Virus record (IMG/VR): IMGVR_UViG_3300042154_002208
Source of the DNA: a virus
Lineage: Duplodnaviria; Caudoviricetes
Length of the DNA: 64,000 bases
Direction: 5' to 3' (one strand)
Shown here: piece after piece, positions 1 through 64,000 of the stretch
Position numbering within the stretch: the stretch's first letter is position 1
Layout of the letters: every line of letters starts with the position of its first letter
Notes under the pieces: model-generated
Database searches by the model: none
Told to the model about the DNA's origin: nothing
Seen by the model: only the letters and a program-made list of their open reading frames with translations
Program-made: the position numbers and the translations under genes

Positions 1-663
1 TTAACCAACTGGTTAAACATATCTGCTTCTTCTTACGGATGTATGGCAATTAAAACAGATGGTACATTATGGGGATGGGGCCATAATTCTTATGGTAGAT
101 TGGGGCTAGGTGATACTACAGCTAGAAATAGTCCGGTACAAGTAGGTGCGGGAACTACTTGGGCAACCGTAACTGCAAAGGCTGCGACGGCGGCGGCAAT
201 TAAAACTGATGGTACTCTATGGACCTGGGGATACGGAAATAATGGGCAATTGGGTTTAGGTACTACTACAGCTAGATCTAGTCCAGTACAAGTCGGTTCT
301 TTAACCAATTGGTCAGTGATTCACATTTTAACAAATGGCACTATGCTTGCGGTTAAAACAGATGGAACTTTGTGGGGTTGGGGCAATAGCGGCAATGGTC
401 AACTGGGTTTAGGTGCCGCCCCTGTGTATTATTCAAGTCCGAAGCAAATAGGTGCGCTAACAACATGGAGAAACGTTAGTGGCGCGGCCGCTAATAGTTC
501 TGCAATTAAAACCGATGGTACTGTATGGACCTGGGGAAATAATGCTCAAGGACAACTTGGCCTAAATAATAAGACAAGTTATTCAAGTCCAAAACAAGTT
601 GGCGCATTAACTACTTGGACAGCCATTAGTAGTGCGAGTCACACATTATTAATTTCAAGTTAA
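1..663 (+). CDS. RCC1/BLIP-II repeat beta-propeller protein, 5'-truncated by window edge
   Basis: Frame is open from base 1 ([27 protein letters not shown]...); ~50-aa repeats [22 protein letters not shown]...SSPxQVG. Confidence 0.9.
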
Positions 664-670
664 AACAAAA

Positions 671-1786
671 ATGGCAATTACATTCAATGGTATCTCAATC
701 GGATCAGGGGTAGCCCTAACAATTACTCCGCCTCCTCCCCCTCCTCCTCCGCAATACTTGTGGGCATGGGGAAGTGGTGCAGATGGCAGGTTAGGCCTTG
801 GCAGCACTACAAACAGATCTAGTCCGGTACAGGTTGGTGATCTAACCACTTGGTCAAGTGTTGCTGCTCACGAAAAGCACAGCCTGGCAATCAAAACAGA
901 TGGCACGCTATGGGCATGGGGCCGCAATGGCACTGGCGAATTAGGCGATAATACTGGTGTAAATAAATCTAGTCCAGTACAGATTGGCGCATTAACCACC
1001 TGGTTAAATATTGCTGCGGGCAGATACACCAGCTTTGCAATTAAAACCGATGGTACATTGTGGGCCTGGGGCTACAATGCTTATGGCCGATTGGGCCTGG
1101 GCAACCTCACCTATAGATACAGTCCAGTACAAGTAGGAGGCGATTCCAATTGGTCAAGTGTTGCTAGTGGCGTCAATCACACTCATGCAATTAAAACTAC
1201 TGGTACATTATGGGCCTGGGGATACAATGGATATGGCACACTGGGTAATAATAGCAACACTTCGCTAAGCAATCCAGTACAAATTGGCGCATTAACCAAT
1301 TGGTCAAAGATTTCCGTTGCCTTTGTTCACACCCTAGCCGTCAAAACAGATGGCACGCTATGGGCATGGGGCCGCAATACAATTTATGGCACTGACTATG
1401 GCATATTAGGGTTAGGTGACACCAGCGCACCAAACAGTCCAGTACAAGTTGGTGCATTGACAACTTGGTCAAGTGTCAGTGCTGGTTTCTACCACAGCCT
1501 AGCCGTCAAAACAGATGGTACATTATGGTCTTGGGGCGGTAATAGTGGTCTATTGGGGCTCGGTGATACCTCACATAGATCTAGTCCAACTCAAGTTAGC
1601 GCAGGAACTACTTGGTCAAAAATTGATGCAGCTGACAATGCTAGTCTGGCTATAAAAACTGATGGCACATTGTGGGGTACTCTTGGAGCAGTTACACCTA
1701 CTTCAAACAGTCTAGTACAAATTGGGTCGTCAACCAATTGGTCAAATATTGCTGGCGGCAGTTCACACTACCTGGCAATTGGTTAA
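671..1786 (+). CDS. RCC1/BLIP-II repeat 7-bladed propeller protein with N-terminal peptide and poly-Pro linker (putative adhesin)
   Basis: MAITFNGISIGSGVALTIT-PPPPPPPP then 7 x ~50-aa RCC1-like repeats. Confidence 0.9.
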   Translation: MAITFNGISIGSGVALTITPPPPPPPPQYLWAWGSGADGRLGLGSTTNRSSPVQVGDLTTWSSVAAHEKHSLAIKTDGTLWAWGRNGTGELGDNTGVNKSSPVQIGALTTWLNIAAGRYTSFAIKTDGTLWAWGYNAYGRLGLGNLTYRYSPVQVGGDSNWSSVASGVNHTHAIKTTGTLWAWGYNGYGTLGNNSNTSLSNPVQIGALTNWSKISVAFVHTLAVKTDGTLWAWGRNTIYGTDYGILGLGDTSAPNSPVQVGALTTWSSVSAGFYHSLAVKTDGTLWSWGGNSGLLGLGDTSHRSSPTQVSAGTTWSKIDAADNASLAIKTDGTLWGTLGAVTPTSNSLVQIGSSTNWSNIAGGSSHYLAIG

Positions 1787-1793
1787 ATTATCT

Positions 1794-1801
1794 GATAAAT
1801 A
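1794..1801 (+). promoter_or_regulatory. T4-like late promoter variant GATAAATA
   Basis: Intergenic, one mismatch to TATAAATA, followed by AGGAG RBS and ATG 1826. Confidence 0.5.
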
Positions 1802-1825
1802 ACAGTTTAAATAGGAGTTTTTAAA

Positions 1826-2179
1826 ATGAGTCATTTCGCAAAAGTAGAAGACGGCATCGTAACACAAGTTATCGTTGTGGAACAAGATGTAATTGATACT
1901 GGTTTGTTTGGTGATCCCGCAAGCTGGGTACAAACAAGCTATAACACGCATGCAGGTGTTCACATCAATGGTGGTACTCCATTACGCAAAAATTATGCAG
2001 GTATTGGATACACATATGACGCCACACGAGATGCTTTTATTCCACCTAAGTTTTTTCAATCATGGGTATTGGATGAAGCCACTTGCAATTGGAAACCACC
2101 TGTGGAAAGACCAACTGATGGCAAAGATTATGACTGGCACGAAGAAGTTCAAAATTGGGTAGAAGTTTCATTAACGTAA
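1826..2179 (+). CDS. Conserved phage hypothetical protein, tail-fibre associated (possible assembly chaperone)
   Basis: Good RBS (AGGAG); MSHFAKV...LRKNYAGIGYTYDATRDAFIPP motif typical of small proteins next to fibre genes. Confidence 0.7.
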   Translation: MSHFAKVEDGIVTQVIVVEQDVIDTGLFGDPASWVQTSYNTHAGVHINGGTPLRKNYAGIGYTYDATRDAFIPPKFFQSWVLDEATCNWKPPVERPTDGKDYDWHEEVQNWVEVSLT

Positions 2180-2191
2180 AACGAGACAAAA

Positions 2192-2521
2192 ATGGCGATA
2201 ACATATAAAGTATTGGGACAGATCAGTCCTTCAGCAGGTACAGCAAATACACTGTATACTGTTCCGTCGGGCACAAGCGCAGTCACTTCTACAATATCAG
2301 TTTGTAATCAAAATGCCAGTGCAGCAGCATATCGCATTGCAGTAAGACCTGCAGGTGAAACGCTGGCAAACAAACATTATATTGCCTTTGATGCAACCGT
2401 TCCTGCTTTGGATTCAATATCGCTAACAATCGGTGTAACATTGGCTGCCACAGACGTGGTAACAGTATATGCAAATACCACAAATATTAGTTTTAATCTG
2501 TTCGGCACTGAGGTTACCTAA
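2192..2521 (+). CDS. Small beta-rich virion/tail-associated protein
   Basis: 109 aa, Thr/Ala/Val-rich beta-sandwich-like, coupled (TAATG overlap) to a glycine-rich gene. Confidence 0.65.
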   Translation: MAITYKVLGQISPSAGTANTLYTVPSGTSAVTSTISVCNQNASAAAYRIAVRPAGETLANKHYIAFDATVPALDSISLTIGVTLAATDVVTVYANTTNISFNLFGTEVT

Positions 2522-3552
2522 TGACCTTACGGAAGTATAGTGCTGCAAAAGTTAGTACTACACAAAAGTTTTCTGCATCTGCGAACAATTTTCGTGCCGT
2601 TGCAAGAAAAAAAGTCAGTGTTAATATATTAGTTGCTGGGGAAGTTCCTCGCGCACCGTCTACTGTAGAATACTTAGTTGTTGCTGGGGGCGGTGGCGGG
2701 GGTTATAACGGAGCGGGCGGTGCGGGTGGATATAGAACTGCTACGGGATTTTCAGTTACGCCTGGAGCAAATATCGCAGTTACTGTTGGCGCAGGCGGTA
2801 GTGGAAGCTCTGCGGCTAGCGCGTCGAATGGGGGTTCTGGTTCTAATTCTGTATTTGGAAGCATTACTTCAACCGGCGGTGGCCGCGGTAATGGTGGTGG
2901 CGATTTAGGCCCAGGGGGCTCAGGTGGTTCGGGTGGCGGTAACAGCTATGGTGCATCAAGAAATGTTGCCTCTACCGGAGGTAGTGGAAATACTCCTTCA
3001 ACCTCACCTTCGCAAGGAAATAACGGGGGAGGTGGATTAAATGGTGCTACCAATGGTGCCGGTGGAGGCGGTGGCGGATCTAGTGCTGTTGGTGGAACCG
3101 CAGGTCCAGTTTCTAATTCGCCATCCGCCGGAGCAGGAGGAGTAGGAACTTCTAGTTCTATCTCAGGTACCGCCATTTTTTATGCTGGCGGTGGAGGTGG
3201 TGGCGCATATGTTGCCTCTAATGCCGCAAATGGTGGTGCCGGCGGTGGAGGTGGCGGCGGATCTCAGTCTGGAACCCAAGGCACAGGTGGCTCAAATGGC
3301 GGCGCTAATGGCACGAGTGGAGAAGGTGGAGCCGGCGGTATTAATTCAGGAGGAGGTGGAGGAGGTGGCCCGTATAACAGTTCCATCTCCGGGGGGTATA
3401 GACCTGGCGGCGCTGGAGGCTCAGGTATCGTAATCATTCGGTATGCCGATACATCAACAGCCGCAACAGCAACAACAGGTTCACCTAACGTAATAGTATC
3501 CGGTGGCTATAGAATATATAAATGGACCAGCTCAGGGTCCATTACGTTTTAA
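2521..3552 (+). CDS. Glycine-rich domain tail/adhesin protein
   Basis: VEYLVVAGGGGGG ... AGGGGGG ... GGSGIVIIRY motifs of phage glycine-rich domain proteins. Confidence 0.8.
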   Translation: MTLRKYSAAKVSTTQKFSASANNFRAVARKKVSVNILVAGEVPRAPSTVEYLVVAGGGGGGYNGAGGAGGYRTATGFSVTPGANIAVTVGAGGSGSSAASASNGGSGSNSVFGSITSTGGGRGNGGGDLGPGGSGGSGGGNSYGASRNVASTGGSGNTPSTSPSQGNNGGGGLNGATNGAGGGGGGSSAVGGTAGPVSNSPSAGAGGVGTSSSISGTAIFYAGGGGGGAYVASNAANGGAGGGGGGGSQSGTQGTGGSNGGANGTSGEGGAGGINSGGGGGGGPYNSSISGGYRPGGAGGSGIVIIRYADTSTAATATTGSPNVIVSGGYRIYKWTSSGSITF

Positions 3553-3569
3553 GTAGAATAATCGTTGGC

Positions 3570-3577
3570 AATAAATA
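3570..3577 (+). promoter_or_regulatory. T4-like late promoter variant (GGC)AATAAATA
   Basis: Intergenic, 29 nt upstream of the fibre gene ATG; same GCAATAAATA context at 26265 and 27091. Confidence 0.55.
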
Positions 3578-3605
3578 TAGTAGATAACAATAAAAAGGTC
3601 AAGAG

Positions 3606-6600
3606 ATGGCTCGCAAAATAGATGTAAGTTTAATCAGTGGAAATGGAGGAAGTAACGGCCAATTGCTGGGTGCCAACACCGGCAATGTTTCCTTCCAAAG
3701 TATATTTACCGGCAATGTTATTGAATCGGGAAACACCAGTTCTGGCAATGTATATTTCAGTAATGCCAGAGCAATCGGCGCTCTTGTTGCTGGCGATAAT
3801 ATCTCTATTGCAGCAAATGGTCTTATTTCAGCAAACCTGTCTGCGGTAAGCGTTTCATCTGTTACTGGTAACTTGAATGTTAGCGGCAATGTAATTGCCA
3901 ATGGTTTCGTTTCCACAAGTGCTTCTGCTGGCTTAATTTCATCCTCTGGCAACATCACCATGACTGCTGCGGGTGCAGTCAATATTAACTCTACAAATGT
4001 TATCGCAAGCGGCAATGTAATTGCCAACACTTTCATATCAACCGGCCCAGGATCGGGATTATTATCATCTACAGGCAACGTATCAATATCCGCAACCGGC
4101 GTCGTTACTTTAACTGGATCAAGTATTGTTGTTAACGGACCTTTAACAGCAAATAGTTATTCGGGAATTTTTACTGCAAACGTAACAGAATCTGCAAGTA
4201 ATCTTTACTTTACCAATGCCAGAGTTTTTGCCAATGTGGTATCATTATTGGCTGCCAAGGCCAATGTTGTAGACTTAACAACTGCCAATGTTGCGGAATT
4301 AAACAATCTATACTATACAAATGCCAGAGTAGCATCCAATGTTATTGCATTGATGCCGTCATTACAGGGCAATAACATTATTATCGCTGCTAATGGTCAA
4401 ATCTCTGCTAATTTGACAGGGGTTTCCGTCAATGTTAATAATATCACAGGCAATCTAAATGTTACTGGCAATGTAATTGCAAATGGATTTATATCGGCAA
4501 GCGCATCTGCTGGGTTGATTACATCTACTGGAAACATTACAATGACTGCCGCAGGTGCAGTCAATATCAATTCTACTAATGTTATTGCATCAGGTAATTT
4601 AATTGCAAATACATTTATATCAGTAGGTACAGGCTCTGCTACATTATCTTCTACGGGCAATGTTGGTATTACGGGTGCGGGTAATATTACATTAAATTCA
4701 GGCAATGTTATTGCATCTGGTAATGTAATCGCAACAAAATTCTTTGGTGATGGTTCTTCTCTAACGGGAGTAGGTGCATCATCATTCTCAGGCAATACAA
4801 ATGGTATTACTGAAGGTACAAACAATCTATTCTATACAAATGCCAGAGTTAATGCTCAAGTTGAATCTAATTTAGCTTTAAAAGCCAATGTAGTTGATTT
4901 AACAACTGCTAATATTAGTGAATTAAACAATTTATATTATACAAATGCCAGAGTAGTATCAAATGTTATTGCATATTTGGCAGCAAATCCTGCAATTAGC
5001 ACATACGGTAACGCCAATGTTGGTGCGTTTCTAACAACATACACCGGTAATATTACTGCAGGCAATGTTATTGCCAATACAATTATTTCACCTACAGCAA
5101 TAGCTGCAACAATAACATCAACAGGTAATTTGAATATTACTGCGTTAGGTGCAATTAATTTGACATCTCCGAATGTTATTGCATCGGGCAATATTGTTGC
5201 TAATAACATTATAACAGGCAGTGGTTCCGGTGGTTCGTTTACAGGCGCCAATTTAATTAGTGCGGGTAATATTTCTGCAACAACTTGGTTGAATCTATAC
5301 ACGGCCAACGTAATTGAATCCGACAATAGCATTTTCTATACCAATGCCAGAGTTTTATCGAATATTACTGCTTACCTTGCGGCAAATCCGGTAAGTGGTA
5401 GTTTTAGTAACGCCAATGTTGCATCATTCCTATCAACATACACCGGCAATCTTGCTGCAGGTAATTTAATATTGACAGGTGGAATAATAGATAATGTTGG
5501 TGTATTGACAATTGCAACCACTTCAAATTCCAACATAGAATTATCTGCGGCAGGTAATGGCAGAATTTTATTAGATGGGCAGGCTTGGCCACATACCGAT
5601 GGCATTAATGGTTATGTACTACAAACAAATGGTACAGGCAACTTATTTTGGGGAGCACCAGCATCATCATTTGCCAATGCCAATGTTGGTGCATTTTTAG
5701 CAACATATACTGGCAATATCAGTGCAGGTAATGTAATTGCAAATACAATTCTATCGCCCACTGCAATAGCGGCAACAATAACATCTACTGGCAATTTGAA
5801 TATTACTGCGGCAGGTGCAATTAATTTAACAACAACCAATGTGTTGGTGTCAGGCAATATTGTAGCAAATACATTTATTGCAACCGGCTCAGGCTCTGCA
5901 GAACTTACATCCACAAGCAATATATTATTAAGCGCAGCTGGTAATTTAAACTTAACATCTTCAAATGTATTTGTTAATGGCAATTTGGTATTACAAGGTG
6001 CTCTGTCAGGTTTAACTTTAACAACATCAAGCATTGCTGAAGGTTCAAACTTATATTATACCAATGCAAGAGTAGTATCCAATGTTATTGCATATTTAGC
6101 AGCAAATCCTGCGACTGTTAGTTTTGGCAATGCCAATGTGAGTTCTTTCTTAACAACTTATACTGGCAATCTAAGTGCCGGCAATGTTATTGCCAATAGC
6201 TTTGTTTCTCCAACAGCAACATCTGCCACATTAACATCAACAGGTAATTTGAATATTACTGCGGCCGGAACAATTAATTTAACAACACCAAACGTATTGG
6301 TGTCAGGTAATGTTGTAGCAAATAATTTTATATCGACCGGTGCAGGCTCAGGCGAAGTTGCATCCACAAGTAACTTGTTATTAAGTGCAGCCGGTAATCT
6401 TAACTTAACATCATCGAATGTTTTTGTTAACGGCAATTTAGTACTAAGAGGCGGAATAACTGGATTAACACTAACAACATCAAGCATTGCCGAAGGTTCA
6501 AACTTATATTATACCAATGCTCGAGTATTATCAAATATTGAAGCGGCATTGCCAACATACACTGGTAACATTGCTGCAGGTAACTTAATTTTAACCGGCG

Positions 6601-9236
6601 GCATAATAGACAACGTGGGTGTTCTATCTATATCAACTACCGGAAATTCCAACATAGAATTGGTTGCAAACGGCACAGGTAGGATCTTGCTAGATGGACA
6701 GTCATGGCCGCATACTGATGGAGAGACCGGGTATGTGTTACAGACAAATGGCACAGGCAATTTATTCTGGGCTGCTCCCACAGCATCTTCATCATTTAGT
6801 AACGCCAATGTAAGCTCATTCCTAACAACATACACCGGCAACATTAGTGCCGGCAATGTTATTGCTAATAGTTTCGTGTCGCCAACGGCAACATCTGCTA
6901 CATTGACATCTACAGGTAATTTGAATATTACTGCGGCTGGTACAATCAATTTAACCACGCCTAACGTATTGGTATCAGGCAATATTGTTGCAAATACATT
7001 TATATCCGCTGGTGCAGGCTCAGGAGAAATAGTATCCACAAGTAATTTATTATTAAGTGCAGCCGGTAATTTGAACTTAACTGCTCCAAATATTTTTGTT
7101 AATGGTAATCTGGTATTAACAGGTGGAATAACAGGGTTAACTCTAACGACCTCTAGTATTGCTGAAGGCTCAAACTTATATTACACCAATGCAAGAGTTC
7201 ACTCTAATGTTATTGGAATACTATCATCTTATGCATTAACCGCTAATTTAAATACTGCAAATGTAAATGAAAATGCCGCAAGTGGCAATTTGTACTATAC
7301 CAATGCCAGAGTAGTATCAAATGTTATCGCTTATCTTGCGGCAAATCCTGCAAGTGGTAGTTATGGTAACGCAAATGTTGGTGCATTCCTAACAACATAT
7401 ACTGGCAATATTAATGCAGGCAATGTTATTGCTAACACGGTCATTTCACCGTTTGCAACATCTGGAACATTAAATTCCACAGGTAATTTAAACATTGTTT
7501 CCGGTGACACAATTAATTTAACCGCAAATACTGTTCTTGCATCTGGCAATATTGTTGCCAACACATTCATTGCTACTGGAACCGGTTCCGCAGAACTTTC
7601 AACTTCAAGCAATTTATTATTAAGCGCGACCGGCAATTTGAACCTAGCTGGCGGTAATATCTTTGTCAATAGCCCTATAACATTCAGAGGAACGGTTACC
7701 GGTATTGCAAGTGCATCGGTTACACAGGCCAATTTAACTACTGCAAATGTAAATGAAATTGCTTCAAGCGGCAATTTATACTATACAAATGCAAGAGTTT
7801 ACTCTAATGTTATTAGCATTTTAGGTACTGCTGGATATGCACTAACCGCTAATTTAACAACGGCAAATGTAACAGAACTTGCTGCAACCGGTGGGTTGTA
7901 TTACACGAATGCAAGAGTATTATCAAATGTTACTGCGTACCTTGCAGCAAACCCACAAGGCGGTACATATGGTAATGCCAATGTTGCAGCATATCTATTA
8001 ACAAATCCTACAAGCGGAAGTTATAGTAATGCAAATGTGAGTGCATTCCTAACAACATACACTGGTAACATTAGTGCCGGTAATGTTATTGCAAATACAA
8101 TTCTTTCGCCTACTGCGACATCTGGAACATTAAATTCCACAGGTAATTTGAACATTATTGCTCAAAATAATACCATTAATTTAACAGCTTCAAATGTTCT
8201 AGCTTCCGGCAATGTTATTGCAAATACATTTATTGCAACTGGATCAGGTTCAGCAGAATTATCGACATCTAGTAACTTATTGTTGAGTGCCACAGGTAAT
8301 TTGAACTTAGCTGGTGGCAACATTTATGTCAATAGCCCAATAACATTCAGAGGAACTGTTACTGGTATATCAGCCGGCGGGTCAGTTACACAGGCTAATT
8401 TAACAACGGCCAATGTTGCAGAACTTGCTTCAAGTGGTAACTTATATTATACAAACGCAAGAGTTTACTCTAATGTTATTGGTTTATTAAGTACATATTT
8501 GTCCGCTGCTAGTTTAGCAACTTATACTGGCAACATTGGCGCCGGCAACGTAATCGCAAACGCATTCTATGCCAATGGTACAGGTGTAGCTGGCGGAACA
8601 ATTTTCTCCGCAGGTAATGTTAATATTACATCTGGTGGAAATATTATTCTGGCAACAGGTGCCAATTCATCTATTGTGGCATTGAGTTCTGGCACTACTG
8701 CAGGAATTATTAATGGATTTGGTAATTTAACAATATCAACATCCGGTAATATTTTCTTATCTCCAGAATCAGGCGGCAAAATTTATGCTTCGACTCCTGT
8801 AAGATTTGCAAATTATTCTAATGTAATTAGCGGTGTTTCAGGGCCGTTAACAGGTGATACTGCATATAATATATTATCTAATACTCTTTCATATTACAAT
8901 AGTACAGGATGGAATAAAGTAGGTTATCTAAATGTTCCGCAATCTGGCGCAGATAAAACTAGTGCATATACATTGGTAGCATCTGATGTTGGTAAGTTTA
9001 TTAGTATTGGCACAAGCGGAAGCATTGTTATTCCAGACGCAGTATTTGCTGCAGGGGATGCGATATCAATCTTTAATAACACAGGTACTGCAGCTACATT
9101 AACTTGTTCTATCACTACTGCGTATATAAGCGGCACAGATACAGACAAAGCAACTGTAACATTGGCAACCAGAGGAGTTGCAAGTATATTGTTTATTAGC
9201 GGAACAGTTTGTGTTATAACTGGTAGCGTATCATGA
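3606..9236 (+). CDS. Long repetitive tail fibre protein (1876 aa)
   Basis: Asn/Thr/Gly/Ala-rich with GNI/GNV beta repeats, 13 copies of the (L/V/I)(Y/F)(Y/F)(T/S)NAR motif, duplicated internal modules and a distinct C-terminal tip domain. Confidence 0.85.
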   Translation: MARKIDVSLISGNGGSNGQLLGANTGNVSFQSIFTGNVIESGNTSSGNVYFSNARAIGALVAGDNISIAANGLISANLSAVSVSSVTGNLNVSGNVIANGFVSTSASAGLISSSGNITMTAAGAVNINSTNVIASGNVIANTFISTGPGSGLLSSTGNVSISATGVVTLTGSSIVVNGPLTANSYSGIFTANVTESASNLYFTNARVFANVVSLLAAKANVVDLTTANVAELNNLYYTNARVASNVIALMPSLQGNNIIIAANGQISANLTGVSVNVNNITGNLNVTGNVIANGFISASASAGLITSTGNITMTAAGAVNINSTNVIASGNLIANTFISVGTGSATLSSTGNVGITGAGNITLNSGNVIASGNVIATKFFGDGSSLTGVGASSFSGNTNGITEGTNNLFYTNARVNAQVESNLALKANVVDLTTANISELNNLYYTNARVVSNVIAYLAANPAISTYGNANVGAFLTTYTGNITAGNVIANTIISPTAIAATITSTGNLNITALGAINLTSPNVIASGNIVANNIITGSGSGGSFTGANLISAGNISATTWLNLYTANVIESDNSIFYTNARVLSNITAYLAANPVSGSFSNANVASFLSTYTGNLAAGNLILTGGIIDNVGVLTIATTSNSNIELSAAGNGRILLDGQAWPHTDGINGYVLQTNGTGNLFWGAPASSFANANVGAFLATYTGNISAGNVIANTILSPTAIAATITSTGNLNITAAGAINLTTTNVLVSGNIVANTFIATGSGSAELTSTSNILLSAAGNLNLTSSNVFVNGNLVLQGALSGLTLTTSSIAEGSNLYYTNARVVSNVIAYLAANPATVSFGNANVSSFLTTYTGNLSAGNVIANSFVSPTATSATLTSTGNLNITAAGTINLTTPNVLVSGNVVANNFISTGAGSGEVASTSNLLLSAAGNLNLTSSNVFVNGNLVLRGGITGLTLTTSSIAEGSNLYYTNARVLSNIEAALPTYTGNIAAGNLILTGGIIDNVGVLSISTTGNSNIELVANGTGRILLDGQSWPHTDGETGYVLQTNGTGNLFWAAPTASSSFSNANVSSFLTTYTGNISAGNVIANSFVSPTATSATLTSTGNLNITAAGTINLTTPNVLVSGNIVANTFISAGAGSGEIVSTSNLLLSAAGNLNLTAPNIFVNGNLVLTGGITGLTLTTSSIAEGSNLYYTNARVHSNVIGILSSYALTANLNTANVNENAASGNLYYTNARVVSNVIAYLAANPASGSYGNANVGAFLTTYTGNINAGNVIANTVISPFATSGTLNSTGNLNIVSGDTINLTANTVLASGNIVANTFIATGTGSAELSTSSNLLLSATGNLNLAGGNIFVNSPITFRGTVTGIASASVTQANLTTANVNEIASSGNLYYTNARVYSNVISILGTAGYALTANLTTANVTELAATGGLYYTNARVLSNVTAYLAANPQGGTYGNANVAAYLLTNPTSGSYSNANVSAFLTTYTGNISAGNVIANTILSPTATSGTLNSTGNLNIIAQNNTINLTASNVLASGNVIANTFIATGSGSAELSTSSNLLLSATGNLNLAGGNIYVNSPITFRGTVTGISAGGSVTQANLTTANVAELASSGNLYYTNARVYSNVIGLLSTYLSAASLATYTGNIGAGNVIANAFYANGTGVAGGTIFSAGNVNITSGGNIILATGANSSIVALSSGTTAGIINGFGNLTISTSGNIFLSPESGGKIYASTPVRFANYSNVISGVSGPLTGDTAYNILSNTLSYYNSTGWNKVGYLNVPQSGADKTSAYTLVASDVGKFISIGTSGSIVIPDAVFAAGDAISIFNNTGTAATLTCSITTAYISGTDTDKATVTLATRGVASILFISGTVCVITGSVS

Positions 9237-10354
9237 GTGGTATAATGAACATGGTAGTGGGCTCTTCATTTGGCCCACCAATTCCAGTATATGCTTTGTA
9301 TGGAACTGGTCGAAACACTGATGGTCAGCTTGGTTTCGGCAATACTTCATCTCCGTATGTAAATTTTACGCAAAGTGGTTCGAGTACTGATTGGTCGGAA
9401 ATCGAGGCCACCTTTTATAGTGCAAATGCAATTAAAACCGATGGTACCATGTGGGCATGGGGATATAATGGTTATTATCAATTAGGCTTAGGCGATAGTA
9501 CAAACAGATCTAGCCCTGTTCAAATTGGATCTAGTACAAATTGGGCAAAAATTAAAGGTGGGGGAGAATTTAGACTTGCCCTCACAACCAACGGTTCTCT
9601 GTGGTCTTGGGGAAAAAATTCATATGGACAGGGCGGCAGGGGAATTACCTATATTGAGGCCGTCCCAGGTCAAGTTGGAGCGTTAACTAATTGGTCAAAA
9701 ATAGCAACCGGCGCATTCACTTCAACATCAATTAAAACAGATGGCACATTGTGGGCATGGGGAAGAAATGCATACGGTGAAATAGGTAATGGTAATACTT
9801 CAAATTATTCTAGCCCAATACAAATAGGTACATTAAATAATTGGTCCAATGTTACTGCCGGATTTTCATTTGTTGCATCGATTAAAACTGATGGTACACT
9901 TTGGGTATGGGGCAGAAATTACAAAGGGGGATTGGGGTTAGGTGATACTACAAATAGATCTAGTCCAGTACAGGTTGGCGCAGGAAACAATTGGTATTCA
10001 ATTGGTGCAGCCAGAGACTCAACCTATGGAATTAAAACCGATGGTACATTATGGGCGTGGGGTCAAAATTATGCGGGCGCACTGGGGCTCGGGGATACTA
10101 CAAATAGATCTAGTCCAGTACAGGTTGGCGCATTAACTAATTGGTCAAAAATTGATGGCAGTACTGGGGGATATCATGTTGCAGCTATTAAAACTGATGG
10201 CACCCTGTGGACATGGGGATACAATCTTTATGGACAATTAGGCCTAGGGTCGTCGGGCAATTATGCTAAAAGATCCAGTCCTGTGCAAGTTGGCTCTTTG
10301 ACCAATTGGTTAGCTGTTAGTGCAGGATATAATCATACCTTGGCATTAGGATAA
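9233..10354 (+). CDS. RCC1/BLIP-II repeat propeller protein translationally coupled to the fibre gene (putative tip adhesin)
   Basis: ATGA overlap with the fibre stop; MSGIMNMVVGSSFGPPIP then 7 RCC1-like repeats. Confidence 0.9.
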   Translation: MSGIMNMVVGSSFGPPIPVYALYGTGRNTDGQLGFGNTSSPYVNFTQSGSSTDWSEIEATFYSANAIKTDGTMWAWGYNGYYQLGLGDSTNRSSPVQIGSSTNWAKIKGGGEFRLALTTNGSLWSWGKNSYGQGGRGITYIEAVPGQVGALTNWSKIATGAFTSTSIKTDGTLWAWGRNAYGEIGNGNTSNYSSPIQIGTLNNWSNVTAGFSFVASIKTDGTLWVWGRNYKGGLGLGDTTNRSSPVQVGAGNNWYSIGAARDSTYGIKTDGTLWAWGQNYAGALGLGDTTNRSSPVQVGALTNWSKIDGSTGGYHVAAIKTDGTLWTWGYNLYGQLGLGSSGNYAKRSSPVQVGSLTNWLAVSAGYNHTLALG

Positions 10355-10383
10355 TATACATTTTTAAGGTATTGTACTGAGGT

Positions 10384-10391
10384 GATAAATA
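10384..10391 (+). promoter_or_regulatory. T4-like late promoter variant GATAAATA
   Basis: AT-rich intergenic region upstream of the modification cluster. Confidence 0.45.
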
Positions 10392-10425
10392 ATATATAAT
10401 TAAATTATAATGGGAAGATGTTAGT

Positions 10426-10917
10426 ATGGCATTAATTAAAACGATGACGGTTGATGAATTTTATAATAACGAAAGTGCAACCAATTTATACAATGTAGTT
10501 AGAGGTTTACCATTTCAACCAACTGAGTTTGGTAAAGAAATATTAAATTTCAATCACATTCCTGCAGACGCAGATAACCTATTCTCAGCTGTACTCGGTA
10601 AAGATGTTACAGTAGATAGAGAAAAATCAGGTGTTTTTAGATTTCCTGAACTACTTATACACTTTGAAGGATTTGATTCTTTAAAGGAATGGTTATTTGT
10701 AGTTGCAATAGATCAATCTACATTTAACATCTTTGAACACAAATCCGGCGCATTAACTGCATTAGACGGATACCAACACAATTATAGAAATTTATTCGAA
10801 TGGGATCTGATGGTTAACTATCAGTTAAAACCCGGGCAAGCTGTATTTTTCAGACCTTGGTTATTTCATTCATTTGATAGTGGCATTGTGCAAATTTTTA
10901 GATTAATAGAAAAGTAA
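10426..10917 (+). CDS. 2OG-Fe(II) oxygenase-like protein (DUF6445-like)
   Basis: IHFE...AVFFRPWLFHS; resembles the 14832 paralogue (HFD...LFRPWLWHH). Confidence 0.6.
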   Translation: MALIKTMTVDEFYNNESATNLYNVVRGLPFQPTEFGKEILNFNHIPADADNLFSAVLGKDVTVDREKSGVFRFPELLIHFEGFDSLKEWLFVVAIDQSTFNIFEHKSGALTALDGYQHNYRNLFEWDLMVNYQLKPGQAVFFRPWLFHSFDSGIVQIFRLIEK

Positions 10918-10929
10918 ATTGGAAATATT

Positions 10930-11475
10930 ATGAAATTAAATATTGGAGCAGGTGATAAACATTATGATGGATTTTTAAATTGTGATTACGACGATAATTG
11001 TAATCCCGATTATAAATTTGATCTTGAAAACGACACATGGCCGTTTGAAGATAACTCCGTAGAAGAAGTAATTGCACATCATGTGTTAGAACACATGGGC
11101 GAGGGGTATTTTCACGCAATCAAAGAACTATACCGTGTTTGTAAGCATGATGCCATAATTGATATTGTAGTACCACATCATAGACATGAATATTTTGCAA
11201 ATGATCCAACACATCGTAGACCAATTACTGCCGAAGGATTGGGACTCTTTAGTAAAAAATACAATGATCTATGCAAACAACGAGGAGAATCTGCTTCTAG
11301 ATTGGCGCATCATTTCAATGTAGACTTTGATCTTTACACGGTAGAAAATATTCCCGATCAAAGATATTATAAAATATTCAATGGCAGACCCGAAGAAGAA
11401 GTTGAAAGATACGTACAAGAACATAATAACATTATCATGGAAGTCCACATTAAATTGAAGGTAATTAAAGAATGA
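10930..11475 (+). CDS. Class I SAM-dependent methyltransferase (type 11-like)
   Basis: KLNIGAG motif I, WPFEDNSVEEVIAHHVLEH, DPTH. Confidence 0.8.
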   Translation: MKLNIGAGDKHYDGFLNCDYDDNCNPDYKFDLENDTWPFEDNSVEEVIAHHVLEHMGEGYFHAIKELYRVCKHDAIIDIVVPHHRHEYFANDPTHRRPITAEGLGLFSKKYNDLCKQRGESASRLAHHFNVDFDLYTVENIPDQRYYKIFNGRPEEEVERYVQEHNNIIMEVHIKLKVIKE

Positions 11476-12248
11476 ATAAATTGAATCTATTAGTAGTATT
11501 GCAGACACATTCCGTAAAAAGCAGAGATACTACAAAACAAAGATACTGCGGTGCAAGCAAAGCTGAAATAATGCGCAGATGTGTTACAAGTCTTGTTGAC
11601 TCAATTAACTATGCATCCGATCTATTACCACACGTTGATATTTCTTTGCAGGTATTTGACGATCATTCGGATGATGAATCATTCAATAAACTAACAAGTA
11701 TTGCATCTAAATGCAATGTACCTTATAACATTACGCAATTGGAAACAAGAGGCATTATGCCTTCTATTCTTAGATGCTATGAACACGGCAAACAATTTGG
11801 CAAAGACCTAGTATATTTTGTCCAAGATGATTACCTATATGAAATAAACGCCATTAGAGATATGGTCAACACCTGGGTAGATGCCAGCACCAGATTAAAT
11901 AAACCTGTTAGTATTTTCCCATTCAATGATCCCTATCATTACATTCCAGTAAATACACAAATTCCCTCATACGTAGTACAATCTTCAGGTAGACATTGGA
12001 GAACAAACATTTTGACTTCAAGTTGTTTTATGACGCACATTAGCATTATAAAAGACGAATGGGATTTGTTTTATAAAATGGGAACAAGTAAAGTATCCCC
12101 AACAATGGAAGATGATTCAATCAATCAGTTGTTTAAAACACGCGGATATTTTTTGCTTATACCGATTCCAAGTCTTGCACTACATATGCAATTCGATACC
12201 GAAAAGGATCCATTTATAAATTGGAGAGAATGGTGGGATAAGTATTGA
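11472..12248 (+). CDS. GT-A fold (family 2-like) glycosyltransferase
   Basis: VFDDHS and YFVQDDY acidic motifs. Confidence 0.7.
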   Translation: MNKLNLLVVLQTHSVKSRDTTKQRYCGASKAEIMRRCVTSLVDSINYASDLLPHVDISLQVFDDHSDDESFNKLTSIASKCNVPYNITQLETRGIMPSILRCYEHGKQFGKDLVYFVQDDYLYEINAIRDMVNTWVDASTRLNKPVSIFPFNDPYHYIPVNTQIPSYVVQSSGRHWRTNILTSSCFMTHISIIKDEWDLFYKMGTSKVSPTMEDDSINQLFKTRGYFLLIPIPSLALHMQFDTEKDPFINWREWWDKY

Positions 12249-12273
12249 CAAAATATCTTAAATCCGATAAAAT
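12245..12273 (+). promoter_or_regulatory. sigma70-type promoter
   Basis: TTGACA(12245-50)-17 nt-TAAAAT(12268-73) upstream of the sulfotransferase fusion gene. Confidence 0.6.
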
Positions 12274-12305
12274 ATTAATATATACCACAATAATTAGGTG
12301 ATTTT

Positions 12306-14063
12306 ATGAATAAACAACTACATTTTCTTGCAGGCATTCCCCGTTCTGGTTCTACAGTTCTCGCGGCCATTTTAAATCAAAATCCAATGACCCATGTTAG
12401 TACAACATCCGGGTTGGTTCATGCCTTAGATGGCTTGGCAAATACTTGGCATAGTGCTGGGTTATTAAATGAAAACGATGCGGATCGTTCTAAGCTGGCG
12501 GCAACAATGCGAGGGACTATTGATGCGTTCTACTCTGATGTAGACAAGCCCGTTGTTATAGATAAATCTCGCGGATGGCCTATTCCACAAATTATGGCAG
12601 CCATGTCTGCGGTTCTCGAAAGAAGACCTAAAGTTATTGCAACGGTTCGTTCCGTGCCTGATTGTGCTGCATCTTTTGTTCGTGTGGCAAAACCCACAGA
12701 CTTAGATCAACTTATCTATTCAGGTCAGTTAATGGATCACCTCAAAGCTGCTTATATTTCATTGCAAGAGGGTTATAAATTTGCCCCAGAAAATTTCCTG
12801 TTTGTTGAGTATGAAGATTTAGTTAAAGATCCCAAGAAAGAATTAAAACGTATTCATGCGTTCTTGGGCCTACCAGATTTTGATTATGACTTTGGTAACA
12901 TCGATGGTTCTACAGTATCAGAAGATGATGAGAACATTCACGGTTATGCAGGTATGCATGATATTAAGCCCGTGTTACAGCGTCAGCATAATCAAGACCC
13001 AAGAGAATTATTAAAGCATCATTATCCCTCATTCTGTCAGGGTGAGTTCTGGTTAAAGACTCCTAGAACAGTACAAGAAAAACACGATCTTGATTTTCAG
13101 CTTGAAGCAAGTACCCGTGGAGATTTTGAAGAAGGTTGGAGACTATCTCAAAAGATAGAATTAGCAGAACCATTTAACCACAGAGCAGCTTACAACAGAG
13201 GTTGGTATTACTTGAGTCAAGGCCACATCCAAAAGGGATATAGCCTAATGGATCGTGGTCGCATTGTAGGTGTGTTTGGAAACAGTAGACCAGATACCCC
13301 TATGCCTATGTGGGATGGAAAAACAAAAGGTATCGTAATGTTATACCTTGAAGGCGGACTGGGAGATCAAATACACCAAGTTCGTTATGCAAAAGTTATT
13401 GCAGATCGAGGATGTAAAGTCATGGTATGTTGTACCGGTATGCTGGCATCTTTGTTTATAGATGTTGAAGGTGTATCTGCAGTAGTACAGCACGAATCAA
13501 TTTACGGTGTGTATCATGATTTCTGGGTAGCAGGTATGTCTGCAGCAGTTCCATTGGGATTAGAACTTGAGGACTTATCGGGTGCACCTTATCTCAGAAA
13601 ACCATTCTCAATCAAAGGCAAAAAGATGCGTATCGGTTTGAGATGGCAAGGCAACCCACAATTCGAGCATGAGCATCATAAGAAGTTTCCTTCTGAGTTA
13701 ATGTTTGAAGCATTACGTGGTATTAATGCAGAGTTTATTAGCTTGCAAAGAGATGAGGGCGAAGATGAATGTCCATTCTGGGTTAGAAAAGTTCCATTAA
13801 ATACATGGGAAGATACTCGCAAAGCAGTTGCAGAATGTGATCTGGTGATTAGTTCATGCACATCTGTCAGCCACCTTGCTGGTGCTATGGGTGTAGATAC
13901 ATGGGTCGTTACTCCAATTATGCCATACTTCCTATATGCTCTTCCTGGAGACAAGACACCATACTATGATTGTTTCACCATGATGCGTCAGGAAAAATAT
14001 GGAGATTGGGAAGCACCGTTTGTGAAAATTAGAGAAAAACTTTTGGGAATGAATATACAATGA
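12306..14063 (+). CDS. Sulfotransferase - TPR-like - GT9-like glycosyltransferase fusion
   Basis: N-term GIPRSGST PAPS-binding loop, IDKSRGW; central helical AAYNRGWYYL; C-term GLGDQI, GLRWQGNP, DLVISSCTSVSHLAGAMG. Confidence 0.8.
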   Translation: MNKQLHFLAGIPRSGSTVLAAILNQNPMTHVSTTSGLVHALDGLANTWHSAGLLNENDADRSKLAATMRGTIDAFYSDVDKPVVIDKSRGWPIPQIMAAMSAVLERRPKVIATVRSVPDCAASFVRVAKPTDLDQLIYSGQLMDHLKAAYISLQEGYKFAPENFLFVEYEDLVKDPKKELKRIHAFLGLPDFDYDFGNIDGSTVSEDDENIHGYAGMHDIKPVLQRQHNQDPRELLKHHYPSFCQGEFWLKTPRTVQEKHDLDFQLEASTRGDFEEGWRLSQKIELAEPFNHRAAYNRGWYYLSQGHIQKGYSLMDRGRIVGVFGNSRPDTPMPMWDGKTKGIVMLYLEGGLGDQIHQVRYAKVIADRGCKVMVCCTGMLASLFIDVEGVSAVVQHESIYGVYHDFWVAGMSAAVPLGLELEDLSGAPYLRKPFSIKGKKMRIGLRWQGNPQFEHEHHKKFPSELMFEALRGINAEFISLQRDEGEDECPFWVRKVPLNTWEDTRKAVAECDLVISSCTSVSHLAGAMGVDTWVVTPIMPYFLYALPGDKTPYYDCFTMMRQEKYGDWEAPFVKIREKLLGMNIQ

Positions 14064-14842
14064 TATACTTTTTAAGCGGCCTGCCAAGATCAGGCTCAAC
14101 ATTGCTTGGATCAATTTTAAATCAAAATACAGAGGTATATGTTTCTCCCACAAGTCCCTTGTTAGATTTGTTATGCCTGCAAAATGAGGCATTGAACAGA
14201 GTTACTCAGCAATATACCTTTGATGTTGAAAATCAATCCGCATCCATATACACTGCGTTACCCAAAGCATATTATGAGAGCATAAAGAAACCACACATCA
14301 TTGACAAGCACCGAGCATGGGCACGCAATGTTATGCCTGCAAAGCTACACATTTCTGAAAACCCCCGGGTCATTTGTACCAATAGACCGGTTGCAGAAGT
14401 TGTCACAAGTTTTATCAAGTTACTGAATAAAGATCCAAACAATTTTATTGATGCAGCATTAAAACAAAAACGCAAGCCGATAAATACAAACACACGAGCA
14501 ATGGAACTATGGGAATCTTATATCAGAGATCCATGGGAAAGTTTACAGATTGGCTTGAAGAATTACAAAGACAATCTATATTTTGTACAGTATGATGATC
14601 TGGTACAAACTCCTCAAAGCACAATAAATAACATATATGATTTCTTGGAAATAAATAGATATGACCACAAGTTCGATAGTATCACAAATACTTGCGGTGA
14701 AGCCAAAGATACTGCATGGGGATTGAAAGATCTGCATACAATCAGAGGTAAATTAGAAAAGACCAGTGATTCTGCACAAGAAGTACTTGGCGAGAGTTTA
14801 TGTAAATATTTTTCACAATTTGATATTAAAAATGGAATTTGA
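14060..14842 (+). CDS. Sulfotransferase family protein
   Basis: GLPRSGSTLLGSILNQN, IDKHRAW, VQYDDLV; paralogous to the N-term domain of 12306. Confidence 0.8.
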   Translation: MIYFLSGLPRSGSTLLGSILNQNTEVYVSPTSPLLDLLCLQNEALNRVTQQYTFDVENQSASIYTALPKAYYESIKKPHIIDKHRAWARNVMPAKLHISENPRVICTNRPVAEVVTSFIKLLNKDPNNFIDAALKQKRKPINTNTRAMELWESYIRDPWESLQIGLKNYKDNLYFVQYDDLVQTPQSTINNIYDFLEINRYDHKFDSITNTCGEAKDTAWGLKDLHTIRGKLEKTSDSAQEVLGESLCKYFSQFDIKNGI

Positions 14843-15458
14843 TAAAAAAGTAATAGTTATAGATGATTTTTATCCCGATCCTTATATGATGCGGGATATG
14901 GCATTGAATGCGGAATACGAACCTGAAGGCCTGACACCTAACTATCCAGGGCTAAACACCACGAGATCGTATTGGGATACAACCATTACAAAAATGTTCT
15001 GTAAGGCCACGGGAGAAGATGTAAAACCTGCAAAACCCTCGGCCAATGGATTTTTTAGACATACTCGAGCAAAAGACATTGCAAAACAAATTGTGCATTT
15101 TGATCCAACACCGGGACAAACATGGGCAGGAGTAGTTTATTTAAGTCTACCCGAGCATTATGAAGGTAGAGATGCCGGAACAAAAATTGTTTCTCATAAA
15201 CGAACCGGCATGACCATTGCCCCCAAAGATTACACCGAAAGTGACGCAATTGGAGTAAAAACATTCGAAGATATGCGAAATTTCTTTGAAACTGAGGGTA
15301 TAAATACTAATTTATGGAAAACCGAATTGAATGTAGACATTAAGTTTAATCGGGCCGTGCTGTTCAGGCCCTGGTTATGGCACCATATGGGCCAACATTT
15401 TGGAACAGACGTTAACAACAGTAGATTGACACACCTTATATTCCTACAACCGGCTTAA
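14832..15458 (+). CDS. 2OG-Fe(II) oxygenase (DUF6445-like)
   Basis: VIVIDDFYPDP start (ATG 14832 preferred over GTG 14766); HFD...WAGVVYL...NRAVLFRPWLWHH...RLTHLIF. Confidence 0.75.
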   Translation: MEFDKKVIVIDDFYPDPYMMRDMALNAEYEPEGLTPNYPGLNTTRSYWDTTITKMFCKATGEDVKPAKPSANGFFRHTRAKDIAKQIVHFDPTPGQTWAGVVYLSLPEHYEGRDAGTKIVSHKRTGMTIAPKDYTESDAIGVKTFEDMRNFFETEGINTNLWKTELNVDIKFNRAVLFRPWLWHHMGQHFGTDVNNSRLTHLIFLQPA

Positions 15459-15483
15459 ACCGAAAATTTGGAATATCTTATAT

Positions 15484-15491
15484 TATAAATA
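15484..15491 (+). promoter_or_regulatory. T4 late promoter TATAAATA
   Basis: Exact consensus upstream of 15526 and the nine-gene propeller array. Confidence 0.75.
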
Positions 15492-15525
15492 TAACAGACA
15501 CCCATTTAACATTAGGAGATTAAAA

Positions 15526-15912
15526 ATGGCATTATTTGTACAAGTATTAGACGGCGAAGTTAAACAAGTTTGGGACTCTGCACCACCCGAAGGCCAAGAA
15601 GGCTGGAGAAATGCAGTAGAAGTTCGTGCTGAACTAGTTGCACATCGTCAACAGTTTGCGGCTCACCGCTATGATCTAAATGTAGATCCAGTTCAAATCA
15701 TCTGGGACGCAGTAGATATCACAGTTGAAGATCGTAAAAACAGCATGATTTCTAATGCTAATTTTGCGGTTGCTCGCATGAATATGCAAAATCAGATGAC
15801 ACCCGGAACTCATACCGCAGAAGCAATTGCCGCAGCACAAGCTACAGCAGACGCTAAAGTTGCAGCAGTTAATGCCGCAACAACACACGACGAATTAGAC
15901 GCGTTAGTTTAA
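15526..15912 (+). CDS. Hypothetical tail-fibre assembly-like protein
   Basis: AGGAG RBS; C-term KVAAVNAATTHDELDAL resembles fibre chaperone tails. Confidence 0.6.
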   Translation: MALFVQVLDGEVKQVWDSAPPEGQEGWRNAVEVRAELVAHRQQFAAHRYDLNVDPVQIIWDAVDITVEDRKNSMISNANFAVARMNMQNQMTPGTHTAEAIAAAQATADAKVAAVNAATTHDELDALV

Positions 15913-15932
15913 TCTAAAAGAAGAGGTGTAAT

Positions 15933-17063
15933 ATGGCCCTGACCATTTCCGGTTTTACTATGACCGGTAATCTTACCGCGGTACATATTCCACCCCCTCC
16001 TCCATCCTATTACCTTTGGTCATGGGGTCGCAACAATTATGGTTTATTGGGGGTAGGAGATACTATAGATAGATCTAGTCCAGTACAGGTTGGTGCTCTT
16101 GGTAATTGGTCAACTGTTTCTGGCGGAGTTTATCATAATCTATCCATTAAAACAGATGGTACCTTATGGTCATGGGGTAGAAATTATTTAGGCTTTTTAG
16201 GTCTTGGCGAGACCACCGCTAGATCTAGTCCAGTGCAAGTAGGTGCATTAACTAATTGGTCAAAAATTGCTACAGGTGGAGGCCTACACAGTTTAGCTAT
16301 AACAACCGATGGGTATTTATGGACTTGGGGTTACAATTATTATGGACAATTAGGATTAGGTAATACTACAGGATATTCAAGTCCAAAACAGATTGGCGCA
16401 TTAACTAATTGGTCAAGTATTTCTGCAGGCGGTAATCACAGTTTAGCTATCAAAACAGATGGTACATTATGGGTATGGGGGTATAACCAGTCAGGTCGAT
16501 TGGGCCTTGGCGATACTAATAATAGATCTAGCCCAGTACAAATTGGGGCTCTAACCACTTGGTCAAGTATTTCTGCAAGCAACGGCGGCTGTGCCGCTAT
16601 CAAAACAGATGGTACTTTGTGGGTTTGGGGCGGTAATTATTTTGGGCAGTTAGGATTAGGCAATACCACATATTATTCAAGTCCCAAACAAGTTGGCGCA
16701 TTAACTACTTGGTCAAGTATTTCTGCAAGCGGCGGCGGCTGTGCCGCTATCAAAACAGATGGTACTTTGTGGGTTTGGGGTAGAAATTTTGGGGCAGGTT
16801 CTTTAGGGTTAGGTGATACTATATCTAGATCTAGTCCAGTACAAATGGGGGCATTAACCAATTGGGCAAGTATTTCTGCAGGAGAACTTTTTTGTGTGTC
16901 CATTAAAACAGATGGTACACTATGGTCATGGGGACACAATGCGTATGGCCGGGTTGGAGATGGTACAACTGTTCTTAAATCTAGCCCAGTACAAATTGGA
17001 TCATCAACTACCTGGTCAAGTATTTCTGCAGGTAGCGCTACTCCATTAGCTATTAAATCTTAA
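15933..17063 (+). CDS. RCC1/BLIP-II propeller paralogue (array 1/9)
   Basis: MALTISG...PPPPP + 7 repeats; GAGGTG RBS. Confidence 0.9.
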   Translation: MALTISGFTMTGNLTAVHIPPPPPSYYLWSWGRNNYGLLGVGDTIDRSSPVQVGALGNWSTVSGGVYHNLSIKTDGTLWSWGRNYLGFLGLGETTARSSPVQVGALTNWSKIATGGGLHSLAITTDGYLWTWGYNYYGQLGLGNTTGYSSPKQIGALTNWSSISAGGNHSLAIKTDGTLWVWGYNQSGRLGLGDTNNRSSPVQIGALTTWSSISASNGGCAAIKTDGTLWVWGGNYFGQLGLGNTTYYSSPKQVGALTTWSSISASGGGCAAIKTDGTLWVWGRNFGAGSLGLGDTISRSSPVQMGALTNWASISAGELFCVSIKTDGTLWSWGHNAYGRVGDGTTVLKSSPVQIGSSTTWSSISAGSATPLAIKS

Positions 17064-17082
17064 TAAAAATTAAAAGAACAAA

Positions 17083-18213
17083 ATGGCACTAACAATTTCA
17101 GGCGTAAGAATAAACGGAGCATTGTCTGCGGTGCATATTCCACCTCCTCCGCCACCTGCGTATTACCTTTGGGCTTGGGGTGCTAATGATTACGGTGAGT
17201 TAGGCCAAGGCGATTATAATATTAATAGATCTAGTCCAGTACAGATTGGTTCATTGACCAATTGGTTAAGTATTTCAGCCGGTGGTTATCACAGCGCGGC
17301 CACCTTCCCAAACGGGACTATATGGACATGGGGCAGTAATTATGTCGGCCAATTAGGGTTAGGAAATACTACAAATAGATCTAGTCCGGTACAAGTTGGT
17401 GCCTTAACCACATGGTCAAGTATTTCTACTGGCCAATACCACAACCTGGCCGTTAAAACAGATGGTACCATGTGGACATGGGGTGGAAATAGTTATGGCA
17501 AATTGGGGTTAGGCGATACCGCAAATAGATCTAGTCCAGTACAAATTGGCGCTTTAACTACTTGGTCATCTGTGAGTGCAGGAGGAAATATCAGTGCGGC
17601 AATTAAAACAGATGGTACATTGTGGGCGTGGGGTAGAAATTATCACGGGTCATTGGGCCAAGGTAATACTACAGATAGATCTAGTCCAGTACAAGTTGGT
17701 TCTCTAACTAATTGGTTGTCTGTTGCTGCTGCATATGTTTGTTGTCACGCAATTAAAACAGATGGTACCTTATGGTCATGGGGTAGAAATTATGCTGGCG
17801 TCTTGGGTTTAGGAGGTACTACAAATATTTCCAGTCCAGCACAAGTTGGTGCATTAACAAATTGGTCAACTGTATCTAACAGAGAACACTATTGTGCAGC
17901 AATTAAAACAGATGGTACATTATGGTCATGGGGCAGGGGTTCTCAAGGCAAATTAGGGTTAGGCGACATTACCAATAGATCCAGCCCGACTCAGGTTGGT
18001 GCATTAACTACTTGGTTAAGTGTTTCTGCAGGATATTCTCACAGCGCTGCTATTAAAACTGATGGTACTCTGTGGTCGTGGGGTAGCGGCGGCCAAGGTA
18101 GATTGGGCCTAGGTGATACTACATCTAGATCTAGTCCAACTCAAGTTGGAGGATTAACTACTTGGTTATATATTGCTGCAGGAAGTACTTTCACCGCCGC
18201 TATTAGTAACTAA
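17083..18213 (+). CDS. RCC1/BLIP-II propeller paralogue (array 2/9)
   Basis: MALTISG...PPPPPP + 7 repeats. Confidence 0.9.
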   Translation: MALTISGVRINGALSAVHIPPPPPPAYYLWAWGANDYGELGQGDYNINRSSPVQIGSLTNWLSISAGGYHSAATFPNGTIWTWGSNYVGQLGLGNTTNRSSPVQVGALTTWSSISTGQYHNLAVKTDGTMWTWGGNSYGKLGLGDTANRSSPVQIGALTTWSSVSAGGNISAAIKTDGTLWAWGRNYHGSLGQGNTTDRSSPVQVGSLTNWLSVAAAYVCCHAIKTDGTLWSWGRNYAGVLGLGGTTNISSPAQVGALTNWSTVSNREHYCAAIKTDGTLWSWGRGSQGKLGLGDITNRSSPTQVGALTTWLSVSAGYSHSAAIKTDGTLWSWGSGGQGRLGLGDTTSRSSPTQVGGLTTWLYIAAGSTFTAAISN

Positions 18214-18229
18214 TTAAAAGAAGAACAAA

Positions 18230-19351
18230 ATGGATCTAATCGGAATAACTATATTTGGCGGAGTCAACATTCAGCCTCCGCCTCCGCCACCTCCTGTGCC
18301 CACATACTATCTATGGTCTTGGGGCAGAAATTATAAAGGTGTAATGGGTCTAGGTGATACTACCAATAGATCCAGTCCCAATCAAGTAGGCTCAATGAGT
18401 GATTGGTTATCTTTGGCTGCAGGAAGATACCATATGACAGCAATTAAAATCGATAACACCTTATGGTCTTTTGGTCAAAATTCAAGCGGTCAATTGGGGC
18501 TAGGCGATACCACCGACAGATCAAGTCCAACTCAAATCGGAGCATTGGCAACCTGGGCGTCATTAAGTTGCGGGGATCAGCACGCCATAGCAATTAAAAC
18601 AGATGGTACCTTGTGGGCATGGGGATACAATGGTATCGGCGGCTTGGGGCTAGGAAATTCTACAAGTTATTCAAGCCCAATGCAAGTTGGCGCGCTAACA
18701 ACTTGGTCAAGTATTGGTACCGGCGGATACAATTCGTTTGCTGTTAAAACCGATGGTACATTATGGACATGGGGATATAATGCACAAGGACAACTGGGTC
18801 TAGGCAATACCGCAGCTAGATCTAGTCCAGTACAGATTGGTGCATTAACTACTTGGTCAAAAGTTGATGGTGGAGATAAGCACACCATGGCAATTAAAAC
18901 AGATGGTACCTTGTGGGCATGGGGTGCTAGCAATCAGGGCCAAACGGGAACGGGAAGTTCTTCGTCTAGCCCAGTACAAGTTGGCGCATTGACAACCTGG
19001 GCAACATTAGGTATAACATATTTGTCATCCTCGGCAATTAAAACCGATGGTACATTATGGATGTGGGGTTCCAACGAGTCGGGACATTTAGGCCTAGGCA
19101 ATACTACCAATCAAGGTAGTCCGGTACAAGTGGGCGCGCTGACTACTTGGTCAAAAGTTAGTTTAGGACAATTCCATACTATGGCAGTTAGAACCGACGG
19201 CACATTATGGACATGGGGATTCAATGTTCAGGGTCAACTTGGTATTGGTAACACCACATATTTTTCCAGTCCAAAACAAGTTGGTGCATTAACTACCTGG
19301 TTGAATGTTACTGCAGGATATAGACATTCAACTGCAATTACATCGCAATAA
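18230..19351 (+). CDS. RCC1/BLIP-II propeller paralogue (array 3/9)
   Basis: MDLIGITIFGG...PPPPPPP + 7 repeats. Confidence 0.9.
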   Translation: MDLIGITIFGGVNIQPPPPPPPVPTYYLWSWGRNYKGVMGLGDTTNRSSPNQVGSMSDWLSLAAGRYHMTAIKIDNTLWSFGQNSSGQLGLGDTTDRSSPTQIGALATWASLSCGDQHAIAIKTDGTLWAWGYNGIGGLGLGNSTSYSSPMQVGALTTWSSIGTGGYNSFAVKTDGTLWTWGYNAQGQLGLGNTAARSSPVQIGALTTWSKVDGGDKHTMAIKTDGTLWAWGASNQGQTGTGSSSSSPVQVGALTTWATLGITYLSSSAIKTDGTLWMWGSNESGHLGLGNTTNQGSPVQVGALTTWSKVSLGQFHTMAVRTDGTLWTWGFNVQGQLGIGNTTYFSSPKQVGALTTWLNVTAGYRHSTAITSQ

Positions 19352-19380
19352 CCCGTTATACTAATTAAAAGAACAAAAAA

Positions 19381-20514
19381 ATGCCATTAATTTTTTCAGG
19401 TATAACCACAAAAGGTAGTTTCGAGATGGTGTATACTCCACCACCGCCTCCCGAACCAACATCTTATCTATGGTCGTGGGGTAGTGGAAGCGACGGTCGA
19501 CTAGGTTTAGGTAATACTACAAGTTACTCAAGTCCAAAACAAATTGGTTCGTTAGGCTCTTGGTTGAATATTGCTGCCGGGTATAATCACGGCATGGCCC
19601 TCAAAACAGATGGTACACTTTGGTCATGGGGTTACAATGATACGGGTCAGTTAGGTTTGGGGGATCTTACAGATAGATCTAGTCCAGTACAGATTGGCGC
19701 AGGAACCACTTGGTCAACAATTGAAGGAAGTTTCTTCTACAACATAGCCATTAAAACAGATGGTACCATGTGGTCATGGGGTTATAATAATAGCGGTCGA
19801 TTGGGGTTAGGCAATACTACAAGTATATCTAGTCCAGTACAAATTGGTGCATTAACTACTTGGTCAAAGATTAATGCAGGTGGTCAGCATACCATGGCCA
19901 TTAAAACAGATGGTACCATGTGGGCATGGGGAGTTAATCAACACGGTGCACTGGGGCTAGGCGATACCACAAATAGATCTAGTCCAGTACAAATTGGTTC
20001 ATTAACTACTTGGTTAAATATTGCTGGAGGGTACAGGGCCAGTATGGCCGTCAAAACAGATGGTACGTTATGGTCATGGGGGATGAATGCTTTTGGTCAG
20101 TTAGGATTAAATAATTATACATATTATTCTAGCCCAAAACAGGTAGGGGGTCTAACCAATTGGTTAAGTGTTGCTGGGGGTAAATATGCTCACAGCGTGG
20201 CCCTGAAAAATAATGGCACCTTGTGGGGATGGGGTCGCAATTATATAGGAATGTTAGGTTTAGGTGGTACCACTCAATATATAAGCCCAGTTCAAGTTGG
20301 TGCTTTAACCAATTGGTCAAGTATTGATGCCGGTAGAAGTCACAGCGTGGCCATTAAAACAGATGGTACCATGTGGGCTTGGGGTGGAAATGGATCCGGT
20401 CGATTGGGGTTAGGTGATACCACAAATAGATCAAGCCCAACACAGATTGGTTCATCAACTAATTGGTCAAAGATTGATGCAGTTGGTACGTTCACCTTGG
20501 CTATTAGCTATTAA
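19381..20514 (+). CDS. RCC1/BLIP-II propeller paralogue (array 4/9)
   Basis: MPLIFSG...PPPPP + 7 repeats. Confidence 0.9.
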   Translation: MPLIFSGITTKGSFEMVYTPPPPPEPTSYLWSWGSGSDGRLGLGNTTSYSSPKQIGSLGSWLNIAAGYNHGMALKTDGTLWSWGYNDTGQLGLGDLTDRSSPVQIGAGTTWSTIEGSFFYNIAIKTDGTMWSWGYNNSGRLGLGNTTSISSPVQIGALTTWSKINAGGQHTMAIKTDGTMWAWGVNQHGALGLGDTTNRSSPVQIGSLTTWLNIAGGYRASMAVKTDGTLWSWGMNAFGQLGLNNYTYYSSPKQVGGLTNWLSVAGGKYAHSVALKNNGTLWGWGRNYIGMLGLGGTTQYISPVQVGALTNWSSIDAGRSHSVAIKTDGTMWAWGGNGSGRLGLGDTTNRSSPTQIGSSTNWSKIDAVGTFTLAISY

Positions 20515-20530
20515 TAAAAAGAAAAACAAA

Positions 20531-21652
20531 ATGGCATTTACTTTTTCAGGCTTTGCAACCAACGGCAGTTTTAATCTGGTATGTCCTATACCTCCTCCAC
20601 CTCCCGCATATTATTTATGGGGATGGGGCAAAAATACCGATGGTACCGTAGGTGATAACACAACTACTGGTAGATCTAGTCCTGTGCAAGCCGGCACATT
20701 AACCACTTGGTTGAATGTTTCTGCAGGTGAATATCATGGTTTAGCACTTAACTCCGATGGCACCATGTGGTCTTGGGGAAGAAATAGTCAAGGTCAATTA
20801 GGGTTAGGTAATACTACACGTGTATCTAGTCCGGTGCAGGTTGGTGCTTTAACCACTTGGTCAACTATCGTAGGCGGGTCACAACACAGCTTAGCAGTTA
20901 AAACAGATGGCACATTGTGGTCATGGGGATATAATGCTTATGGTAAACTTGGACAGGGAGATACTATATCTAAATCTAGTCCAGTACAAATTGGTGGATT
21001 AACTAATTGGTTAAATGTTGCTGCTGGATATAGTTCCTCAGCTGTTAAAACAAATGGTACATTATGGACTTGGGGTTTTGGTATCTATGGTTTATTAGGG
21101 CTAGGTAATACTACACATAGATCTAGTCCAGTTCAAGTTGGTGCATTGACCAATTGGTCTAGCTCGACATTTGGATATCTACATTGTATGGCAATTAAAA
21201 CAGATGGCACGATCTGGGCATGGGGATATAATCCTAACGGACAACTTGGGTTAGGCAATACTACAAATATATCTAGTCCAGTTCAAGTTGGATCCGATAC
21301 AAATTGGGCAAGTATTGAAGCAGGTGAATATCAGACTTTAGCAATTAAAACCAATGGTACATTATGGTCATGGGGATGGAATAATTTGGGCAGACTGGGA
21401 CTCGGTAATACTACAGCATATTCAAGTCCAAAACAAATTGGTGCATTAACTACTTGGTCAAAAGTTTCTACGGGCTATCATGTCGCTGCAATTAAAACGG
21501 ATGGCACTCTTTGGGCTTGGGGAAGAAATACCGATGGTGAATTGGGTCTAGGTGATACTACAGATAGATCTAGTCCAGTTCAAATTGGCGCATCAACTGC
21601 TTGGTTAAATGTTTCGCTGGCTAATTATCATAGTATAGCAATCTCAAATTAA
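20531..21652 (+). CDS. RCC1/BLIP-II propeller paralogue (array 5/9)
   Basis: Start moved to ATG 20531 (MAFTFSG) by analogy with paralogues and the conserved spacer. Confidence 0.9.
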   Translation: MAFTFSGFATNGSFNLVCPIPPPPPAYYLWGWGKNTDGTVGDNTTTGRSSPVQAGTLTTWLNVSAGEYHGLALNSDGTMWSWGRNSQGQLGLGNTTRVSSPVQVGALTTWSTIVGGSQHSLAVKTDGTLWSWGYNAYGKLGQGDTISKSSPVQIGGLTNWLNVAAGYSSSAVKTNGTLWTWGFGIYGLLGLGNTTHRSSPVQVGALTNWSSSTFGYLHCMAIKTDGTIWAWGYNPNGQLGLGNTTNISSPVQVGSDTNWASIEAGEYQTLAIKTNGTLWSWGWNNLGRLGLGNTTAYSSPKQIGALTTWSKVSTGYHVAAIKTDGTLWAWGRNTDGELGLGDTTDRSSPVQIGASTAWLNVSLANYHSIAISN

Positions 21653-21666
21653 AAGAAGAACAAAAA

Positions 21667-22803
21667 ATGGCAGTCACATTTTCAGGCGGCGGATACGCAG
21701 GGGTAACAATTAACATAATTCAACCCACTCCTCCTCCTCCTACATACTATTTATGGGCATGGGGAGATGGCGGTAGCGGGCGATTGGGGTTAGGCGATAC
21801 CGCAAATAGATCTAGTCCAGTTCAAATTGGCGCATTAAGTAATTGGTTAAGTATTTCTATAGGCGATTACCATGGAGTTGGGCTTGACGTTGATAAAAAA
21901 CTTTGGACGTGGGGTAATAATTCCATAGGTGCTTTAGGTTTAGGTAATACTACAAATTATTCTAGCCCAGTACAAGTTGGCGCTTTAACTAACTGGGCAA
22001 TTCTGCGTGGGGGCGGAGAAGGTACAGCAGCTATTAAAACAGATGGTACCATGTGGGTATGGGGAGACGGCCGGTTTGGCAGGCTTGGGCTCGGCGATAC
22101 CGCAAATAGATCTAGTCCTACTCAGGTTGGAGCATTGACTAATTGGGCATCTATAAGTAACAGCTCTTGGAATATTTATGGAATTAAAACCGATGGCACA
22201 TTATGGGCATGGGGATATGGCTCAAGTGGCCAACTAGGCGATGGTACTACTATAAATAAATCTAGCCCAATACAAATTGGAGCATCTACAGATTGGAGCA
22301 AATGTGAAGGTGGAAACGGAATTGCGGGAGCGATTAAAACTAACGGCACACTATGGATGTGGGGATATAATTACAGAGGCAATTTAGGATTAGGCGATAT
22401 TACATATAGATCTAGTCCAGTGCAGGTTGGCGCTTTAACTAATTGGTTGCATATATCTGCTTCTAGATATAGTACAGCATCTATTAAAACAGATGGTACC
22501 TTGTGGATATGGGGTAGCAATTATGCTGGAACATTGGGCTTAGGTGATACTATACATAGATCTAGTCCAGTACAAGTTGGCGCACTAACTACTTGGTCAA
22601 AACTTGCTATTCCACAAGCAACATATTCGCGTGCAGCAATTAAAACAGATGGTACCTTGTGGACGTGGGGTAGCAATGGTAGTGGCCAGTTGGGGGTGGG
22701 AGATACTGCGAATAGAGGTAGTCCAGTACAAGTTGGGACCAATACAAACTGGGTAGAAGTAGTTCAAGGTAACGCCTCAAAGTTTGCATTAACCCCACAA
22801 TAA
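21667..22803 (+). CDS. RCC1/BLIP-II propeller paralogue (array 6/9)
   Basis: MAVTFSG...PTPPPP + 7 repeats. Confidence 0.9.
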   Translation: MAVTFSGGGYAGVTINIIQPTPPPPTYYLWAWGDGGSGRLGLGDTANRSSPVQIGALSNWLSISIGDYHGVGLDVDKKLWTWGNNSIGALGLGNTTNYSSPVQVGALTNWAILRGGGEGTAAIKTDGTMWVWGDGRFGRLGLGDTANRSSPTQVGALTNWASISNSSWNIYGIKTDGTLWAWGYGSSGQLGDGTTINKSSPIQIGASTDWSKCEGGNGIAGAIKTNGTLWMWGYNYRGNLGLGDITYRSSPVQVGALTNWLHISASRYSTASIKTDGTLWIWGSNYAGTLGLGDTIHRSSPVQVGALTTWSKLAIPQATYSRAAIKTDGTLWTWGSNGSGQLGVGDTANRGSPVQVGTNTNWVEVVQGNASKFALTPQ

Positions 22804-22820
22804 TTAAAAAGAAAAACAAA

Positions 22821-23951
22821 ATGGCATTTACTATTTCAGGAATCGGTGGATACTCGGGTATATCATTTACCACTACTCAACCACCACCACCTCCGATATA
22901 TTATCTTTGGTCATGGGGTCAAGGTATTAGTGGTCGATTGGGGTTAGGTAATACTACAGATTATTCTTCTCCAAAACAGATTGGTGCATTGACCACTTGG
23001 TCAAGTATTGCTGCAGCAGAAGGTTGGGCAATGGCTCTAAAAACAGATGGCACAATGTGGTCTTGGGGCAGAAATTATGCAGGTCAATTAGGCTTAGGTA
23101 ATACTATATATTATTCTTCTCCAAAACAGATTGGAGCTTTAACTACTTGGGCAAATATTAGTACAGGGAAAGCGTCTAATATGTTTGCTATAAAAACCAA
23201 TGGTACCTTATGGGCGTGGGGTGGTAATTATGGTTACAAGTTAGGATTGGGCAATACTACATCATATTCTAGTCCAGTACAAGTAGGTTCCTTAACTGAT
23301 TGGGCAATTATAATTTCACTTGCTGGAAACGGTGCTGCAGCAATTAAAACCAATGGTACTATGTGGTCATGGGGACAAGGATCTAACGGGCAATTGGGAT
23401 TGGGTAATACTACAAATACATCTAGCCCACAACAAATTGGCGCTTTAACCACTTGGTCAAATATTACTAATATTAGATTTGGTGCCCTTGCAACTAAAAC
23501 AGATGGAACTTTATGGACATGGGGCGCTAATGGTTACGGCGAACTTGGATTGGGCGATACTACAAATAGATCTAGTCCTGTACAGATTGGCGCATTAACT
23601 ACTTGGCAAAGTGTTTCCGCTGGGTATTATCACGGCCTGGCTGTAAAAACAGATGGTACTTTATGGTCTTGGGGAAGAAATGCAGTAGGCTCATTGGGGT
23701 TAGGAGATACTACAAATAGATCTAGTCCAGTACAAGTTGGTGCATTAACTACTTGGTTAAATATTTCAGGAGGTGTTGAACACAATCTGGCCATTAAAAC
23801 AGATGGTACCATGTGGTCATGGGGCGATAATCAATCTGGTCGATTGGGTATAGGCGATACCACAAATAGATCTAGTCCAGTGCAGATTGGATCATTAACA
23901 AATTGGGCAAATGTTTCTGCAGGTGGTTCTTTCAGCCTGGCTATCGGTTAA
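22821..23951 (+). CDS. RCC1/BLIP-II propeller paralogue (array 7/9)
   Basis: MAFTISG...PPPPP + 7 repeats. Confidence 0.9.
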   Translation: MAFTISGIGGYSGISFTTTQPPPPPIYYLWSWGQGISGRLGLGNTTDYSSPKQIGALTTWSSIAAAEGWAMALKTDGTMWSWGRNYAGQLGLGNTIYYSSPKQIGALTTWANISTGKASNMFAIKTNGTLWAWGGNYGYKLGLGNTTSYSSPVQVGSLTDWAIIISLAGNGAAAIKTNGTMWSWGQGSNGQLGLGNTTNTSSPQQIGALTTWSNITNIRFGALATKTDGTLWTWGANGYGELGLGDTTNRSSPVQIGALTTWQSVSAGYYHGLAVKTDGTLWSWGRNAVGSLGLGDTTNRSSPVQVGALTTWLNISGGVEHNLAIKTDGTMWSWGDNQSGRLGIGDTTNRSSPVQIGSLTNWANVSAGGSFSLAIG

Positions 23952-23977
23952 AAAAAAAATAAAAAAGAAGAACAAAA

Positions 23978-25105
23978 ATGGCATTTACTTTATCTGGCAT
24001 AAGCGACATAACCGGTCTTAACCTCACAACTACTCAACCTGTGCCTCCAGAATTTTACTTATGGTCATGGGGTTACCATGGTGGATATGGGCAACTCGGT
24101 TTAGGTGATGCTACTATAAGTAGATCTAGTCCAACACAGGTTGGCTCATTAACTAATTGGAGCAGTACTGCAGGAAAATACCTTCTGTCAATTGCCGCAA
24201 AAACCGACGGCACCATGTGGTCATGGGGTTACAATTCACAAGGTCGATTGGGGTTAGGCGATACCATACATAGATCTAGTCCTGTACAAATTGGAGCATT
24301 AACCACTTGGGCAAAAATAACCGCAATAAATACTGGCGGAGTTGCTATTAAAACAGACGGCACCTTATGGACATGGGGCGGTAATTATTACGGGGCATTG
24401 GGCGTAGGTGATACCATACATAGATCTAGTCCGGTACAAGTTGGTGCATTAACTACTTGGTTAAATATTTCAGGTGGTACATATCACACCATGGCAACTA
24501 AAACAGATGGCACCCTATGGATGTGGGGTAGAAACTATCATGGTCGATTGGGGTTAGGTGATACTAATAATAGATCTAGTCCAGTACAAGTTGGCGCATT
24601 AACTAATTGGTTAAAAGTTTCTGCGGCATATAACAATGCGGCCATCAAAACAGATGGTACAATGTGGGTATGGGGTCGCAATAACACCGGGCAATTGGGT
24701 TTGGGAGATACCACAAGCAGATCTAGTCCAACACAAGTTGGTGCTTTAACTACTTGGTTAAATGTTGCTGCAGGCACTTATACTAACATGGCCATTAAAA
24801 CAGACGGCACCATGTGGTCTTGGGGCAGGAATGCATACGGTCAATTGGGTTTAGGTAATACCACAGATAGATCTAGTCCAGTACAAGTTGGCGCATTAAC
24901 TAATTGGTCAAGTGTTAGTAGTCTAGGCCTCACCACGCATGCAATTAAAACAGATGGTACCATGTGGGCATGGGGCTCTAATGCAGATGGTAAATTAGGA
25001 TTAGGCAATACTACAAACTATTCAAGCCCTAAACAAATTGGCGCACGCACTACGTGGATTAGTGTTACGAACACAGACTACGTGATCCTGGCAATCTCAA
25101 ATTAA
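23978..25105 (+). CDS. RCC1/BLIP-II propeller paralogue (array 8/9)
   Basis: MAFTLSG...PVPP + 7 repeats. Confidence 0.9.
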   Translation: MAFTLSGISDITGLNLTTTQPVPPEFYLWSWGYHGGYGQLGLGDATISRSSPTQVGSLTNWSSTAGKYLLSIAAKTDGTMWSWGYNSQGRLGLGDTIHRSSPVQIGALTTWAKITAINTGGVAIKTDGTLWTWGGNYYGALGVGDTIHRSSPVQVGALTTWLNISGGTYHTMATKTDGTLWMWGRNYHGRLGLGDTNNRSSPVQVGALTNWLKVSAAYNNAAIKTDGTMWVWGRNNTGQLGLGDTTSRSSPTQVGALTTWLNVAAGTYTNMAIKTDGTMWSWGRNAYGQLGLGNTTDRSSPVQVGALTNWSSVSSLGLTTHAIKTDGTMWAWGSNADGKLGLGNTTNYSSPKQIGARTTWISVTNTDYVILAISN

Positions 25106-25120
25106 AAAGAAAAACAAAAA

Positions 25121-26242
25121 ATGGCATTTACTTTTTCAGGCTTAAATTTCGTCGGCGACGTTAGCGCGCAAGCAGTCTTTCCCACTCCCGAACCTTATTT
25201 GTGGGGGTTTGGGCACAATGCTTATGGTCAGTTGGGAGATGGTACCACTACAAATAGATCTAGTCCAGTACAGGTTGGCGCAGGAACCACTTGGTCAAAG
25301 ATTGAGGCAGGTCAAAGTCAAAGCGTAGCCCTCAAAACAGATGGTACCATGTGGTCATGGGGTAACAACAGCGCGGGTCGATTAGGGTTAGGCGATACTA
25401 CCAATAGATCTAGTCCAGTACAAATAGGTTCTCTAACTACTTGGTCAAAAATAATCAGTAAAGTTCATTCGTTAGCTATAAAAACGGATGGATCTTTGTG
25501 GGGCTGGGGTAGAAATGGTTTCGCGGGCTTAGGTCTAGGCAATACCACATATTATTCAAGTCCAAAACAAATAGGCGCATTAACCAATTGGTCGAATATT
25601 TCTGCACGTGGCCATAGTCTGGCAATTAAAACAGATGGTACCTTGTGGTCTTGGGGCGGCAATAGTTCTGGCAATCTAGGCCTAGGTAATACTACAGGTA
25701 TATCTAGTCCACAACAAGTTGGTTCATTGACAAATTGGCTAAGTGTAGCTGCCGGCGGATATTTTAGTTCAGCTGTCAAAACAGGTGGTACATTATGGGC
25801 ATGGGGAAGTAATCAATTTGGGCAATTGGGTTTAGGTGATACCGCAAATAGATCTAGTCCAGTACAGATTGGATCATTGACAAATTGGTTAAGTGTTGCC
25901 GGAGGCCAATATCATATTTCAGCAATTAAAACCGACGGCACTCTATGGACATGTGGCCGCGGCAGCAGTGGCGCGCTTGGCGTAGGCGATACCGAAAATA
26001 GATCTAGCCCAACTCAGGTTGGCGCATTAACTACTTGGTACATCAGCTCAAGCAGCAACGGTTTTAATTATTCAATTAAAACAGATGGGACATTGTGGAC
26101 ATGGGGCAGAAATGATTTCTATGGACAACTTGGTTTAGGTGATACTGCAAATAGATCTAGCCCAGTTCAGGTCGGAGCATTAACTAATTGGACAAATATT
26201 GCCACTGGAGAAATTCATGGCTTAGCAATTTCAACTGGATAA
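25121..26242 (+). CDS. RCC1/BLIP-II propeller paralogue (array 9/9)
   Basis: MAFTFSG...PTPEP + 7 repeats. Confidence 0.9.
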   Translation: MAFTFSGLNFVGDVSAQAVFPTPEPYLWGFGHNAYGQLGDGTTTNRSSPVQVGAGTTWSKIEAGQSQSVALKTDGTMWSWGNNSAGRLGLGDTTNRSSPVQIGSLTTWSKIISKVHSLAIKTDGSLWGWGRNGFAGLGLGNTTYYSSPKQIGALTNWSNISARGHSLAIKTDGTLWSWGGNSSGNLGLGNTTGISSPQQVGSLTNWLSVAAGGYFSSAVKTGGTLWAWGSNQFGQLGLGDTANRSSPVQIGSLTNWLSVAGGQYHISAIKTDGTLWTCGRGSSGALGVGDTENRSSPTQVGALTTWYISSSSNGFNYSIKTDGTLWTWGRNDFYGQLGLGDTANRSSPVQVGALTNWTNIATGEIHGLAISTG

Positions 26243-26259
26243 CACAGTATTTGTGTTTT
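26241..26259 (+). terminator. Weak hairpin at the end of the propeller array
   Basis: AACACA-GTATT-TGTGTT followed by TT; AT-rich stem. Confidence 0.3.
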
Positions 26260-26266
26260 AACAGGC

Positions 26267-26274
26267 AATAAATA
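26267..26274 (+). promoter_or_regulatory. T4-like late promoter variant AATAAATA
   Basis: GGCAATAAATA upstream of the GGAG RBS and ATG 26306. Confidence 0.55.
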
Positions 26275-26305
26275 ATAAACAATTTTAACATGGAGTGATT
26301 AAATT

Positions 26306-27097
26306 ATGACACAGAGAATTTTAGTAATGGGTTTACCAGGCTCAGGCAAGACATATCTTTCCCAGTATATTTTAGAATACCTGCAAAGAGAAAAGAAAAC
26401 AGTTTCTTGGCTCAATGCTGATGATGTTCGTAAAAAATACAATGATTGGGATTTCAGTAAAGAGGGTCGCATTCGTCAAAGTTTACGTATGCGAGAACTT
26501 GCTGATGGCATGACAACTGATTATGTTATTTGCGATTTTGTTGCACCTTTACCCGAGATGCGAAACAATTTCAAAGCAGACTGGACTGTATGGGTTGATA
26601 CAATTGAAAAAGGCCGCTTTGAAGATACCAACAAGGCATTTGTGCCGCCAGATGTATATGACTTTAGAATAACAGAACAAAATGCAGAGAAGTGGGCAGA
26701 GTTTATTGTGGCTCACATTTATGATAACAGACGCAGACCAACATTTGACTGGCAAAAAGAAAGCGCGTTGCTATTAGGCAGATATCAACCGTGGCACCCT
26801 GGGCATAGAGCATTGTTCGAAAGAGCAATTGCCAAGACAGGACAAGTTATTATACAAGTACGCGATTGTCAAGGTTGGAATGGTTCTAATCCTTTCGAAT
26901 TTAGGAAAGTTAAAGAATTTATTGAGAGAGATCTCGATACTTTATTTCAAGGGCAATATCAAATTATGTTAGTTCCTAACATAACCGAAATTGTTTATGG
27001 AAGAGATGTTGGCTACAGAATAACGCAGGAAACATTTTCTGACGAGATACATTCTATTTCTGCTACGAAAATTCGTAAAGAAATGGGATTGCAATAA
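26306..27097 (+). CDS. cysC: Adenylylsulfate (APS) kinase fused to an HxGH nucleotidyltransferase domain (possible minimal PAPS synthase)
   Basis: GLPGSGKT P-loop, LNADDVR, EGRIRQ, DFVAP (CysC-like); C-term GRYQPWHPGH, YGRD, ISATKIR. Confidence 0.75.
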   Translation: MTQRILVMGLPGSGKTYLSQYILEYLQREKKTVSWLNADDVRKKYNDWDFSKEGRIRQSLRMRELADGMTTDYVICDFVAPLPEMRNNFKADWTVWVDTIEKGRFEDTNKAFVPPDVYDFRITEQNAEKWAEFIVAHIYDNRRRPTFDWQKESALLLGRYQPWHPGHRALFERAIAKTGQVIIQVRDCQGWNGSNPFEFRKVKEFIERDLDTLFQGQYQIMLVPNITEIVYGRDVGYRITQETFSDEIHSISATKIRKEMGLQ

Positions 27098-27100
27098 ATA
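27093..27100 (+). promoter_or_regulatory. Late promoter variant AATAAATA overlapping the APS kinase stop
   Basis: GCAATAAATA, 17 nt before the endonuclease ATG. Confidence 0.45.
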
Positions 27101-27116
27101 TATTTAGGCAAAATTT

Positions 27117-27761
27117 ATGGATTCTTTTGTATATCAATGGACTAATTTAACATTAGGTAAAATTTATATAGGTTTCCATAAAGGAACAGAAGACGATGGA
27201 TATGTTTGTTCATCTTCTTCTGAAACCTTTTGGCGAGAATTTAAAGATCCTAACAATGTTTGGGAAAGAAAAATTATATCAAAAGGCACAATGAAGGAAT
27301 GTCAATTATTAGAATCTGCATTATTAGATTCAATTGATATTACATCCGACTCGGTGTATAATAATCGAAATTCATTAATGTTTAATTTTAATGAAGAGGT
27401 TCGCGCTAAATTAAGAGCTGCTGCCCTGGAAAGAGGAAAAGACCCTGAATATAGAAAAACACAATCGGAAAGAACAAAGGCAAATTGGGCTGCAAATCCT
27501 GAACGTAGGATTTTGCAAAGTCAAAAAGCAAAGCAACAAATAAGAACTGATATAACTAAAGAAAAAATAAAAATAGCAAGATCTAAACAAGTTATAACCC
27601 CTGAGTCAAGAAATAAAGCGGCCGCAACTATTAAAAACACCCCCAACGTAATGTGTCCGCATTGTAATAAAGTTGGAAGATATTTGGGCAGTATGAAAAA
27701 GAGACATTTTGAAAAATGTACATATAATAAAATAATGGAAAAATCCATTATAAATAACTAA
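27117..27761 (+). mobile_element. Free-standing Seg-like GIY-YIG homing endonuclease with NUMOD3-like basic C-terminus
   Basis: FVYQWTN...IYIGFHKG...DGYVCSS, E..LL, YNN; basic helical repeats and terminal CPHC. Confidence 0.75.
27749..27756 (+). promoter_or_regulatory. T4 late promoter TATAAATA
   Basis: Exact consensus in the last codons of the endonuclease, upstream of 27782. Confidence 0.7.
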
Positions 27762-27781
27762 CAGACGCAATTGGTACCAGA

Positions 27782-28222
27782 ATGGCAAAATCAAAATTAT
27801 CAGAATTAACCGCAGCAACACAAGTTAATAAACCCGATGCAATGTATCTGGTTCAAAGCGGTGTAAGCAAACAAGTCAACACATCTATTTTATTTGCCGG
27901 GATTACTGATCCCACAATAAAAGGTAATATTGTACTTGGCGGAACTCCTCAGGATATGACTTCTGCCAGCGTTGTTAACATAACCACTCCCATAACATAC
28001 TTGGGAGTGGGTTCTTCTCAAAGTACAATTTCTATTCCCAACGGTGCCAATGGTCAAGTTAAAGTATTGTTAACAACATCCACTGCCAATGGATCGTTTA
28101 TACTGAACACCAATGTGGCCAACAGTGCAAACATTATTTTTAGCAATGTGGGCGACAGTGCAACATTGTTGTATACCAATAACAAATGGTTTATGATAGG
28201 TGGAACTGCTCGGGTAGCATAA
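27782..28222 (+). CDS. Virion structural protein (fibre-like N-terminal KLSELT motif, beta-rich C-domain)
   Basis: MAKSKLSELTAA start typical of fibre proteins; GDSATLLY...KWFMIG tip. Confidence 0.6.
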   Translation: MAKSKLSELTAATQVNKPDAMYLVQSGVSKQVNTSILFAGITDPTIKGNIVLGGTPQDMTSASVVNITTPITYLGVGSSQSTISIPNGANGQVKVLLTTSTANGSFILNTNVANSANIIFSNVGDSATLLYTNNKWFMIGGTARVA

Positions 28223-28223
28223 C

Positions 28224-29120
28224 ATGGCAAGATTTACTTTAAATAATGTTAGTTTTTCCGGAAGCATAAACACCGCTGAAGCACCAGTTGCGGCCGCAGG
28301 CGGAGGCGGGTTGTATACCTATACCAGTCCCATAACAATATCCTCTAATAGATCATTATCCGGACCAAATGATTCTACACCTACTACAGGACAATCTGCC
28401 GCAGAAATTTATGGGTATTTTAATTCATCGTCACAAACCGATGCGTATAATGCCATGGTTGCCGCCACATATATCAAAATACCTTCCGCGGCAGGCTACA
28501 TTTATTTTACAATTCCAGAAACAGGTACCTGGCGAATAAAAGCTCAAGGTGGATCTGGAGGATACACAAATAAAAGTTCAATGATGGGTGCTGCAGTACA
28601 GGGTGATTTTTCACTAACGTCTGGCGATGTGCTTTGGATAACTATAGGCGGAGCCGGTGCATATGGAAATGCAGGTAGTTCTGATCTGGCTGGCGGTGCA
28701 GGTGGAGGATTTAGCGTGGTTGCAAAATCATCTTCAGGAAGCTCGACATTCTCAGGTGGCGATATGACGGCATTGCTAGTTGCAGCCGGTGGTCTGGGTC
28801 AAACTGAAGGAAGGCACGGATCTTATGCTTCTGCCTCAAGCTCAGCTAATGGAACAGGCGGAACAGGATTCAATACCAATTGGAAAAATCAGAATATACC
28901 TGGCGGGGGATCTGGGTACGGCGGGCAGACAACATATGGTGGCTTTGGCGGTGGAACCGGTACGGATGATGGGTTTGGCGGTGCAGGATCGTACGATGAT
29001 TTATATGCTGGCGCGCCAAACTCATTTGTAAACGCATCTGCAGCTAATATAGTAAGAGAAAATACCGGCACATTGGTATCATCATGGAATCACGGTGCAG
29101 TGCGATTAACTAAACTATGA
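28224..29120 (+). CDS. Glycine-rich tail/adhesin protein
   Basis: WRIKAQGGSGG, GAGGG, LLVAAGG, FGGGTG motifs; N-term MARFTLNNVSFSGSI. Confidence 0.7.
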   Translation: MARFTLNNVSFSGSINTAEAPVAAAGGGGLYTYTSPITISSNRSLSGPNDSTPTTGQSAAEIYGYFNSSSQTDAYNAMVAATYIKIPSAAGYIYFTIPETGTWRIKAQGGSGGYTNKSSMMGAAVQGDFSLTSGDVLWITIGGAGAYGNAGSSDLAGGAGGGFSVVAKSSSGSSTFSGGDMTALLVAAGGLGQTEGRHGSYASASSSANGTGGTGFNTNWKNQNIPGGGSGYGGQTTYGGFGGGTGTDDGFGGAGSYDDLYAGAPNSFVNASAANIVRENTGTLVSSWNHGAVRLTKL

Positions 29121-29671
29121 TAAAAGTAATTGATAATTTTTTACCCAATGTTCTTTTTAGACGAGTTAAGGATACTTTAAATTCGTCTCAGTTCAAATGG
29201 AGCAGGTATGAAAATATTGTAGGCAATGCTGCAAAGGTCGATCCATATAAAACAGTTGATGGATTTTCATCTATAGTTGATATTAGAAATACAAAAGAAA
29301 CTGGAATTTTTATTCCGTTGTTAGATTATGTTGCAGAAGAATTAAATGTTAGTCCCCATGCTGTTATGAGAATGTATATCAATCTGACAACTCCTCAATA
29401 TGGGTGGAATGTTGGAGATATATCATATCCTCACATTGATGATAATGAACCGCATACTGTTGCACTATTTTATATAGATGATGCAGATGGCGATACATAC
29501 TTATTTGATAACTATGGGCCATCTATGAAACAAGAATTTAAGGTTAAGGAAATTATAAAACCTGAACCTAATAAATTATTATTATTTGACGGAATGCAAT
29601 TCCATGCAGGAAATCCGCCATTGACAAGCAAAAAAAGAATTGTTGTTAACATGAATTTTAGAAAACAATAA
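29117..29671 (+). CDS. 2OG-Fe(II) oxygenase
   Basis: IKVIDNFL; PHID...FYIDDADGDT...NKLLLFDG..FH...RIVVNMNF. Confidence 0.8.
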   Translation: MIKVIDNFLPNVLFRRVKDTLNSSQFKWSRYENIVGNAAKVDPYKTVDGFSSIVDIRNTKETGIFIPLLDYVAEELNVSPHAVMRMYINLTTPQYGWNVGDISYPHIDDNEPHTVALFYIDDADGDTYLFDNYGPSMKQEFKVKEIIKPEPNKLLLFDGMQFHAGNPPLTSKKRIVVNMNFRKQ

Positions 29672-29681
29672 AGATAGAATA

Positions 29682-31109
29682 ATGTCGTTACAAATTACGT
29701 CATCGAATATAAGTATAACAGGTCGAACTCAGTTAATGGGCGATCCAAATGAGGTTGGTTTGCCTGGTATAACTGGTACTATTACTGCAAGTTCGCCCGA
29801 CGTATCCAATGCAGTTTTAAATTATAGTGTTACCAACACCGACGGATATACCGTATCTGAAGGGTTTGAAATAGCGGCAACATCCAATCTTGGGTCAAAT
29901 ATAAGTATTGTAACAACAACTGCAAGCGCAACAATTACTATGGAGAATTTATCTCCATCGGCAACTTATACCTTTACAGTTTATTCATATAATAAATTGG
30001 GTAGATCAAGAACAGGTGTTGTAAGTAATCAAATTTCAACATTAAATCCTGTTATACCTGCAGGCGCAATTATATTGTATAACGGAACTGATCCTAGCAA
30101 TGCATCTTGGCCCAGATATTCCGCAGCTGATAATTTATATCTGCAAGGCACAACGACACAGGGTGAAATAGCAACAAGTACTTCTCCGTCGACAAATGTA
30201 TCTTATACATATTCATTAGGTACTACTGGTGCGCATACATCAACATCCGGATACAGCTTTAATTCAAGTATAACCGCAGGATCGATCTCTGCTATACCGT
30301 TTAATCCTGCAGGAGATCATAGTCATGATTTAACGATTGCCCCCGCAACTGTTACCAATGCCAGACCACATACCGGCAATGTTACATTGTTAAGAGCATC
30401 CAGTAATCAAACAACATTCCCATCCAATACAATACATATTAATTCTTCAAATAAAAATGGTTGGACCCAGAAACTTGGAACAACATATAACCGATATGTT
30501 CGCGGAGTTTCTACAGGGGTGGCAGAGGTGGCCGCAGTTCCTGCGAGCGTATCCGGGACAACGTCAACAAACGGTCAACACGATCACGTACAGGGCGGAG
30601 TAAGAAGTTCTTCAAGCTCAGGCTCGGGAGTAGTTAACACCGCATCCGGCACGGGACAAAATCATGATCATAGTGTAACGGTAGAAGTTACCCCAGATTC
30701 AATAAAGGGCAAACTTTTTAAAATGTGGATTGCTGCATCTGCAGATTATGGATATGGAACTACTATGGTGATGTATGACGGCACACTGTCTGCATTGCCC
30801 TCATATTGGAAGGTATGCGACGGCACAAATGGCACTGTTGACATGCGAGGATACTTTTTAGGATATTCCACATCAGCTTCGGCGCATGCAGTTGAAACTG
30901 CAAATACATTAACAGTTTATTCAAGCGGTGCATATGGTGACTGGACACACCAACACGCCACTGCACAAACATCCGGCAATTCTTTTCGCGTGGATCAAAC
31001 AGGCCACCAAAGCCAAGGCTTCTCCCACACGCATACTGTTACCCCAGCCAGCGGTTCAGCAACGCACGATCCTGGAACATATCGGGTTGCATTTATTCAA
31101 TTATTATAA
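29682..31109 (+). CDS. Tail fibre protein with fibronectin-III-like and collar-like domains and HxH tip motifs
   Basis: LSPSATYTFTVYSYNKLG (FN3); IPAGAIILYNG and YWKVCDGTNGT collar-like; HSH, HDH, HQH, HTH motifs. Confidence 0.7.
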   Translation: MSLQITSSNISITGRTQLMGDPNEVGLPGITGTITASSPDVSNAVLNYSVTNTDGYTVSEGFEIAATSNLGSNISIVTTTASATITMENLSPSATYTFTVYSYNKLGRSRTGVVSNQISTLNPVIPAGAIILYNGTDPSNASWPRYSAADNLYLQGTTTQGEIATSTSPSTNVSYTYSLGTTGAHTSTSGYSFNSSITAGSISAIPFNPAGDHSHDLTIAPATVTNARPHTGNVTLLRASSNQTTFPSNTIHINSSNKNGWTQKLGTTYNRYVRGVSTGVAEVAAVPASVSGTTSTNGQHDHVQGGVRSSSSSGSGVVNTASGTGQNHDHSVTVEVTPDSIKGKLFKMWIAASADYGYGTTMVMYDGTLSALPSYWKVCDGTNGTVDMRGYFLGYSTSASAHAVETANTLTVYSSGAYGDWTHQHATAQTSGNSFRVDQTGHQSQGFSHTHTVTPASGSATHDPGTYRVAFIQLL

Positions 31110-31121
31110 CAAGGAAACATA

Positions 31122-31649
31122 ATGTTACATAACTATGTCTCAATAGATTTTTATAATGGAACAGTATCTTGTAGATTCAATGGTACGGGTTATTTATTTT
31201 CTGCCTCGTCTGTGTTTATAGAACACACAAATTTTCCATATACAGAAACTGTCCGTAGAGTTTCATACGAACCAGACAGAAACATTTATGTTGTTGAAGA
31301 ACTAAATGGTAAAATTTCTTCTGGACCAAGTTTGCCGGCAATTGTTTGGATCGCAGAACATTTGACAAATATCGAACAAGCAGCAATAGCAGACGTGGCA
31401 ATGAATACTGCAAGAGTTCCTGCATCTGCTCAACGAGAAATGTTGATATATAATACTGATTACATTTTACAAAGACATCAAGAAGAGACTTTGTTAAATA
31501 TTTCCCATAAACTAACAGATCAACAATTTGCAAATGTACTGTCATACAGACAAGCACTTAGAGATCTAGATGTGAATGGTTATGTTGAGGGCACTACTAA
31601 AATTAAAACAATAAGTGATGTTACTTGGCCGACAAATCCACTAGAATAA
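31122..31649 (+). CDS. Tail fibre assembly chaperone-like protein
   Basis: C-term YRQALRDL...WP motif, downstream of a fibre gene. Confidence 0.65.
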   Translation: MLHNYVSIDFYNGTVSCRFNGTGYLFSASSVFIEHTNFPYTETVRRVSYEPDRNIYVVEELNGKISSGPSLPAIVWIAEHLTNIEQAAIADVAMNTARVPASAQREMLIYNTDYILQRHQEETLLNISHKLTDQQFANVLSYRQALRDLDVNGYVEGTTKIKTISDVTWPTNPLE

Positions 31650-31655
31650 CACAGA

Positions 31656-32045
31656 ATGGTTTTTGATTTGACTGAAGAAAATTTCGTAATGTATGCAATG
31701 AAACACTATGATAACCCACACTGTAAAGGTATGGCAGAATTCTTAGATGATATAAAACGATTTAAATATATTAAACGTCTATTGGGCAAGTATCATAGCG
31801 ATAAAGGCTTAAAAGAAAGATTGATAATTAATCATATCATTGTGTTAAACAATTTGTTTGGAGTTGAGGCGGCAACAAAGATGTTGTTCTTTAAGACAGA
31901 AGAAAGATTCTGGCCTCAGTTAAAAACATTTTTGGTATTTTTAAATTATATGCCGGAAAAGGTTGTTATATCAAGCAGTCAAATTATTTTGGATGCTGAC
32001 ATTGCAATTGATTCAAACATAGCAAACGTATTAAGAAAAGTATAA
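31656..32045 (+). CDS. Conserved T4-like phage hypothetical protein
   Basis: LTEENF..YAMKHYDNP..KRFKYIKRLL..LKERLIINHIIVLNNLFG motif recalled from T4-like myoviruses. Confidence 0.75.
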   Translation: MVFDLTEENFVMYAMKHYDNPHCKGMAEFLDDIKRFKYIKRLLGKYHSDKGLKERLIINHIIVLNNLFGVEAATKMLFFKTEERFWPQLKTFLVFLNYMPEKVVISSSQIILDADIAIDSNIANVLRKV

Positions 32046-32046
32046 A

Positions 32047-32601
32047 ATGGGAAAATTTGTAGATTCCATTATTGCATATAGAATTCTAAAACTCTTGGTC
32101 ACACCATTTGATCAAACAGATGCTTATAAATTAGGTATCATTGATGCAAAGGGCAAAGAGTTAAAAAGAATGCAAGAATTAAATTCAGTTAATGAAAGAG
32201 ATGCATATACTTTATTGCATCGATTGGTCTTTAGATTAAAGAAAATCATTGAAAAAGTGCCTATAGATAACAAAAAATTGCTATCTTTAGCTGCAGCTTA
32301 TGCTCTTATCAAAGAGAATTTGGATCAAAATAATGAGCCAATTGACCTAGAAACACAGTATATAAATAAATTAAACGAGGAATTACAATCTGAAGTAATG
32401 ATTGTTGAAGAGTTCCTGTATGAGAAAAAATTGTTTACATTTAAGCAATTTAGTGAAGAAGGCGAGGGAATGGCGGCAGCAGCACCTGCAAACAATGCCG
32501 CAGTTACTTCAGGTATAAAGGGTTTGACCGGCGAACCACCTGTTAGCAAAAAAGCGCAGAAACGTTGGACAAATAAGAACAGTATTATTAGGAGAAAATA
32601 A
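32047..32601 (+). CDS. Conserved T4-like phage hypothetical protein
   Basis: YRILKLLVTPF..TDAYKLGIIDAKG motif. Confidence 0.75.
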   Translation: MGKFVDSIIAYRILKLLVTPFDQTDAYKLGIIDAKGKELKRMQELNSVNERDAYTLLHRLVFRLKKIIEKVPIDNKKLLSLAAAYALIKENLDQNNEPIDLETQYINKLNEELQSEVMIVEEFLYEKKLFTFKQFSEEGEGMAAAAPANNAAVTSGIKGLTGEPPVSKKAQKRWTNKNSIIRRK

Positions 32602-32897
32602 TGGAAATATTTTTAGGGTTAGCCGCACTAGTTGCAATTTTATATTATGGTTACTTGAGATTTTTCAAGACTGACACTACTGATTTGAAAGAACCAGCGG
32701 TTGTCGCAGATACACCAGTAGAACCAGCTGCACCTGTTGTGGAAGCCGCACCTGAACCTGTTGCAGAAAAAGCACCTGAGCCTGTTGTGGAAGCCGTACC
32801 TGAACCTGTTGCAGAAGTCGCACCTGAGCCAGTAGCAGTTGCACAAACTGTTGCCAGAGTGAAATCTTCTACTCCAAGAGCTAAGAAGAAAAAATAA
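32601..32897 (+). CDS. Membrane-anchored protein with Pro/Glu/Ala/Val repeats
   Basis: N-terminal TM helix, tandem (V/A)AE(A/K/V)(A/V)PEP-like repeats, basic C-tail. Confidence 0.7.
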   Translation: MEIFLGLAALVAILYYGYLRFFKTDTTDLKEPAVVADTPVEPAAPVVEAAPEPVAEKAPEPVVEAVPEPVAEVAPEPVAVAQTVARVKSSTPRAKKKK

Positions 32898-33202
32898 TGG
32901 CTACTTCGCAAGAACGAATCGGAGTCTTAGAGACCCGAGTTGAGGGTATCAATGAAAAAATGGATACCTTAAAAGCTGATGTTAAAGAGATGCACGATTG
33001 TTTGGATAAAACACGTGACGATCTGAGCGCTAAACTCGATAAGATGTACGATGCTTCTTGCTCTCAGCATAACGCGCTAAACGACAAAATCGAATCTATT
33101 GAAAAAATAAAAGATAAATGGACTTATATGGCATGGGGCGGATTGGCCGTAATTGGCTTCCTATCTGGCCATATTGATAAGATTCAAACACTTTTTAATT
33201 GA
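32897..33202 (+). CDS. Coiled-coil protein with C-terminal TM segment (XhlA/holin-like, uncertain)
   Basis: Heptad region followed by WTYMAWGGLAVIGFLSG. Confidence 0.6.
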   Translation: MATSQERIGVLETRVEGINEKMDTLKADVKEMHDCLDKTRDDLSAKLDKMYDASCSQHNALNDKIESIEKIKDKWTYMAWGGLAVIGFLSGHIDKIQTLFN

Positions 33203-33227
33203 CCTTATAGCCTAGCTATATTATAAT
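33199..33227 (+). promoter_or_regulatory. sigma70-type promoter of primase
   Basis: TTGACC-17 nt-TATAAT. Confidence 0.7.
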
Positions 33228-33249
33228 AAGGCTCTCCTGGAGCCTTTTT
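33228..33249 (+). terminator. Intrinsic terminator-like hairpin that also covers the primase RBS
   Basis: AAGGCTC-tcctg-GAGCCTT + TTT, immediately before ATG 33250. Confidence 0.65.
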
Positions 33250-34266
33250 ATGTCTTTATTCGTTGATCTTAAATATCTTAAACTAATCAGTAATCGTTTG
33301 CCGTTGTTCAAACAAAAGAACGACCGGTTATACAATTGCCGATGTGTTATCTGCGGTGATTCTTCAGTTAAGAAGAATAAAACGCGTGGTTACTTTTATG
33401 CGGTAAAAAATGAATTGTTTTACAAGTGTCACAACTGTAATGTTTCAATGCATTTTGGTACATTCTTAAAACAATTGGATTCATTGCAGTACAGCCAATA
33501 TGTCTTAGAGCGTTATAGCGAAGGCATGCCAATGAATAAGCCACACCAAAAGGCCGAGCCTGCATTTAAAATGGCAGCACCTGTATTTGAAAAGAAAAAC
33601 ATTCTTGATGAATTGCTTGATCGTTTAGATAAATTGCCGGATGATAATGAGGCAGTTAAATTTTGCCTTGATAGAAAAATCCCAAGAGAAAAGTTTGATG
33701 GATTATATTATATCGATGACATTAGAAAGATAGAACAATTATCTGACAAGTACAAAGGCACATTAAAGACTGATGAGCCCAGGCTTGTTATTCCTTTTTA
33801 TGATGCTGAAGGTGTGTTAACCGGTGTTACTTGTAGAGCATTGCGAGGCGAATCATTGCGCTATGTTACTATTAAGATATCGGAAGACCGACCATTTATA
33901 TTTGGTCTAGATAAAGTTAATCGTAATAAAAAGATATATGTGGTTGAAGGCCCTATTGATAGTTTGTTCATTGACAATTGTATTGCTGTTGCAGGTACTG
34001 CATTTGGTAAACTTGATACGTTGGGCATACCAAAAGACAAATTGGTTGTTATATTTGATAATCAACCTAGAAACAAAGAAGTCTCAAAAATTATAGACAA
34101 AGCTGTGAATAGCAATTATAATGTTGTTATCTGGCCACAAACTCTACAAGAAAAAGATATTAACGATATGATACTAGCGGATAAAGACCCAGCAAAGATT
34201 ATTTCGAAGAACATATATAATGGTCTAGAAGCAAAGATGAAATTTACTGCATGGAAAAGGTGTTAA
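33250..34266 (+). CDS. 61: DNA primase (T4 gp61-like)
   Basis: Zn finger CVICGDS...CHNC, TOPRIM VVEGPIDSLF, FDNQPRN, KDINDM. Confidence 0.95.
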   Translation: MSLFVDLKYLKLISNRLPLFKQKNDRLYNCRCVICGDSSVKKNKTRGYFYAVKNELFYKCHNCNVSMHFGTFLKQLDSLQYSQYVLERYSEGMPMNKPHQKAEPAFKMAAPVFEKKNILDELLDRLDKLPDDNEAVKFCLDRKIPREKFDGLYYIDDIRKIEQLSDKYKGTLKTDEPRLVIPFYDAEGVLTGVTCRALRGESLRYVTIKISEDRPFIFGLDKVNRNKKIYVVEGPIDSLFIDNCIAVAGTAFGKLDTLGIPKDKLVVIFDNQPRNKEVSKIIDKAVNSNYNVVIWPQTLQEKDINDMILADKDPAKIISKNIYNGLEAKMKFTAWKRC

Positions 34267-34267
34267 G

Positions 34268-34957
34268 ATGAAGGTGAAATTGATTAGTTACAGCAAGCCC
34301 ACACGTGAGTTAGTGTCCGACGGCTTGTATGATGCACAGGACCTAGTAGCGTTTTGTGCGAGAGTTTCAAATCCCGCAAACCAATATAACACAGAAACAT
34401 CTGAGAAGTTGATTAAGTATTTGATTAAGCATCAACATTGGTCACCTCTTGAAATGGTTTCTGCCTGTGTTGAGATTGAAACTACAAGAGACATTGCCAG
34501 ACAAATTCTTCGTCATAGAAGTTTTTCCTTTCAAGAATTTAGTCAACGATATGCGGATCCTACACAGGATTTAGATTTTGTTATTCGTGAAGCACGTTTA
34601 CAAGATACAAAGAATCGTCAAAATTCTGTTGAGATAGATTTACAAAATGATGAACAACGGCAAATTGCTTATCAGTGGCAGAATCTACAACGAGATCTTA
34701 TTAACAAGACTAGAGACATATATACTTGGGCTGTTTCTAAAGGCATTGCCAAAGAACAAGCCAGAGCAGTGCTTCCCGAAGGATTGACAGTAAGTAGACT
34801 TTATATGAATGGAACCTTAAGAAGTTGGATCCACTATATAATACTAAGAGCCGACAATGGAACTCAGAAAGAACATGCTGAGATTGCCCTGGCTTGTGCT
34901 GAAGTGATCGCGGAAATATTCCCAATGACTAAGGACTTGATAAATGAACCCAAGTGA
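34268..34957 (+). CDS. thyX: FAD-dependent thymidylate synthase ThyX
   Basis: HWSPLEM, RQILRHRSFSFQEFSQRY signature, EQARAVLP. Confidence 0.97.
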   Translation: MKVKLISYSKPTRELVSDGLYDAQDLVAFCARVSNPANQYNTETSEKLIKYLIKHQHWSPLEMVSACVEIETTRDIARQILRHRSFSFQEFSQRYADPTQDLDFVIREARLQDTKNRQNSVEIDLQNDEQRQIAYQWQNLQRDLINKTRDIYTWAVSKGIAKEQARAVLPEGLTVSRLYMNGTLRSWIHYIILRADNGTQKEHAEIALACAEVIAEIFPMTKDLINEPK

Positions 34958-34981
34958 TAATTACAACCTTCCCAAATAAAA

Positions 34982-35428
34982 ATGTGGTATCTATCTCTAT
35001 TACCTAGTATTGTCTTTCATGCTATATTGGCAGCAGGATTGTTGTTTATACTTGTTAGCATGGTGCTCAAGGTAGTGCCATTCATAAGTACATACTACAT
35101 ACCTATTCGCATTGCAGGCTTTGTGCTTTTTGTAGCGGGTGTATACTTTGAAGGCGGCCTTGGAATACAGGCAGAAATGATTAGTAGAATAAAAGAGATG
35201 GAAGCCAAAGTTGCCGCAGCTGAAGCTGAAAGCAAACAAGTGAACATTAAGATACAGGAAAAAGTAGTATACAAGCAACAGATAGTTCGTGAAAAAGGCG
35301 CAGAAGTTATAAAGTACATAGATAGAGAAATAGTCAAATATGATACTAAATTTGCTCCTGGCGGTATTTGTGAACTTCCCAAGGAATTTTTCATATCACA
35401 TAATGAAGCGGCAAAGGAACGTAGATGA
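34982..35428 (+). CDS. Putative inner-membrane spanin (Rz-like)
   Basis: N-terminal TM helices then coiled coil; overlaps the downstream lipoprotein gene. Confidence 0.6.
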   Translation: MWYLSLLPSIVFHAILAAGLLFILVSMVLKVVPFISTYYIPIRIAGFVLFVAGVYFEGGLGIQAEMISRIKEMEAKVAAAEAESKQVNIKIQEKVVYKQQIVREKGAEVIKYIDREIVKYDTKFAPGGICELPKEFFISHNEAAKERR

Positions 35429-35691
35429 AACTCCACATTGCTCTTTTATTGCTTATATCATTGACAGGATGTTCAACAACTGTCCCTGTTGTTGCAAAAT
35501 TTCCAGAAGTTCCTAAAGTGTTACTAACAAAATGTCCCAATCTACAAGAACTTAGTACAGATGCAAAACTAAGTGATGTGGCAAAAACAATTACGGTAAA
35601 TTATAGCTCATACTATGAATGCGCAGTTAAAATGGATGCGTGGATAGAATGGTATGGCGTACAAAAAATAATATATGAAGGAATAAAATGA
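35425..35691 (+). CDS. Putative outer-membrane spanin lipoprotein (Rz1-like)
   Basis: Lipobox LTGC, Pro-rich segment, NY..YYEC motif. Confidence 0.65.
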   Translation: MKLHIALLLLISLTGCSTTVPVVAKFPEVPKVLLTKCPNLQELSTDAKLSDVAKTITVNYSSYYECAVKMDAWIEWYGVQKIIYEGIK

Positions 35692-36050
35692 AAAAATTAT
35701 TAATTTTATTGAGTATTACTTTCCTATCAGGATGTAGTACAATCGGAGATTTACAAAAATATTGGCCCAGACCACACGATCCAATTATGTTTGGATATTT
35801 GGTCAGTACCGATATTGAAATAAACAAAGTTGATTGCGAAAAAAGCAATTGGTCAAATGTATTAATCTACACAGAACAATTGGTAAAATATACAGAATGG
35901 CGAAATGATCCGCAACAAGATAATATCAAGGGATTACACAGTCACGCAATAAAGATGAATAGCGGTGCAAGTAAAACCTTTTGTGAGTTAGGTAAAAAGA
36001 CAGCATCACAAAGAGTAAACGCAACAAGAAAATCCTGGGAGAAACGATAA
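35688..36050 (+). CDS. Lipoprotein, hypothetical
   Basis: Signal peptide with lipobox LSGC. Confidence 0.7.
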   Translation: MKKLLILLSITFLSGCSTIGDLQKYWPRPHDPIMFGYLVSTDIEINKVDCEKSNWSNVLIYTEQLVKYTEWRNDPQQDNIKGLHSHAIKMNSGASKTFCELGKKTASQRVNATRKSWEKR

Positions 36051-36238
36051 TGCATCCATTAGAAGAAGAAATTAAATCAATAGTTGAAGAATTTTTAGCA
36101 GGTAAAATTACCTTAGAAGAAAAAACATATTTGCTACAAGAGATTCGAGATGTTCGTATAGCACAAGAATGCGCAGATGATGAAGAAAGAGTTAGAATCG
36201 TTGCACACGTGTGCAGCATGGCGCTAGCATTAAGTTAA
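36050..36238 (+). CDS. Hypothetical protein
   Basis: Coupled to the upstream gene (TAATG), 62 aa. Confidence 0.6.
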   Translation: MHPLEEEIKSIVEEFLAGKITLEEKTYLLQEIRDVRIAQECADDEERVRIVAHVCSMALALS

Positions 36239-36258
36239 AATAAAAAATTGGAGTAAAG

Positions 36259-38070
36259 ATGACGCAAGAAATTGTGCATGGGATTAATGTCGATTATACT
36301 AGAGATAGTTTATTCGACGAGTTAGGTATTAAGAGATTAAAAGAAAGTTACATGAAAGAGGATGAAGTGTCTCCTCAGGAAAGGTTTGCCTATGTTTCCA
36401 AGACGTTCGGGACTAATGCAAAACATTCGCAAAGACTGTATGAATATAGCAGTAGACATTGGTTGTCATATTCTACTCCTATTCTCAGCTTTGGGCGTAG
36501 TAAGCGTGGCCTTCCTATATCATGTTTTTTACCTTATTTACATGATAGTGCTGAGGGGCTGGTTGATTGTCTCGCCGAAGTAAACTGGTTGTCCATGATG
36601 GGCGGAGGAGTGGGAATTGGTATTGGAATACGTTCATCGGATGATAAATCGGTTGGAGTCATGCCCCACCTTCGCACATATGACGCATCATCTCTCGCTT
36701 ATCGACAAGGTAGGACTCGTCGTGGTAGTTATGCCGCTTATCTTGATATTAGTCATCCGGATATTCTCATATTTCTAGAGATGAGAAAGCCAACGGGCGA
36801 TCCCAATATGCGTTGTTTAAATTTGCATCACGGTATCAATATCACCGATGACTTTATGCACCTAATCGAGCGCGCCATGATTGATCCCGAGATGGATGAT
36901 ACTTGGGAATTAAAAGATCCTCACAACGGCGAAGTCAAAGATAAAATATCGGCAAGAGAGTTATGGCAACGCATTTTAGATATGCGTATGCAAACAGGTG
37001 AGCCCTATTTACATTTTATTGACAGTAGCAATAGAGCTATGCCCGAGTTCCAAAAGAAGTTGGGACTCAGTATTAAGCAATCTAATTTGTGCAGTGAAAT
37101 TATTTTACCAACGGATAAAGATCGTACTGCGGTATGTTGCTTATCCTCTTTAAACTTGGAGTATTATGATGATTGGAAAGATGACAGACTTTTTCTTCGG
37201 GACGTTGCGGAGATGCTCGATAACGTCTTGCAGTATTTCATTGATAATGCTCCTGACAGCATATCACGCGCAAGATTTAGTGCTACTCGTGAACGGTCTA
37301 TTGGTATTGGTGCTCTCGGTTGGCACGCTCTACTACAAAAGAACAACCTCCCGTGGGAATCAGCGTCGGCAACAGGATTGAATCATAAGATATTTGCACA
37401 CATTCGTAAGGAACTAGATAATGCTAACATTCAGTTGGGTAAAGAACGAGGCGAAGCACCTGATGCGACAGGTACTGGACGCCGCTTCTCTCATATGCTT
37501 GCTATTGCTCCAAACGCTTCTTCTTCTATTATTATGGGTAATACTTCCCCTTCTATTGAGCCGCTTCGTGCGAACGCATATAGACAAGATACTTTATCGG
37601 GCTCAATGCTCAACAAAAACAAATGGTTGAATAGAGTTATTGAAAAACATCTTTCAGGTGAAGGTGATATAGTTAATCAAGATGATTACAATGAAATTTG
37701 GTCAAGCATTATTGCCAATGATGGTTCAGTACAACATTTGTCCTGGATGGATGACTGGACAAAGGATGTGTTTAAAACATCTATGGAAATTGACCAGCGT
37801 TGGGTAGTACAACATTCTGCAGACAGACAGCAATATATAGATCAAGCACAATCTGTTAATCTATTCTTTAGACCAGATAGCAATATTAAATATATTCATG
37901 CGGTTCACTTTCAAGCATGGAAACAAGGCCTAAAGACATTGTACTATTGCCGCAGTGAAAAGATTGGTAAAGCAGATAAGATATCAAAGAAAATAGAGCG
38001 ACAAGTCATGGAAGAGATTGACTTGAAAGCATTAGCAACCGAAGACATTTGTTTAGCTTGTGAAGGATAA
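36259..38070 (+). CDS. nrdA: Ribonucleotide reductase class Ia alpha subunit (short form, no ATP-cone evident)
   Basis: QSNLCSEI active-site motif, IAPNASSS, KTLYY, C-terminal CLACEG. Confidence 0.97.
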   Translation: MTQEIVHGINVDYTRDSLFDELGIKRLKESYMKEDEVSPQERFAYVSKTFGTNAKHSQRLYEYSSRHWLSYSTPILSFGRSKRGLPISCFLPYLHDSAEGLVDCLAEVNWLSMMGGGVGIGIGIRSSDDKSVGVMPHLRTYDASSLAYRQGRTRRGSYAAYLDISHPDILIFLEMRKPTGDPNMRCLNLHHGINITDDFMHLIERAMIDPEMDDTWELKDPHNGEVKDKISARELWQRILDMRMQTGEPYLHFIDSSNRAMPEFQKKLGLSIKQSNLCSEIILPTDKDRTAVCCLSSLNLEYYDDWKDDRLFLRDVAEMLDNVLQYFIDNAPDSISRARFSATRERSIGIGALGWHALLQKNNLPWESASATGLNHKIFAHIRKELDNANIQLGKERGEAPDATGTGRRFSHMLAIAPNASSSIIMGNTSPSIEPLRANAYRQDTLSGSMLNKNKWLNRVIEKHLSGEGDIVNQDDYNEIWSSIIANDGSVQHLSWMDDWTKDVFKTSMEIDQRWVVQHSADRQQYIDQAQSVNLFFRPDSNIKYIHAVHFQAWKQGLKTLYYCRSEKIGKADKISKKIERQVMEEIDLKALATEDICLACEG

Positions 38071-38072
38071 AA

Positions 38073-38327
38073 ATGAAAAAAGTAATAAGATTTACAGCAT
38101 CATGGTGCCAACCATGTAAAGCAATGGCCAGTATACTTGAAGAAGTTAATACTACTATGAATATTCCTATTGAAGTTGTGGACATTGATGTGCATCAAGA
38201 AGTTGCAATTGAATTTGGAATTAGAAGTGTCCCTACACTTGTTAAGATAGATGAAAATGGTAATGTTGCTGGCAGACTAATAGGCGTTAGAGCAAAAAAT
38301 TTAGTAGAAGAGTTCCTCAATGATTAA
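38073..38327 (+). CDS. Thioredoxin
   Basis: WCQPC, VPT cis-Pro loop; between nrdA and nrdB. Confidence 0.9.
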   Translation: MKKVIRFTASWCQPCKAMASILEEVNTTMNIPIEVVDIDVHQEVAIEFGIRSVPTLVKIDENGNVAGRLIGVRAKNLVEEFLND

Positions 38328-39312
38328 AAAAACAAAATCCAATTTAATGGATACTAGAGACTCATTCAAACCCTTCAATTACCCTTGGGCATATGATGCA
38401 TGGTTGAAGCATGAGCAAAGTCATTGGTTACACACAGAAGTACCAATGGTAGAAGATGTTAAAGATTGGAAAAAGAAACTAAATGCAAACGAAAAACAAT
38501 TCCTCACGCATATTTTCCGCTTTTTTACACAGGGAGATATCGACGTTGCTGGCGGTTACGTCAACAATTACCTTCCTTATTTTCCTCAGCCAGAAGTACG
38601 CATGATGCTATTGGGCTTTGCAGCACGCGAAGCTCTACATATTGCAGCATACTCACATTTAATTGAGACATTGGGATTGCCCGAGACAATGTATAATGAG
38701 TTCTTAGCTTATGAAGAAATGAAAGCCAAGCATGATTATGTCTTAGATATATCACAACAAAACTCCACAAAAGAAAACACCGCAAAGCATATTGCTATCT
38801 TCTCAGCATTTACAGAAGGTATGCAACTGTTTAGTTCTTTTATTATGTTGTTGAATTTCCCTCGTCATGGCAAAATGAAGGGCATGGGACAAATTGTTAC
38901 TTGGTCTATTGTGGATGAAACTCAGCATTGTGAGTCTATGATTAAATTATTCAGGACATATATACAAGAGAATCCCGAGATTTGGAACGATGAACTCAAA
39001 GGTGAACTGTATACAATTGCTGAGCAAATGGTTCTACTCGAAGAACGCTTTATTGATTTGGCATTTGCAATGGGTCCTATGGAAAATTTAGACTCAGCCG
39101 ACGTTAAACAGTATATCCGTTATATTACTGATCGTAGACTTATTAGTCTTGGTCTTAAGGGTATTATGAAGGTTAAAAAGAATCCGCTACCTTGGGTTGA
39201 AGAAATGATTAATGCACCTATTCACACTAACTTCTTTGAGAATAGAGCAACCGATTATGCCAAAGCAGCACATACAGGTAACTGGGAAGATGTTTGGGCA
39301 AAACAAAAATGA
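38320..39312 (+). CDS. nrdB: Ribonucleotide reductase class Ia beta subunit
   Basis: FFTQGD, EALH..AY, FTEGMQLFSSF, DETQH, NFFE.RATDY. Confidence 0.97.
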   Translation: MIKKTKSNLMDTRDSFKPFNYPWAYDAWLKHEQSHWLHTEVPMVEDVKDWKKKLNANEKQFLTHIFRFFTQGDIDVAGGYVNNYLPYFPQPEVRMMLLGFAAREALHIAAYSHLIETLGLPETMYNEFLAYEEMKAKHDYVLDISQQNSTKENTAKHIAIFSAFTEGMQLFSSFIMLLNFPRHGKMKGMGQIVTWSIVDETQHCESMIKLFRTYIQENPEIWNDELKGELYTIAEQMVLLEERFIDLAFAMGPMENLDSADVKQYIRYITDRRLISLGLKGIMKVKKNPLPWVEEMINAPIHTNFFENRATDYAKAAHTGNWEDVWAKQK

Positions 39313-39728
39313 AAACTTTTAAAGAACTAAAAGAAAAAAATGATAGTTTAGTAGAGGCAGTTAACAAAGGTTGCCCTATTGCTACTCATGATTTAGATAT
39401 TAATGTTAAAAATCGGCAAGAGGCTATAGACGATCATCATTATGGTCCTGCCAATCCAGATGAACCTGGAGACTATTGGAAAATTTCAGCTAAGCAATGG
39501 GGTATTAGTGAGAAAACAGCGCAGACCATGAGATGCAGTAACTGCGCTGCATTTAATATTACCGATGCAATGTATAAATGCATTGAAGATGGTATGGGCA
39601 AAGAAGCATTTGAAGCTGAAAAAACTAGAGAATCTGCAGATTTAGGATATTGTAACTTGTTACATTTTAAATGTGCTGGTACTAGAAGTTGCGAACTGTG
39701 GATAACAGGCGGCCCTATTATAAAATAA
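39309..39728 (+). CDS. Cys-rich conserved phage hypothetical protein
   Basis: CP...RCSNCAAF...GYC...FKCAG.RSC motifs. Confidence 0.7.
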   Translation: MKTFKELKEKNDSLVEAVNKGCPIATHDLDINVKNRQEAIDDHHYGPANPDEPGDYWKISAKQWGISEKTAQTMRCSNCAAFNITDAMYKCIEDGMGKEAFEAEKTRESADLGYCNLLHFKCAGTRSCELWITGGPIIK

Positions 39729-39729
39729 A

Positions 39730-39906
39730 ATGAATAGTAATAAAGAAATAAGTTTCACATTAAAACGCAGAGAAATTTGTGATAAGTGTGAACATCTTAC
39801 TACTATCATTGGTGCTAAGGTGTGCAATAAATGTGGGTGCTCTATATGGGCAAAGACCATGATACCTATTGCGAAATGCCCCGAAGGAAAATGGGATGAA
39901 AATTGA
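39730..39906 (+). CDS. Small Cys-rich protein (DUF6171-like), 58 aa, not in the ORF track
   Basis: MNSNKEISFTLKRREICDKCEHL...VCNKCGC...KCPEGKW. Confidence 0.75.
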   Translation: MNSNKEISFTLKRREICDKCEHLTTIIGAKVCNKCGCSIWAKTMIPIAKCPEGKWDEN

Positions 39907-40534
39907 ATTAACTAATAATTTTTTCAACACTAATGGTTATTGGTCTAAACCCATTGATAAAATATTATATACACCTACGCCGGAAGATGTAGAACTGTTT
40001 GACCAAAATGGTTATGATCTAACTGAATTGGAAAAACATTATGCTTATAGTAATAGGCAAAAAGATAAAAAACATAGACCACATCGTTCAGCATTAAAAA
40101 AAGATTGGTTTACACAGTATCCTAAGATAGAAGGTGCAGTTCTAAACCATAGTTTATTATTTGAACGAAAAGGATATACAGGCGAAGCATTAACTGAACT
40201 AACATACTGGGCAAAACAATTACCATTAGTATATAAAGTCATATCATTGCGACCAAAATGGGGGTTAGATTTCTCTATGGATTATGTCGATAGAGAAGGC
40301 AATTGTTTTGAAATATTGCATTGGGAATATGATGGATTTGATTGTGAAGAAGTTCAAGCATGTAAGTTATTAGTACAAGCAGAATTTGCAACTATAGATT
40401 GGGATGATGCTGCTAAAGGAATACTTAAGCATAAAGATGAATGGCATCACTTAGACTTTTTTGCTCAAAGTGATTGGAAATGTAATTACTTCGGTGTACC
40501 TAAAGAAAGATTTAAAATGGTGATTTGGAAATGA
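39896..40534 (+). CDS. Conserved hypothetical protein
   Basis: ATG 39896 in frame with the ORF-track call; LFDQNGYDL, PKWGLDFS.DY. Confidence 0.7.
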   Translation: MKIELTNNFFNTNGYWSKPIDKILYTPTPEDVELFDQNGYDLTELEKHYAYSNRQKDKKHRPHRSALKKDWFTQYPKIEGAVLNHSLLFERKGYTGEALTELTYWAKQLPLVYKVISLRPKWGLDFSMDYVDREGNCFEILHWEYDGFDCEEVQACKLLVQAEFATIDWDDAAKGILKHKDEWHHLDFFAQSDWKCNYFGVPKERFKMVIWK

Positions 40535-40995
40535 ATAAATTTGATTATGCTCATATGATTGTTGCGGAGACTTATGCTAAGTTATCATATGCTAACCGAT
40601 TACAGGTTGGTGCTGTTGTAGAAAAAGACAATAGAATTATATCTATTGGATACAACGGCACACCGGTTGGATGGGACAATACCTGTGAGGATACTTTTGA
40701 AGAGCATTCTACATATGTAATAGATATGGGTGGACCTGAGTATCCCATGATTACTACCCATACAAAAACAAAGCAAGAAGTTATTCATGCTGAAATGAAT
40801 GCTATTGGCAAGTTGGCTAAGTCAAATGAATCAGGTGCAGGTGCTACGATGTATATCACCCATGCACCATGCTTTGAATGTGCTAAACTTATACATATAG
40901 CAGGGATTAAAAAAGTGTTTTATCGCAATCAGTATAGAAGCGATGAAGGTATAAAATTTTTAAATAAGTGTAACATTGAAGTGGAGAAAATATGA
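40531..40995 (+). CDS. cd: dCMP deaminase
   Basis: QVGAV, GYNG, HAEMNAI, PCFECAK. Confidence 0.93.
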   Translation: MNKFDYAHMIVAETYAKLSYANRLQVGAVVEKDNRIISIGYNGTPVGWDNTCEDTFEEHSTYVIDMGGPEYPMITTHTKTKQEVIHAEMNAIGKLAKSNESGAGATMYITHAPCFECAKLIHIAGIKKVFYRNQYRSDEGIKFLNKCNIEVEKI

Positions 40996-41486
40996 GTGCG
41001 AATAAAAAAATTGGAATTACGTGTTCCACATTTGATCTGTTCCATGCGGGTCATGTGATTATGTTGGAGGAAGCAAAGCGTCAATGCGATTATCTAATTG
41101 CTGCGATTCAGGTCGACCCCACAATAGATAGAAAATCTAAAAACAAACCTGTTCAGTCAATCATTGAGAGACAGATTCAGGTATCAGCATGCAAGCATGT
41201 GGATGAGATTATTGTTTATTCTACAGAAAAAGAACTTGAGGACATCTTTATGGCATTGCCAATTGATGTTAGAATCTTGGGTGAAGAATATAAAGATACA
41301 GACTACACCGGCAAAGACATTTGCATGAAAAGAGGAATAGAATTGCATTTCAATAAACGAGATCATTTCTTTAGTTCATCTGACCTGCGTCAAAGAGTGT
41401 TTGATATAGAAACAAAAAAGAGAGGATTGACATGGCAAGAAAACAACATCACGAATGTGTCGAATGTGATGCCGTCTTCAAGATAA
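40992..41486 (+). CDS. Cytidylyltransferase (TagD-like glycerol-3-phosphate cytidylyltransferase family)
   Basis: TFDLFHAGH, ER..QVSACKHVDE, SSSDLR. Confidence 0.85.
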   Translation: MSANKKIGITCSTFDLFHAGHVIMLEEAKRQCDYLIAAIQVDPTIDRKSKNKPVQSIIERQIQVSACKHVDEIIVYSTEKELEDIFMALPIDVRILGEEYKDTDYTGKDICMKRGIELHFNKRDHFFSSSDLRQRVFDIETKKRGLTWQENNITNVSNVMPSSR

Positions 41487-41593
41487 ATTTTGATCTTGAC
41501 GAAGACTATTATAAAGTAGAGTTTTGTCCATTCTGCGGGTCGGCAATGGATGAAGACCAACAGGATGAGTACGAAGACGAAGACCTGTCCTAA
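41432..41593 (+). CDS. Small Zn-ribbon protein with acidic tail, 53 aa, not in the ORF track
   Basis: GAGGA RBS; MARKQHHECVEC...FCPFCGS...DEDQQDEYEDED. Confidence 0.7.
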   Translation: MARKQHHECVECDAVFKINFDLDEDYYKVEFCPFCGSAMDEDQQDEYEDEDLS

Positions 41594-41909
41594 GTGCAGC
41601 ACAGAACATACCAAACCAGGTAAGTTCTGTTCTCGCGCCTGTGCCAACTCCAGACAATGGAATGAAGAACAAAAGAAAGTCTTTTCAGAAAAACAAGCGG
41701 CATACATGGCACGCGAAGAATCTGAAGAGCATAGATATAAGAAATCTATACAAACCCAAATGCTGCAACGAGCCGGCATCATGGGAACCGGCGGATTAGT
41801 TGAAGACGCCGAAGATATAATGACAAATCCCGACGATTACTTCTTTGTTCCACCTAGGGATGATGGTGATAACTTTTCAGACGGAAACGACTATTGGGAA
41901 ACCGTATAA
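41565..41909 (+). CDS. Hypothetical protein with CxxC...CSxxC Zn motif
   Basis: CPKC...KFCSRACANSR. Confidence 0.65.
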   Translation: MSTKTKTCPKCSTEHTKPGKFCSRACANSRQWNEEQKKVFSEKQAAYMAREESEEHRYKKSIQTQMLQRAGIMGTGGLVEDAEDIMTNPDDYFFVPPRDDGDNFSDGNDYWETV

Positions 41910-41912
41910 ATA
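41905..41912 (+). promoter_or_regulatory. T4 late promoter TATAAATA
   Basis: Exact consensus upstream of the GIY-YIG gene and the orphan propeller gene. Confidence 0.7.
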
Positions 41913-41934
41913 CTAATTTAATATTGGTATTTAG

Positions 41935-42336
41935 ATGTGGCTATATAACGGAAACCCTTTAGAACTTATTCCAGACGACGCTTATGGTTATGTGTACTTG
42001 ATTACCAATACTGCCACGAATCGCAAGTATATAGGTAAAAAGTTGTTTTGGTTTCGCAGAACAAAGGTAGTTAAGGGTAAGAAGAAAAGATTAAAGGTTG
42101 AGTCAGATTGGAGAGATTATTGGTCTTCATCTGATGAGGTTAAAGCTGATGTTGAAACGCATGGTGCGGATAAGTTTATACGAGAGATACTGCATATATG
42201 CCCAAACAAAGGCCTGTGCAATTATTTAGAAGCAAGAGAACAAATGGATAGACGAGTTTTAGAAACAGAAGATTATTACAACGGCCAAGTGCAATGCCGC
42301 GTACATAAAACTCATATCAAGAATTTAAAGGTATAA
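41935..42336 (+). CDS. GIY-YIG family endonuclease (conserved in T4-like myoviruses)
   Basis: GYVYLITN...KYIGKK, WRDYWSS, FIREIL, YYN. Confidence 0.8.
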   Translation: MWLYNGNPLELIPDDAYGYVYLITNTATNRKYIGKKLFWFRRTKVVKGKKKRLKVESDWRDYWSSSDEVKADVETHGADKFIREILHICPNKGLCNYLEAREQMDRRVLETEDYYNGQVQCRVHKTHIKNLKV

Positions 42337-42348
42337 GAAAGAATTAAA

Positions 42349-43479
42349 ATGCAAATTACAAATGTTAACTTCGCTCTTGGCGGAATGAATATACAGACAT
42401 GGGATCCTCCTGTTCCAACGCTTTACCTTTGGGAATGGGGATATAATCCTTATGGCAATTTAGGATTAGGCGATACTACAAATAGATCCACTCCTACACA
42501 GGTTGGAGTATCTACTAATTGGAATTCTCTTTACGTTACTTCTTATAGAAGTATAGCAACTAAATCTGACGGTACGTCATGGGTGTGGGGATATAATGGA
42601 TATGGTCAATTAGGATTGGGCGCTGGCGGAAATGTATCGAGTCCAGTTCAGTTAGGTTCTGCGAATGAATGGTCAAGTTTCTCAGTAGGCCACAGTACAA
42701 ATCACACGATGGGGATAAAACCAAATGGGACTTTATGGGCATTTGGAAACAATAACCAAGGACAATTAGGTTTAAGTAATACTACAGGGTATTCAAGTCC
42801 AAAACAAGTTGGATTATTAACTAATTGGTTGGCTGCTGCTACCGGATATAGACATACGGTAGCTGTTAAAACAGATGGTACTTTGTGGGCATGGGGCAGT
42901 AATCAAGTATATCATCTAGGCTTGGGTGATAATACAAATAGATCTAGTCCAGTACAAGTTGGAAGTGCAACCAATTGGTTAAAGGTTGTTGCAGGTAAAT
43001 GGCATTCTTATGCAATTAAAACTGACGGAACCATTTGGTCTTGGGGACAAAATTATAAAGGTGCAACAGGTTTAAATGAGGGTGGTACTAACGCAACCTC
43101 AACTCCTACAAAAATAGGAACATTAACTAATTGGTTAAATGTTTCTGCAGGAGAGTATACTGCGTACGCTATAAAAACAGATGGAACCTTATGGGCATGG
43201 GGTTTAGGCACTAGCGGGCAATTAGGATTAAGTGGTACTACAAATAGATCAAGTCCAACACAGGTTGGCGCATTGACTAATTGGTTAAGTGTTGCCGGCG
43301 GAGCATACTGGGCAGCGGCGGTAAAAACCAATGGTACGCTGTGGACATGGGGATATAATCCTTATGGTAATTTAGGATTAGGCAATACTACAGATAGATC
43401 AAGTCCAGTGCAAGTAGGCGCATTAACTTCTTGGACAACAATAGGTGCAGGCTCCTATAATGGCGCAGCAATAGGATAA
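42349..43479 (+). CDS. Orphan RCC1/BLIP-II propeller paralogue
   Basis: MQITNVNFALGGMNIQTWDPPVP + 7 repeats. Confidence 0.9.
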   Translation: MQITNVNFALGGMNIQTWDPPVPTLYLWEWGYNPYGNLGLGDTTNRSTPTQVGVSTNWNSLYVTSYRSIATKSDGTSWVWGYNGYGQLGLGAGGNVSSPVQLGSANEWSSFSVGHSTNHTMGIKPNGTLWAFGNNNQGQLGLSNTTGYSSPKQVGLLTNWLAAATGYRHTVAVKTDGTLWAWGSNQVYHLGLGDNTNRSSPVQVGSATNWLKVVAGKWHSYAIKTDGTIWSWGQNYKGATGLNEGGTNATSTPTKIGTLTNWLNVSAGEYTAYAIKTDGTLWAWGLGTSGQLGLSGTTNRSSPTQVGALTNWLSVAGGAYWAAAVKTNGTLWTWGYNPYGNLGLGNTTDRSSPVQVGALTSWTTIGAGSYNGAAIG

Positions 43480-43516
43480 AATAAAATGCCATTAGTTTTT
43501 AACAGGCAATAATATA

Positions 43517-43837
43517 ATGACAATACTACAACTACTTGAATGCGTATTTTATGCGTGGATAATTTGGAATGCAATTGGCTTTATTAGAGCGGTAACTAAT
43601 AAAGACATGCAACAATATAAAATGATTACTCCTCCCAGTGAACAGGAAAAGTATATAGAATGCAGAGTTGAGCATCACGGAGATCAAGTATACTTATGGA
43701 CTTTGAACCCTGAATCATTTCTAATTCAAGGCAAGTCTTTAGATGAGATACAAGAGGCATTGCTAAAGATAATGCCCAACACGACTCTGGTAATAACAGA
43801 ATCAGATCGAGAGTTAGACGGTCTAAACCCTGTGTAA
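43517..43837 (+). CDS. Membrane-anchored hypothetical protein
   Basis: N-terminal hydrophobic helix. Confidence 0.6.
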   Translation: MTILQLLECVFYAWIIWNAIGFIRAVTNKDMQQYKMITPPSEQEKYIECRVEHHGDQVYLWTLNPESFLIQGKSLDEIQEALLKIMPNTTLVITESDRELDGLNPV

Positions 43838-43845
43838 GTTATAAA

Positions 43846-43876
43846 GTATCTGCACTGCGACAGCAGCTGTGGATAC
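43846..43876. terminator. Hairpin between convergent transcription units
   Basis: GTATCTGCA/TGTGGATAC 9 bp (2 G-U) + CTGC-GACA-GCAG GNRA-capped stem, between + gene end 43837 and - gene end 43915. Confidence 0.6.
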
Positions 43877-43914
43877 TGCCACGATTAAAACGTAATAAAT
43901 TGTGTGTTTCATTT

Positions 43915-44187
43915 TTAATTATCCCAAGTGACATGATCCGCAACCGGAGATATCATTTTCATTATTTGTTCGTATTCAAGTTTATTTTTATGCACATCAT
44001 AGCTGTAAGGTACTCGGATGCAAGTGAGAATATAATGTTTCATTTTATTTGTGATGCGAATAGACATCTGTTCTAATACTGTGTCAGCGGGCGTTCCGTG
44101 TGCCAATGCTTGCATGGCATAACCGAATTCAAACTGTCTGACTCTTTCAGACCATTGTTCAAATGTCTCTCCGTCTTTGATTTTCAT
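43915..44187 (-). CDS. Hypothetical protein resembling the glutamyl-tRNA reductase (HemA) C-terminal dimerisation helix
   Basis: VLEQMSIRITNKMKH resembles the HemA C-terminal TNKxxH motif. Confidence 0.5.
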   Translation of the reverse strand: MKIKDGETFEQWSERVRQFEFGYAMQALAHGTPADTVLEQMSIRITNKMKHYILTCIRVPYSYDVHKNKLEYEQIMKMISPVADHVTWDN

Positions 44188-44387
44188 TTAAATAATGATA
44201 AAGATGCGAGTTTTGATTCCAAATAGGCAATCTGTGTTACTATGGCATCGAATGATGCACAGGTGCTAGATGAACCTGGTACACCCACAGTATGTTGCAA
44301 TAATACTTCAGCGTCAATTCTAAACTGTTCAATATCTGCGGTGTATCGTGCTGCGGTTGCATCGATGATTTGATTTCTAAAACTCAT
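44184..44387 (-). CDS. Conserved phage hypothetical protein
   Basis: ATG 44387 coupled to the upstream stop; Y..DIE......EVLL...VG motif. Confidence 0.6.
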   Translation of the reverse strand: MSFRNQIIDATAARYTADIEQFRIDAEVLLQHTVGVPGSSSTCASFDAIVTQIAYLESKLASLSLFK

Positions 44388-44554
44388 TATGTGTTCTTTC
44401 GTGTTTGATGTCGATATTCTCTTTTTATCCACCATTTATATTTGCCCCAATATTCTTGAATAGTTATTTGTTCTTCTTTGTGTAGGAATCTTTCTTCTAG
44501 ATTTTCATGCCATAATCTAAAAACCCACAATCTAAATTTAGAATCTTTATACAT
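44387..44554 (-). CDS. Small Trp-rich hypothetical protein, 55 aa, not in the ORF track
   Basis: MYKDSKFRLWVFRLWHENLEE...EYWGKYKWWIKREYR; fills the operon gap exactly. Confidence 0.65.
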   Translation of the reverse strand: MYKDSKFRLWVFRLWHENLEERFLHKEEQITIQEYWGKYKWWIKREYRHQTRKNT

Positions 44555-44738
44555 AATCTTCATACATTATTTTAGCACCATCCTCACCCAATTCATTTAC
44601 AAATATCTCATGAGTACGTTGCATCATGGCACATGCCATCATTAGTATATCTTCTCTATTATCGCACATCAAAATCTGTTGTTCTATAGGAGCCATTAAT
44701 TCTTCCATGCGTTGTTTTGTTGTGTCGTTATTGTTCAT
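44547..44738 (-). CDS. Hypothetical protein
   Basis: GAGGAG RBS, ATGA coupling. Confidence 0.7.
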   Translation of the reverse strand: MNNNDTTKQRMEELMAPIEQQILMCDNREDILMMACAMMQRTHEIFVNELGEDGAKIMYEDYV

Positions 44739-44902
44739 ACAATCTCCTCAAGAATGCCCAATAGTTCTGCAGTAATTAACAATAGACCGGCAATAACAAA
44801 ATCACCCGTGATTAAGTATGCCCCTGCTATAATTCGCATTCCACTTTTAATCAAACTGATATAAAAGTGACCTTTGCTTGTATCTTTTGGCTGAATATCC
44901 AT
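44735..44902 (-). CDS. Small membrane protein, 55 aa, not in the ORF track
   Basis: MDIQPKDTSKGHFYISLIKSGMRIIAG...AELLGILEEIV; first gene after the leftward promoter. Confidence 0.7.
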   Translation of the reverse strand: MDIQPKDTSKGHFYISLIKSGMRIIAGAYLITGDFVIAGLLLITAELLGILEEIV

Positions 44903-44936
44903 GTAGAATCCCTATATTGTAGATAATATTACCTCG

Positions 44937-44965
44937 ATTATATATTCTTTTTGATGTCTTGTCAA
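44937..44965 (-). promoter_or_regulatory. Leftward sigma70 early promoter
   Basis: Minus strand TTGACA-17 nt-TATAAT; drives the five-gene minus-strand operon. Confidence 0.85.
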
Positions 44966-45008
44966 GCACTTTTTTAGCAGAAATTCGAATCTTTTTGACT
45001 AAAAAGGC

Positions 45009-45037
45009 TTGACAAGATGTGCATTTGCACATATAAT
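45009..45037 (+). promoter_or_regulatory. Rightward sigma70 early promoter with palindromic spacer
   Basis: TTGACA-17-TATAAT; spacer has ATGTGCA-TT-TGCACAT (45017-45032). Confidence 0.85.
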
Positions 45038-45102
45038 TATGACATGATGAAAAGTAAATTTGTGCAAATCAAAAGAACCCATAAAGCCAAAAGGGTTATT
45101 GC

Positions 45103-45131
45103 TTGTGCAAATGTGCAAAAGCAATTATAAT
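45103..45131 (+). promoter_or_regulatory. Promoter with variant -35 (TTGTGC)
   Basis: TTGTGC-17-TATAAT preceded by GGGTTATTGC, as in other cassettes. Confidence 0.6.
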
Positions 45132-45162
45132 AGATATATAGCAAACAAAAACAGGAGTTAGT

Positions 45163-46071
45163 ATGCGTGTAAAAGTAATTTTCAACAAAGCAAAGAATCG
45201 TTTCGAAGGTTTTGTTGATGGTAAAATGGTCTCAAGATCACGTCATGAATCTTATGTGCGCGACCAGATTGCTAAATTAGGTTTGCAAGTAGAACCAGTA
45301 AGCGGTACTGTAAATACCCAGCCCAAGGTTGACGAATTTGGTATCAACAAGCGTTTTGACTTTGTTGCACAAATGGTCACAATGGTTGCTAAAAAGACTA
45401 TCGCATCGGCAATTATCACAGGCCAAGGTGGCTTGGGTAAGACACATACTGTTTTGAAATCACTCAAAGCACAGAACTTGATTGACACTACAGACTTAGC
45501 ACAGTTCGAAGAAGGTGCTCGCATTAATAGTGAAAAGAGTTTTCGCATTGTAAAAGGTTACAGTACTGCTAAAGGTCTGTATCGCACATTGTTCGAAGGC
45601 AATGGTCAAGTATTAGTATTTGATGACTGCGATAGCGTGCTCAAAGACCCAGTTGCTCTTAATTTGCTCAAGGGTGCACTTGACTCATACGGCGAACGCT
45701 GGATCAACTGGAATGCAGACATGAAAGATGACGATCTGCCCCGCAGTTTCAAATTTACAGGTAGCATTGTGTTTATCTCGAACATGGATCTTGATCGTGT
45801 AGACCAAGCTGTTAAGAGTCGTGCAATGTGCGTTGACTTGAGCATGACACAAGCTCAAAAGATTGAGCGCATGGAAGTGTTGATTGACGATTCAGAGTTT
45901 ATGCCAGAGTTTGCAACATCGCATAAAGCTGACGCAATTGCATTTATCAAGACAATTGGTAATAGCATTGAGAACTTGAGTTTGCGTTCGTTAATCTCAA
46001 CGACAAAGATTCGTGCAGAAGGTGGCGATTGGAAACAATTGGCTAAGTATGTATTGACACAAGGTGCTTAA
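45163..46071 (+). CDS. AAA+/P-loop ATPase
   Basis: Walker A GQGGLGKT, Walker B LVFDD, FISN sensor, AVKSR. Confidence 0.85.
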   Translation: MRVKVIFNKAKNRFEGFVDGKMVSRSRHESYVRDQIAKLGLQVEPVSGTVNTQPKVDEFGINKRFDFVAQMVTMVAKKTIASAIITGQGGLGKTHTVLKSLKAQNLIDTTDLAQFEEGARINSEKSFRIVKGYSTAKGLYRTLFEGNGQVLVFDDCDSVLKDPVALNLLKGALDSYGERWINWNADMKDDDLPRSFKFTGSIVFISNMDLDRVDQAVKSRAMCVDLSMTQAQKIERMEVLIDDSEFMPEFATSHKADAIAFIKTIGNSIENLSLRSLISTTKIRAEGGDWKQLAKYVLTQGA

Positions 46072-46072
46072 T

Positions 46073-46300
46073 ATGACAGACCGAGATATGGGAAATTTAA
46101 TGTTCTTATTGAAAGCAGACGATGAGACATTTAGACACTGGCTTGAAAATTGTAGCTTTGACGATATTGCATATGCAAATGAATTGATTACTGCATATAG
46201 AAAAGAGAAAATATATCTAGCAGAAGATGTCGATGATTTCTCTCTTGCTAAAGATGTTCTAAGTAAATTCACATTAGGTACGAAACTCAAGAATGGCTAG
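46073..46300 (+). CDS. Hypothetical early protein
   Basis: ATG 46073 follows the ATPase stop. Confidence 0.65.
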   Translation: MTDRDMGNLMFLLKADDETFRHWLENCSFDDIAYANELITAYRKEKIYLAEDVDDFSLAKDVLSKFTLGTKLKNG

Positions 46301-46547
46301 TCTAAAAGATCATTTTGAATCCGTTAGATACTTTGGTAAATATCAATTAGGTGATAGAGTTACTGGAGTGTACAAAGGTGTTAGGTGGGTAGGCTCTGTG
46401 GGTAATGACAGGGTTATCAACGAACAACAAGGCCCTACAGTAACTATTCATCTTGATTTACCTTTCAAGATCGAAGACGAAATATACAAGCATATACTTA
46501 TTGTCAAACCCAAAGATATTAAAAGATTAACTAATTATGACGTATAA
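46293..46547 (+). CDS. Hypothetical early protein (SH3-like beta)
   Basis: Overlapping operon arrangement. Confidence 0.65.
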   Translation: MASLKDHFESVRYFGKYQLGDRVTGVYKGVRWVGSVGNDRVINEQQGPTVTIHLDLPFKIEDEIYKHILIVKPKDIKRLTNYDV

Positions 46548-46824
46548 TAGAGAATTAGTAATAAACACTAAAGATTGTGTTTATCATCCTAAAGCCAAAC
46601 GATTAACTATCTCTACAGAGAAAATAGCTGGCTCGATTATCTTTCCTAATACAGTATATGTCAAATCACATCATACTAATAATCAGATAACATTTAAACC
46701 TATTAAAGAAACTCATAATGATTTTGACCAAGATCAATGGGATGGTGAACAGCAAATATATGAACCAATATATACTGGAGTTAAAGTTAATGTTAAAACT
46801 CTGGTAATATATCGAGGCGAATAA
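46537..46824 (+). CDS. Hypothetical early protein
   Basis: Overlapping operon arrangement. Confidence 0.65.
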   Translation: MTYNRELVINTKDCVYHPKAKRLTISTEKIAGSIIFPNTVYVKSHHTNNQITFKPIKETHNDFDQDQWDGEQQIYEPIYTGVKVNVKTLVIYRGE

Positions 46825-46834
46825 TCAGTGTTGC

Positions 46835-46863
46835 ATTATAACATCGTTCAAGTGTTCTGTCAA
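46835..46863 (-). promoter_or_regulatory. Leftward (antisense) sigma70 promoter
   Basis: Minus strand TTGACA-gaacacttgaacgatgt-TATAAT; no minus-strand gene downstream. Confidence 0.7.
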
Positions 46864-46900
46864 GCACGTTATAGTACCCATACAAATTGCTCGGGAATGC

Positions 46901-46929
46901 TTGACAGGTTGTCCAAAATGTGCTATAAT
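46901..46929 (+). promoter_or_regulatory. sigma70 early promoter, extended -10
   Basis: TTGACA-17-TATAAT with TGTG extension. Confidence 0.9.
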
Positions 46930-46953
46930 TGAGACATAGCAAAAAGGAAATAT

Positions 46954-47268
46954 ATGAAATTAGTCATTTCAACTCAAGTATACGAAAATTATGGTGCTCA
47001 CGATTGGGATGGTACTGGCGAGTGCCCTCAATACTGGAAAGCCAAAGGCGGTAGCGATTACGCTATTAAGAACTTCAAAGGTGGCGATGAAGAGGCTGTC
47101 AAAGCAATCTTTTGTTTACGTCCAAAGATTGAGAGTGACGACGAGTTCTATCGTGAGTATATCCTAAGCTGGAACATTGTCGGCGACGACTACCTCACAG
47201 AGTTCGAGCAGTCACAGCTTGACTACGAAGGCAAGATTCGTTTCCCCGTCAAGGAGTTGGCATGGTAA
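46954..47268 (+). CDS. Conserved phage hypothetical early protein
   Basis: AAAGGA RBS; TQVYENYGAHDWDG.GECPQYWKAKGG. Confidence 0.75.
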   Translation: MKLVISTQVYENYGAHDWDGTGECPQYWKAKGGSDYAIKNFKGGDEEAVKAIFCLRPKIESDDEFYREYILSWNIVGDDYLTEFEQSQLDYEGKIRFPVKELAW

Positions 47269-47339
47269 TGAATATTTTATTAGGAATGTGTATTGGTGTT
47301 TGTTTGGGTCTAGCAATACATCTTTTTTATATTGACTAA
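47268..47339 (+). CDS. 23-aa hydrophobic peptide
   Basis: TAATG coupling, AAGGAG upstream; MNILLGMCIGVCLGLAIHLFYID. Confidence 0.45.
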   Translation: MNILLGMCIGVCLGLAIHLFYID

Positions 47340-47348
47340 GGAATTATA

Positions 47349-47618
47349 ATGCGTACAAAGACATTGGTTGACGGTTTAAAGAATTCACAAAAGATCCGAG
47401 TCATTATAGATGGCTTTGGAATCTATACTACGGTCGGCAATATATTCAATGTATATGCTCATCACAGCTTGAAGCAGGCAGCATGGGATGGGTTGTTGCG
47501 TTTGAGTAGCGATCGCTATTTTGCTGAAAGAGCAAACAAAGAATTACCAACGATGGTTAGCATAAAGAGTATGAATACTACTCAGATTGCTAAGCAAGTA
47601 CAAATTGATTTGATTTAA
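47349..47618 (+). CDS. Hypothetical early protein
   Basis: AAGGA RBS. Confidence 0.7.
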   Translation: MRTKTLVDGLKNSQKIRVIIDGFGIYTTVGNIFNVYAHHSLKQAAWDGLLRLSSDRYFAERANKELPTMVSIKSMNTTQIAKQVQIDLI

Positions 47619-47627
47619 GGAATAGAT

Positions 47628-48182
47628 ATGCCTAATTGGTGCAGTAATACAGTTCGCCTCACCCATGAAGATCCAGCTATGATTATTCGAGCGCGCGACG
47701 CTTTGACAAATGGTACATTCTTTAATGAGTTTGTTCCAGTACCGAAAGGATTATCTGAATCAATAGCATCGTCAGAAACAGACGAAGCATTGATAAAGTC
47801 AAACATCGACAAGTTTGGTTACGCATCCTGGTATGATTTTTGCGTAAATGAATGGGGAACGAAATGGGATACGGAATGCCATAGCGTCGATATCTATGAA
47901 GAGCATCCTGACACACTCGAGGCAGTATTTGATACAGCATGGGCACCACCTGTTCCGTTTTATGAAAAGCTAGAACGTATGGGTTTTCAGGTTGAGGCAA
48001 AATACTATGAGTCCGGTATGTGCTTTGCTGGAATGTATTCTAATGGTTCAGACGATTACTACGAACTCGGCACAATGTCAGCAGAAGATGTCGAGCGCAC
48101 TATTCCCGAAGAGCTAGATGCCGAGTTTGGCATCAGCGATAATATGTATCAGTATGAAAAGGATAACAATGAAGACGTTTGA
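47628..48182 (+). CDS. DUF1281/Api92-like (YubB ferredoxin-like) protein
   Basis: MPNWCSN, WYDFCVNEWGTKWD, FDTAWAPP. Confidence 0.8.
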   Translation: MPNWCSNTVRLTHEDPAMIIRARDALTNGTFFNEFVPVPKGLSESIASSETDEALIKSNIDKFGYASWYDFCVNEWGTKWDTECHSVDIYEEHPDTLEAVFDTAWAPPVPFYEKLERMGFQVEAKYYESGMCFAGMYSNGSDDYYELGTMSAEDVERTIPEELDAEFGISDNMYQYEKDNNEDV

Positions 48183-48396
48183 CACATTTGAACAAGTAGA
48201 AGACATGGGCGCTTGCATGAAGCGACCTATTGTAGTACATGCTAAAAAGATTGATGAGGACTTTCGTGTGAATACACTCGAAGGAAATTACAAGCAAGGC
48301 AAAGCTGGTGACTATTTGATGCGAGGAGTAGATGGAGAATTATACATCTGCGATGGTCCGATATTTGATAGAACCTATGATTTTGTAAGTGCTTAA
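48169..48396 (+). CDS. Small conserved phage protein (PGDYG-like motif)
   Basis: TLEG...GKAGDYLM.GVDGELY.C...IF..TY; start at ATG 48169. Confidence 0.65.
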   Translation: MKTFDTFEQVEDMGACMKRPIVVHAKKIDEDFRVNTLEGNYKQGKAGDYLMRGVDGELYICDGPIFDRTYDFVSA

Positions 48397-48416
48397 TATT
48401 TAAGCAACGAGGATAT

Positions 48417-48728
48417 ATGGAAAAAGTAATTAGAGACGGCAGAGTTGCTGTACTGGTATCGCCGGGTTTCGGTGCAGGTTGGTCTACTTGGAATAGAGAT
48501 GTGCCAGAATTGCTATTTGACCCAGCTATTGTTCAAATGGTTGGCGATGGTACAAGACCTGATACAATTGAATTATATTGCGAGGCCAAGTATCCCAACC
48601 AGTATTTTGGTGGAGCTAGCGATCTGACGGTAGTGTGGGTACCAGTCGGTACAGAATTTATAATAGATGAATATGATGGTGCAGAATCTATCATATTCAA
48701 AGACCAAGAAAAATGGATAACAGCATGA
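48417..48728 (+). CDS. Conserved phage hypothetical protein
   Basis: VAVLVSPGFGAGWSTWN...F.IDEYDGAE. Confidence 0.75.
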   Translation: MEKVIRDGRVAVLVSPGFGAGWSTWNRDVPELLFDPAIVQMVGDGTRPDTIELYCEAKYPNQYFGGASDLTVVWVPVGTEFIIDEYDGAESIIFKDQEKWITA

Positions 48729-48994
48729 ATGAGAATATAAGAAAAATAATGGAAAAGGCTGACATGCCTATGTGGCAAGATGAGCCATGGGGACCTGGGC
48801 CAGGACATGTGGACTGGCAAGGAGTTGACAGTAAATGCTTTGAAGTCTTTTTGCATCACTTGATTAATGAAGCGGTAGGCGTCGTTGCCAATGCCAGCAC
48901 ATCATCTGCATTCACGACATTTGATCAGGCGGTTGTTGTATCTGCACTGGCTAATGCACGCAAAGATATCAAGAATCACTTCGGTGTCAAGTAG
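48725..48994 (+). CDS. Hypothetical early protein
   Basis: ATGA coupling; MNENIRKIMEKA start. Confidence 0.65.
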   Translation: MNENIRKIMEKADMPMWQDEPWGPGPGHVDWQGVDSKCFEVFLHHLINEAVGVVANASTSSAFTTFDQAVVVSALANARKDIKNHFGVK

Positions 48995-48997
48995 TGC

Positions 48998-49026
48998 ATT
49001 TTAACATCTTTCAAGTGTTTTGTCAA
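48998..49026 (-). promoter_or_regulatory. Leftward (antisense) sigma70 promoter
   Basis: Minus strand TTGACA-aaacacttgaaagatgt-TAAAAT; spacer nearly identical to 46835-46863. Confidence 0.65.
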
Positions 49027-49053
49027 TACCCCAGAAGTCTGAAGGGTTATTGC

Positions 49054-49082
49054 TTGTGCTTTTAGCCCGAATGTGCTATAAT
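49054..49082 (+). promoter_or_regulatory. Promoter with variant -35 (TTGTGC), extended -10
   Basis: TTGTGC-17-TATAAT; ATG 49089 is 6 nt downstream. Confidence 0.65.
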
Positions 49083-49088
49083 TAGGGC

Positions 49089-49391
49089 ATGAGAAAGAAA
49101 AGATCAGACAGACGCCATATCGTTTACATGCTACAAAATGTAGCAACCGGAGATTTCTACATCGGAATTACTCAGGGTTTTCGCAAGCAGGACCTCAAAA
49201 TCCGCGTACAAAAGCACATTAGACGGGCATTGACTGAGCACAAGTCCTGGACGCTATGCGACGCTATCAGGTCCTACGGGGTCTCAGCATTTGTTGCACA
49301 AGAACTTGCCATCGTCAGAGGCAAAGCTCCAGCTCACGCTTTAGAACGCCAGTTAATTGGTGAGTACTCACCAACATTGAACTCGCAGTAA
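49089..49391 (+). CDS. Small GIY-YIG domain protein, apparently leaderless
   Basis: IVYML......FYIGIT...R...H...E. Confidence 0.7.
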   Translation: MRKKRSDRRHIVYMLQNVATGDFYIGITQGFRKQDLKIRVQKHIRRALTEHKSWTLCDAIRSYGVSAFVAQELAIVRGKAPAHALERQLIGEYSPTLNSQ

Positions 49392-49411
49392 CCCTAGTTT
49401 CCAAAGGGTTA
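49389..49411 (+). terminator. Stem-loop immediately upstream of an early promoter
   Basis: TAACCCT-agtttccaa-AGGGTTA. Confidence 0.45.
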
Positions 49412-49471
49412 TTGCTTGACAAGTTGTCCAAAATGTGCTATAATTAAAGCATGAAAAAGGAAAACAAAATG
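49412..49471 (+). repeat. 60-bp promoter-RBS-ATG cassette, copy 1
   Basis: 59/60 identical to 51296-51355; includes TTGACA(49416)-17-TATAAT(49439). Confidence 0.9.
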
Positions 49472-49651
49472 ACAGTATACATTTTACAAGCACAGGGTCT
49501 GGGTGATAACGAATTTGCATTTTACAACACTGGCGTTTATAGCACACTGGAATTTGCACAAAATGCAGAACAGAATCTTATTCGTGAGTCGCATGACGAC
49601 GGGCTTACTGATATCGCAACTAACATAGAAATGCTGGAATTGGATTGCTAA
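49469..49651 (+). CDS. Hypothetical early protein
   Basis: AAGGA RBS, ATG 49469. Confidence 0.7.
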   Translation: MTVYILQAQGLGDNEFAFYNTGVYSTLEFAQNAEQNLIRESHDDGLTDIATNIEMLELDC

Positions 49652-49652
49652 A

Positions 49653-49946
49653 ATGAGAGACGATAGAAAAGATTACGTAGTTAAAGAGACCTGGCAAGAT
49701 GGTTCTGAGACTTATTTTATTTCCAGAGAGCATCAGCCAGAAGATGCCATTCACAGAGTGAACGTACGCTGGGATTCTATGGCACACGTATTCGGAGCAC
49801 ACGGCACCGTTATTACAAGACCAACAGCATTTGAGATATATAACGCAACAGTAGAAGATATGCCTCATTACTGGCACCCAGCATCAAGCATCAGTTCGCT
49901 TGTGAAACGTGTTTATCTTTTAGACGAAATGGAACATTATGGTTAA
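49653..49946 (+). CDS. Hypothetical early protein
   Basis: Operon position. Confidence 0.6.
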   Translation: MRDDRKDYVVKETWQDGSETYFISREHQPEDAIHRVNVRWDSMAHVFGAHGTVITRPTAFEIYNATVEDMPHYWHPASSISSLVKRVYLLDEMEHYG

Positions 49947-50160
49947 TAATATAGTTGTACCAGAATTTGGAATGTTCACCGAAGAAGGTGATTACGAAGT
50001 ATATCGCATTGTCGATTTAGCTTTAAGAGCGAATCTAACCTGGAATCAGGTAAAAGGATTATTAGAGCAATTGGCTACGGATCTGGGTCACGAAGAAGCC
50101 ACAGATACAGTAGTTCGCGAACGAGTTTGGGAATATCTATTTTATGAAAGCAGACCATAA
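49939..50160 (+). CDS. Hypothetical early protein
   Basis: FGMFT.EG...V..IV...EA.DT.VRE.V motif. Confidence 0.65.
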   Translation: MVNNIVVPEFGMFTEEGDYEVYRIVDLALRANLTWNQVKGLLEQLATDLGHEEATDTVVRERVWEYLFYESRP

Positions 50161-50161
50161 T

Positions 50162-50332
50162 ATGAGTAAATACGAATTTTTAGAAATGTTAAACGACGAA
50201 TATCCGCCAGTCAATCTAGCTGGTATTGAATACAGTTTTGGATATGCTCTGAAAGAATTAGATCCAATTCGACTCGACGTAATGTACAATGATTATTGCT
50301 CAATGCTGGAAGAGGAAGAATATGAATCTTGA
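50162..50332 (+). CDS. Small acidic hypothetical protein
   Basis: Start ATG 50162; LKELDPI....MYNDY. Confidence 0.6.
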   Translation: MSKYEFLEMLNDEYPPVNLAGIEYSFGYALKELDPIRLDVMYNDYCSMLEEEEYES

Positions 50333-50501
50333 TAATCTGATCGACGAATACGTCACAATATTAGATCGAGATCCCTTAGATCATTCGGAATCAACTGATG
50401 TTATTCTGCAAGAGTTCGCGAATAAAGTAATTGAACTCACTCGTCACGATCTTGGTCAAAGTAATTATTACAAAAAGCAACACAGTCTCTGGATAGATTA
50501 A
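50322..50501 (+). CDS. Hypothetical protein
   Basis: GAGGA RBS, ATG 50322; LQEFANKVI. Confidence 0.55.
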   Translation: MNLDNLIDEYVTILDRDPLDHSESTDVILQEFANKVIELTRHDLGQSNYYKKQHSLWID

Positions 50502-50502
50502 A

Positions 50503-50622
50503 ATGATATTCTACGTTATTGCTATAATCTTTTCAGCATACGCAATATCCACGAACGATGTTTACTATTTGGCTTTGTCATTAATCGCATGTGCTATAGC
50601 AATTATTGTGGAACGAGACTGA
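50503..50622 (+). CDS. 39-aa two-TM peptide
   Basis: MIFYVIAIIFSAYAISTNDVYYLALSLIACAIAIIVERD. Confidence 0.5.
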   Translation: MIFYVIAIIFSAYAISTNDVYYLALSLIACAIAIIVERD

Positions 50623-50702
50623 TGCCAGAATTAGCATTCGTTGTATTAATGATACTGATAATAGCAATCGTACTAAACGATAAAGGTCCACCATATGATT
50701 AA
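50622..50702 (+). CDS. 26-aa single-TM peptide
   Basis: TGATG coupling; MPELAFVVLMILIIAIVLNDKGPPYD. Confidence 0.4.
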   Translation: MPELAFVVLMILIIAIVLNDKGPPYD

Positions 50703-51069
50703 AAGAAAATTCGTAGTAGCGGGTAATATGAAAGAATATTATGCATTTCTTGATAAGCATAAAGATGATATTAACGTAATTTATCTATATGTCAACAGCA
50801 CGAGAGATCTAAAAGGAATGCGGAATATAGAAGGATATTTTACTGGTACTTATAACGAGAGATCTGATATAGAAACGATTAAAGAAGTAATAAGAATGAG
50901 CAAGAATAAAACTAATAATGAATATACTGCAGAACCAGTACGAGCATTAGATAATAATCACGTAATAGATTATAGATGGAAAGCATTGGAAACGACCGTA
51001 GATAATGCACATGATCTTCAGCAATTGGCAGATAATAGCATGATAGATAGCATGAGAAATCGAGATTAG
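50695..51069 (+). CDS. Hypothetical protein (3' part overlaps AGATAAT repeats)
   Basis: FVVAGN..EYYAF...LKGMRNIEGYFTGTY.ER.D. Confidence 0.55.
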   Translation: MIKRKFVVAGNMKEYYAFLDKHKDDINVIYLYVNSTRDLKGMRNIEGYFTGTYNERSDIETIKEVIRMSKNKTNNEYTAEPVRALDNNHVIDYRWKALETTVDNAHDLQQLADNSMIDSMRNRD

Positions 51070-51079
51070 TAGATAATAC

Positions 51080-51230
51080 TGTGGATAACCTGTGGATAAA
51101 TCGAAGAATAATCGAGCCTATATAGAAATGCTATATAAAGCTATTAAAGCATGAATCAGATCAGATCAGATCAGATAATACTTTATATTAAAGGAATTAT
51201 TATATTTTGATTATCTTTTTATTTGTCTTG
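51080..51230. other. oriC-like element: tandem DnaA boxes, GATC repeats, AT-rich tract
   Basis: TGTGGATAA at 51080-88 and 51091-99 (=TTATCCACA on minus); (ATCAG)4 at 51155-74; very AT-rich 51175-51230; non-coding. Confidence 0.55.
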
Positions 51231-51231
51231 C

Positions 51232-51260
51232 ATTATAACATCTTTTTCAAATCCTGTCAA
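51232..51260 (-). promoter_or_regulatory. Leftward sigma70 promoter pointing into the oriC-like element
   Basis: Minus strand TTGACA-ggatttgaaaaagatgt-TATAAT. Confidence 0.75.
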
Positions 51261-51295
51261 CCGAAGACCATACGACCCTTGTGGAAAAAAGGTTT

Positions 51296-51355
51296 TTGCT
51301 TGACAAGTTGTCCAAAATGTGCTATAATTGAAGCATGAAAAAGGAAAACAAAATG
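51296..51355 (+). repeat. 60-bp promoter-RBS-ATG cassette, copy 2
   Basis: 59/60 identical to 49412-49471; TTGACA(51300)-17-TATAAT(51323). Confidence 0.9.
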
Positions 51356-51541
51356 CAAAAAGAAATTACCGTAAAAGTCGAGCTAAATGCTCAACAAATC
51401 GCCCTTCTGCTTCAGATTCTAGACGAACAAATCTCAATCGGAAATATGGTATCTTCAGATAATGCTTTAGCTTTCGGAGTCTTAGAAATTCTAGAAACAG
51501 CTGAAAATACAGCTTACTCACATCTTCATTATTTTTCTTAA
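51353..51541 (+). CDS. Hypothetical early protein
   Basis: AAGGA RBS, ATG 51353. Confidence 0.65.
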   Translation: MQKEITVKVELNAQQIALLLQILDEQISIGNMVSSDNALAFGVLEILETAENTAYSHLHYFS

Positions 51542-51553
51542 TAAGGAACCATT

Positions 51554-51757
51554 ATGTCTATTCAATACGGTACATTATCAGAATTCGATATCATTGCTAA
51601 ATATACAAAAGAATCAGGTTTAGGAACCGATTTAATTGCTGGTCTAAAATCAATAAAAGAAAATTGGGATGACCTAGACGAGGATATTACAGACGCCTAT
51701 GACGAAGTCGTTTATCAATTATCTATATTCACCAAGGAAGCTGAGTATCTTGTCTAA
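51554..51757 (+). CDS. Hypothetical early protein
   Basis: AAGGA RBS. Confidence 0.65.
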   Translation: MSIQYGTLSEFDIIAKYTKESGLGTDLIAGLKSIKENWDDLDEDITDAYDEVVYQLSIFTKEAEYLV

Positions 51758-51766
51758 TTAAGAAAT

Positions 51767-51795
51767 CAATACCCCTTCAGAGATCTGGGGTATTG
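51767..51795 (+). terminator. Stem-loop abutting the -35 of an early promoter
   Basis: CAATACCCC-11 nt-GGGGTATTG perfect 9-bp stem. Confidence 0.65.
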
Positions 51796-51796
51796 C

Positions 51797-51825
51797 TTGA
51801 CAAGTTATCCAAAATGTGCTATAAT
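51797..51825 (+). promoter_or_regulatory. sigma70 early promoter, extended -10
   Basis: TTGACA-agttatccaaaatgtgc-TATAAT. Confidence 0.9.
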
Positions 51826-51867
51826 AGAGTCATAGTAAGTAAAAAGGTTGTTGAAGTAAAGAGCATT

Positions 51868-51925
51868 TAAGCCCGCTTGAGGAACAGCGGTAAAGCCCCA
51901 GAGCACTAGGGCACTTAGATGGGGC
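51868..51925 (+). ncRNA. Candidate structured RNA in a 5' leader
   Basis: CCGCT/AGCGG and GCCCCA/TGGGGC stems, possible pseudoknot; GC-rich island in an AT-rich leader. Confidence 0.35.
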
Positions 51926-51952
51926 AACGAGTAATCTATATAAGGACCTAGT

Positions 51953-52129
51953 ATGAAAATAGAAACAGCGATCAAGCATTTGGAATCAGATGCAGATTTC
52001 TTGGGAATGGAGTTTTTCGACTTCGTGGCTTTTGTTAAAGCAAATCCCATGGCACAGACCGCCAAGACCATTGAGGCTTATGCAGTATTCGCAATCGAAA
52101 GTAAAAAAGCATGGAACAAAGTAACATGA
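51953..52129 (+). CDS. 58-aa hypothetical protein, not in the ORF track
   Basis: AAGGA RBS; MKIETAIKHLESDADFLGMEFFDFVAFVKANPMAQTAKTIEAY... Confidence 0.65.
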   Translation: MKIETAIKHLESDADFLGMEFFDFVAFVKANPMAQTAKTIEAYAVFAIESKKAWNKVT

Positions 52130-52341
52130 ATAAAGATCTAAGAGAACTAGCACCAGTACCGAAAGAAGTCGCCCGCGAGATGCAAGAAGATGCAGTCGCA
52201 AGGTTCCTAGCTGCCGGTGGTTCCGTTCAAGAACTCAAAGGCCGTAAGAACCCAAAGCCGGTTTCGGCCAAAGGCAAATCAAACTCTGGCATGAAGCTCA
52301 GAGCGGATCCAACTGCCCGGTTCCCCTCAAAAAGCTATTGA
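52126..52341 (+). CDS. Basic hypothetical protein
   Basis: ATGA coupling; VARFLAAGG.VQ motif. Confidence 0.65.
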   Translation: MNKDLRELAPVPKEVAREMQEDAVARFLAAGGSVQELKGRKNPKPVSAKGKSNSGMKLRADPTARFPSKSY

Positions 52342-52366
52342 CAAGATTTCTACATGGTGTTATAAT
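52338..52366 (+). promoter_or_regulatory. sigma70 early promoter
   Basis: TTGACA-17-TATAAT. Confidence 0.85.
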
Positions 52367-52398
52367 ACTCTATGTAGCAACACAGAAAGGTCTATATT

Positions 52399-52659
52399 AT
52401 GAGAATGTTAACTGAAGCTGAAAGCAATCTGATCAACAACACAGAATACACTGTAGATTGGTCTGATCAAATTGATACTGACGACACTTTGTCTGGAGCA
52501 CAATGGGACTATGAGCGCGAACTCGAGCATCGCTTTGAAGTACTCGTTGCTGGCAAGTGGGATTCTCGAGATGATTTGGGTGGTCTCACAGTATTCTTCA
52601 AAGAGAATAAACTCGTGGCATTTTATGACTACGAACAGTATGCTGGCACTGTATTTTAA
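52399..52659 (+). CDS. Hypothetical early protein
   Basis: AAAGG RBS. Confidence 0.65.
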   Translation: MRMLTEAESNLINNTEYTVDWSDQIDTDDTLSGAQWDYERELEHRFEVLVAGKWDSRDDLGGLTVFFKENKLVAFYDYEQYAGTVF

Positions 52660-52806
52660 TGTTTGCTGGCGCTAGAAAGTGAGAAAACGGCGTTATAAGT
52701 CTATGAAAACATTAGCTTTTTTACGCCGTTTTTCTAAAAACATGCTAAAAGATGCCGTCCGTAGGGGTAAATACCCTATTCCCGCGTATGGTCTTTGATA
52801 AAATGC

Positions 52807-52835
52807 TTGACAGGTTGTCCAAATTGTGCTATAAT
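52807..52835 (+). promoter_or_regulatory. sigma70 early promoter, extended -10
   Basis: TTGACA-ggttgtccaaattgtgc-TATAAT. Confidence 0.9.
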
Positions 52836-52871
52836 AGAGTCATATTAAGAAACAAACAACAGGAGTAGATT

Positions 52872-53105
52872 ATGACCGATTCAGCAGCCCCAATGATCCC
52901 AGATCACATTACCGTAGCAGACATGATTGCGGCATTGTCGGCATTGCCCGCAGACGCTCGCTTGGTTGTGACCCACTCCGGATACTACTGTTACGACGAC
53001 TTCGCAGACATCTTCACCCCACGGCCTGTAGATTCCAATGGATCCACCTGTGCAGACGGTGACGCTATAGCGTACGCTATTGGTCACTCTCATCAGTCCT
53101 ATTAA
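52872..53105 (+). CDS. Hypothetical early protein
   Basis: AGGAG RBS; ITVADMIAALSALPADARLVV. Confidence 0.7.
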   Translation: MTDSAAPMIPDHITVADMIAALSALPADARLVVTHSGYYCYDDFADIFTPRPVDSNGSTCADGDAIAYAIGHSHQSY

Positions 53106-53114
53106 CCACACGGG

Positions 53115-53143
53115 TTGACAGGGTATTCAAACGGTGTTATAAT
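53115..53143 (+). promoter_or_regulatory. sigma70 early promoter
   Basis: TTGACA-17-TATAAT. Confidence 0.85.
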
Positions 53144-53167
53144 AAAGACATGAACAAAGGAACACAG

Positions 53168-53263
53168 ATGATTAAAGAGCTAGCGATAGAAGTATCCCAA
53201 GCAGCGCTGTTCGTAGCAGTTGCATTCGGTCCGTTTTTCTACTACATTTTGACAAAGGTTTAA
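53168..53263 (+). CDS. 31-aa single-TM peptide
   Basis: AAAGGA RBS; MIKELAIEVSQAALFVAVAFGPFFYYILTKV. Confidence 0.55.
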   Translation: MIKELAIEVSQAALFVAVAFGPFFYYILTKV

Positions 53264-53264
53264 G

Positions 53265-53561
53265 ATGACTATCAATTACAAAGCAATGGGTGAGATGATT
53301 ACAAGCAACGAAAAATACAAGCGTGAGATCGCAATGTACGGTATGACCACAGACCAGATTAAAGTGGAGTACATGGCCATCGGTCGAATGACAGGCCTAG
53401 AGATGGTCGTTGCTGGCATTCTGTCAGATGTGCAAGAACTTACTGCGTACCAGCATGCGGCGGATATAAACAGCAAGGCTACAAAGGAACTTATTCGCCA
53501 GCAGTTAAACATCGCGAAATTTGTGTTATTTGAAATGATGGATCAAAAGGAAACAGCATGA
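53265..53561 (+). CDS. Hypothetical early protein
   Basis: YGMT..QI...Y...MVVAGILSDVQE motif. Confidence 0.7.
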   Translation: MTINYKAMGEMITSNEKYKREIAMYGMTTDQIKVEYMAIGRMTGLEMVVAGILSDVQELTAYQHAADINSKATKELIRQQLNIAKFVLFEMMDQKETA

Positions 53562-53743
53562 GCAATATGAAGAATCTATATCTAGAACTCGTAGAGTGCG
53601 TAGCAATGGGACTTAGCAACGAATCGATCGCTAAGATTACAGGTCTTCCCAAAGAGGCCGTAGCGGTTCTAGCTCACGATATCGAGACAGAACAGATGGC
53701 GAACGATCTAGCCGAAGCGTACGGCGAATACTACGGCGCCTGA
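53558..53743 (+). CDS. Hypothetical early protein (possible HTH)
   Basis: MSNMKNLYLE...GLSNESIAKITGLP. Confidence 0.65.
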   Translation: MSNMKNLYLELVECVAMGLSNESIAKITGLPKEAVAVLAHDIETEQMANDLAEAYGEYYGA

Positions 53744-53747
53744 GAAC

Positions 53748-53898
53748 AGGGGTACCCTAAATTATAGATAGGGGTACCCGTTGCTAGATCAGGGGTTAAA
53801 CAACCGCCACCTTATATTCGTGTTTACTCTATTCTCAAAATTCTCTCTCTAAAAAAATTTCCCAGAAAAAATTTGCCCCAAAAACTCCGTCTAAAAAA
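53748..53898. repeat. AGGGGTACCC direct repeats plus phased A-tracts, non-coding
   Basis: AGGGGTACCC at 53748 and 53770, AGGGGT at 53791; A4-A7 tracts at 53837, 53851, 53866, 53880, 53893. Confidence 0.6.
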
Positions 53899-53905
53899 CA
53901 CTGCT

Positions 53906-54319
53906 ATGAAGACATTCGTTCAATCCCCTCTTAACTCCGCATTTGGTCCTGCACCCACATTACCCTCTATCAGACAAACACCCACCGCTAGCTGGCCCTC
54001 AGTAGATGCTGATGCCAAACCCGCTGTACGTCACCCAATTTTTAGAGCACCCCAACTCAACAAAGTCTACTTCACTAGAAAGATTCTCAAAGAGACCGTA
54101 AAACGCTATAACGCTAATACGTTACGGAATGAGATTGCCGAGGTATGGGAGATTCCTTTCTCTGTAGATGTAAATGAGCCTGTTACTGAACTTACACAAA
54201 GAATACAAGCTGTAATGACTGCTAAGAAGATATACAAACATTGGGATATCAATTTCAATACTTTTTTAATTATTGCTTCACAAGTAACTGATACTGATGA
54301 ATGGTCTACAAAGTACTAA
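53906..54319 (+). CDS. Hypothetical protein
   Basis: ATG 53906 in frame with the ORF-track TTG call. Confidence 0.5.
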   Translation: MKTFVQSPLNSAFGPAPTLPSIRQTPTASWPSVDADAKPAVRHPIFRAPQLNKVYFTRKILKETVKRYNANTLRNEIAEVWEIPFSVDVNEPVTELTQRIQAVMTAKKIYKHWDINFNTFLIIASQVTDTDEWSTKY

Positions 54320-54320
54320 T

Positions 54321-54548
54321 ATGAAATTTAACGACGTCATTCAATGGCTGGGTGCAGTTGCTATTATAATAGGACACGTTGCCAATGCTATTGGACCTGA
54401 TGCTTATCCCTGGAATATTGTTGCTTTTACACTAGGTACCGCTATGTTTCTAACATGGGCTATACGTGCGAGAAACAATCCGCAGATGGTGGTAAATATT
54501 GTAGCAATCGTTACTTGTTTAATTGGTTTAGTTAATGCATGGAGATGA
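54321..54548 (+). CDS. Small three-TM membrane protein
   Basis: QWLGAVAIIIG..YPWNI...G...FLTWA. Confidence 0.7.
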   Translation: MKFNDVIQWLGAVAIIIGHVANAIGPDAYPWNIVAFTLGTAMFLTWAIRARNNPQMVVNIVAIVTCLIGLVNAWR

Positions 54549-54549
54549 T

Positions 54550-54777
54550 ATGAAAAATTATGAACCAGACGATGGCGCTTTAACTCGCGATCAGATCGAA
54601 CAAATCCGTGATCGAGTGCGACAACAGGATGAGATTGAATTGGTAGACTTTATTAGACTGGCCGTTCTAGAGGAACGCGAGGCGTGTGCAAAGTTATGTG
54701 ATGACTTGGATAAGATGCGCGGATATTCTTATGCCGACAAATGCGCCGCCGCCATCAGAGCAAGAGGAAATAAATGA
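54550..54777 (+). CDS. Conserved phage hypothetical protein
   Basis: EEREACAKLCD...CAAAIRARG motif. Confidence 0.75.
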   Translation: MKNYEPDDGALTRDQIEQIRDRVRQQDEIELVDFIRLAVLEEREACAKLCDDLDKMRGYSYADKCAAAIRARGNK

Positions 54778-55061
54778 ACGAAGATGATGTAAAACGAGAG
54801 GTTGAGTTTATGCTCAACAATCGTAAACAACAAAAACAATGGATGGAGAAAGAATTCGGGCAATGGGTATACTTTGATACTGCGGATGGTAAGATTATTG
54901 GAGCAGTCTATACTGTCGGTACTAAAACAGGTATCTGGGGTGGTCGTGTATACTTGGAGAACAATATGGAAAAAACGCTTGGTCAGTTTATTGATTCCGA
55001 TTGGGCCCGTAAGGGTGTAGAGCGATACTGGGAAATTGATGGACGTACTCTACTGGAGTAA
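54774..55061 (+). CDS. Conserved phage hypothetical protein
   Basis: YFDTADGKIIG.V...LGQFIDSDWARKGVERYW. Confidence 0.7.
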   Translation: MNEDDVKREVEFMLNNRKQQKQWMEKEFGQWVYFDTADGKIIGAVYTVGTKTGIWGGRVYLENNMEKTLGQFIDSDWARKGVERYWEIDGRTLLE

Positions 55062-55064
55062 TTG

Positions 55065-55316
55065 ATGAACGATTTAAAATTTACTACCGCAGGAAATTAT
55101 ATGGATACTAAATTTGAAGACCTGATGTATCGGTCGGGTCTAACTGCCTCTGGTTGTTGGGATCAGCTAGACGAGTATGATCGTAAAGCTATTGAGAAAT
55201 TTGGTGAGTTAATCGTTAGAGAATGTGTCGAGGTTGCTATAGATAATGGATGCGGAGATTTTGTAGATATCGAGCAATTACTATTAGAACATTTCGAAGT
55301 TAGCCGTGATATTTGA
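55065..55316 (+). CDS. Conserved phage hypothetical protein (EKF.ELIV family)
   Basis: LMYRSGLTASGCWD...IEKFGELIVREC...EHF. Confidence 0.75.
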   Translation: MNDLKFTTAGNYMDTKFEDLMYRSGLTASGCWDQLDEYDRKAIEKFGELIVRECVEVAIDNGCGDFVDIEQLLLEHFEVSRDI

Positions 55317-55443
55317 CCTTATTATAAAACTATTGGGAACTGCGTTTATGACAGCAGTGTTATCCTTTTGGGGATTGATACTGATTGTTATTGTATATTG
55401 GATTATATACTGGATAATTAAACTTTGGAGTTACTTATTATGA
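55306..55443 (+). CDS. 45-aa hydrophobic peptide (GTG start)
   Basis: Fills the gap between two genes; very hydrophobic. Confidence 0.4.
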   Translation: MIFDLIIKLLGTAFMTAVLSFWGLILIVIVYWIIYWIIKLWSYLL

Positions 55444-55646
55444 ATGAAAAAATTAAAAATTACGCAAAGCAATCGGGGCTTGATGTATATGGTCTTGGCA
55501 CAGACTATGCTAAATGGAACGATGTGCTGGAAAAATTTGCCGAGTTGATTATTGATGATGTATGTGACGATATGATGTCTCTCGAACCTATGTATCCCGC
55601 GAACATCGTTGCTTTGAAGATTCGACAAAAGTACGGAGTAAAATAA
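55440..55646 (+). CDS. Conserved phage hypothetical protein (EKF.ELI family)
   Basis: MNEKIKNYAKQSG...LEKFAELII. Confidence 0.75.
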   Translation: MNEKIKNYAKQSGLDVYGLGTDYAKWNDVLEKFAELIIDDVCDDMMSLEPMYPANIVALKIRQKYGVK

Positions 55647-55942
55647 TGAACAACTATCTGATACGCTTTAATACGAAACACAACGGCTCAAAATTAGTAT
55701 GGCGAGTGTTTGAAAACGGCACAGAGAATCTGGTCGAGAATATCGACATACGTGTTCCGGTCTTTACCGAAACTTCTCGGGAAGCGGGTGAAACCAAATG
55801 GAATATCTCTTGTTCTGGCGAAATGCGGATTGTCGATGATGTAGCTTATATTAGAGACAGTTTTGTTGAGGATCGGAATCTCGGGGCTCTAGATCTAGAT
55901 CTAGATCAATATGATGATCCTGCTTGGCATGGTAAGCAGTAG
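55646..55942 (+). CDS. Hypothetical protein
   Basis: YLIRFNTKH..SKLVWRVFENG.E.LV. Confidence 0.7.
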   Translation: MNNYLIRFNTKHNGSKLVWRVFENGTENLVENIDIRVPVFTETSREAGETKWNISCSGEMRIVDDVAYIRDSFVEDRNLGALDLDLDQYDDPAWHGKQ

Positions 55943-55981
55943 GATTTCGGCCGTTGAAAAAACCGGGAAATAGGGGAACTT

Positions 55982-56146
55982 ATGAGTATCTTTAGACATA
56001 TGTATTATGCGATTCGATATGGTAAATGGGAATGGGGATTTGACAACCATTCTGATAGATATCGTTTTGGCTTTAAACATAGTTATTACGACGGTGACTG
56101 GGTTACGATCTGGTTTTTTAAATTTTATATTGCGGTAAACTACTAA
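55982..56146 (+). CDS. 54-aa aromatic-rich hypothetical protein
   Basis: GGGGA RBS; TAATG coupling to the HAD gene. Confidence 0.55.
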   Translation: MSIFRHMYYAIRYGKWEWGFDNHSDRYRFGFKHSYYDGDWVTIWFFKFYIAVNY

Positions 56147-56457
56147 TGAATATCTCACTTGATTACGATGACACTTATACCAGAGACCGATATCTTTGGA
56201 ACGGATTTATTAAACTTGCCAAAGCCTCTGGGCACAATGTATATTGTGTCACGATGCGATCCAATGCAGAGGGTGACGAAGTACGAAATCAATTGGGACC
56301 CATGGTTGATGGTATTATCTTTACTGCTCGCAAGGCCAAAAAAGAAGCATGCTATAAATTGGGAATACATATAGATGTGTGGATTGATGACATGCCCCTA
56401 TTTGTCATTAAGGATGCACCGCCAGACCCATACTACGATGCCTCATTGGGAGATTGA
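56146..56457 (+). CDS. HAD-superfamily hydrolase-like protein
   Basis: SLDYDDTY motif I, VTMR, VWIDD. Confidence 0.8.
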   Translation: MNISLDYDDTYTRDRYLWNGFIKLAKASGHNVYCVTMRSNAEGDEVRNQLGPMVDGIIFTARKAKKEACYKLGIHIDVWIDDMPLFVIKDAPPDPYYDASLGD

Positions 56458-56485
56458 TATATAACACATACTATGGAGATTCAAT

Positions 56486-56737
56486 ATGTCAAAAGAAGAA
56501 GATCGTTTTAAACATTCTAAACGAATTTACCAAAAAGAGACCAAAATACATAAGCAAGAAGTTATTGCTAAAACATTTGGAATCCCTGTTAAAGAACCGC
56601 ATAAATTTAATAAACACCATGCCATGGCTTGCGGAAATCCAAATTGTGTAATGTGCGCAAATCCCAGAAAAACATTTGGTGAGCTAACATACCAAGAACA
56701 AAAATTATATCAACATGACAAGGAAATTGAATTATGA
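56486..56737 (+). CDS. Conserved basic hypothetical protein with Zn motif
   Basis: KHHAMACGNPNCVMCANPRK. Confidence 0.7.
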   Translation: MSKEEDRFKHSKRIYQKETKIHKQEVIAKTFGIPVKEPHKFNKHHAMACGNPNCVMCANPRKTFGELTYQEQKLYQHDKEIEL

Positions 56738-56943
56738 GTACAACCTATGATATTGAAAAATACGGTCACGAAATGACGTCTCCGTATAATGATGGATACA
56801 CTGCTTTCCATTACAAACAACAAATCATGCAAACTTTATGGGAATGTCAATATTGGTTGTCCAAATCTCCCACATTTGCCGGTGAAGATGAGTGGATTGC
56901 CGAAAATAAACCAAAAAAATTGGATAACCTCAGTACAATTTAA
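56734..56943 (+). CDS. Hypothetical protein
   Basis: SPYNDGYTAF..KQ...P.F.GE.EW. Confidence 0.65.
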   Translation: MSTTYDIEKYGHEMTSPYNDGYTAFHYKQQIMQTLWECQYWLSKSPTFAGEDEWIAENKPKKLDNLSTI

Positions 56944-56967
56944 ATAAAAAGATGTTATAATAGTAAC

Positions 56968-57147
56968 ATGGAAGATAAACAATCTATAAAAGAATTGTTA
57001 GAAGAAATCCATTTCGCACTCACTAAAGATAGAATTTTAGTACGTAAGAAATGGGTATGCAGACTACTAAGTCCCGATAACTATAACCACCTAATTCCTA
57101 AATTGGAAAAAGCAATCGAACAACTTGAGAAAGAAAGTAAAAAATGA
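56968..57147 (+). CDS. 59-aa hypothetical protein, apparently leaderless
   Basis: TGTTATAAT (-10 at 56956-61) 6 nt upstream of ATG, no SD; ATGA overlap with the next gene. Confidence 0.55.
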   Translation: MEDKQSIKELLEEIHFALTKDRILVRKKWVCRLLSPDNYNHLIPKLEKAIEQLEKESKK

Positions 57148-57611
57148 TGGAAGAAGACGACGAGCAATATACAGACTTTGATATTAATTACGACAATGTG
57201 ATTGCCAGCAAAGAATGTTTATCTATGACACGTATTCTTGCTGCAGATTTGAAAGCCAACCCATATATGACGGTTGGGGATTTTCTAATGAATATTTCCA
57301 AAAGTGATTTGGCAATTCTTAGTGATATCGTTGAACAACATATGGGGTTTGACGAAGACGATGAAGTGACCGACGAGCGAATGGCAGACTTTGTTCTTAT
57401 GACAGAAATGCTTTCTCGTGCAGAAGGTTTAATATCTGAAGATGACGATGACCTAACACGAAAAATTAGTCAATTCATGATAATGGTTACAATGGAGAAC
57501 CTTTATCGAAAAGGACTGATTAAGTTGTACCATGAAAATATGTCATTTGGTAAAGATGTAGAACATAGAATTGTTGCAGAAAAAATTAAAGGTGCGGGGG
57601 ATGAGGATTAA
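57144..57611 (+). CDS. Acidic hypothetical protein
   Basis: 155-aa ORF in operon. Confidence 0.7.
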   Translation: MMEEDDEQYTDFDINYDNVIASKECLSMTRILAADLKANPYMTVGDFLMNISKSDLAILSDIVEQHMGFDEDDEVTDERMADFVLMTEMLSRAEGLISEDDDDLTRKISQFMIMVTMENLYRKGLIKLYHENMSFGKDVEHRIVAEKIKGAGDED

Positions 57612-58431
57612 TATAGCGTCTGATATTCATTTAGAATTCGGACCAATTGAAATTAAAAATACAGAGAGGGCAGATGTCCTTATTCTGTCTGGTGATATTT
57701 GTGTTGCGATTGATGTAATGCATAAAGATGATTTAGATAACAAGTCTAGAAAGATTCACGATTTCTTTGAAATGTGTTCTAAAGAATATAAAAATGTAAT
57801 TTATATTGTTGGTAATCATGAACATTATAATGGCGACTTTCAACAAACAATTCCTCATCTAAAAAGATCCTTTGAGTATTTGGATAATCTACATATTCTC
57901 GATAAAGAAATTGTTACTATCGAAGATGTTACATTTATCGGCGGAACCTTGTGGACTGATATGAATAAAGAAGATCCATCAACCCTAATTAGTATTAGTG
58001 GTATGATGAATGACTTTATAAAAGTGTCTAATGGTAAATTAGATAATAATTCTAATAAACCATATTATCGTATTAGCAGATTAAAACCTGACGATGTAGT
58101 AGTTGACCATAAAGAACTGTTGGAATATATTCGAACAATCGTTAAAGGTAAATCCGATCAAAAGTTTGTAGTTGTTGGTCATCATGCACCAAGCAAGTTA
58201 TCTACAAAACCAAGATATCAAGATGATTATCTTATGAATGGTGCATATTCATCTGATCTATCAGAATTCATTTTAGATCATCCGCAAATTAAAATGTGGA
58301 CACACGGACACACGCATGATACTTTCGATTATCTTGTGGGTAGTACTAGAGTAGTTTGTAATCCGAGGGGATATGTTAATTATGAGCAAAGAGCTGATGA
58401 TTTTGATCCCAATATTATTTTTGAAGTTTAA
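57601..58431 (+). CDS. Calcineurin-like metallophosphoesterase
   Basis: SDIHLE, GDI, GNHEHY, GHHAP, HGHTH, NPRGY. Confidence 0.92.
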   Translation: MRINIASDIHLEFGPIEIKNTERADVLILSGDICVAIDVMHKDDLDNKSRKIHDFFEMCSKEYKNVIYIVGNHEHYNGDFQQTIPHLKRSFEYLDNLHILDKEIVTIEDVTFIGGTLWTDMNKEDPSTLISISGMMNDFIKVSNGKLDNNSNKPYYRISRLKPDDVVVDHKELLEYIRTIVKGKSDQKFVVVGHHAPSKLSTKPRYQDDYLMNGAYSSDLSEFILDHPQIKMWTHGHTHDTFDYLVGSTRVVCNPRGYVNYEQRADDFDPNIIFEV

Positions 58432-58443
58432 GGAGTTTATATT

Positions 58444-58719
58444 ATGAGTAAAGTTGAGCAATATTCGCGTCCATGGGTAACATTTAATCCAACCGATAAA
58501 ACACACCGTGAAATTTTCCATACAGCATTAAAACATAATACGTGGGGAAAATCCCCTGTTCGGTTTTGGCTAGAAGGAGAAACATCTAGTTTAATGGATC
58601 AATGTACTCAAAAAATGGCCAGATATTATATGGAACAAGAATTTGGTAGAATCAAAGATAAAACGATTGCAGATGAAATTAATGTTATTAATCAATATCG
58701 ATATGTTTCTACAGCATAA
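58444..58719 (+). CDS. Hypothetical protein
   Basis: AGGAG RBS; RPWVTFNP..K.HR...WGKSPVRF. Confidence 0.7.
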   Translation: MSKVEQYSRPWVTFNPTDKTHREIFHTALKHNTWGKSPVRFWLEGETSSLMDQCTQKMARYYMEQEFGRIKDKTIADEINVINQYRYVSTA

Positions 58720-58730
58720 TACCCTTACGG

Positions 58731-58759
58731 TTGACAGGGTTACTAAAAGATGTTATAAT
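58731..58759 (+). promoter_or_regulatory. sigma70 promoter
   Basis: TTGACA-17-TATAAT. Confidence 0.85.
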
Positions 58760-58779
58760 ATAGCATGAAAAGGAAAAAT

Positions 58780-59085
58780 ATGACAGATACCGAAAAATAC
58801 ACAGGAGCATGGTACGCCTCTGCTTCAGACCAAGAACGCGATATATTTAAAAGTTGGATCAAGAGTCATCTTGCAATGGGTGAAATGAAAATTAAATTTA
58901 CCAAAAAAGATAACACGATTCGAGATATGCGTTGCACTCTCGGTGCAGGATATTTGCCTGTAACTGAAGAAAAAGAAATTAAACGAAAAGAAAACACAGA
59001 AGTACTTGCAGTGTGGGATATGGATAAAGGTGCATGGCGTGCTATTCGATATGAAACAATCAAAGAAATCCGCTTCGACATTTAA
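58780..59085 (+). CDS. WYL-like (SH3-fold) domain protein
   Basis: FTKKD.TIR.M.CTL...VWDMDKGAWRAIR. Confidence 0.7.
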   Translation: MTDTEKYTGAWYASASDQERDIFKSWIKSHLAMGEMKIKFTKKDNTIRDMRCTLGAGYLPVTEEKEIKRKENTEVLAVWDMDKGAWRAIRYETIKEIRFDI

Positions 59086-59188
59086 GCCAACAAAATTGAT
59101 TGAAAATAAACGCAAGTTTATTCCTGATCCGTTACTAAATAAACGTGATCTTAGAGAATTTAAAAAATTAGTAATTAAGGAAAAATAA
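59051..59188 (+). CDS. 45-aa basic peptide (uncertain)
   Basis: Fills the gap; TAATG coupling to 59188. Confidence 0.35.
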   Translation: MKQSKKSASTFKPTKLIENKRKFIPDPLLNKRDLREFKKLVIKEK

Positions 59189-60276
59189 TGGCACGTGTAT
59201 CACTTGACGCTGAACCTAGCATTGCTGTACTATCTCCAGAAGAAAATACTTATAATGTTCAATTGATGAGAATCATGAACTGGTATTCTGCTGAGAAAGC
59301 AAAAGCTGACGCTCGCAAGTATATGCGAGAATATGTCAAAGCTAAAATGCCAAGTGAGTTGAACACATTTGACCAGGTTAAAGATGTAAACATTGTAAAT
59401 ACATATGGTTGGATTTCTCGTATTATTATGCGCAATGGTAAAATATCAGATAAGCATGTGACAAAACTTACAGGTTATCTAAAAGATACTTTGGCTTCTA
59501 CGGTTTATATTCCAGAACCAGTACAACAAAAGGTTGTTGTATCTGCACCCAAGCCTTCAATCCAAGATGCAATGAAAGAAAAGATTTCAGAATACTTGGG
59601 TGAATTAGAAGGATCGTTTGATTCTGTAGTTAAGAATAAAGAAGACTTTTCGTTGTATAAAAATATGCAAGCGAATCAAATTCCAAAACCTTATGTTGCT
59701 GATATTCAAGAATGGTCCAAGCGTAAACTTCGCGAATATATTCAAGTATATGAAGGCAAGGATTCTCAGATTGTAGAAGGTTATTCTAATATTACAAAAC
59801 GAGACGTAAAAAGTATTGTAAAAATGCTTGCACAATTTATTGAAGATTGTGATAAATATTCAGAGTTCAAGAAAGCAAATCGTAAACCCCGAGCAGTTAA
59901 GGCAAAGCCTGCGAGTGTTCAAGTTAAGAATCTCAAGTATAAAAAAGAAGATACGGAGATAGGCATTACATCTGTGGATCCTGCAGAGATTATTGGCGCG
60001 CAACAAGTATGGGTGTTTAACAGTAAAACTCGTAAGTTGGCTCTGTATAAAACAGACTCGGCTATGGGTATTATTGTTAAAGGTTCTAGCTTTCAGAACT
60101 ACGATCCAGAAATGGGTTGCCAAAAGACTTTGCGTAAACCTGCAGATCAACTTAAAGATTTGATGGGTGCTACAAAGGTACAATTAAGAAAGTATATGGA
60201 TAGTGTAAATTCTAAAGCATCGCCTGCAAATGGCAGAATGAATGCTGATACATTAATCCTTCGAGTTATTAAATAA
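59188..60276 (+). CDS. Conserved T4-like phage hypothetical protein
   Basis: C-term SVDP..IIGA..VWVFN.K.RKL...KTLRKP motif. Confidence 0.75.
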   Translation: MARVSLDAEPSIAVLSPEENTYNVQLMRIMNWYSAEKAKADARKYMREYVKAKMPSELNTFDQVKDVNIVNTYGWISRIIMRNGKISDKHVTKLTGYLKDTLASTVYIPEPVQQKVVVSAPKPSIQDAMKEKISEYLGELEGSFDSVVKNKEDFSLYKNMQANQIPKPYVADIQEWSKRKLREYIQVYEGKDSQIVEGYSNITKRDVKSIVKMLAQFIEDCDKYSEFKKANRKPRAVKAKPASVQVKNLKYKKEDTEIGITSVDPAEIIGAQQVWVFNSKTRKLALYKTDSAMGIIVKGSSFQNYDPEMGCQKTLRKPADQLKDLMGATKVQLRKYMDSVNSKASPANGRMNADTLILRVIK

Positions 60277-60284
60277 GGTTTCAA

Positions 60285-61193
60285 ATGGCGTTAAAAATAT
60301 CATATTGCCAATTAATTAAGATTGTTCTTGCACAGATTGGCGGTAGTCCATTACAACAGGTTTATACCCAATTATCACAGGGCATGAAGCAAATATCTAC
60401 ACGAGGAATTATTCCTTCGGAGATTGCACAAATCAAAGCATTTATTGATCAGGTAACTACCACACTAAATGGAATATCGGGTGACGTAAATGCCATGCAA
60501 CAAATGGCTAATCAGTTTTTCTACAATCCAGTAGGAACGGTTACTACAGAAACTATAACACAGATTAATTTGCGGCTTGCTCAAATTACACAAGATCTCG
60601 GTGCCGGCCCGGTAGTTATATCTGGTAATGAGACTGAATATGCATATTTAAATAGTTTAAAAACTGAAATGACAAATTTTAAAACTCATAGTGATAGATT
60701 GTCAGGCCAAGCTGATCCCGAAGATGGTAAACCATTTGGTGGGTGTACGCTTGCAGATTTGTTGGGAGATGGATGTAGTCCGGCAGGTGATGTACCAGAT
60801 GTTGACCTTCAAGTTCTTGTAGATGGATTTAAATCTGGCGCTATTATTACCGGTGCAAAGAATGCACTGACTCAAGCAGTACTTGCTAATACTGGGGGTG
60901 CAGCATTAATTAGTGCGCTTGGAAATTTACAATCAACAGTTAATACTTTCAATACTACGGTGACTACCAAGATTAATAAACTTGCAATTAAACGAGCGGT
61001 CGAATCTTACGTAAATTATGTTGTTTTTAACTTATTAACAGGATGTAGCAACACGTTATTAAATGCAACACTAATACCTTCAGTAAAAGAAGCTATAACC
61101 CCGTATGCTCAATATATACAGAAACAACAACTTGATGCGGCTTTGGATGGCGCAACCGGTCAACCGTTTACAAATACTACACTCGCAACCTAA
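60285..61193 (+). CDS. Hypothetical helical protein
   Basis: 302-aa ORF, AAGG RBS. Confidence 0.7.
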   Translation: MALKISYCQLIKIVLAQIGGSPLQQVYTQLSQGMKQISTRGIIPSEIAQIKAFIDQVTTTLNGISGDVNAMQQMANQFFYNPVGTVTTETITQINLRLAQITQDLGAGPVVISGNETEYAYLNSLKTEMTNFKTHSDRLSGQADPEDGKPFGGCTLADLLGDGCSPAGDVPDVDLQVLVDGFKSGAIITGAKNALTQAVLANTGGAALISALGNLQSTVNTFNTTVTTKINKLAIKRAVESYVNYVVFNLLTGCSNTLLNATLIPSVKEAITPYAQYIQKQQLDAALDGATGQPFTNTTLAT

Positions 61194-61208
61194 ACAGAAA
61201 GATATATT

Positions 61209-62096
61209 ATGATTGTTGTTGATTACAGCCAAACGGCTATTTCAAATTTGATGGCAGAAATTGGCGGTAGAAAAGATATTGAAATTCAAGTGCCACTATT
61301 GCGTCACATGATTTTAAATTCAATTCGAGGTTACAAACAAAAATTCGGAAAAGAATATGGGCAGTTGGTTATTGCCGTAGACAATAGAAATTATTGGAGG
61401 AGACAAGAATTCCAATATTACAAAGCTGGCCGCAAAAAAGCTCGTGAGGATTCTGGTCTAGATTGGAAAACAATCTTTGAGGCTCTTGATCTAATCAGAA
61501 ATGAGATCGATAAGTTTTTCCCCTATAAGGTTGTTAACGTCGATGGCGCAGAAGCAGATGACGTTATTGCAGTTTTAGCAGAGTGGTCTCAGACAAATGA
61601 TTTTGCCGGTGGTGGAGTATTTGAAGATGATCCTAAACCGTTTCTAATTGTTTCCGGTGATCATGATTTCATTCAACTTCAAAAGTTTAAGAATGTCAAA
61701 CAATTTTCCCCGGTACAAAAGAAATATGTTAAACCTGAGATGTCACCTAAACAGTACATCTTTGAACATACAATTAAAGGCGATAAGGGGGACGGAGTAC
61801 CTAACGTATTGTCAGCGGATGATAGTATTGTTGCAGGTGAACGACAAAAACCAATTACAACTAAAAAATTAGAAGTGTGGTATAAAGATGCAACTACCAT
61901 GCCGCAGGATGATGAATTTAAAAATAGATTTGAGCGCAATCGCAAATTGGTTGACTTTACCTGCATCCCAGAAGAGATTAAAAATTCTATTATAAATAAC
62001 TACACAGGTCAGCCTGATAAAAACAAGAGTATGCTTTTGAACTTTTTCATTGAGCATAAAATGAAGAATATGTTGGAATTAATTGAGGAGTTCTGA
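61209..62096 (+). CDS. rnh: RNase H / 5'-3' exonuclease (T4 rnh)
   Basis: VDYSQ, YWRR..F.YYKA.RK, EADD.I, SGDHDF.QL, KGDKGDGVPN. Confidence 0.93.
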   Translation: MIVVDYSQTAISNLMAEIGGRKDIEIQVPLLRHMILNSIRGYKQKFGKEYGQLVIAVDNRNYWRRQEFQYYKAGRKKAREDSGLDWKTIFEALDLIRNEIDKFFPYKVVNVDGAEADDVIAVLAEWSQTNDFAGGGVFEDDPKPFLIVSGDHDFIQLQKFKNVKQFSPVQKKYVKPEMSPKQYIFEHTIKGDKGDGVPNVLSADDSIVAGERQKPITTKKLEVWYKDATTMPQDDEFKNRFERNRKLVDFTCIPEEIKNSIINNYTGQPDKNKSMLLNFFIEHKMKNMLELIEEF

Positions 62097-62608
62097 TGCG
62101 AACAACTATACCACAAATTTTCGAGGAAGTCGAAAAAACAAACGGCAAAGATAAAAAGATTGCTGTATTACGATCATACCATAGCCCACAGCTTGAGGGT
62201 GTTCTACAAATCAATTTTAACTCAGATGTTAAATTAGATTTACCAGAGGGTGAGCCACCATTCAAGAAAGATGAGAAAATTCCAATTGGATATTCTGAAA
62301 CAAACTTGTATGCAGAATTTAGACGTATGTATATTTGGCTAGAACCAAATATTAACCTATCCAAAATTAAAAAAGAACAACTGTTTGTTCAGATGCTTGA
62401 AGGTATTCATTGGACAGAGTCTGAAGTAATATGTTTAGCTAAAGATAAGGCTCTTGAAACTAGATATAAGACACTTACTGAAGATTTAGTTAGAGAAGCA
62501 TTTCCGAATATTCTTCCTCCTGCTAAACCAAAAACTGTTGTGGATATTATCCCAGTTCTCAAGAAAGAATCAAAAGCAAAAAAAGCCGCAGTCTCTTTGA
62601 AAGATTGA
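62096..62608 (+). CDS. Conserved T4-like hypothetical protein (DUF6433-like)
   Basis: LPEGEPPF...L..E.RR.Y....KKEQLFVQMLEGIH..E.EV....KDK. Confidence 0.7.
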   Translation: MRTTIPQIFEEVEKTNGKDKKIAVLRSYHSPQLEGVLQINFNSDVKLDLPEGEPPFKKDEKIPIGYSETNLYAEFRRMYIWLEPNINLSKIKKEQLFVQMLEGIHWTESEVICLAKDKALETRYKTLTEDLVREAFPNILPPAKPKTVVDIIPVLKKESKAKKAAVSLKD

Positions 62609-62742
62609 CTAGGTTCTTCAAACGAGACGAACCCGAACCAGTCGTAAGTAATTGGTTAGTTTCGGATGATATGCCAGATGACCCAATGTATGACAGTAGA
62701 ACGGTAAACCACCACAAATATCGAGCATTTGACAAATATTGA
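62605..62742 (+). CDS. 45-aa ORF (TTG start overlapping upstream TGA) or -1 frameshift extension
   Basis: Open -1 frame 62530-62742; TTGA overlap. Confidence 0.35.
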   Translation: MTRFFKRDEPEPVVSNWLVSDDMPDDPMYDSRTVNHHKYRAFDKY

Positions 62743-62757
62743 AAAAGATGTTATAAT
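62729..62757 (+). promoter_or_regulatory. sigma70 promoter
   Basis: TTGACA-17-TATAAT, then GGAG RBS. Confidence 0.85.
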
Positions 62758-62776
62758 ATAGTATGGGAGATTTAGT

Positions 62777-63172
62777 ATGACAATGCACATCGTTGGACCC
62801 TGGTTATCTACAACCGGAAAAAAGAAATCAAAAGTTAAATTTAAAAGTGCAGACGCGGCACGTAATGCTCGAGATCTTGCACAGGAGTGGTCTTCTATGA
62901 AAAAGAAGTGGGGCGTTGAGATTGATGATACAAAACGCAAACGTGCAATGGCGGCCGAGATATATTCCCCTCCGGTATCTTCTAATCCCCGAGGCGTTAC
63001 ACATAAAAATATTCAAAGTTTAAATGATAAAATAACAGGTGCGGTTTCTAGCAAGCCAGCATCCGTGTATACTGGAACAAAGGTTCTAGGTATTGGTACA
63101 ATGCACAAGTCTAATGCTGTCCCTATCTTTAGTGATGACGAGGCAAAAGAAATTTCTACAATGAGGCGATAA
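62777..63172 (+). CDS. Conserved phage hypothetical protein
   Basis: C-term YTG....GIGTMHKSNAVP motif. Confidence 0.75.
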   Translation: MTMHIVGPWLSTTGKKKSKVKFKSADAARNARDLAQEWSSMKKKWGVEIDDTKRKRAMAAEIYSPPVSSNPRGVTHKNIQSLNDKITGAVSSKPASVYTGTKVLGIGTMHKSNAVPIFSDDEAKEISTMRR

Positions 63173-63945
63173 TGAAAAAAATAGTTTTAGTCACAGGCGG
63201 ATTTGATCCTGTGCATTCTGGGCATATTGCATATTTTAAAGCAGCCAAAAAGTTAGGAGACTACTTGGTTGTAGGCGTAAACTCTGACGCATGGCTAACA
63301 CGTAAGAAAGGCGCACCGTTTATGCCAGTATGGGAGCGGGTTGCTTTATTACAAGAATTTAAATGTATCGATCAGGTTGTATTCTTTGATGATAATGCAG
63401 ATGCTGACGGAAGCGCCAAACACTTTATAAAAGAAACATTAGATATCTGGCCAGACTCTGAGGTTATCTTTGCTAATGGTGGGGATAGAACTGATAAGAA
63501 TATTCCAGAAATGGATATACAAAATCCTCGTCTAAGTTTTGCGTTTGGCGTAGGTGGTGAAGATAAAAAGAATTCTAGCTCTTGGATTTTGCAAGAATGG
63601 AAAGCTCCTAAGACCTCGCGCGCGTGGGGATATTATCGTGTTCTACATGAACAAGGTAAAGATGTTAAAGTAAAAGAATTAACGGTTGCTCCTGGCAAAT
63701 GTTTAAGTATGCAACGACATAAAGATCGAAGCGAGCATTGGTTTGTATCAGAAGGAACCGCTACGGTTTATACGTTAAATTGTAGCACAGATGTTGAACT
63801 AATTGGAACATTCAATAAATTTGAAAATCTCCATATTGGTAAAACAGAGTGGCATCAGCTTTGTAATGAAACTGAGTCACCATTGAAGATTGTCGAAATC
63901 CAGTATGGCGACAATTGTATTGAAGATGATATTGAAAGGAAATAA
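63172..63945 (+). CDS. Cytidylyltransferase (RfaE/HldE-II-like) fused to a mannose-6-phosphate isomerase type II-like cupin
   Basis: TGGFDPVHSGH, GVNSD, FANGGDR; C-term RAWGYY, LSMQRH..RSEHW, EIQYG...EDDIER. Confidence 0.85.
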   Translation: MKKIVLVTGGFDPVHSGHIAYFKAAKKLGDYLVVGVNSDAWLTRKKGAPFMPVWERVALLQEFKCIDQVVFFDDNADADGSAKHFIKETLDIWPDSEVIFANGGDRTDKNIPEMDIQNPRLSFAFGVGGEDKKNSSSWILQEWKAPKTSRAWGYYRVLHEQGKDVKVKELTVAPGKCLSMQRHKDRSEHWFVSEGTATVYTLNCSTDVELIGTFNKFENLHIGKTEWHQLCNETESPLKIVEIQYGDNCIEDDIERK

Positions 63946-63948
63946 ATT

Positions 63949-64000
63949 ATGGCAGGTATCCCATCCAGTCCAACGGATCGTAAAGCAATTCTTGATTGTA
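63949..64000 (+). CDS. dsbA: Probable T4 DsbA-like dsDNA-binding protein, 3'-truncated
   Basis: MAGIPSSPTDRKAI... resembles DsbA N-termini; near rnh as in T4; only 17 codons visible. Confidence 0.45.
   Translation, partial: MAGIPSSPTDRKAILDC

Follow-up and report, generated by a model that had tools for sequence, protein, structure and literature searches.

Can a T4-like phage engage the DnaA protein of its host in replication, when T4 itself is the textbook case of DnaA-independent initiation? To our knowledge, no motif is common to the origins of T4, nor can these origins be recognised in other T4-like phages, and our literature search brought up no description of DnaA boxes for any T4-like phage. 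The question is raised by a short intergenic locus of an uncultured lake-water T4-like phage, of which we analysed one stretch of 64 kb (hereafter the window). A first-pass annotation made from the letters alone had seen there a bacterial oriC-like element that might serve as a hybrid DnaA- or transcription-activated origin, or as a decoy for host DnaA. Here we compare this locus with its relatives and with known origins and DnaA sites. Judged by its conservation, the segment 51068-51260 is a non-coding element of a freshwater T4-like phage group, which we tentatively read as a promoter-driven origin that would be assisted by host DnaA.

Results

Setting of the locus and sampling of relatives

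The plus strand carries every long ORF of the window, including nrdA and nrdB at 36-39 kb and a T4-type RNase H gene at 61209-62096. The module falls in a 12-kb block of small early ORFs with recurring, near-identical cassettes of a stem-loop and a sigma70-type promoter, and in a 265-bp gap (ORF 50695..51069 to ORF 51335..51541) where neither strand has a credible ORF. Its features are listed in Table 1. The DNA runs that match the window are lake-water metagenomes, and in the phage collection no cultured phage gave a nucleotide match to the window by megablast or blastn. Our comparisons are based on 12 distinct haplotypes, assembled from nine viral contigs, five metagenome contigs and nine looked-up homologues of the 124-aa neighbour, in which the neighbouring protein is 50-95% identical to the 124-aa protein of the window. 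In the relatives' records, which span 24-82 kb, the module is single-copy. RNA evidence comes from three lake metatranscriptome runs, the contigs of which are 90-95% relatives and cover coding parts only, none of them spanning 51070-51290.

The genes around the module offer few functional hints. The 124-aa protein has 33 homologues (50-96% identity), its AF2 model is poor (pLDDT 58.8), and searches with it returned no Pfam or PHROG family and nothing from the Atlas; the ORFs flanking the module gave no match to Rep or to any other family. A search for gp59 in the partial records of the relatives returned no match, and neither did its search controls. In several haplotypes a minus-strand remnant of 117 aa, with NUMOD3 motifs only, no catalytic domain and its own TATAAATA late promoter, lies between the 124-aa gene and the boxes, and in three haplotype classes this NUMOD3 gene stands behind the boxes in place of the 124-aa gene.

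The locus is also mosaic. In one DNA run (X5; window 49000-53500) several haplotypes co-exist in a single lake sample; junctions map to 50976/51070 and 51099/53403, loose ends to 51253 and 51328, and mosaic breakpoints therefore coincide with the borders of the module and of the adjoining PeSL cassette. Many assemblies terminate at the module locus.

Table 1. Features of the module and its surroundings (window coordinates unless a contig is named)
Feature	Position	Strand	Description
124-aa gene	50695..51069	+	Final gene of the upstream early operon; from the ORF list; directly left of the module in most haplotypes
NUMOD3 homing-endonuclease remnant	L123:3372-3725; also L134, L142, L147, L154, L157	-	
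Weak DnaA-like box	51068..51076	-	7/9 match, reading AGTAGATAA on the plus strand; upstream of box A by 3 bp; overlaps the stop codon
DnaA box A	51080..51088	-	TTATCCACA on the minus strand; perfect in the window, weaker GGGGGATAA in most relatives
DnaA box B (strong, core-proximal)	51091..51099	-	TGTGNATAA in 11/12 haplotypes
11-bp phased unit	51102..51111		GAATAA core; in relatives, one to several additional units at this place
Conserved core	51112..51153		Invariant TCGAGCCTAT, four bases, AAATGCT; from haplotype alignments
(ATCAG)4 microsatellite	51155..51174		Three GATC; window only
Conserved AGATAATACTT	51173..51183		At the AT-tract edge; 11/12 haplotypes
AT-rich tract, candidate DUE	51175..51230		Duplex stability minimum
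PL, leftward early sigma70-type promoter	51232..51260	-	Predicted start near 51225, firing into the AT tract
PeSL-type cassette	51275..51328	+	Stem-loop, then rightward early promoter 51300-51328 serving ORF 51335..51541

A conserved pair of DnaA boxes

The two perfect DnaA boxes on which the first-pass annotation was built are indeed present: TGTGGATAA occurs at 51080-51088 and again at 51091-51099, in one orientation, with a 2-bp spacer and hence an 11-bp period. Three perfect boxes are observed in the 64 kb against 0.93 expected, the third, at 39697, lying inside a coding frame. By arithmetic from the window counts, the chance of finding a second perfect box 2-3 bp downstream of another is ~1e-5, and the pairing of perfect boxes is not a matter of chance.

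Conservation of the boxes in relatives, which had been named as a check, holds across the 12 haplotypes, and it takes the form of a DnaA-type substitution pattern. All 12 haplotypes keep a tandem pair in the same orientation. At eight of the nine positions of box B the entropy is 0-0.41 bits, with flanking columns mostly at 1-1.8 bits; the fifth position, which is free in the consensus TTATNCACA, reaches 1.28 bits (G in seven haplotypes, T in four, A in one), and this N of TGTGNATAA is the only position that varies freely. Two haplotypes have a perfect partner box, and in the rest it matches at 7-8 of nine positions; the spacer between the two boxes measures 2 bp in 11 haplotypes and 3 bp in the twelfth, and its sequence is variable (CC, AC, TA, TAC). 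In haplotype L146 the pair is formed by the weak box, TAC and the strong box, and in L152 the same arrangement yields a third box. In vivo, E. coli DnaA occupies double boxes, and spacings outside 2-3 bp abolish its binding (PMC11317965); the pair described here has just this form, both boxes pointing the same way across a gap of 2 or 3 bp, with one or both of them near consensus. Because variation falls at the free position and the spacer length is kept as in the E. coli pairs, there is a strong, if indirect, case that these are selected DnaA sites, to which the DnaA of the host would bind.

Phased units and an invariant core

Between box B and the conserved core, each haplotype carries one to several units with a GATAA or GAATAA core. 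The resulting distances from box B to the core are 21, 32, 42, 43, 53, 54 and 73 bp, each within ~1.5 bp of a multiple of 10.5, so that helical phase seems to survive the insertions; this phasing was seen post hoc, and the insertion events are not all independent. Such keeping of phase is reminiscent of DnaA oligomerisation arrays.

The indels between the conserved blocks are not multiples of three, and the region is therefore non-coding. Since, in addition, the module and its core match no Rfam family and the predicted fold of the PL transcript is not significant (z -1.5), we take the module to be an element that works at the level of DNA. Across the haplotypes the core shows no consistent hairpin or covariation. 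A coding remnant of a GIY-YIG endonuclease, suggested by a minus-frame YIGS at the core, was set aside because of frame stops and the non-triplet indels. Searches with the core pattern recovered, among viral contigs, only the known relatives plus two chance matches in coding sequence (L149, L150) and, among bacterial genomes, one chance match in a Francisella contig (L151); none of these chance matches resembles the window. Core and boxes stay invariant amid diverged flanks, even where the neighbouring protein is only 50-55% identical, and this block-wise conservation together with the DnaA-specific substitutions indicates purifying selection.

The least stable DNA of the window

The AT-rich tract at 51175-51230 was correctly recognised from the outset (86% A+T). 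Its first 40 nucleotides (51175-51214) are the least stable 40-mer of the whole 64 kb, and the least stable 100-mer (51119-51218) overlaps it (z 3.1-3.3). The DNA between core and promoter likewise holds the least stable 100-mer in six of six relative loci (4.6-14.9 kb), its sequence having turned over.

Other repeats of the locus proved less telling. The reported GATC cluster exists, as an (ATCAG)4 with GATC at 51159, 51164 and 51169; the proposed Dam/SeqA role does not follow it, because the cluster is private to the window and GATC is replaced in relatives, which have one such site or none (GAAC, GAAT or GGTC stands in its place in several haplotypes, and in one it is lost). The window holds 235 GATC sites against 223 expected, which is no enrichment. 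At the microsatellite site, relatives have one unit or (GATTA)4, the latter for example at L146:~480-505, and the occurrence of different 5-bp microsatellites at one spot suggests slippage-prone DNA at the edge of the DUE. The five AGATAAT copies (50949, 51000, 51030, 51071 and 51173) are likewise real, with five of the 13 plus-strand copies falling within 225 bp; three of them, however, are Asp-Asn codons in ORF 50695..51069, explained by the conserved LDNN and xDNS motifs of the 124-aa protein, and of the other two, one lies in the weak box AGTAGATAA and one in the conserved AGATAATACTT. The DnaA-trio-like run TATTATCTACTA had to be abandoned as a feature: it is part coding, shares bases with the stop codon of the upstream gene and varies from each haplotype class to the next. 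In the long haplotypes only, five GATTATC/GATAATC repeats in both orientations lie between the AT tract and the leftward promoter (L123:4030-4100, with the same place occupied in L142, L148, L153, L154 and L157); they look like operators or iterons.

The leftward promoter belongs to a family

The leftward promoter PL matches the consensus at 12 of 12 hexamer positions (TTGACA, 17 nt, TATAAT, with a TG extension; 51260..51232) and has no credible minus-strand ORF behind it, just as the annotation had stated. Its hexamers are kept in all 12 haplotypes and its spacer has diverged. The module was never seen without PL; in other words, the boxes are linked to the promoter in 12/12 haplotypes.

What does not hold is that such a promoter is special to this site. 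PL is a member of repeat family D5, together with 46827-46863 and 48990-49026, and the same kind of leftward promoter occurs in three other back-to-back cassettes. Altogether there are four such divergent pairs (44965/45009, 46863/46901, 49026/49054 and 51260/51300; window 44937-51328), all composed of perfect or near-perfect sigma70 promoters; the three geneless leftward promoters form family D5, and the 44965 promoter drives true minus-strand genes. The operon concerned (44735-44902), the first product of which is a 55-aa hydrophobic protein, is a minus-strand one in an otherwise one-strand window. The leftward promoters of the pairs 46863/46901 and 49026/49054 fire into the 3' ends of upstream plus-strand ORFs, and at these two cassettes there are no boxes and no DUE. 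Relatives keep all four pairs, and one relative has a fifth in addition. Because the same leftward promoter recurs at other cassettes, PL has, or at least can have, a role that is independent of the DnaA module.

Cassettes of promoter and stem-loop (PeSL) have been described for the hyperplastic regions of T4-like phages (PMC2839356, PMC4122927). Those of the window likewise recur next to small early ORFs and at mosaic junctions, and differ in that four of them add a back-to-back leftward promoter; the 2014 PeSL paper makes no mention of bidirectional, opposite or antisense. At the present locus, the defining combination of a repeated stem-loop with an early promoter, among small ORFs of a hyperplastic region, is confined to 51275-51328, and the DnaA module itself lies outside the PeSL repeat. 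The divergent pairs resemble a PeSL cassette made bidirectional, which would give antisense early transcripts. The stem-loop and rightward promoter of 51275-51328 belong to repeat families D1-D3, which have 6-9 copies between 45 and 59 kb. One more candidate repeat, GGCTCGATTAT at 46630, lies inside an ORF and is likely due to chance.

Comparison with known origins and DnaA sites

The minimum of the T4 origins oriF and oriG is a promoter with an A+T-rich DUE of exchangeable sequence downstream within ~100 bp, the R-loop being processed by RNase H into a primer, and T4 oriE has an early promoter and phased direct repeats (PMC3016281). With oriF (uvsY) and oriG (34) the module shares a promoter for the host RNA polymerase and an A+T-rich DUE just downstream, within 100-200 bp, the unstable 40-mer and 100-mer beginning 10-50 bp from the predicted start; with oriE it shares an early promoter, PL being early-type and not MotA-type, and the phased repeats. 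On the other hand, oriF and oriG have MotA-dependent middle promoters, lack DnaA boxes and show no sequence similarity to the module, and the module departs from the T4 origins at large in that its promoter comes from a repeated cassette family and its role as an origin is a predicted one.

The analogy with bacterial oriC and its basal unwinding system fared worse. Tandem boxes in the same orientation are there, but no GC-rich spacer and no run of at least three DnaA-trios (3'-[G/A]AT-5') follows them; the side on which trios would be expected, left of 51080, is taken up by the end of the 124-aa reading frame with its stop codon or, in relatives, by the NUMOD3 gene. Nor does AT-rich DNA lie beyond trios: the AT tract is found across the core, 75 bp from the boxes, and thus on the opposite side as compared with E. 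coli R1. Because trios, GC-rich spacer and polarity all fail, the element is, judged by its layout, not a copy of a bacterial oriC.

Plasmid origins offer parallels as well. The ColE1/pBR322 origin relies on an R-loop primer, with a DnaA box behind the R-loop that helps to load the helicase, and in P1 oriR and F oriS tandem DnaA boxes lie by an AT-rich stretch, P1 oriR having two boxes and a stretch that bears GATC. What the module has in common with these origins is a transcript-primed or AT-rich opening combined with DnaA boxes. It differs from ColE1/pBR322 in having no RNA II-like folded primer, and from P1 oriR, F oriS and pSC101 in having neither a Rep gene nor conserved iterons: the GATTATC repeats occur only in L123-type haplotypes, no Rep gene is adjacent, and in place of the conserved GATC cluster of P1 there are three GATC sites in the window only.

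Among DnaA sites outside origins, the double boxes of the E. coli DnaA regulon (Stringer, Fitzgerald and Wade 2024, PMC11317965) are similar in consisting of two 9-mers with the same orientation and a gap of 2-3 bp, one of them often perfect and the other a 7/9 match; they control host promoters, whereas the present pair belongs to a phage, where it follows a promoter and has a DUE beside it. The injection-stop region of T5 has conserved, non-coding pairs of DnaA or DnaA-like boxes 3 bp apart (bioRxiv 10.1101/866236) and so provides a precedent for box pairs in a virulent phage with its own replisome; it differs in its eight boxes, its inverted repeats, its location in the terminal repeat and its proposed role in DNA injection. 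Compared with datA, where several essential DnaA boxes are clustered with an IHF site, the module has two to three boxes at one locus per record, and reading its sequence showed no good match to the IHF consensus.

The box pair itself is widespread. At least 119 unrelated viral contigs (L001-L119, IMG/VR), with a GC content of 33-67%, contain the exact 20-mer TGTGGATAACCTGTGGATAA; 85 of the 119 sites lie outside any ORF of at least 80 aa, with a median of three consensus boxes within 150 bp, often in larger 11-bp phased box arrays and in some cases at contig ends. Around the 20-mer at 101 unrelated viral loci, AT-richness shows no consistent polarity and no uniform AT-rich flank, and these sites are therefore heterogeneous. 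Their occurrence in at least 119 unrelated contigs suggests that recruitment of DnaA by phages is common and little studied.

Discussion

Because the module combines the two sequence-level hallmarks of oriF and oriG with a selected DnaA site over which the transcript would pass, we favour, at somewhat less than even probability, a model in which it is a T4-type promoter-plus-DUE R-loop origin assisted by host DnaA. Host RNA polymerase would initiate at the early promoter PL, near 51225, and the transcript would immediately enter the DNA that melts most easily, where, by analogy with T4 oriF and oriG, it could form an R-loop. The RNA would then be processed to a leading-strand primer, conceivably with the T4-type RNase H encoded at 61209-62096. 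Host DnaA, bound to the double box as a dimer or short oligomer, would sit ~75-145 bp downstream on phased sites and could help to open the duplex or hold it open, or else load the helicase on the displaced strand. From what is observed, namely the motifs and their conservation, the stability minimum and the conservation of the promoter, we infer the binding of DnaA, the R-loop and any replication that might ensue. What survives of the originally proposed hybrid of DnaA- and transcription-activated origin is thus the selected boxes linked to a promoter and to the least stable DNA; its oriC-type features do not. GC skew, recommended earlier as a check, runs monotonically across the window, the genes of which are all on one strand, and gives no origin signal.

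Several observations count against an origin. The L123-type haplotypes have ~190 bp, including the GATTATC repeats, between PL and the AT tract, a spacing unlike the tight layout of T4 oriF and oriG; a fork primed from PL would meet all plus-strand genes head-on; and PL, not being specific to the module, may have a general antisense role. DnaA is, moreover, dispensable for T4 replication. Finally, the double DnaA boxes of E. coli are mostly sites of transcription control and not origins (PMC11317965).

This last point leads to the main rival, an explanation that we regard as unlikely and yet worth weighing, in which the double box is a roadblock for, or regulator of, the antisense PL transcript, and perhaps of read-through from the upstream operon. 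PL RNA would enter the 124-aa gene only if host DnaA, or ATP-DnaA, were scarce, so that early gene dosage would follow the replication state of the host; other factors would act at the AT tract and the core, or else these would be leader sequence. Such control would suit the position of the boxes, ~126-145 nt downstream of the PL start and right after the stop codon of the upstream gene, as well as their form, which is that of E. coli DnaA regulon sites (PMC11317965), and RNA polymerase can be stopped by DnaA that sits within a transcribed region (refs 27-29 of PMC11317965). In addition, because leftward promoters of the same family fire antisense to upstream early ORFs at two other cassettes, conserved in relatives, antisense transcription looks like their general job. 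However, those two promoters manage without any such roadblock, three haplotype classes have the NUMOD3 gene and not the 124-aa gene behind the boxes, and the conserved stability minimum, the invariant core and the phased units would all be left without explanation.

The same unexplained features, the DUE, the core and the phasing, along with the promoter, weigh on the idea that the module is a decoy with which the multiplying phage genome titrates or inactivates host DnaA, in the manner of datA, and thereby stops host initiation. The box pair is perfect or near-perfect and conserved, as a decoy would have it, and its 20-mer in at least 119 unrelated viral contigs implies that phages in general seem to gain from DnaA sites; with only two to three boxes per genome in the available records, no conservation of the SeqA/GATC part, and other means by which T4-like phages usually stop their host, we nevertheless consider a decoy highly improbable. 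We give no more credit to the suggestion that the module is functionless debris, left by the shuffling of PeSL cassettes or by homing-endonuclease traffic at a recombination hotspot. The region is certainly mosaic, hyperplastic and full of PeSL cassettes (PMC2839356, PMC4122927), several haplotypes have the NUMOD3 remnant with its TATAAATA promoter beside the boxes, and many assemblies break there, but debris would scarcely keep an invariant core and boxes amid diverged flanks, with substitutions specific to DnaA, which bespeak purifying selection.

Returning to the DnaA-assisted R-loop origin, one may go further and suppose that this T4-like lineage has a fixed early origin, at which an R-loop made by the host polymerase works together with a host DnaA dimer or oligomer on phased boxes; we put this forward as a possibility, and still more guardedly than the assisted origin itself. 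If true, this would give the T4-type phages their first DnaA-assisted origin, and for the first time an origin conserved in a group of uncultured T4-like phages would be defined by sequence. Both parent kinds, the R-loop origin design of T4 and the double DnaA box, are already known; the combination appears to be new, and its function is a predicted one.

Taken together, the module is conserved and defined in sequence, and it joins the promoter-plus-DUE design of T4 with a selected site for host DnaA. For an abundant group of uncultured freshwater phages it provides a candidate origin that can be cloned, and it allows one to ask whether large virulent phages with a replisome of their own still recruit the initiator of their host. 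Should it instead prove to be a DnaA-gated antisense switch, it would link early phage expression to the replication state of the host.
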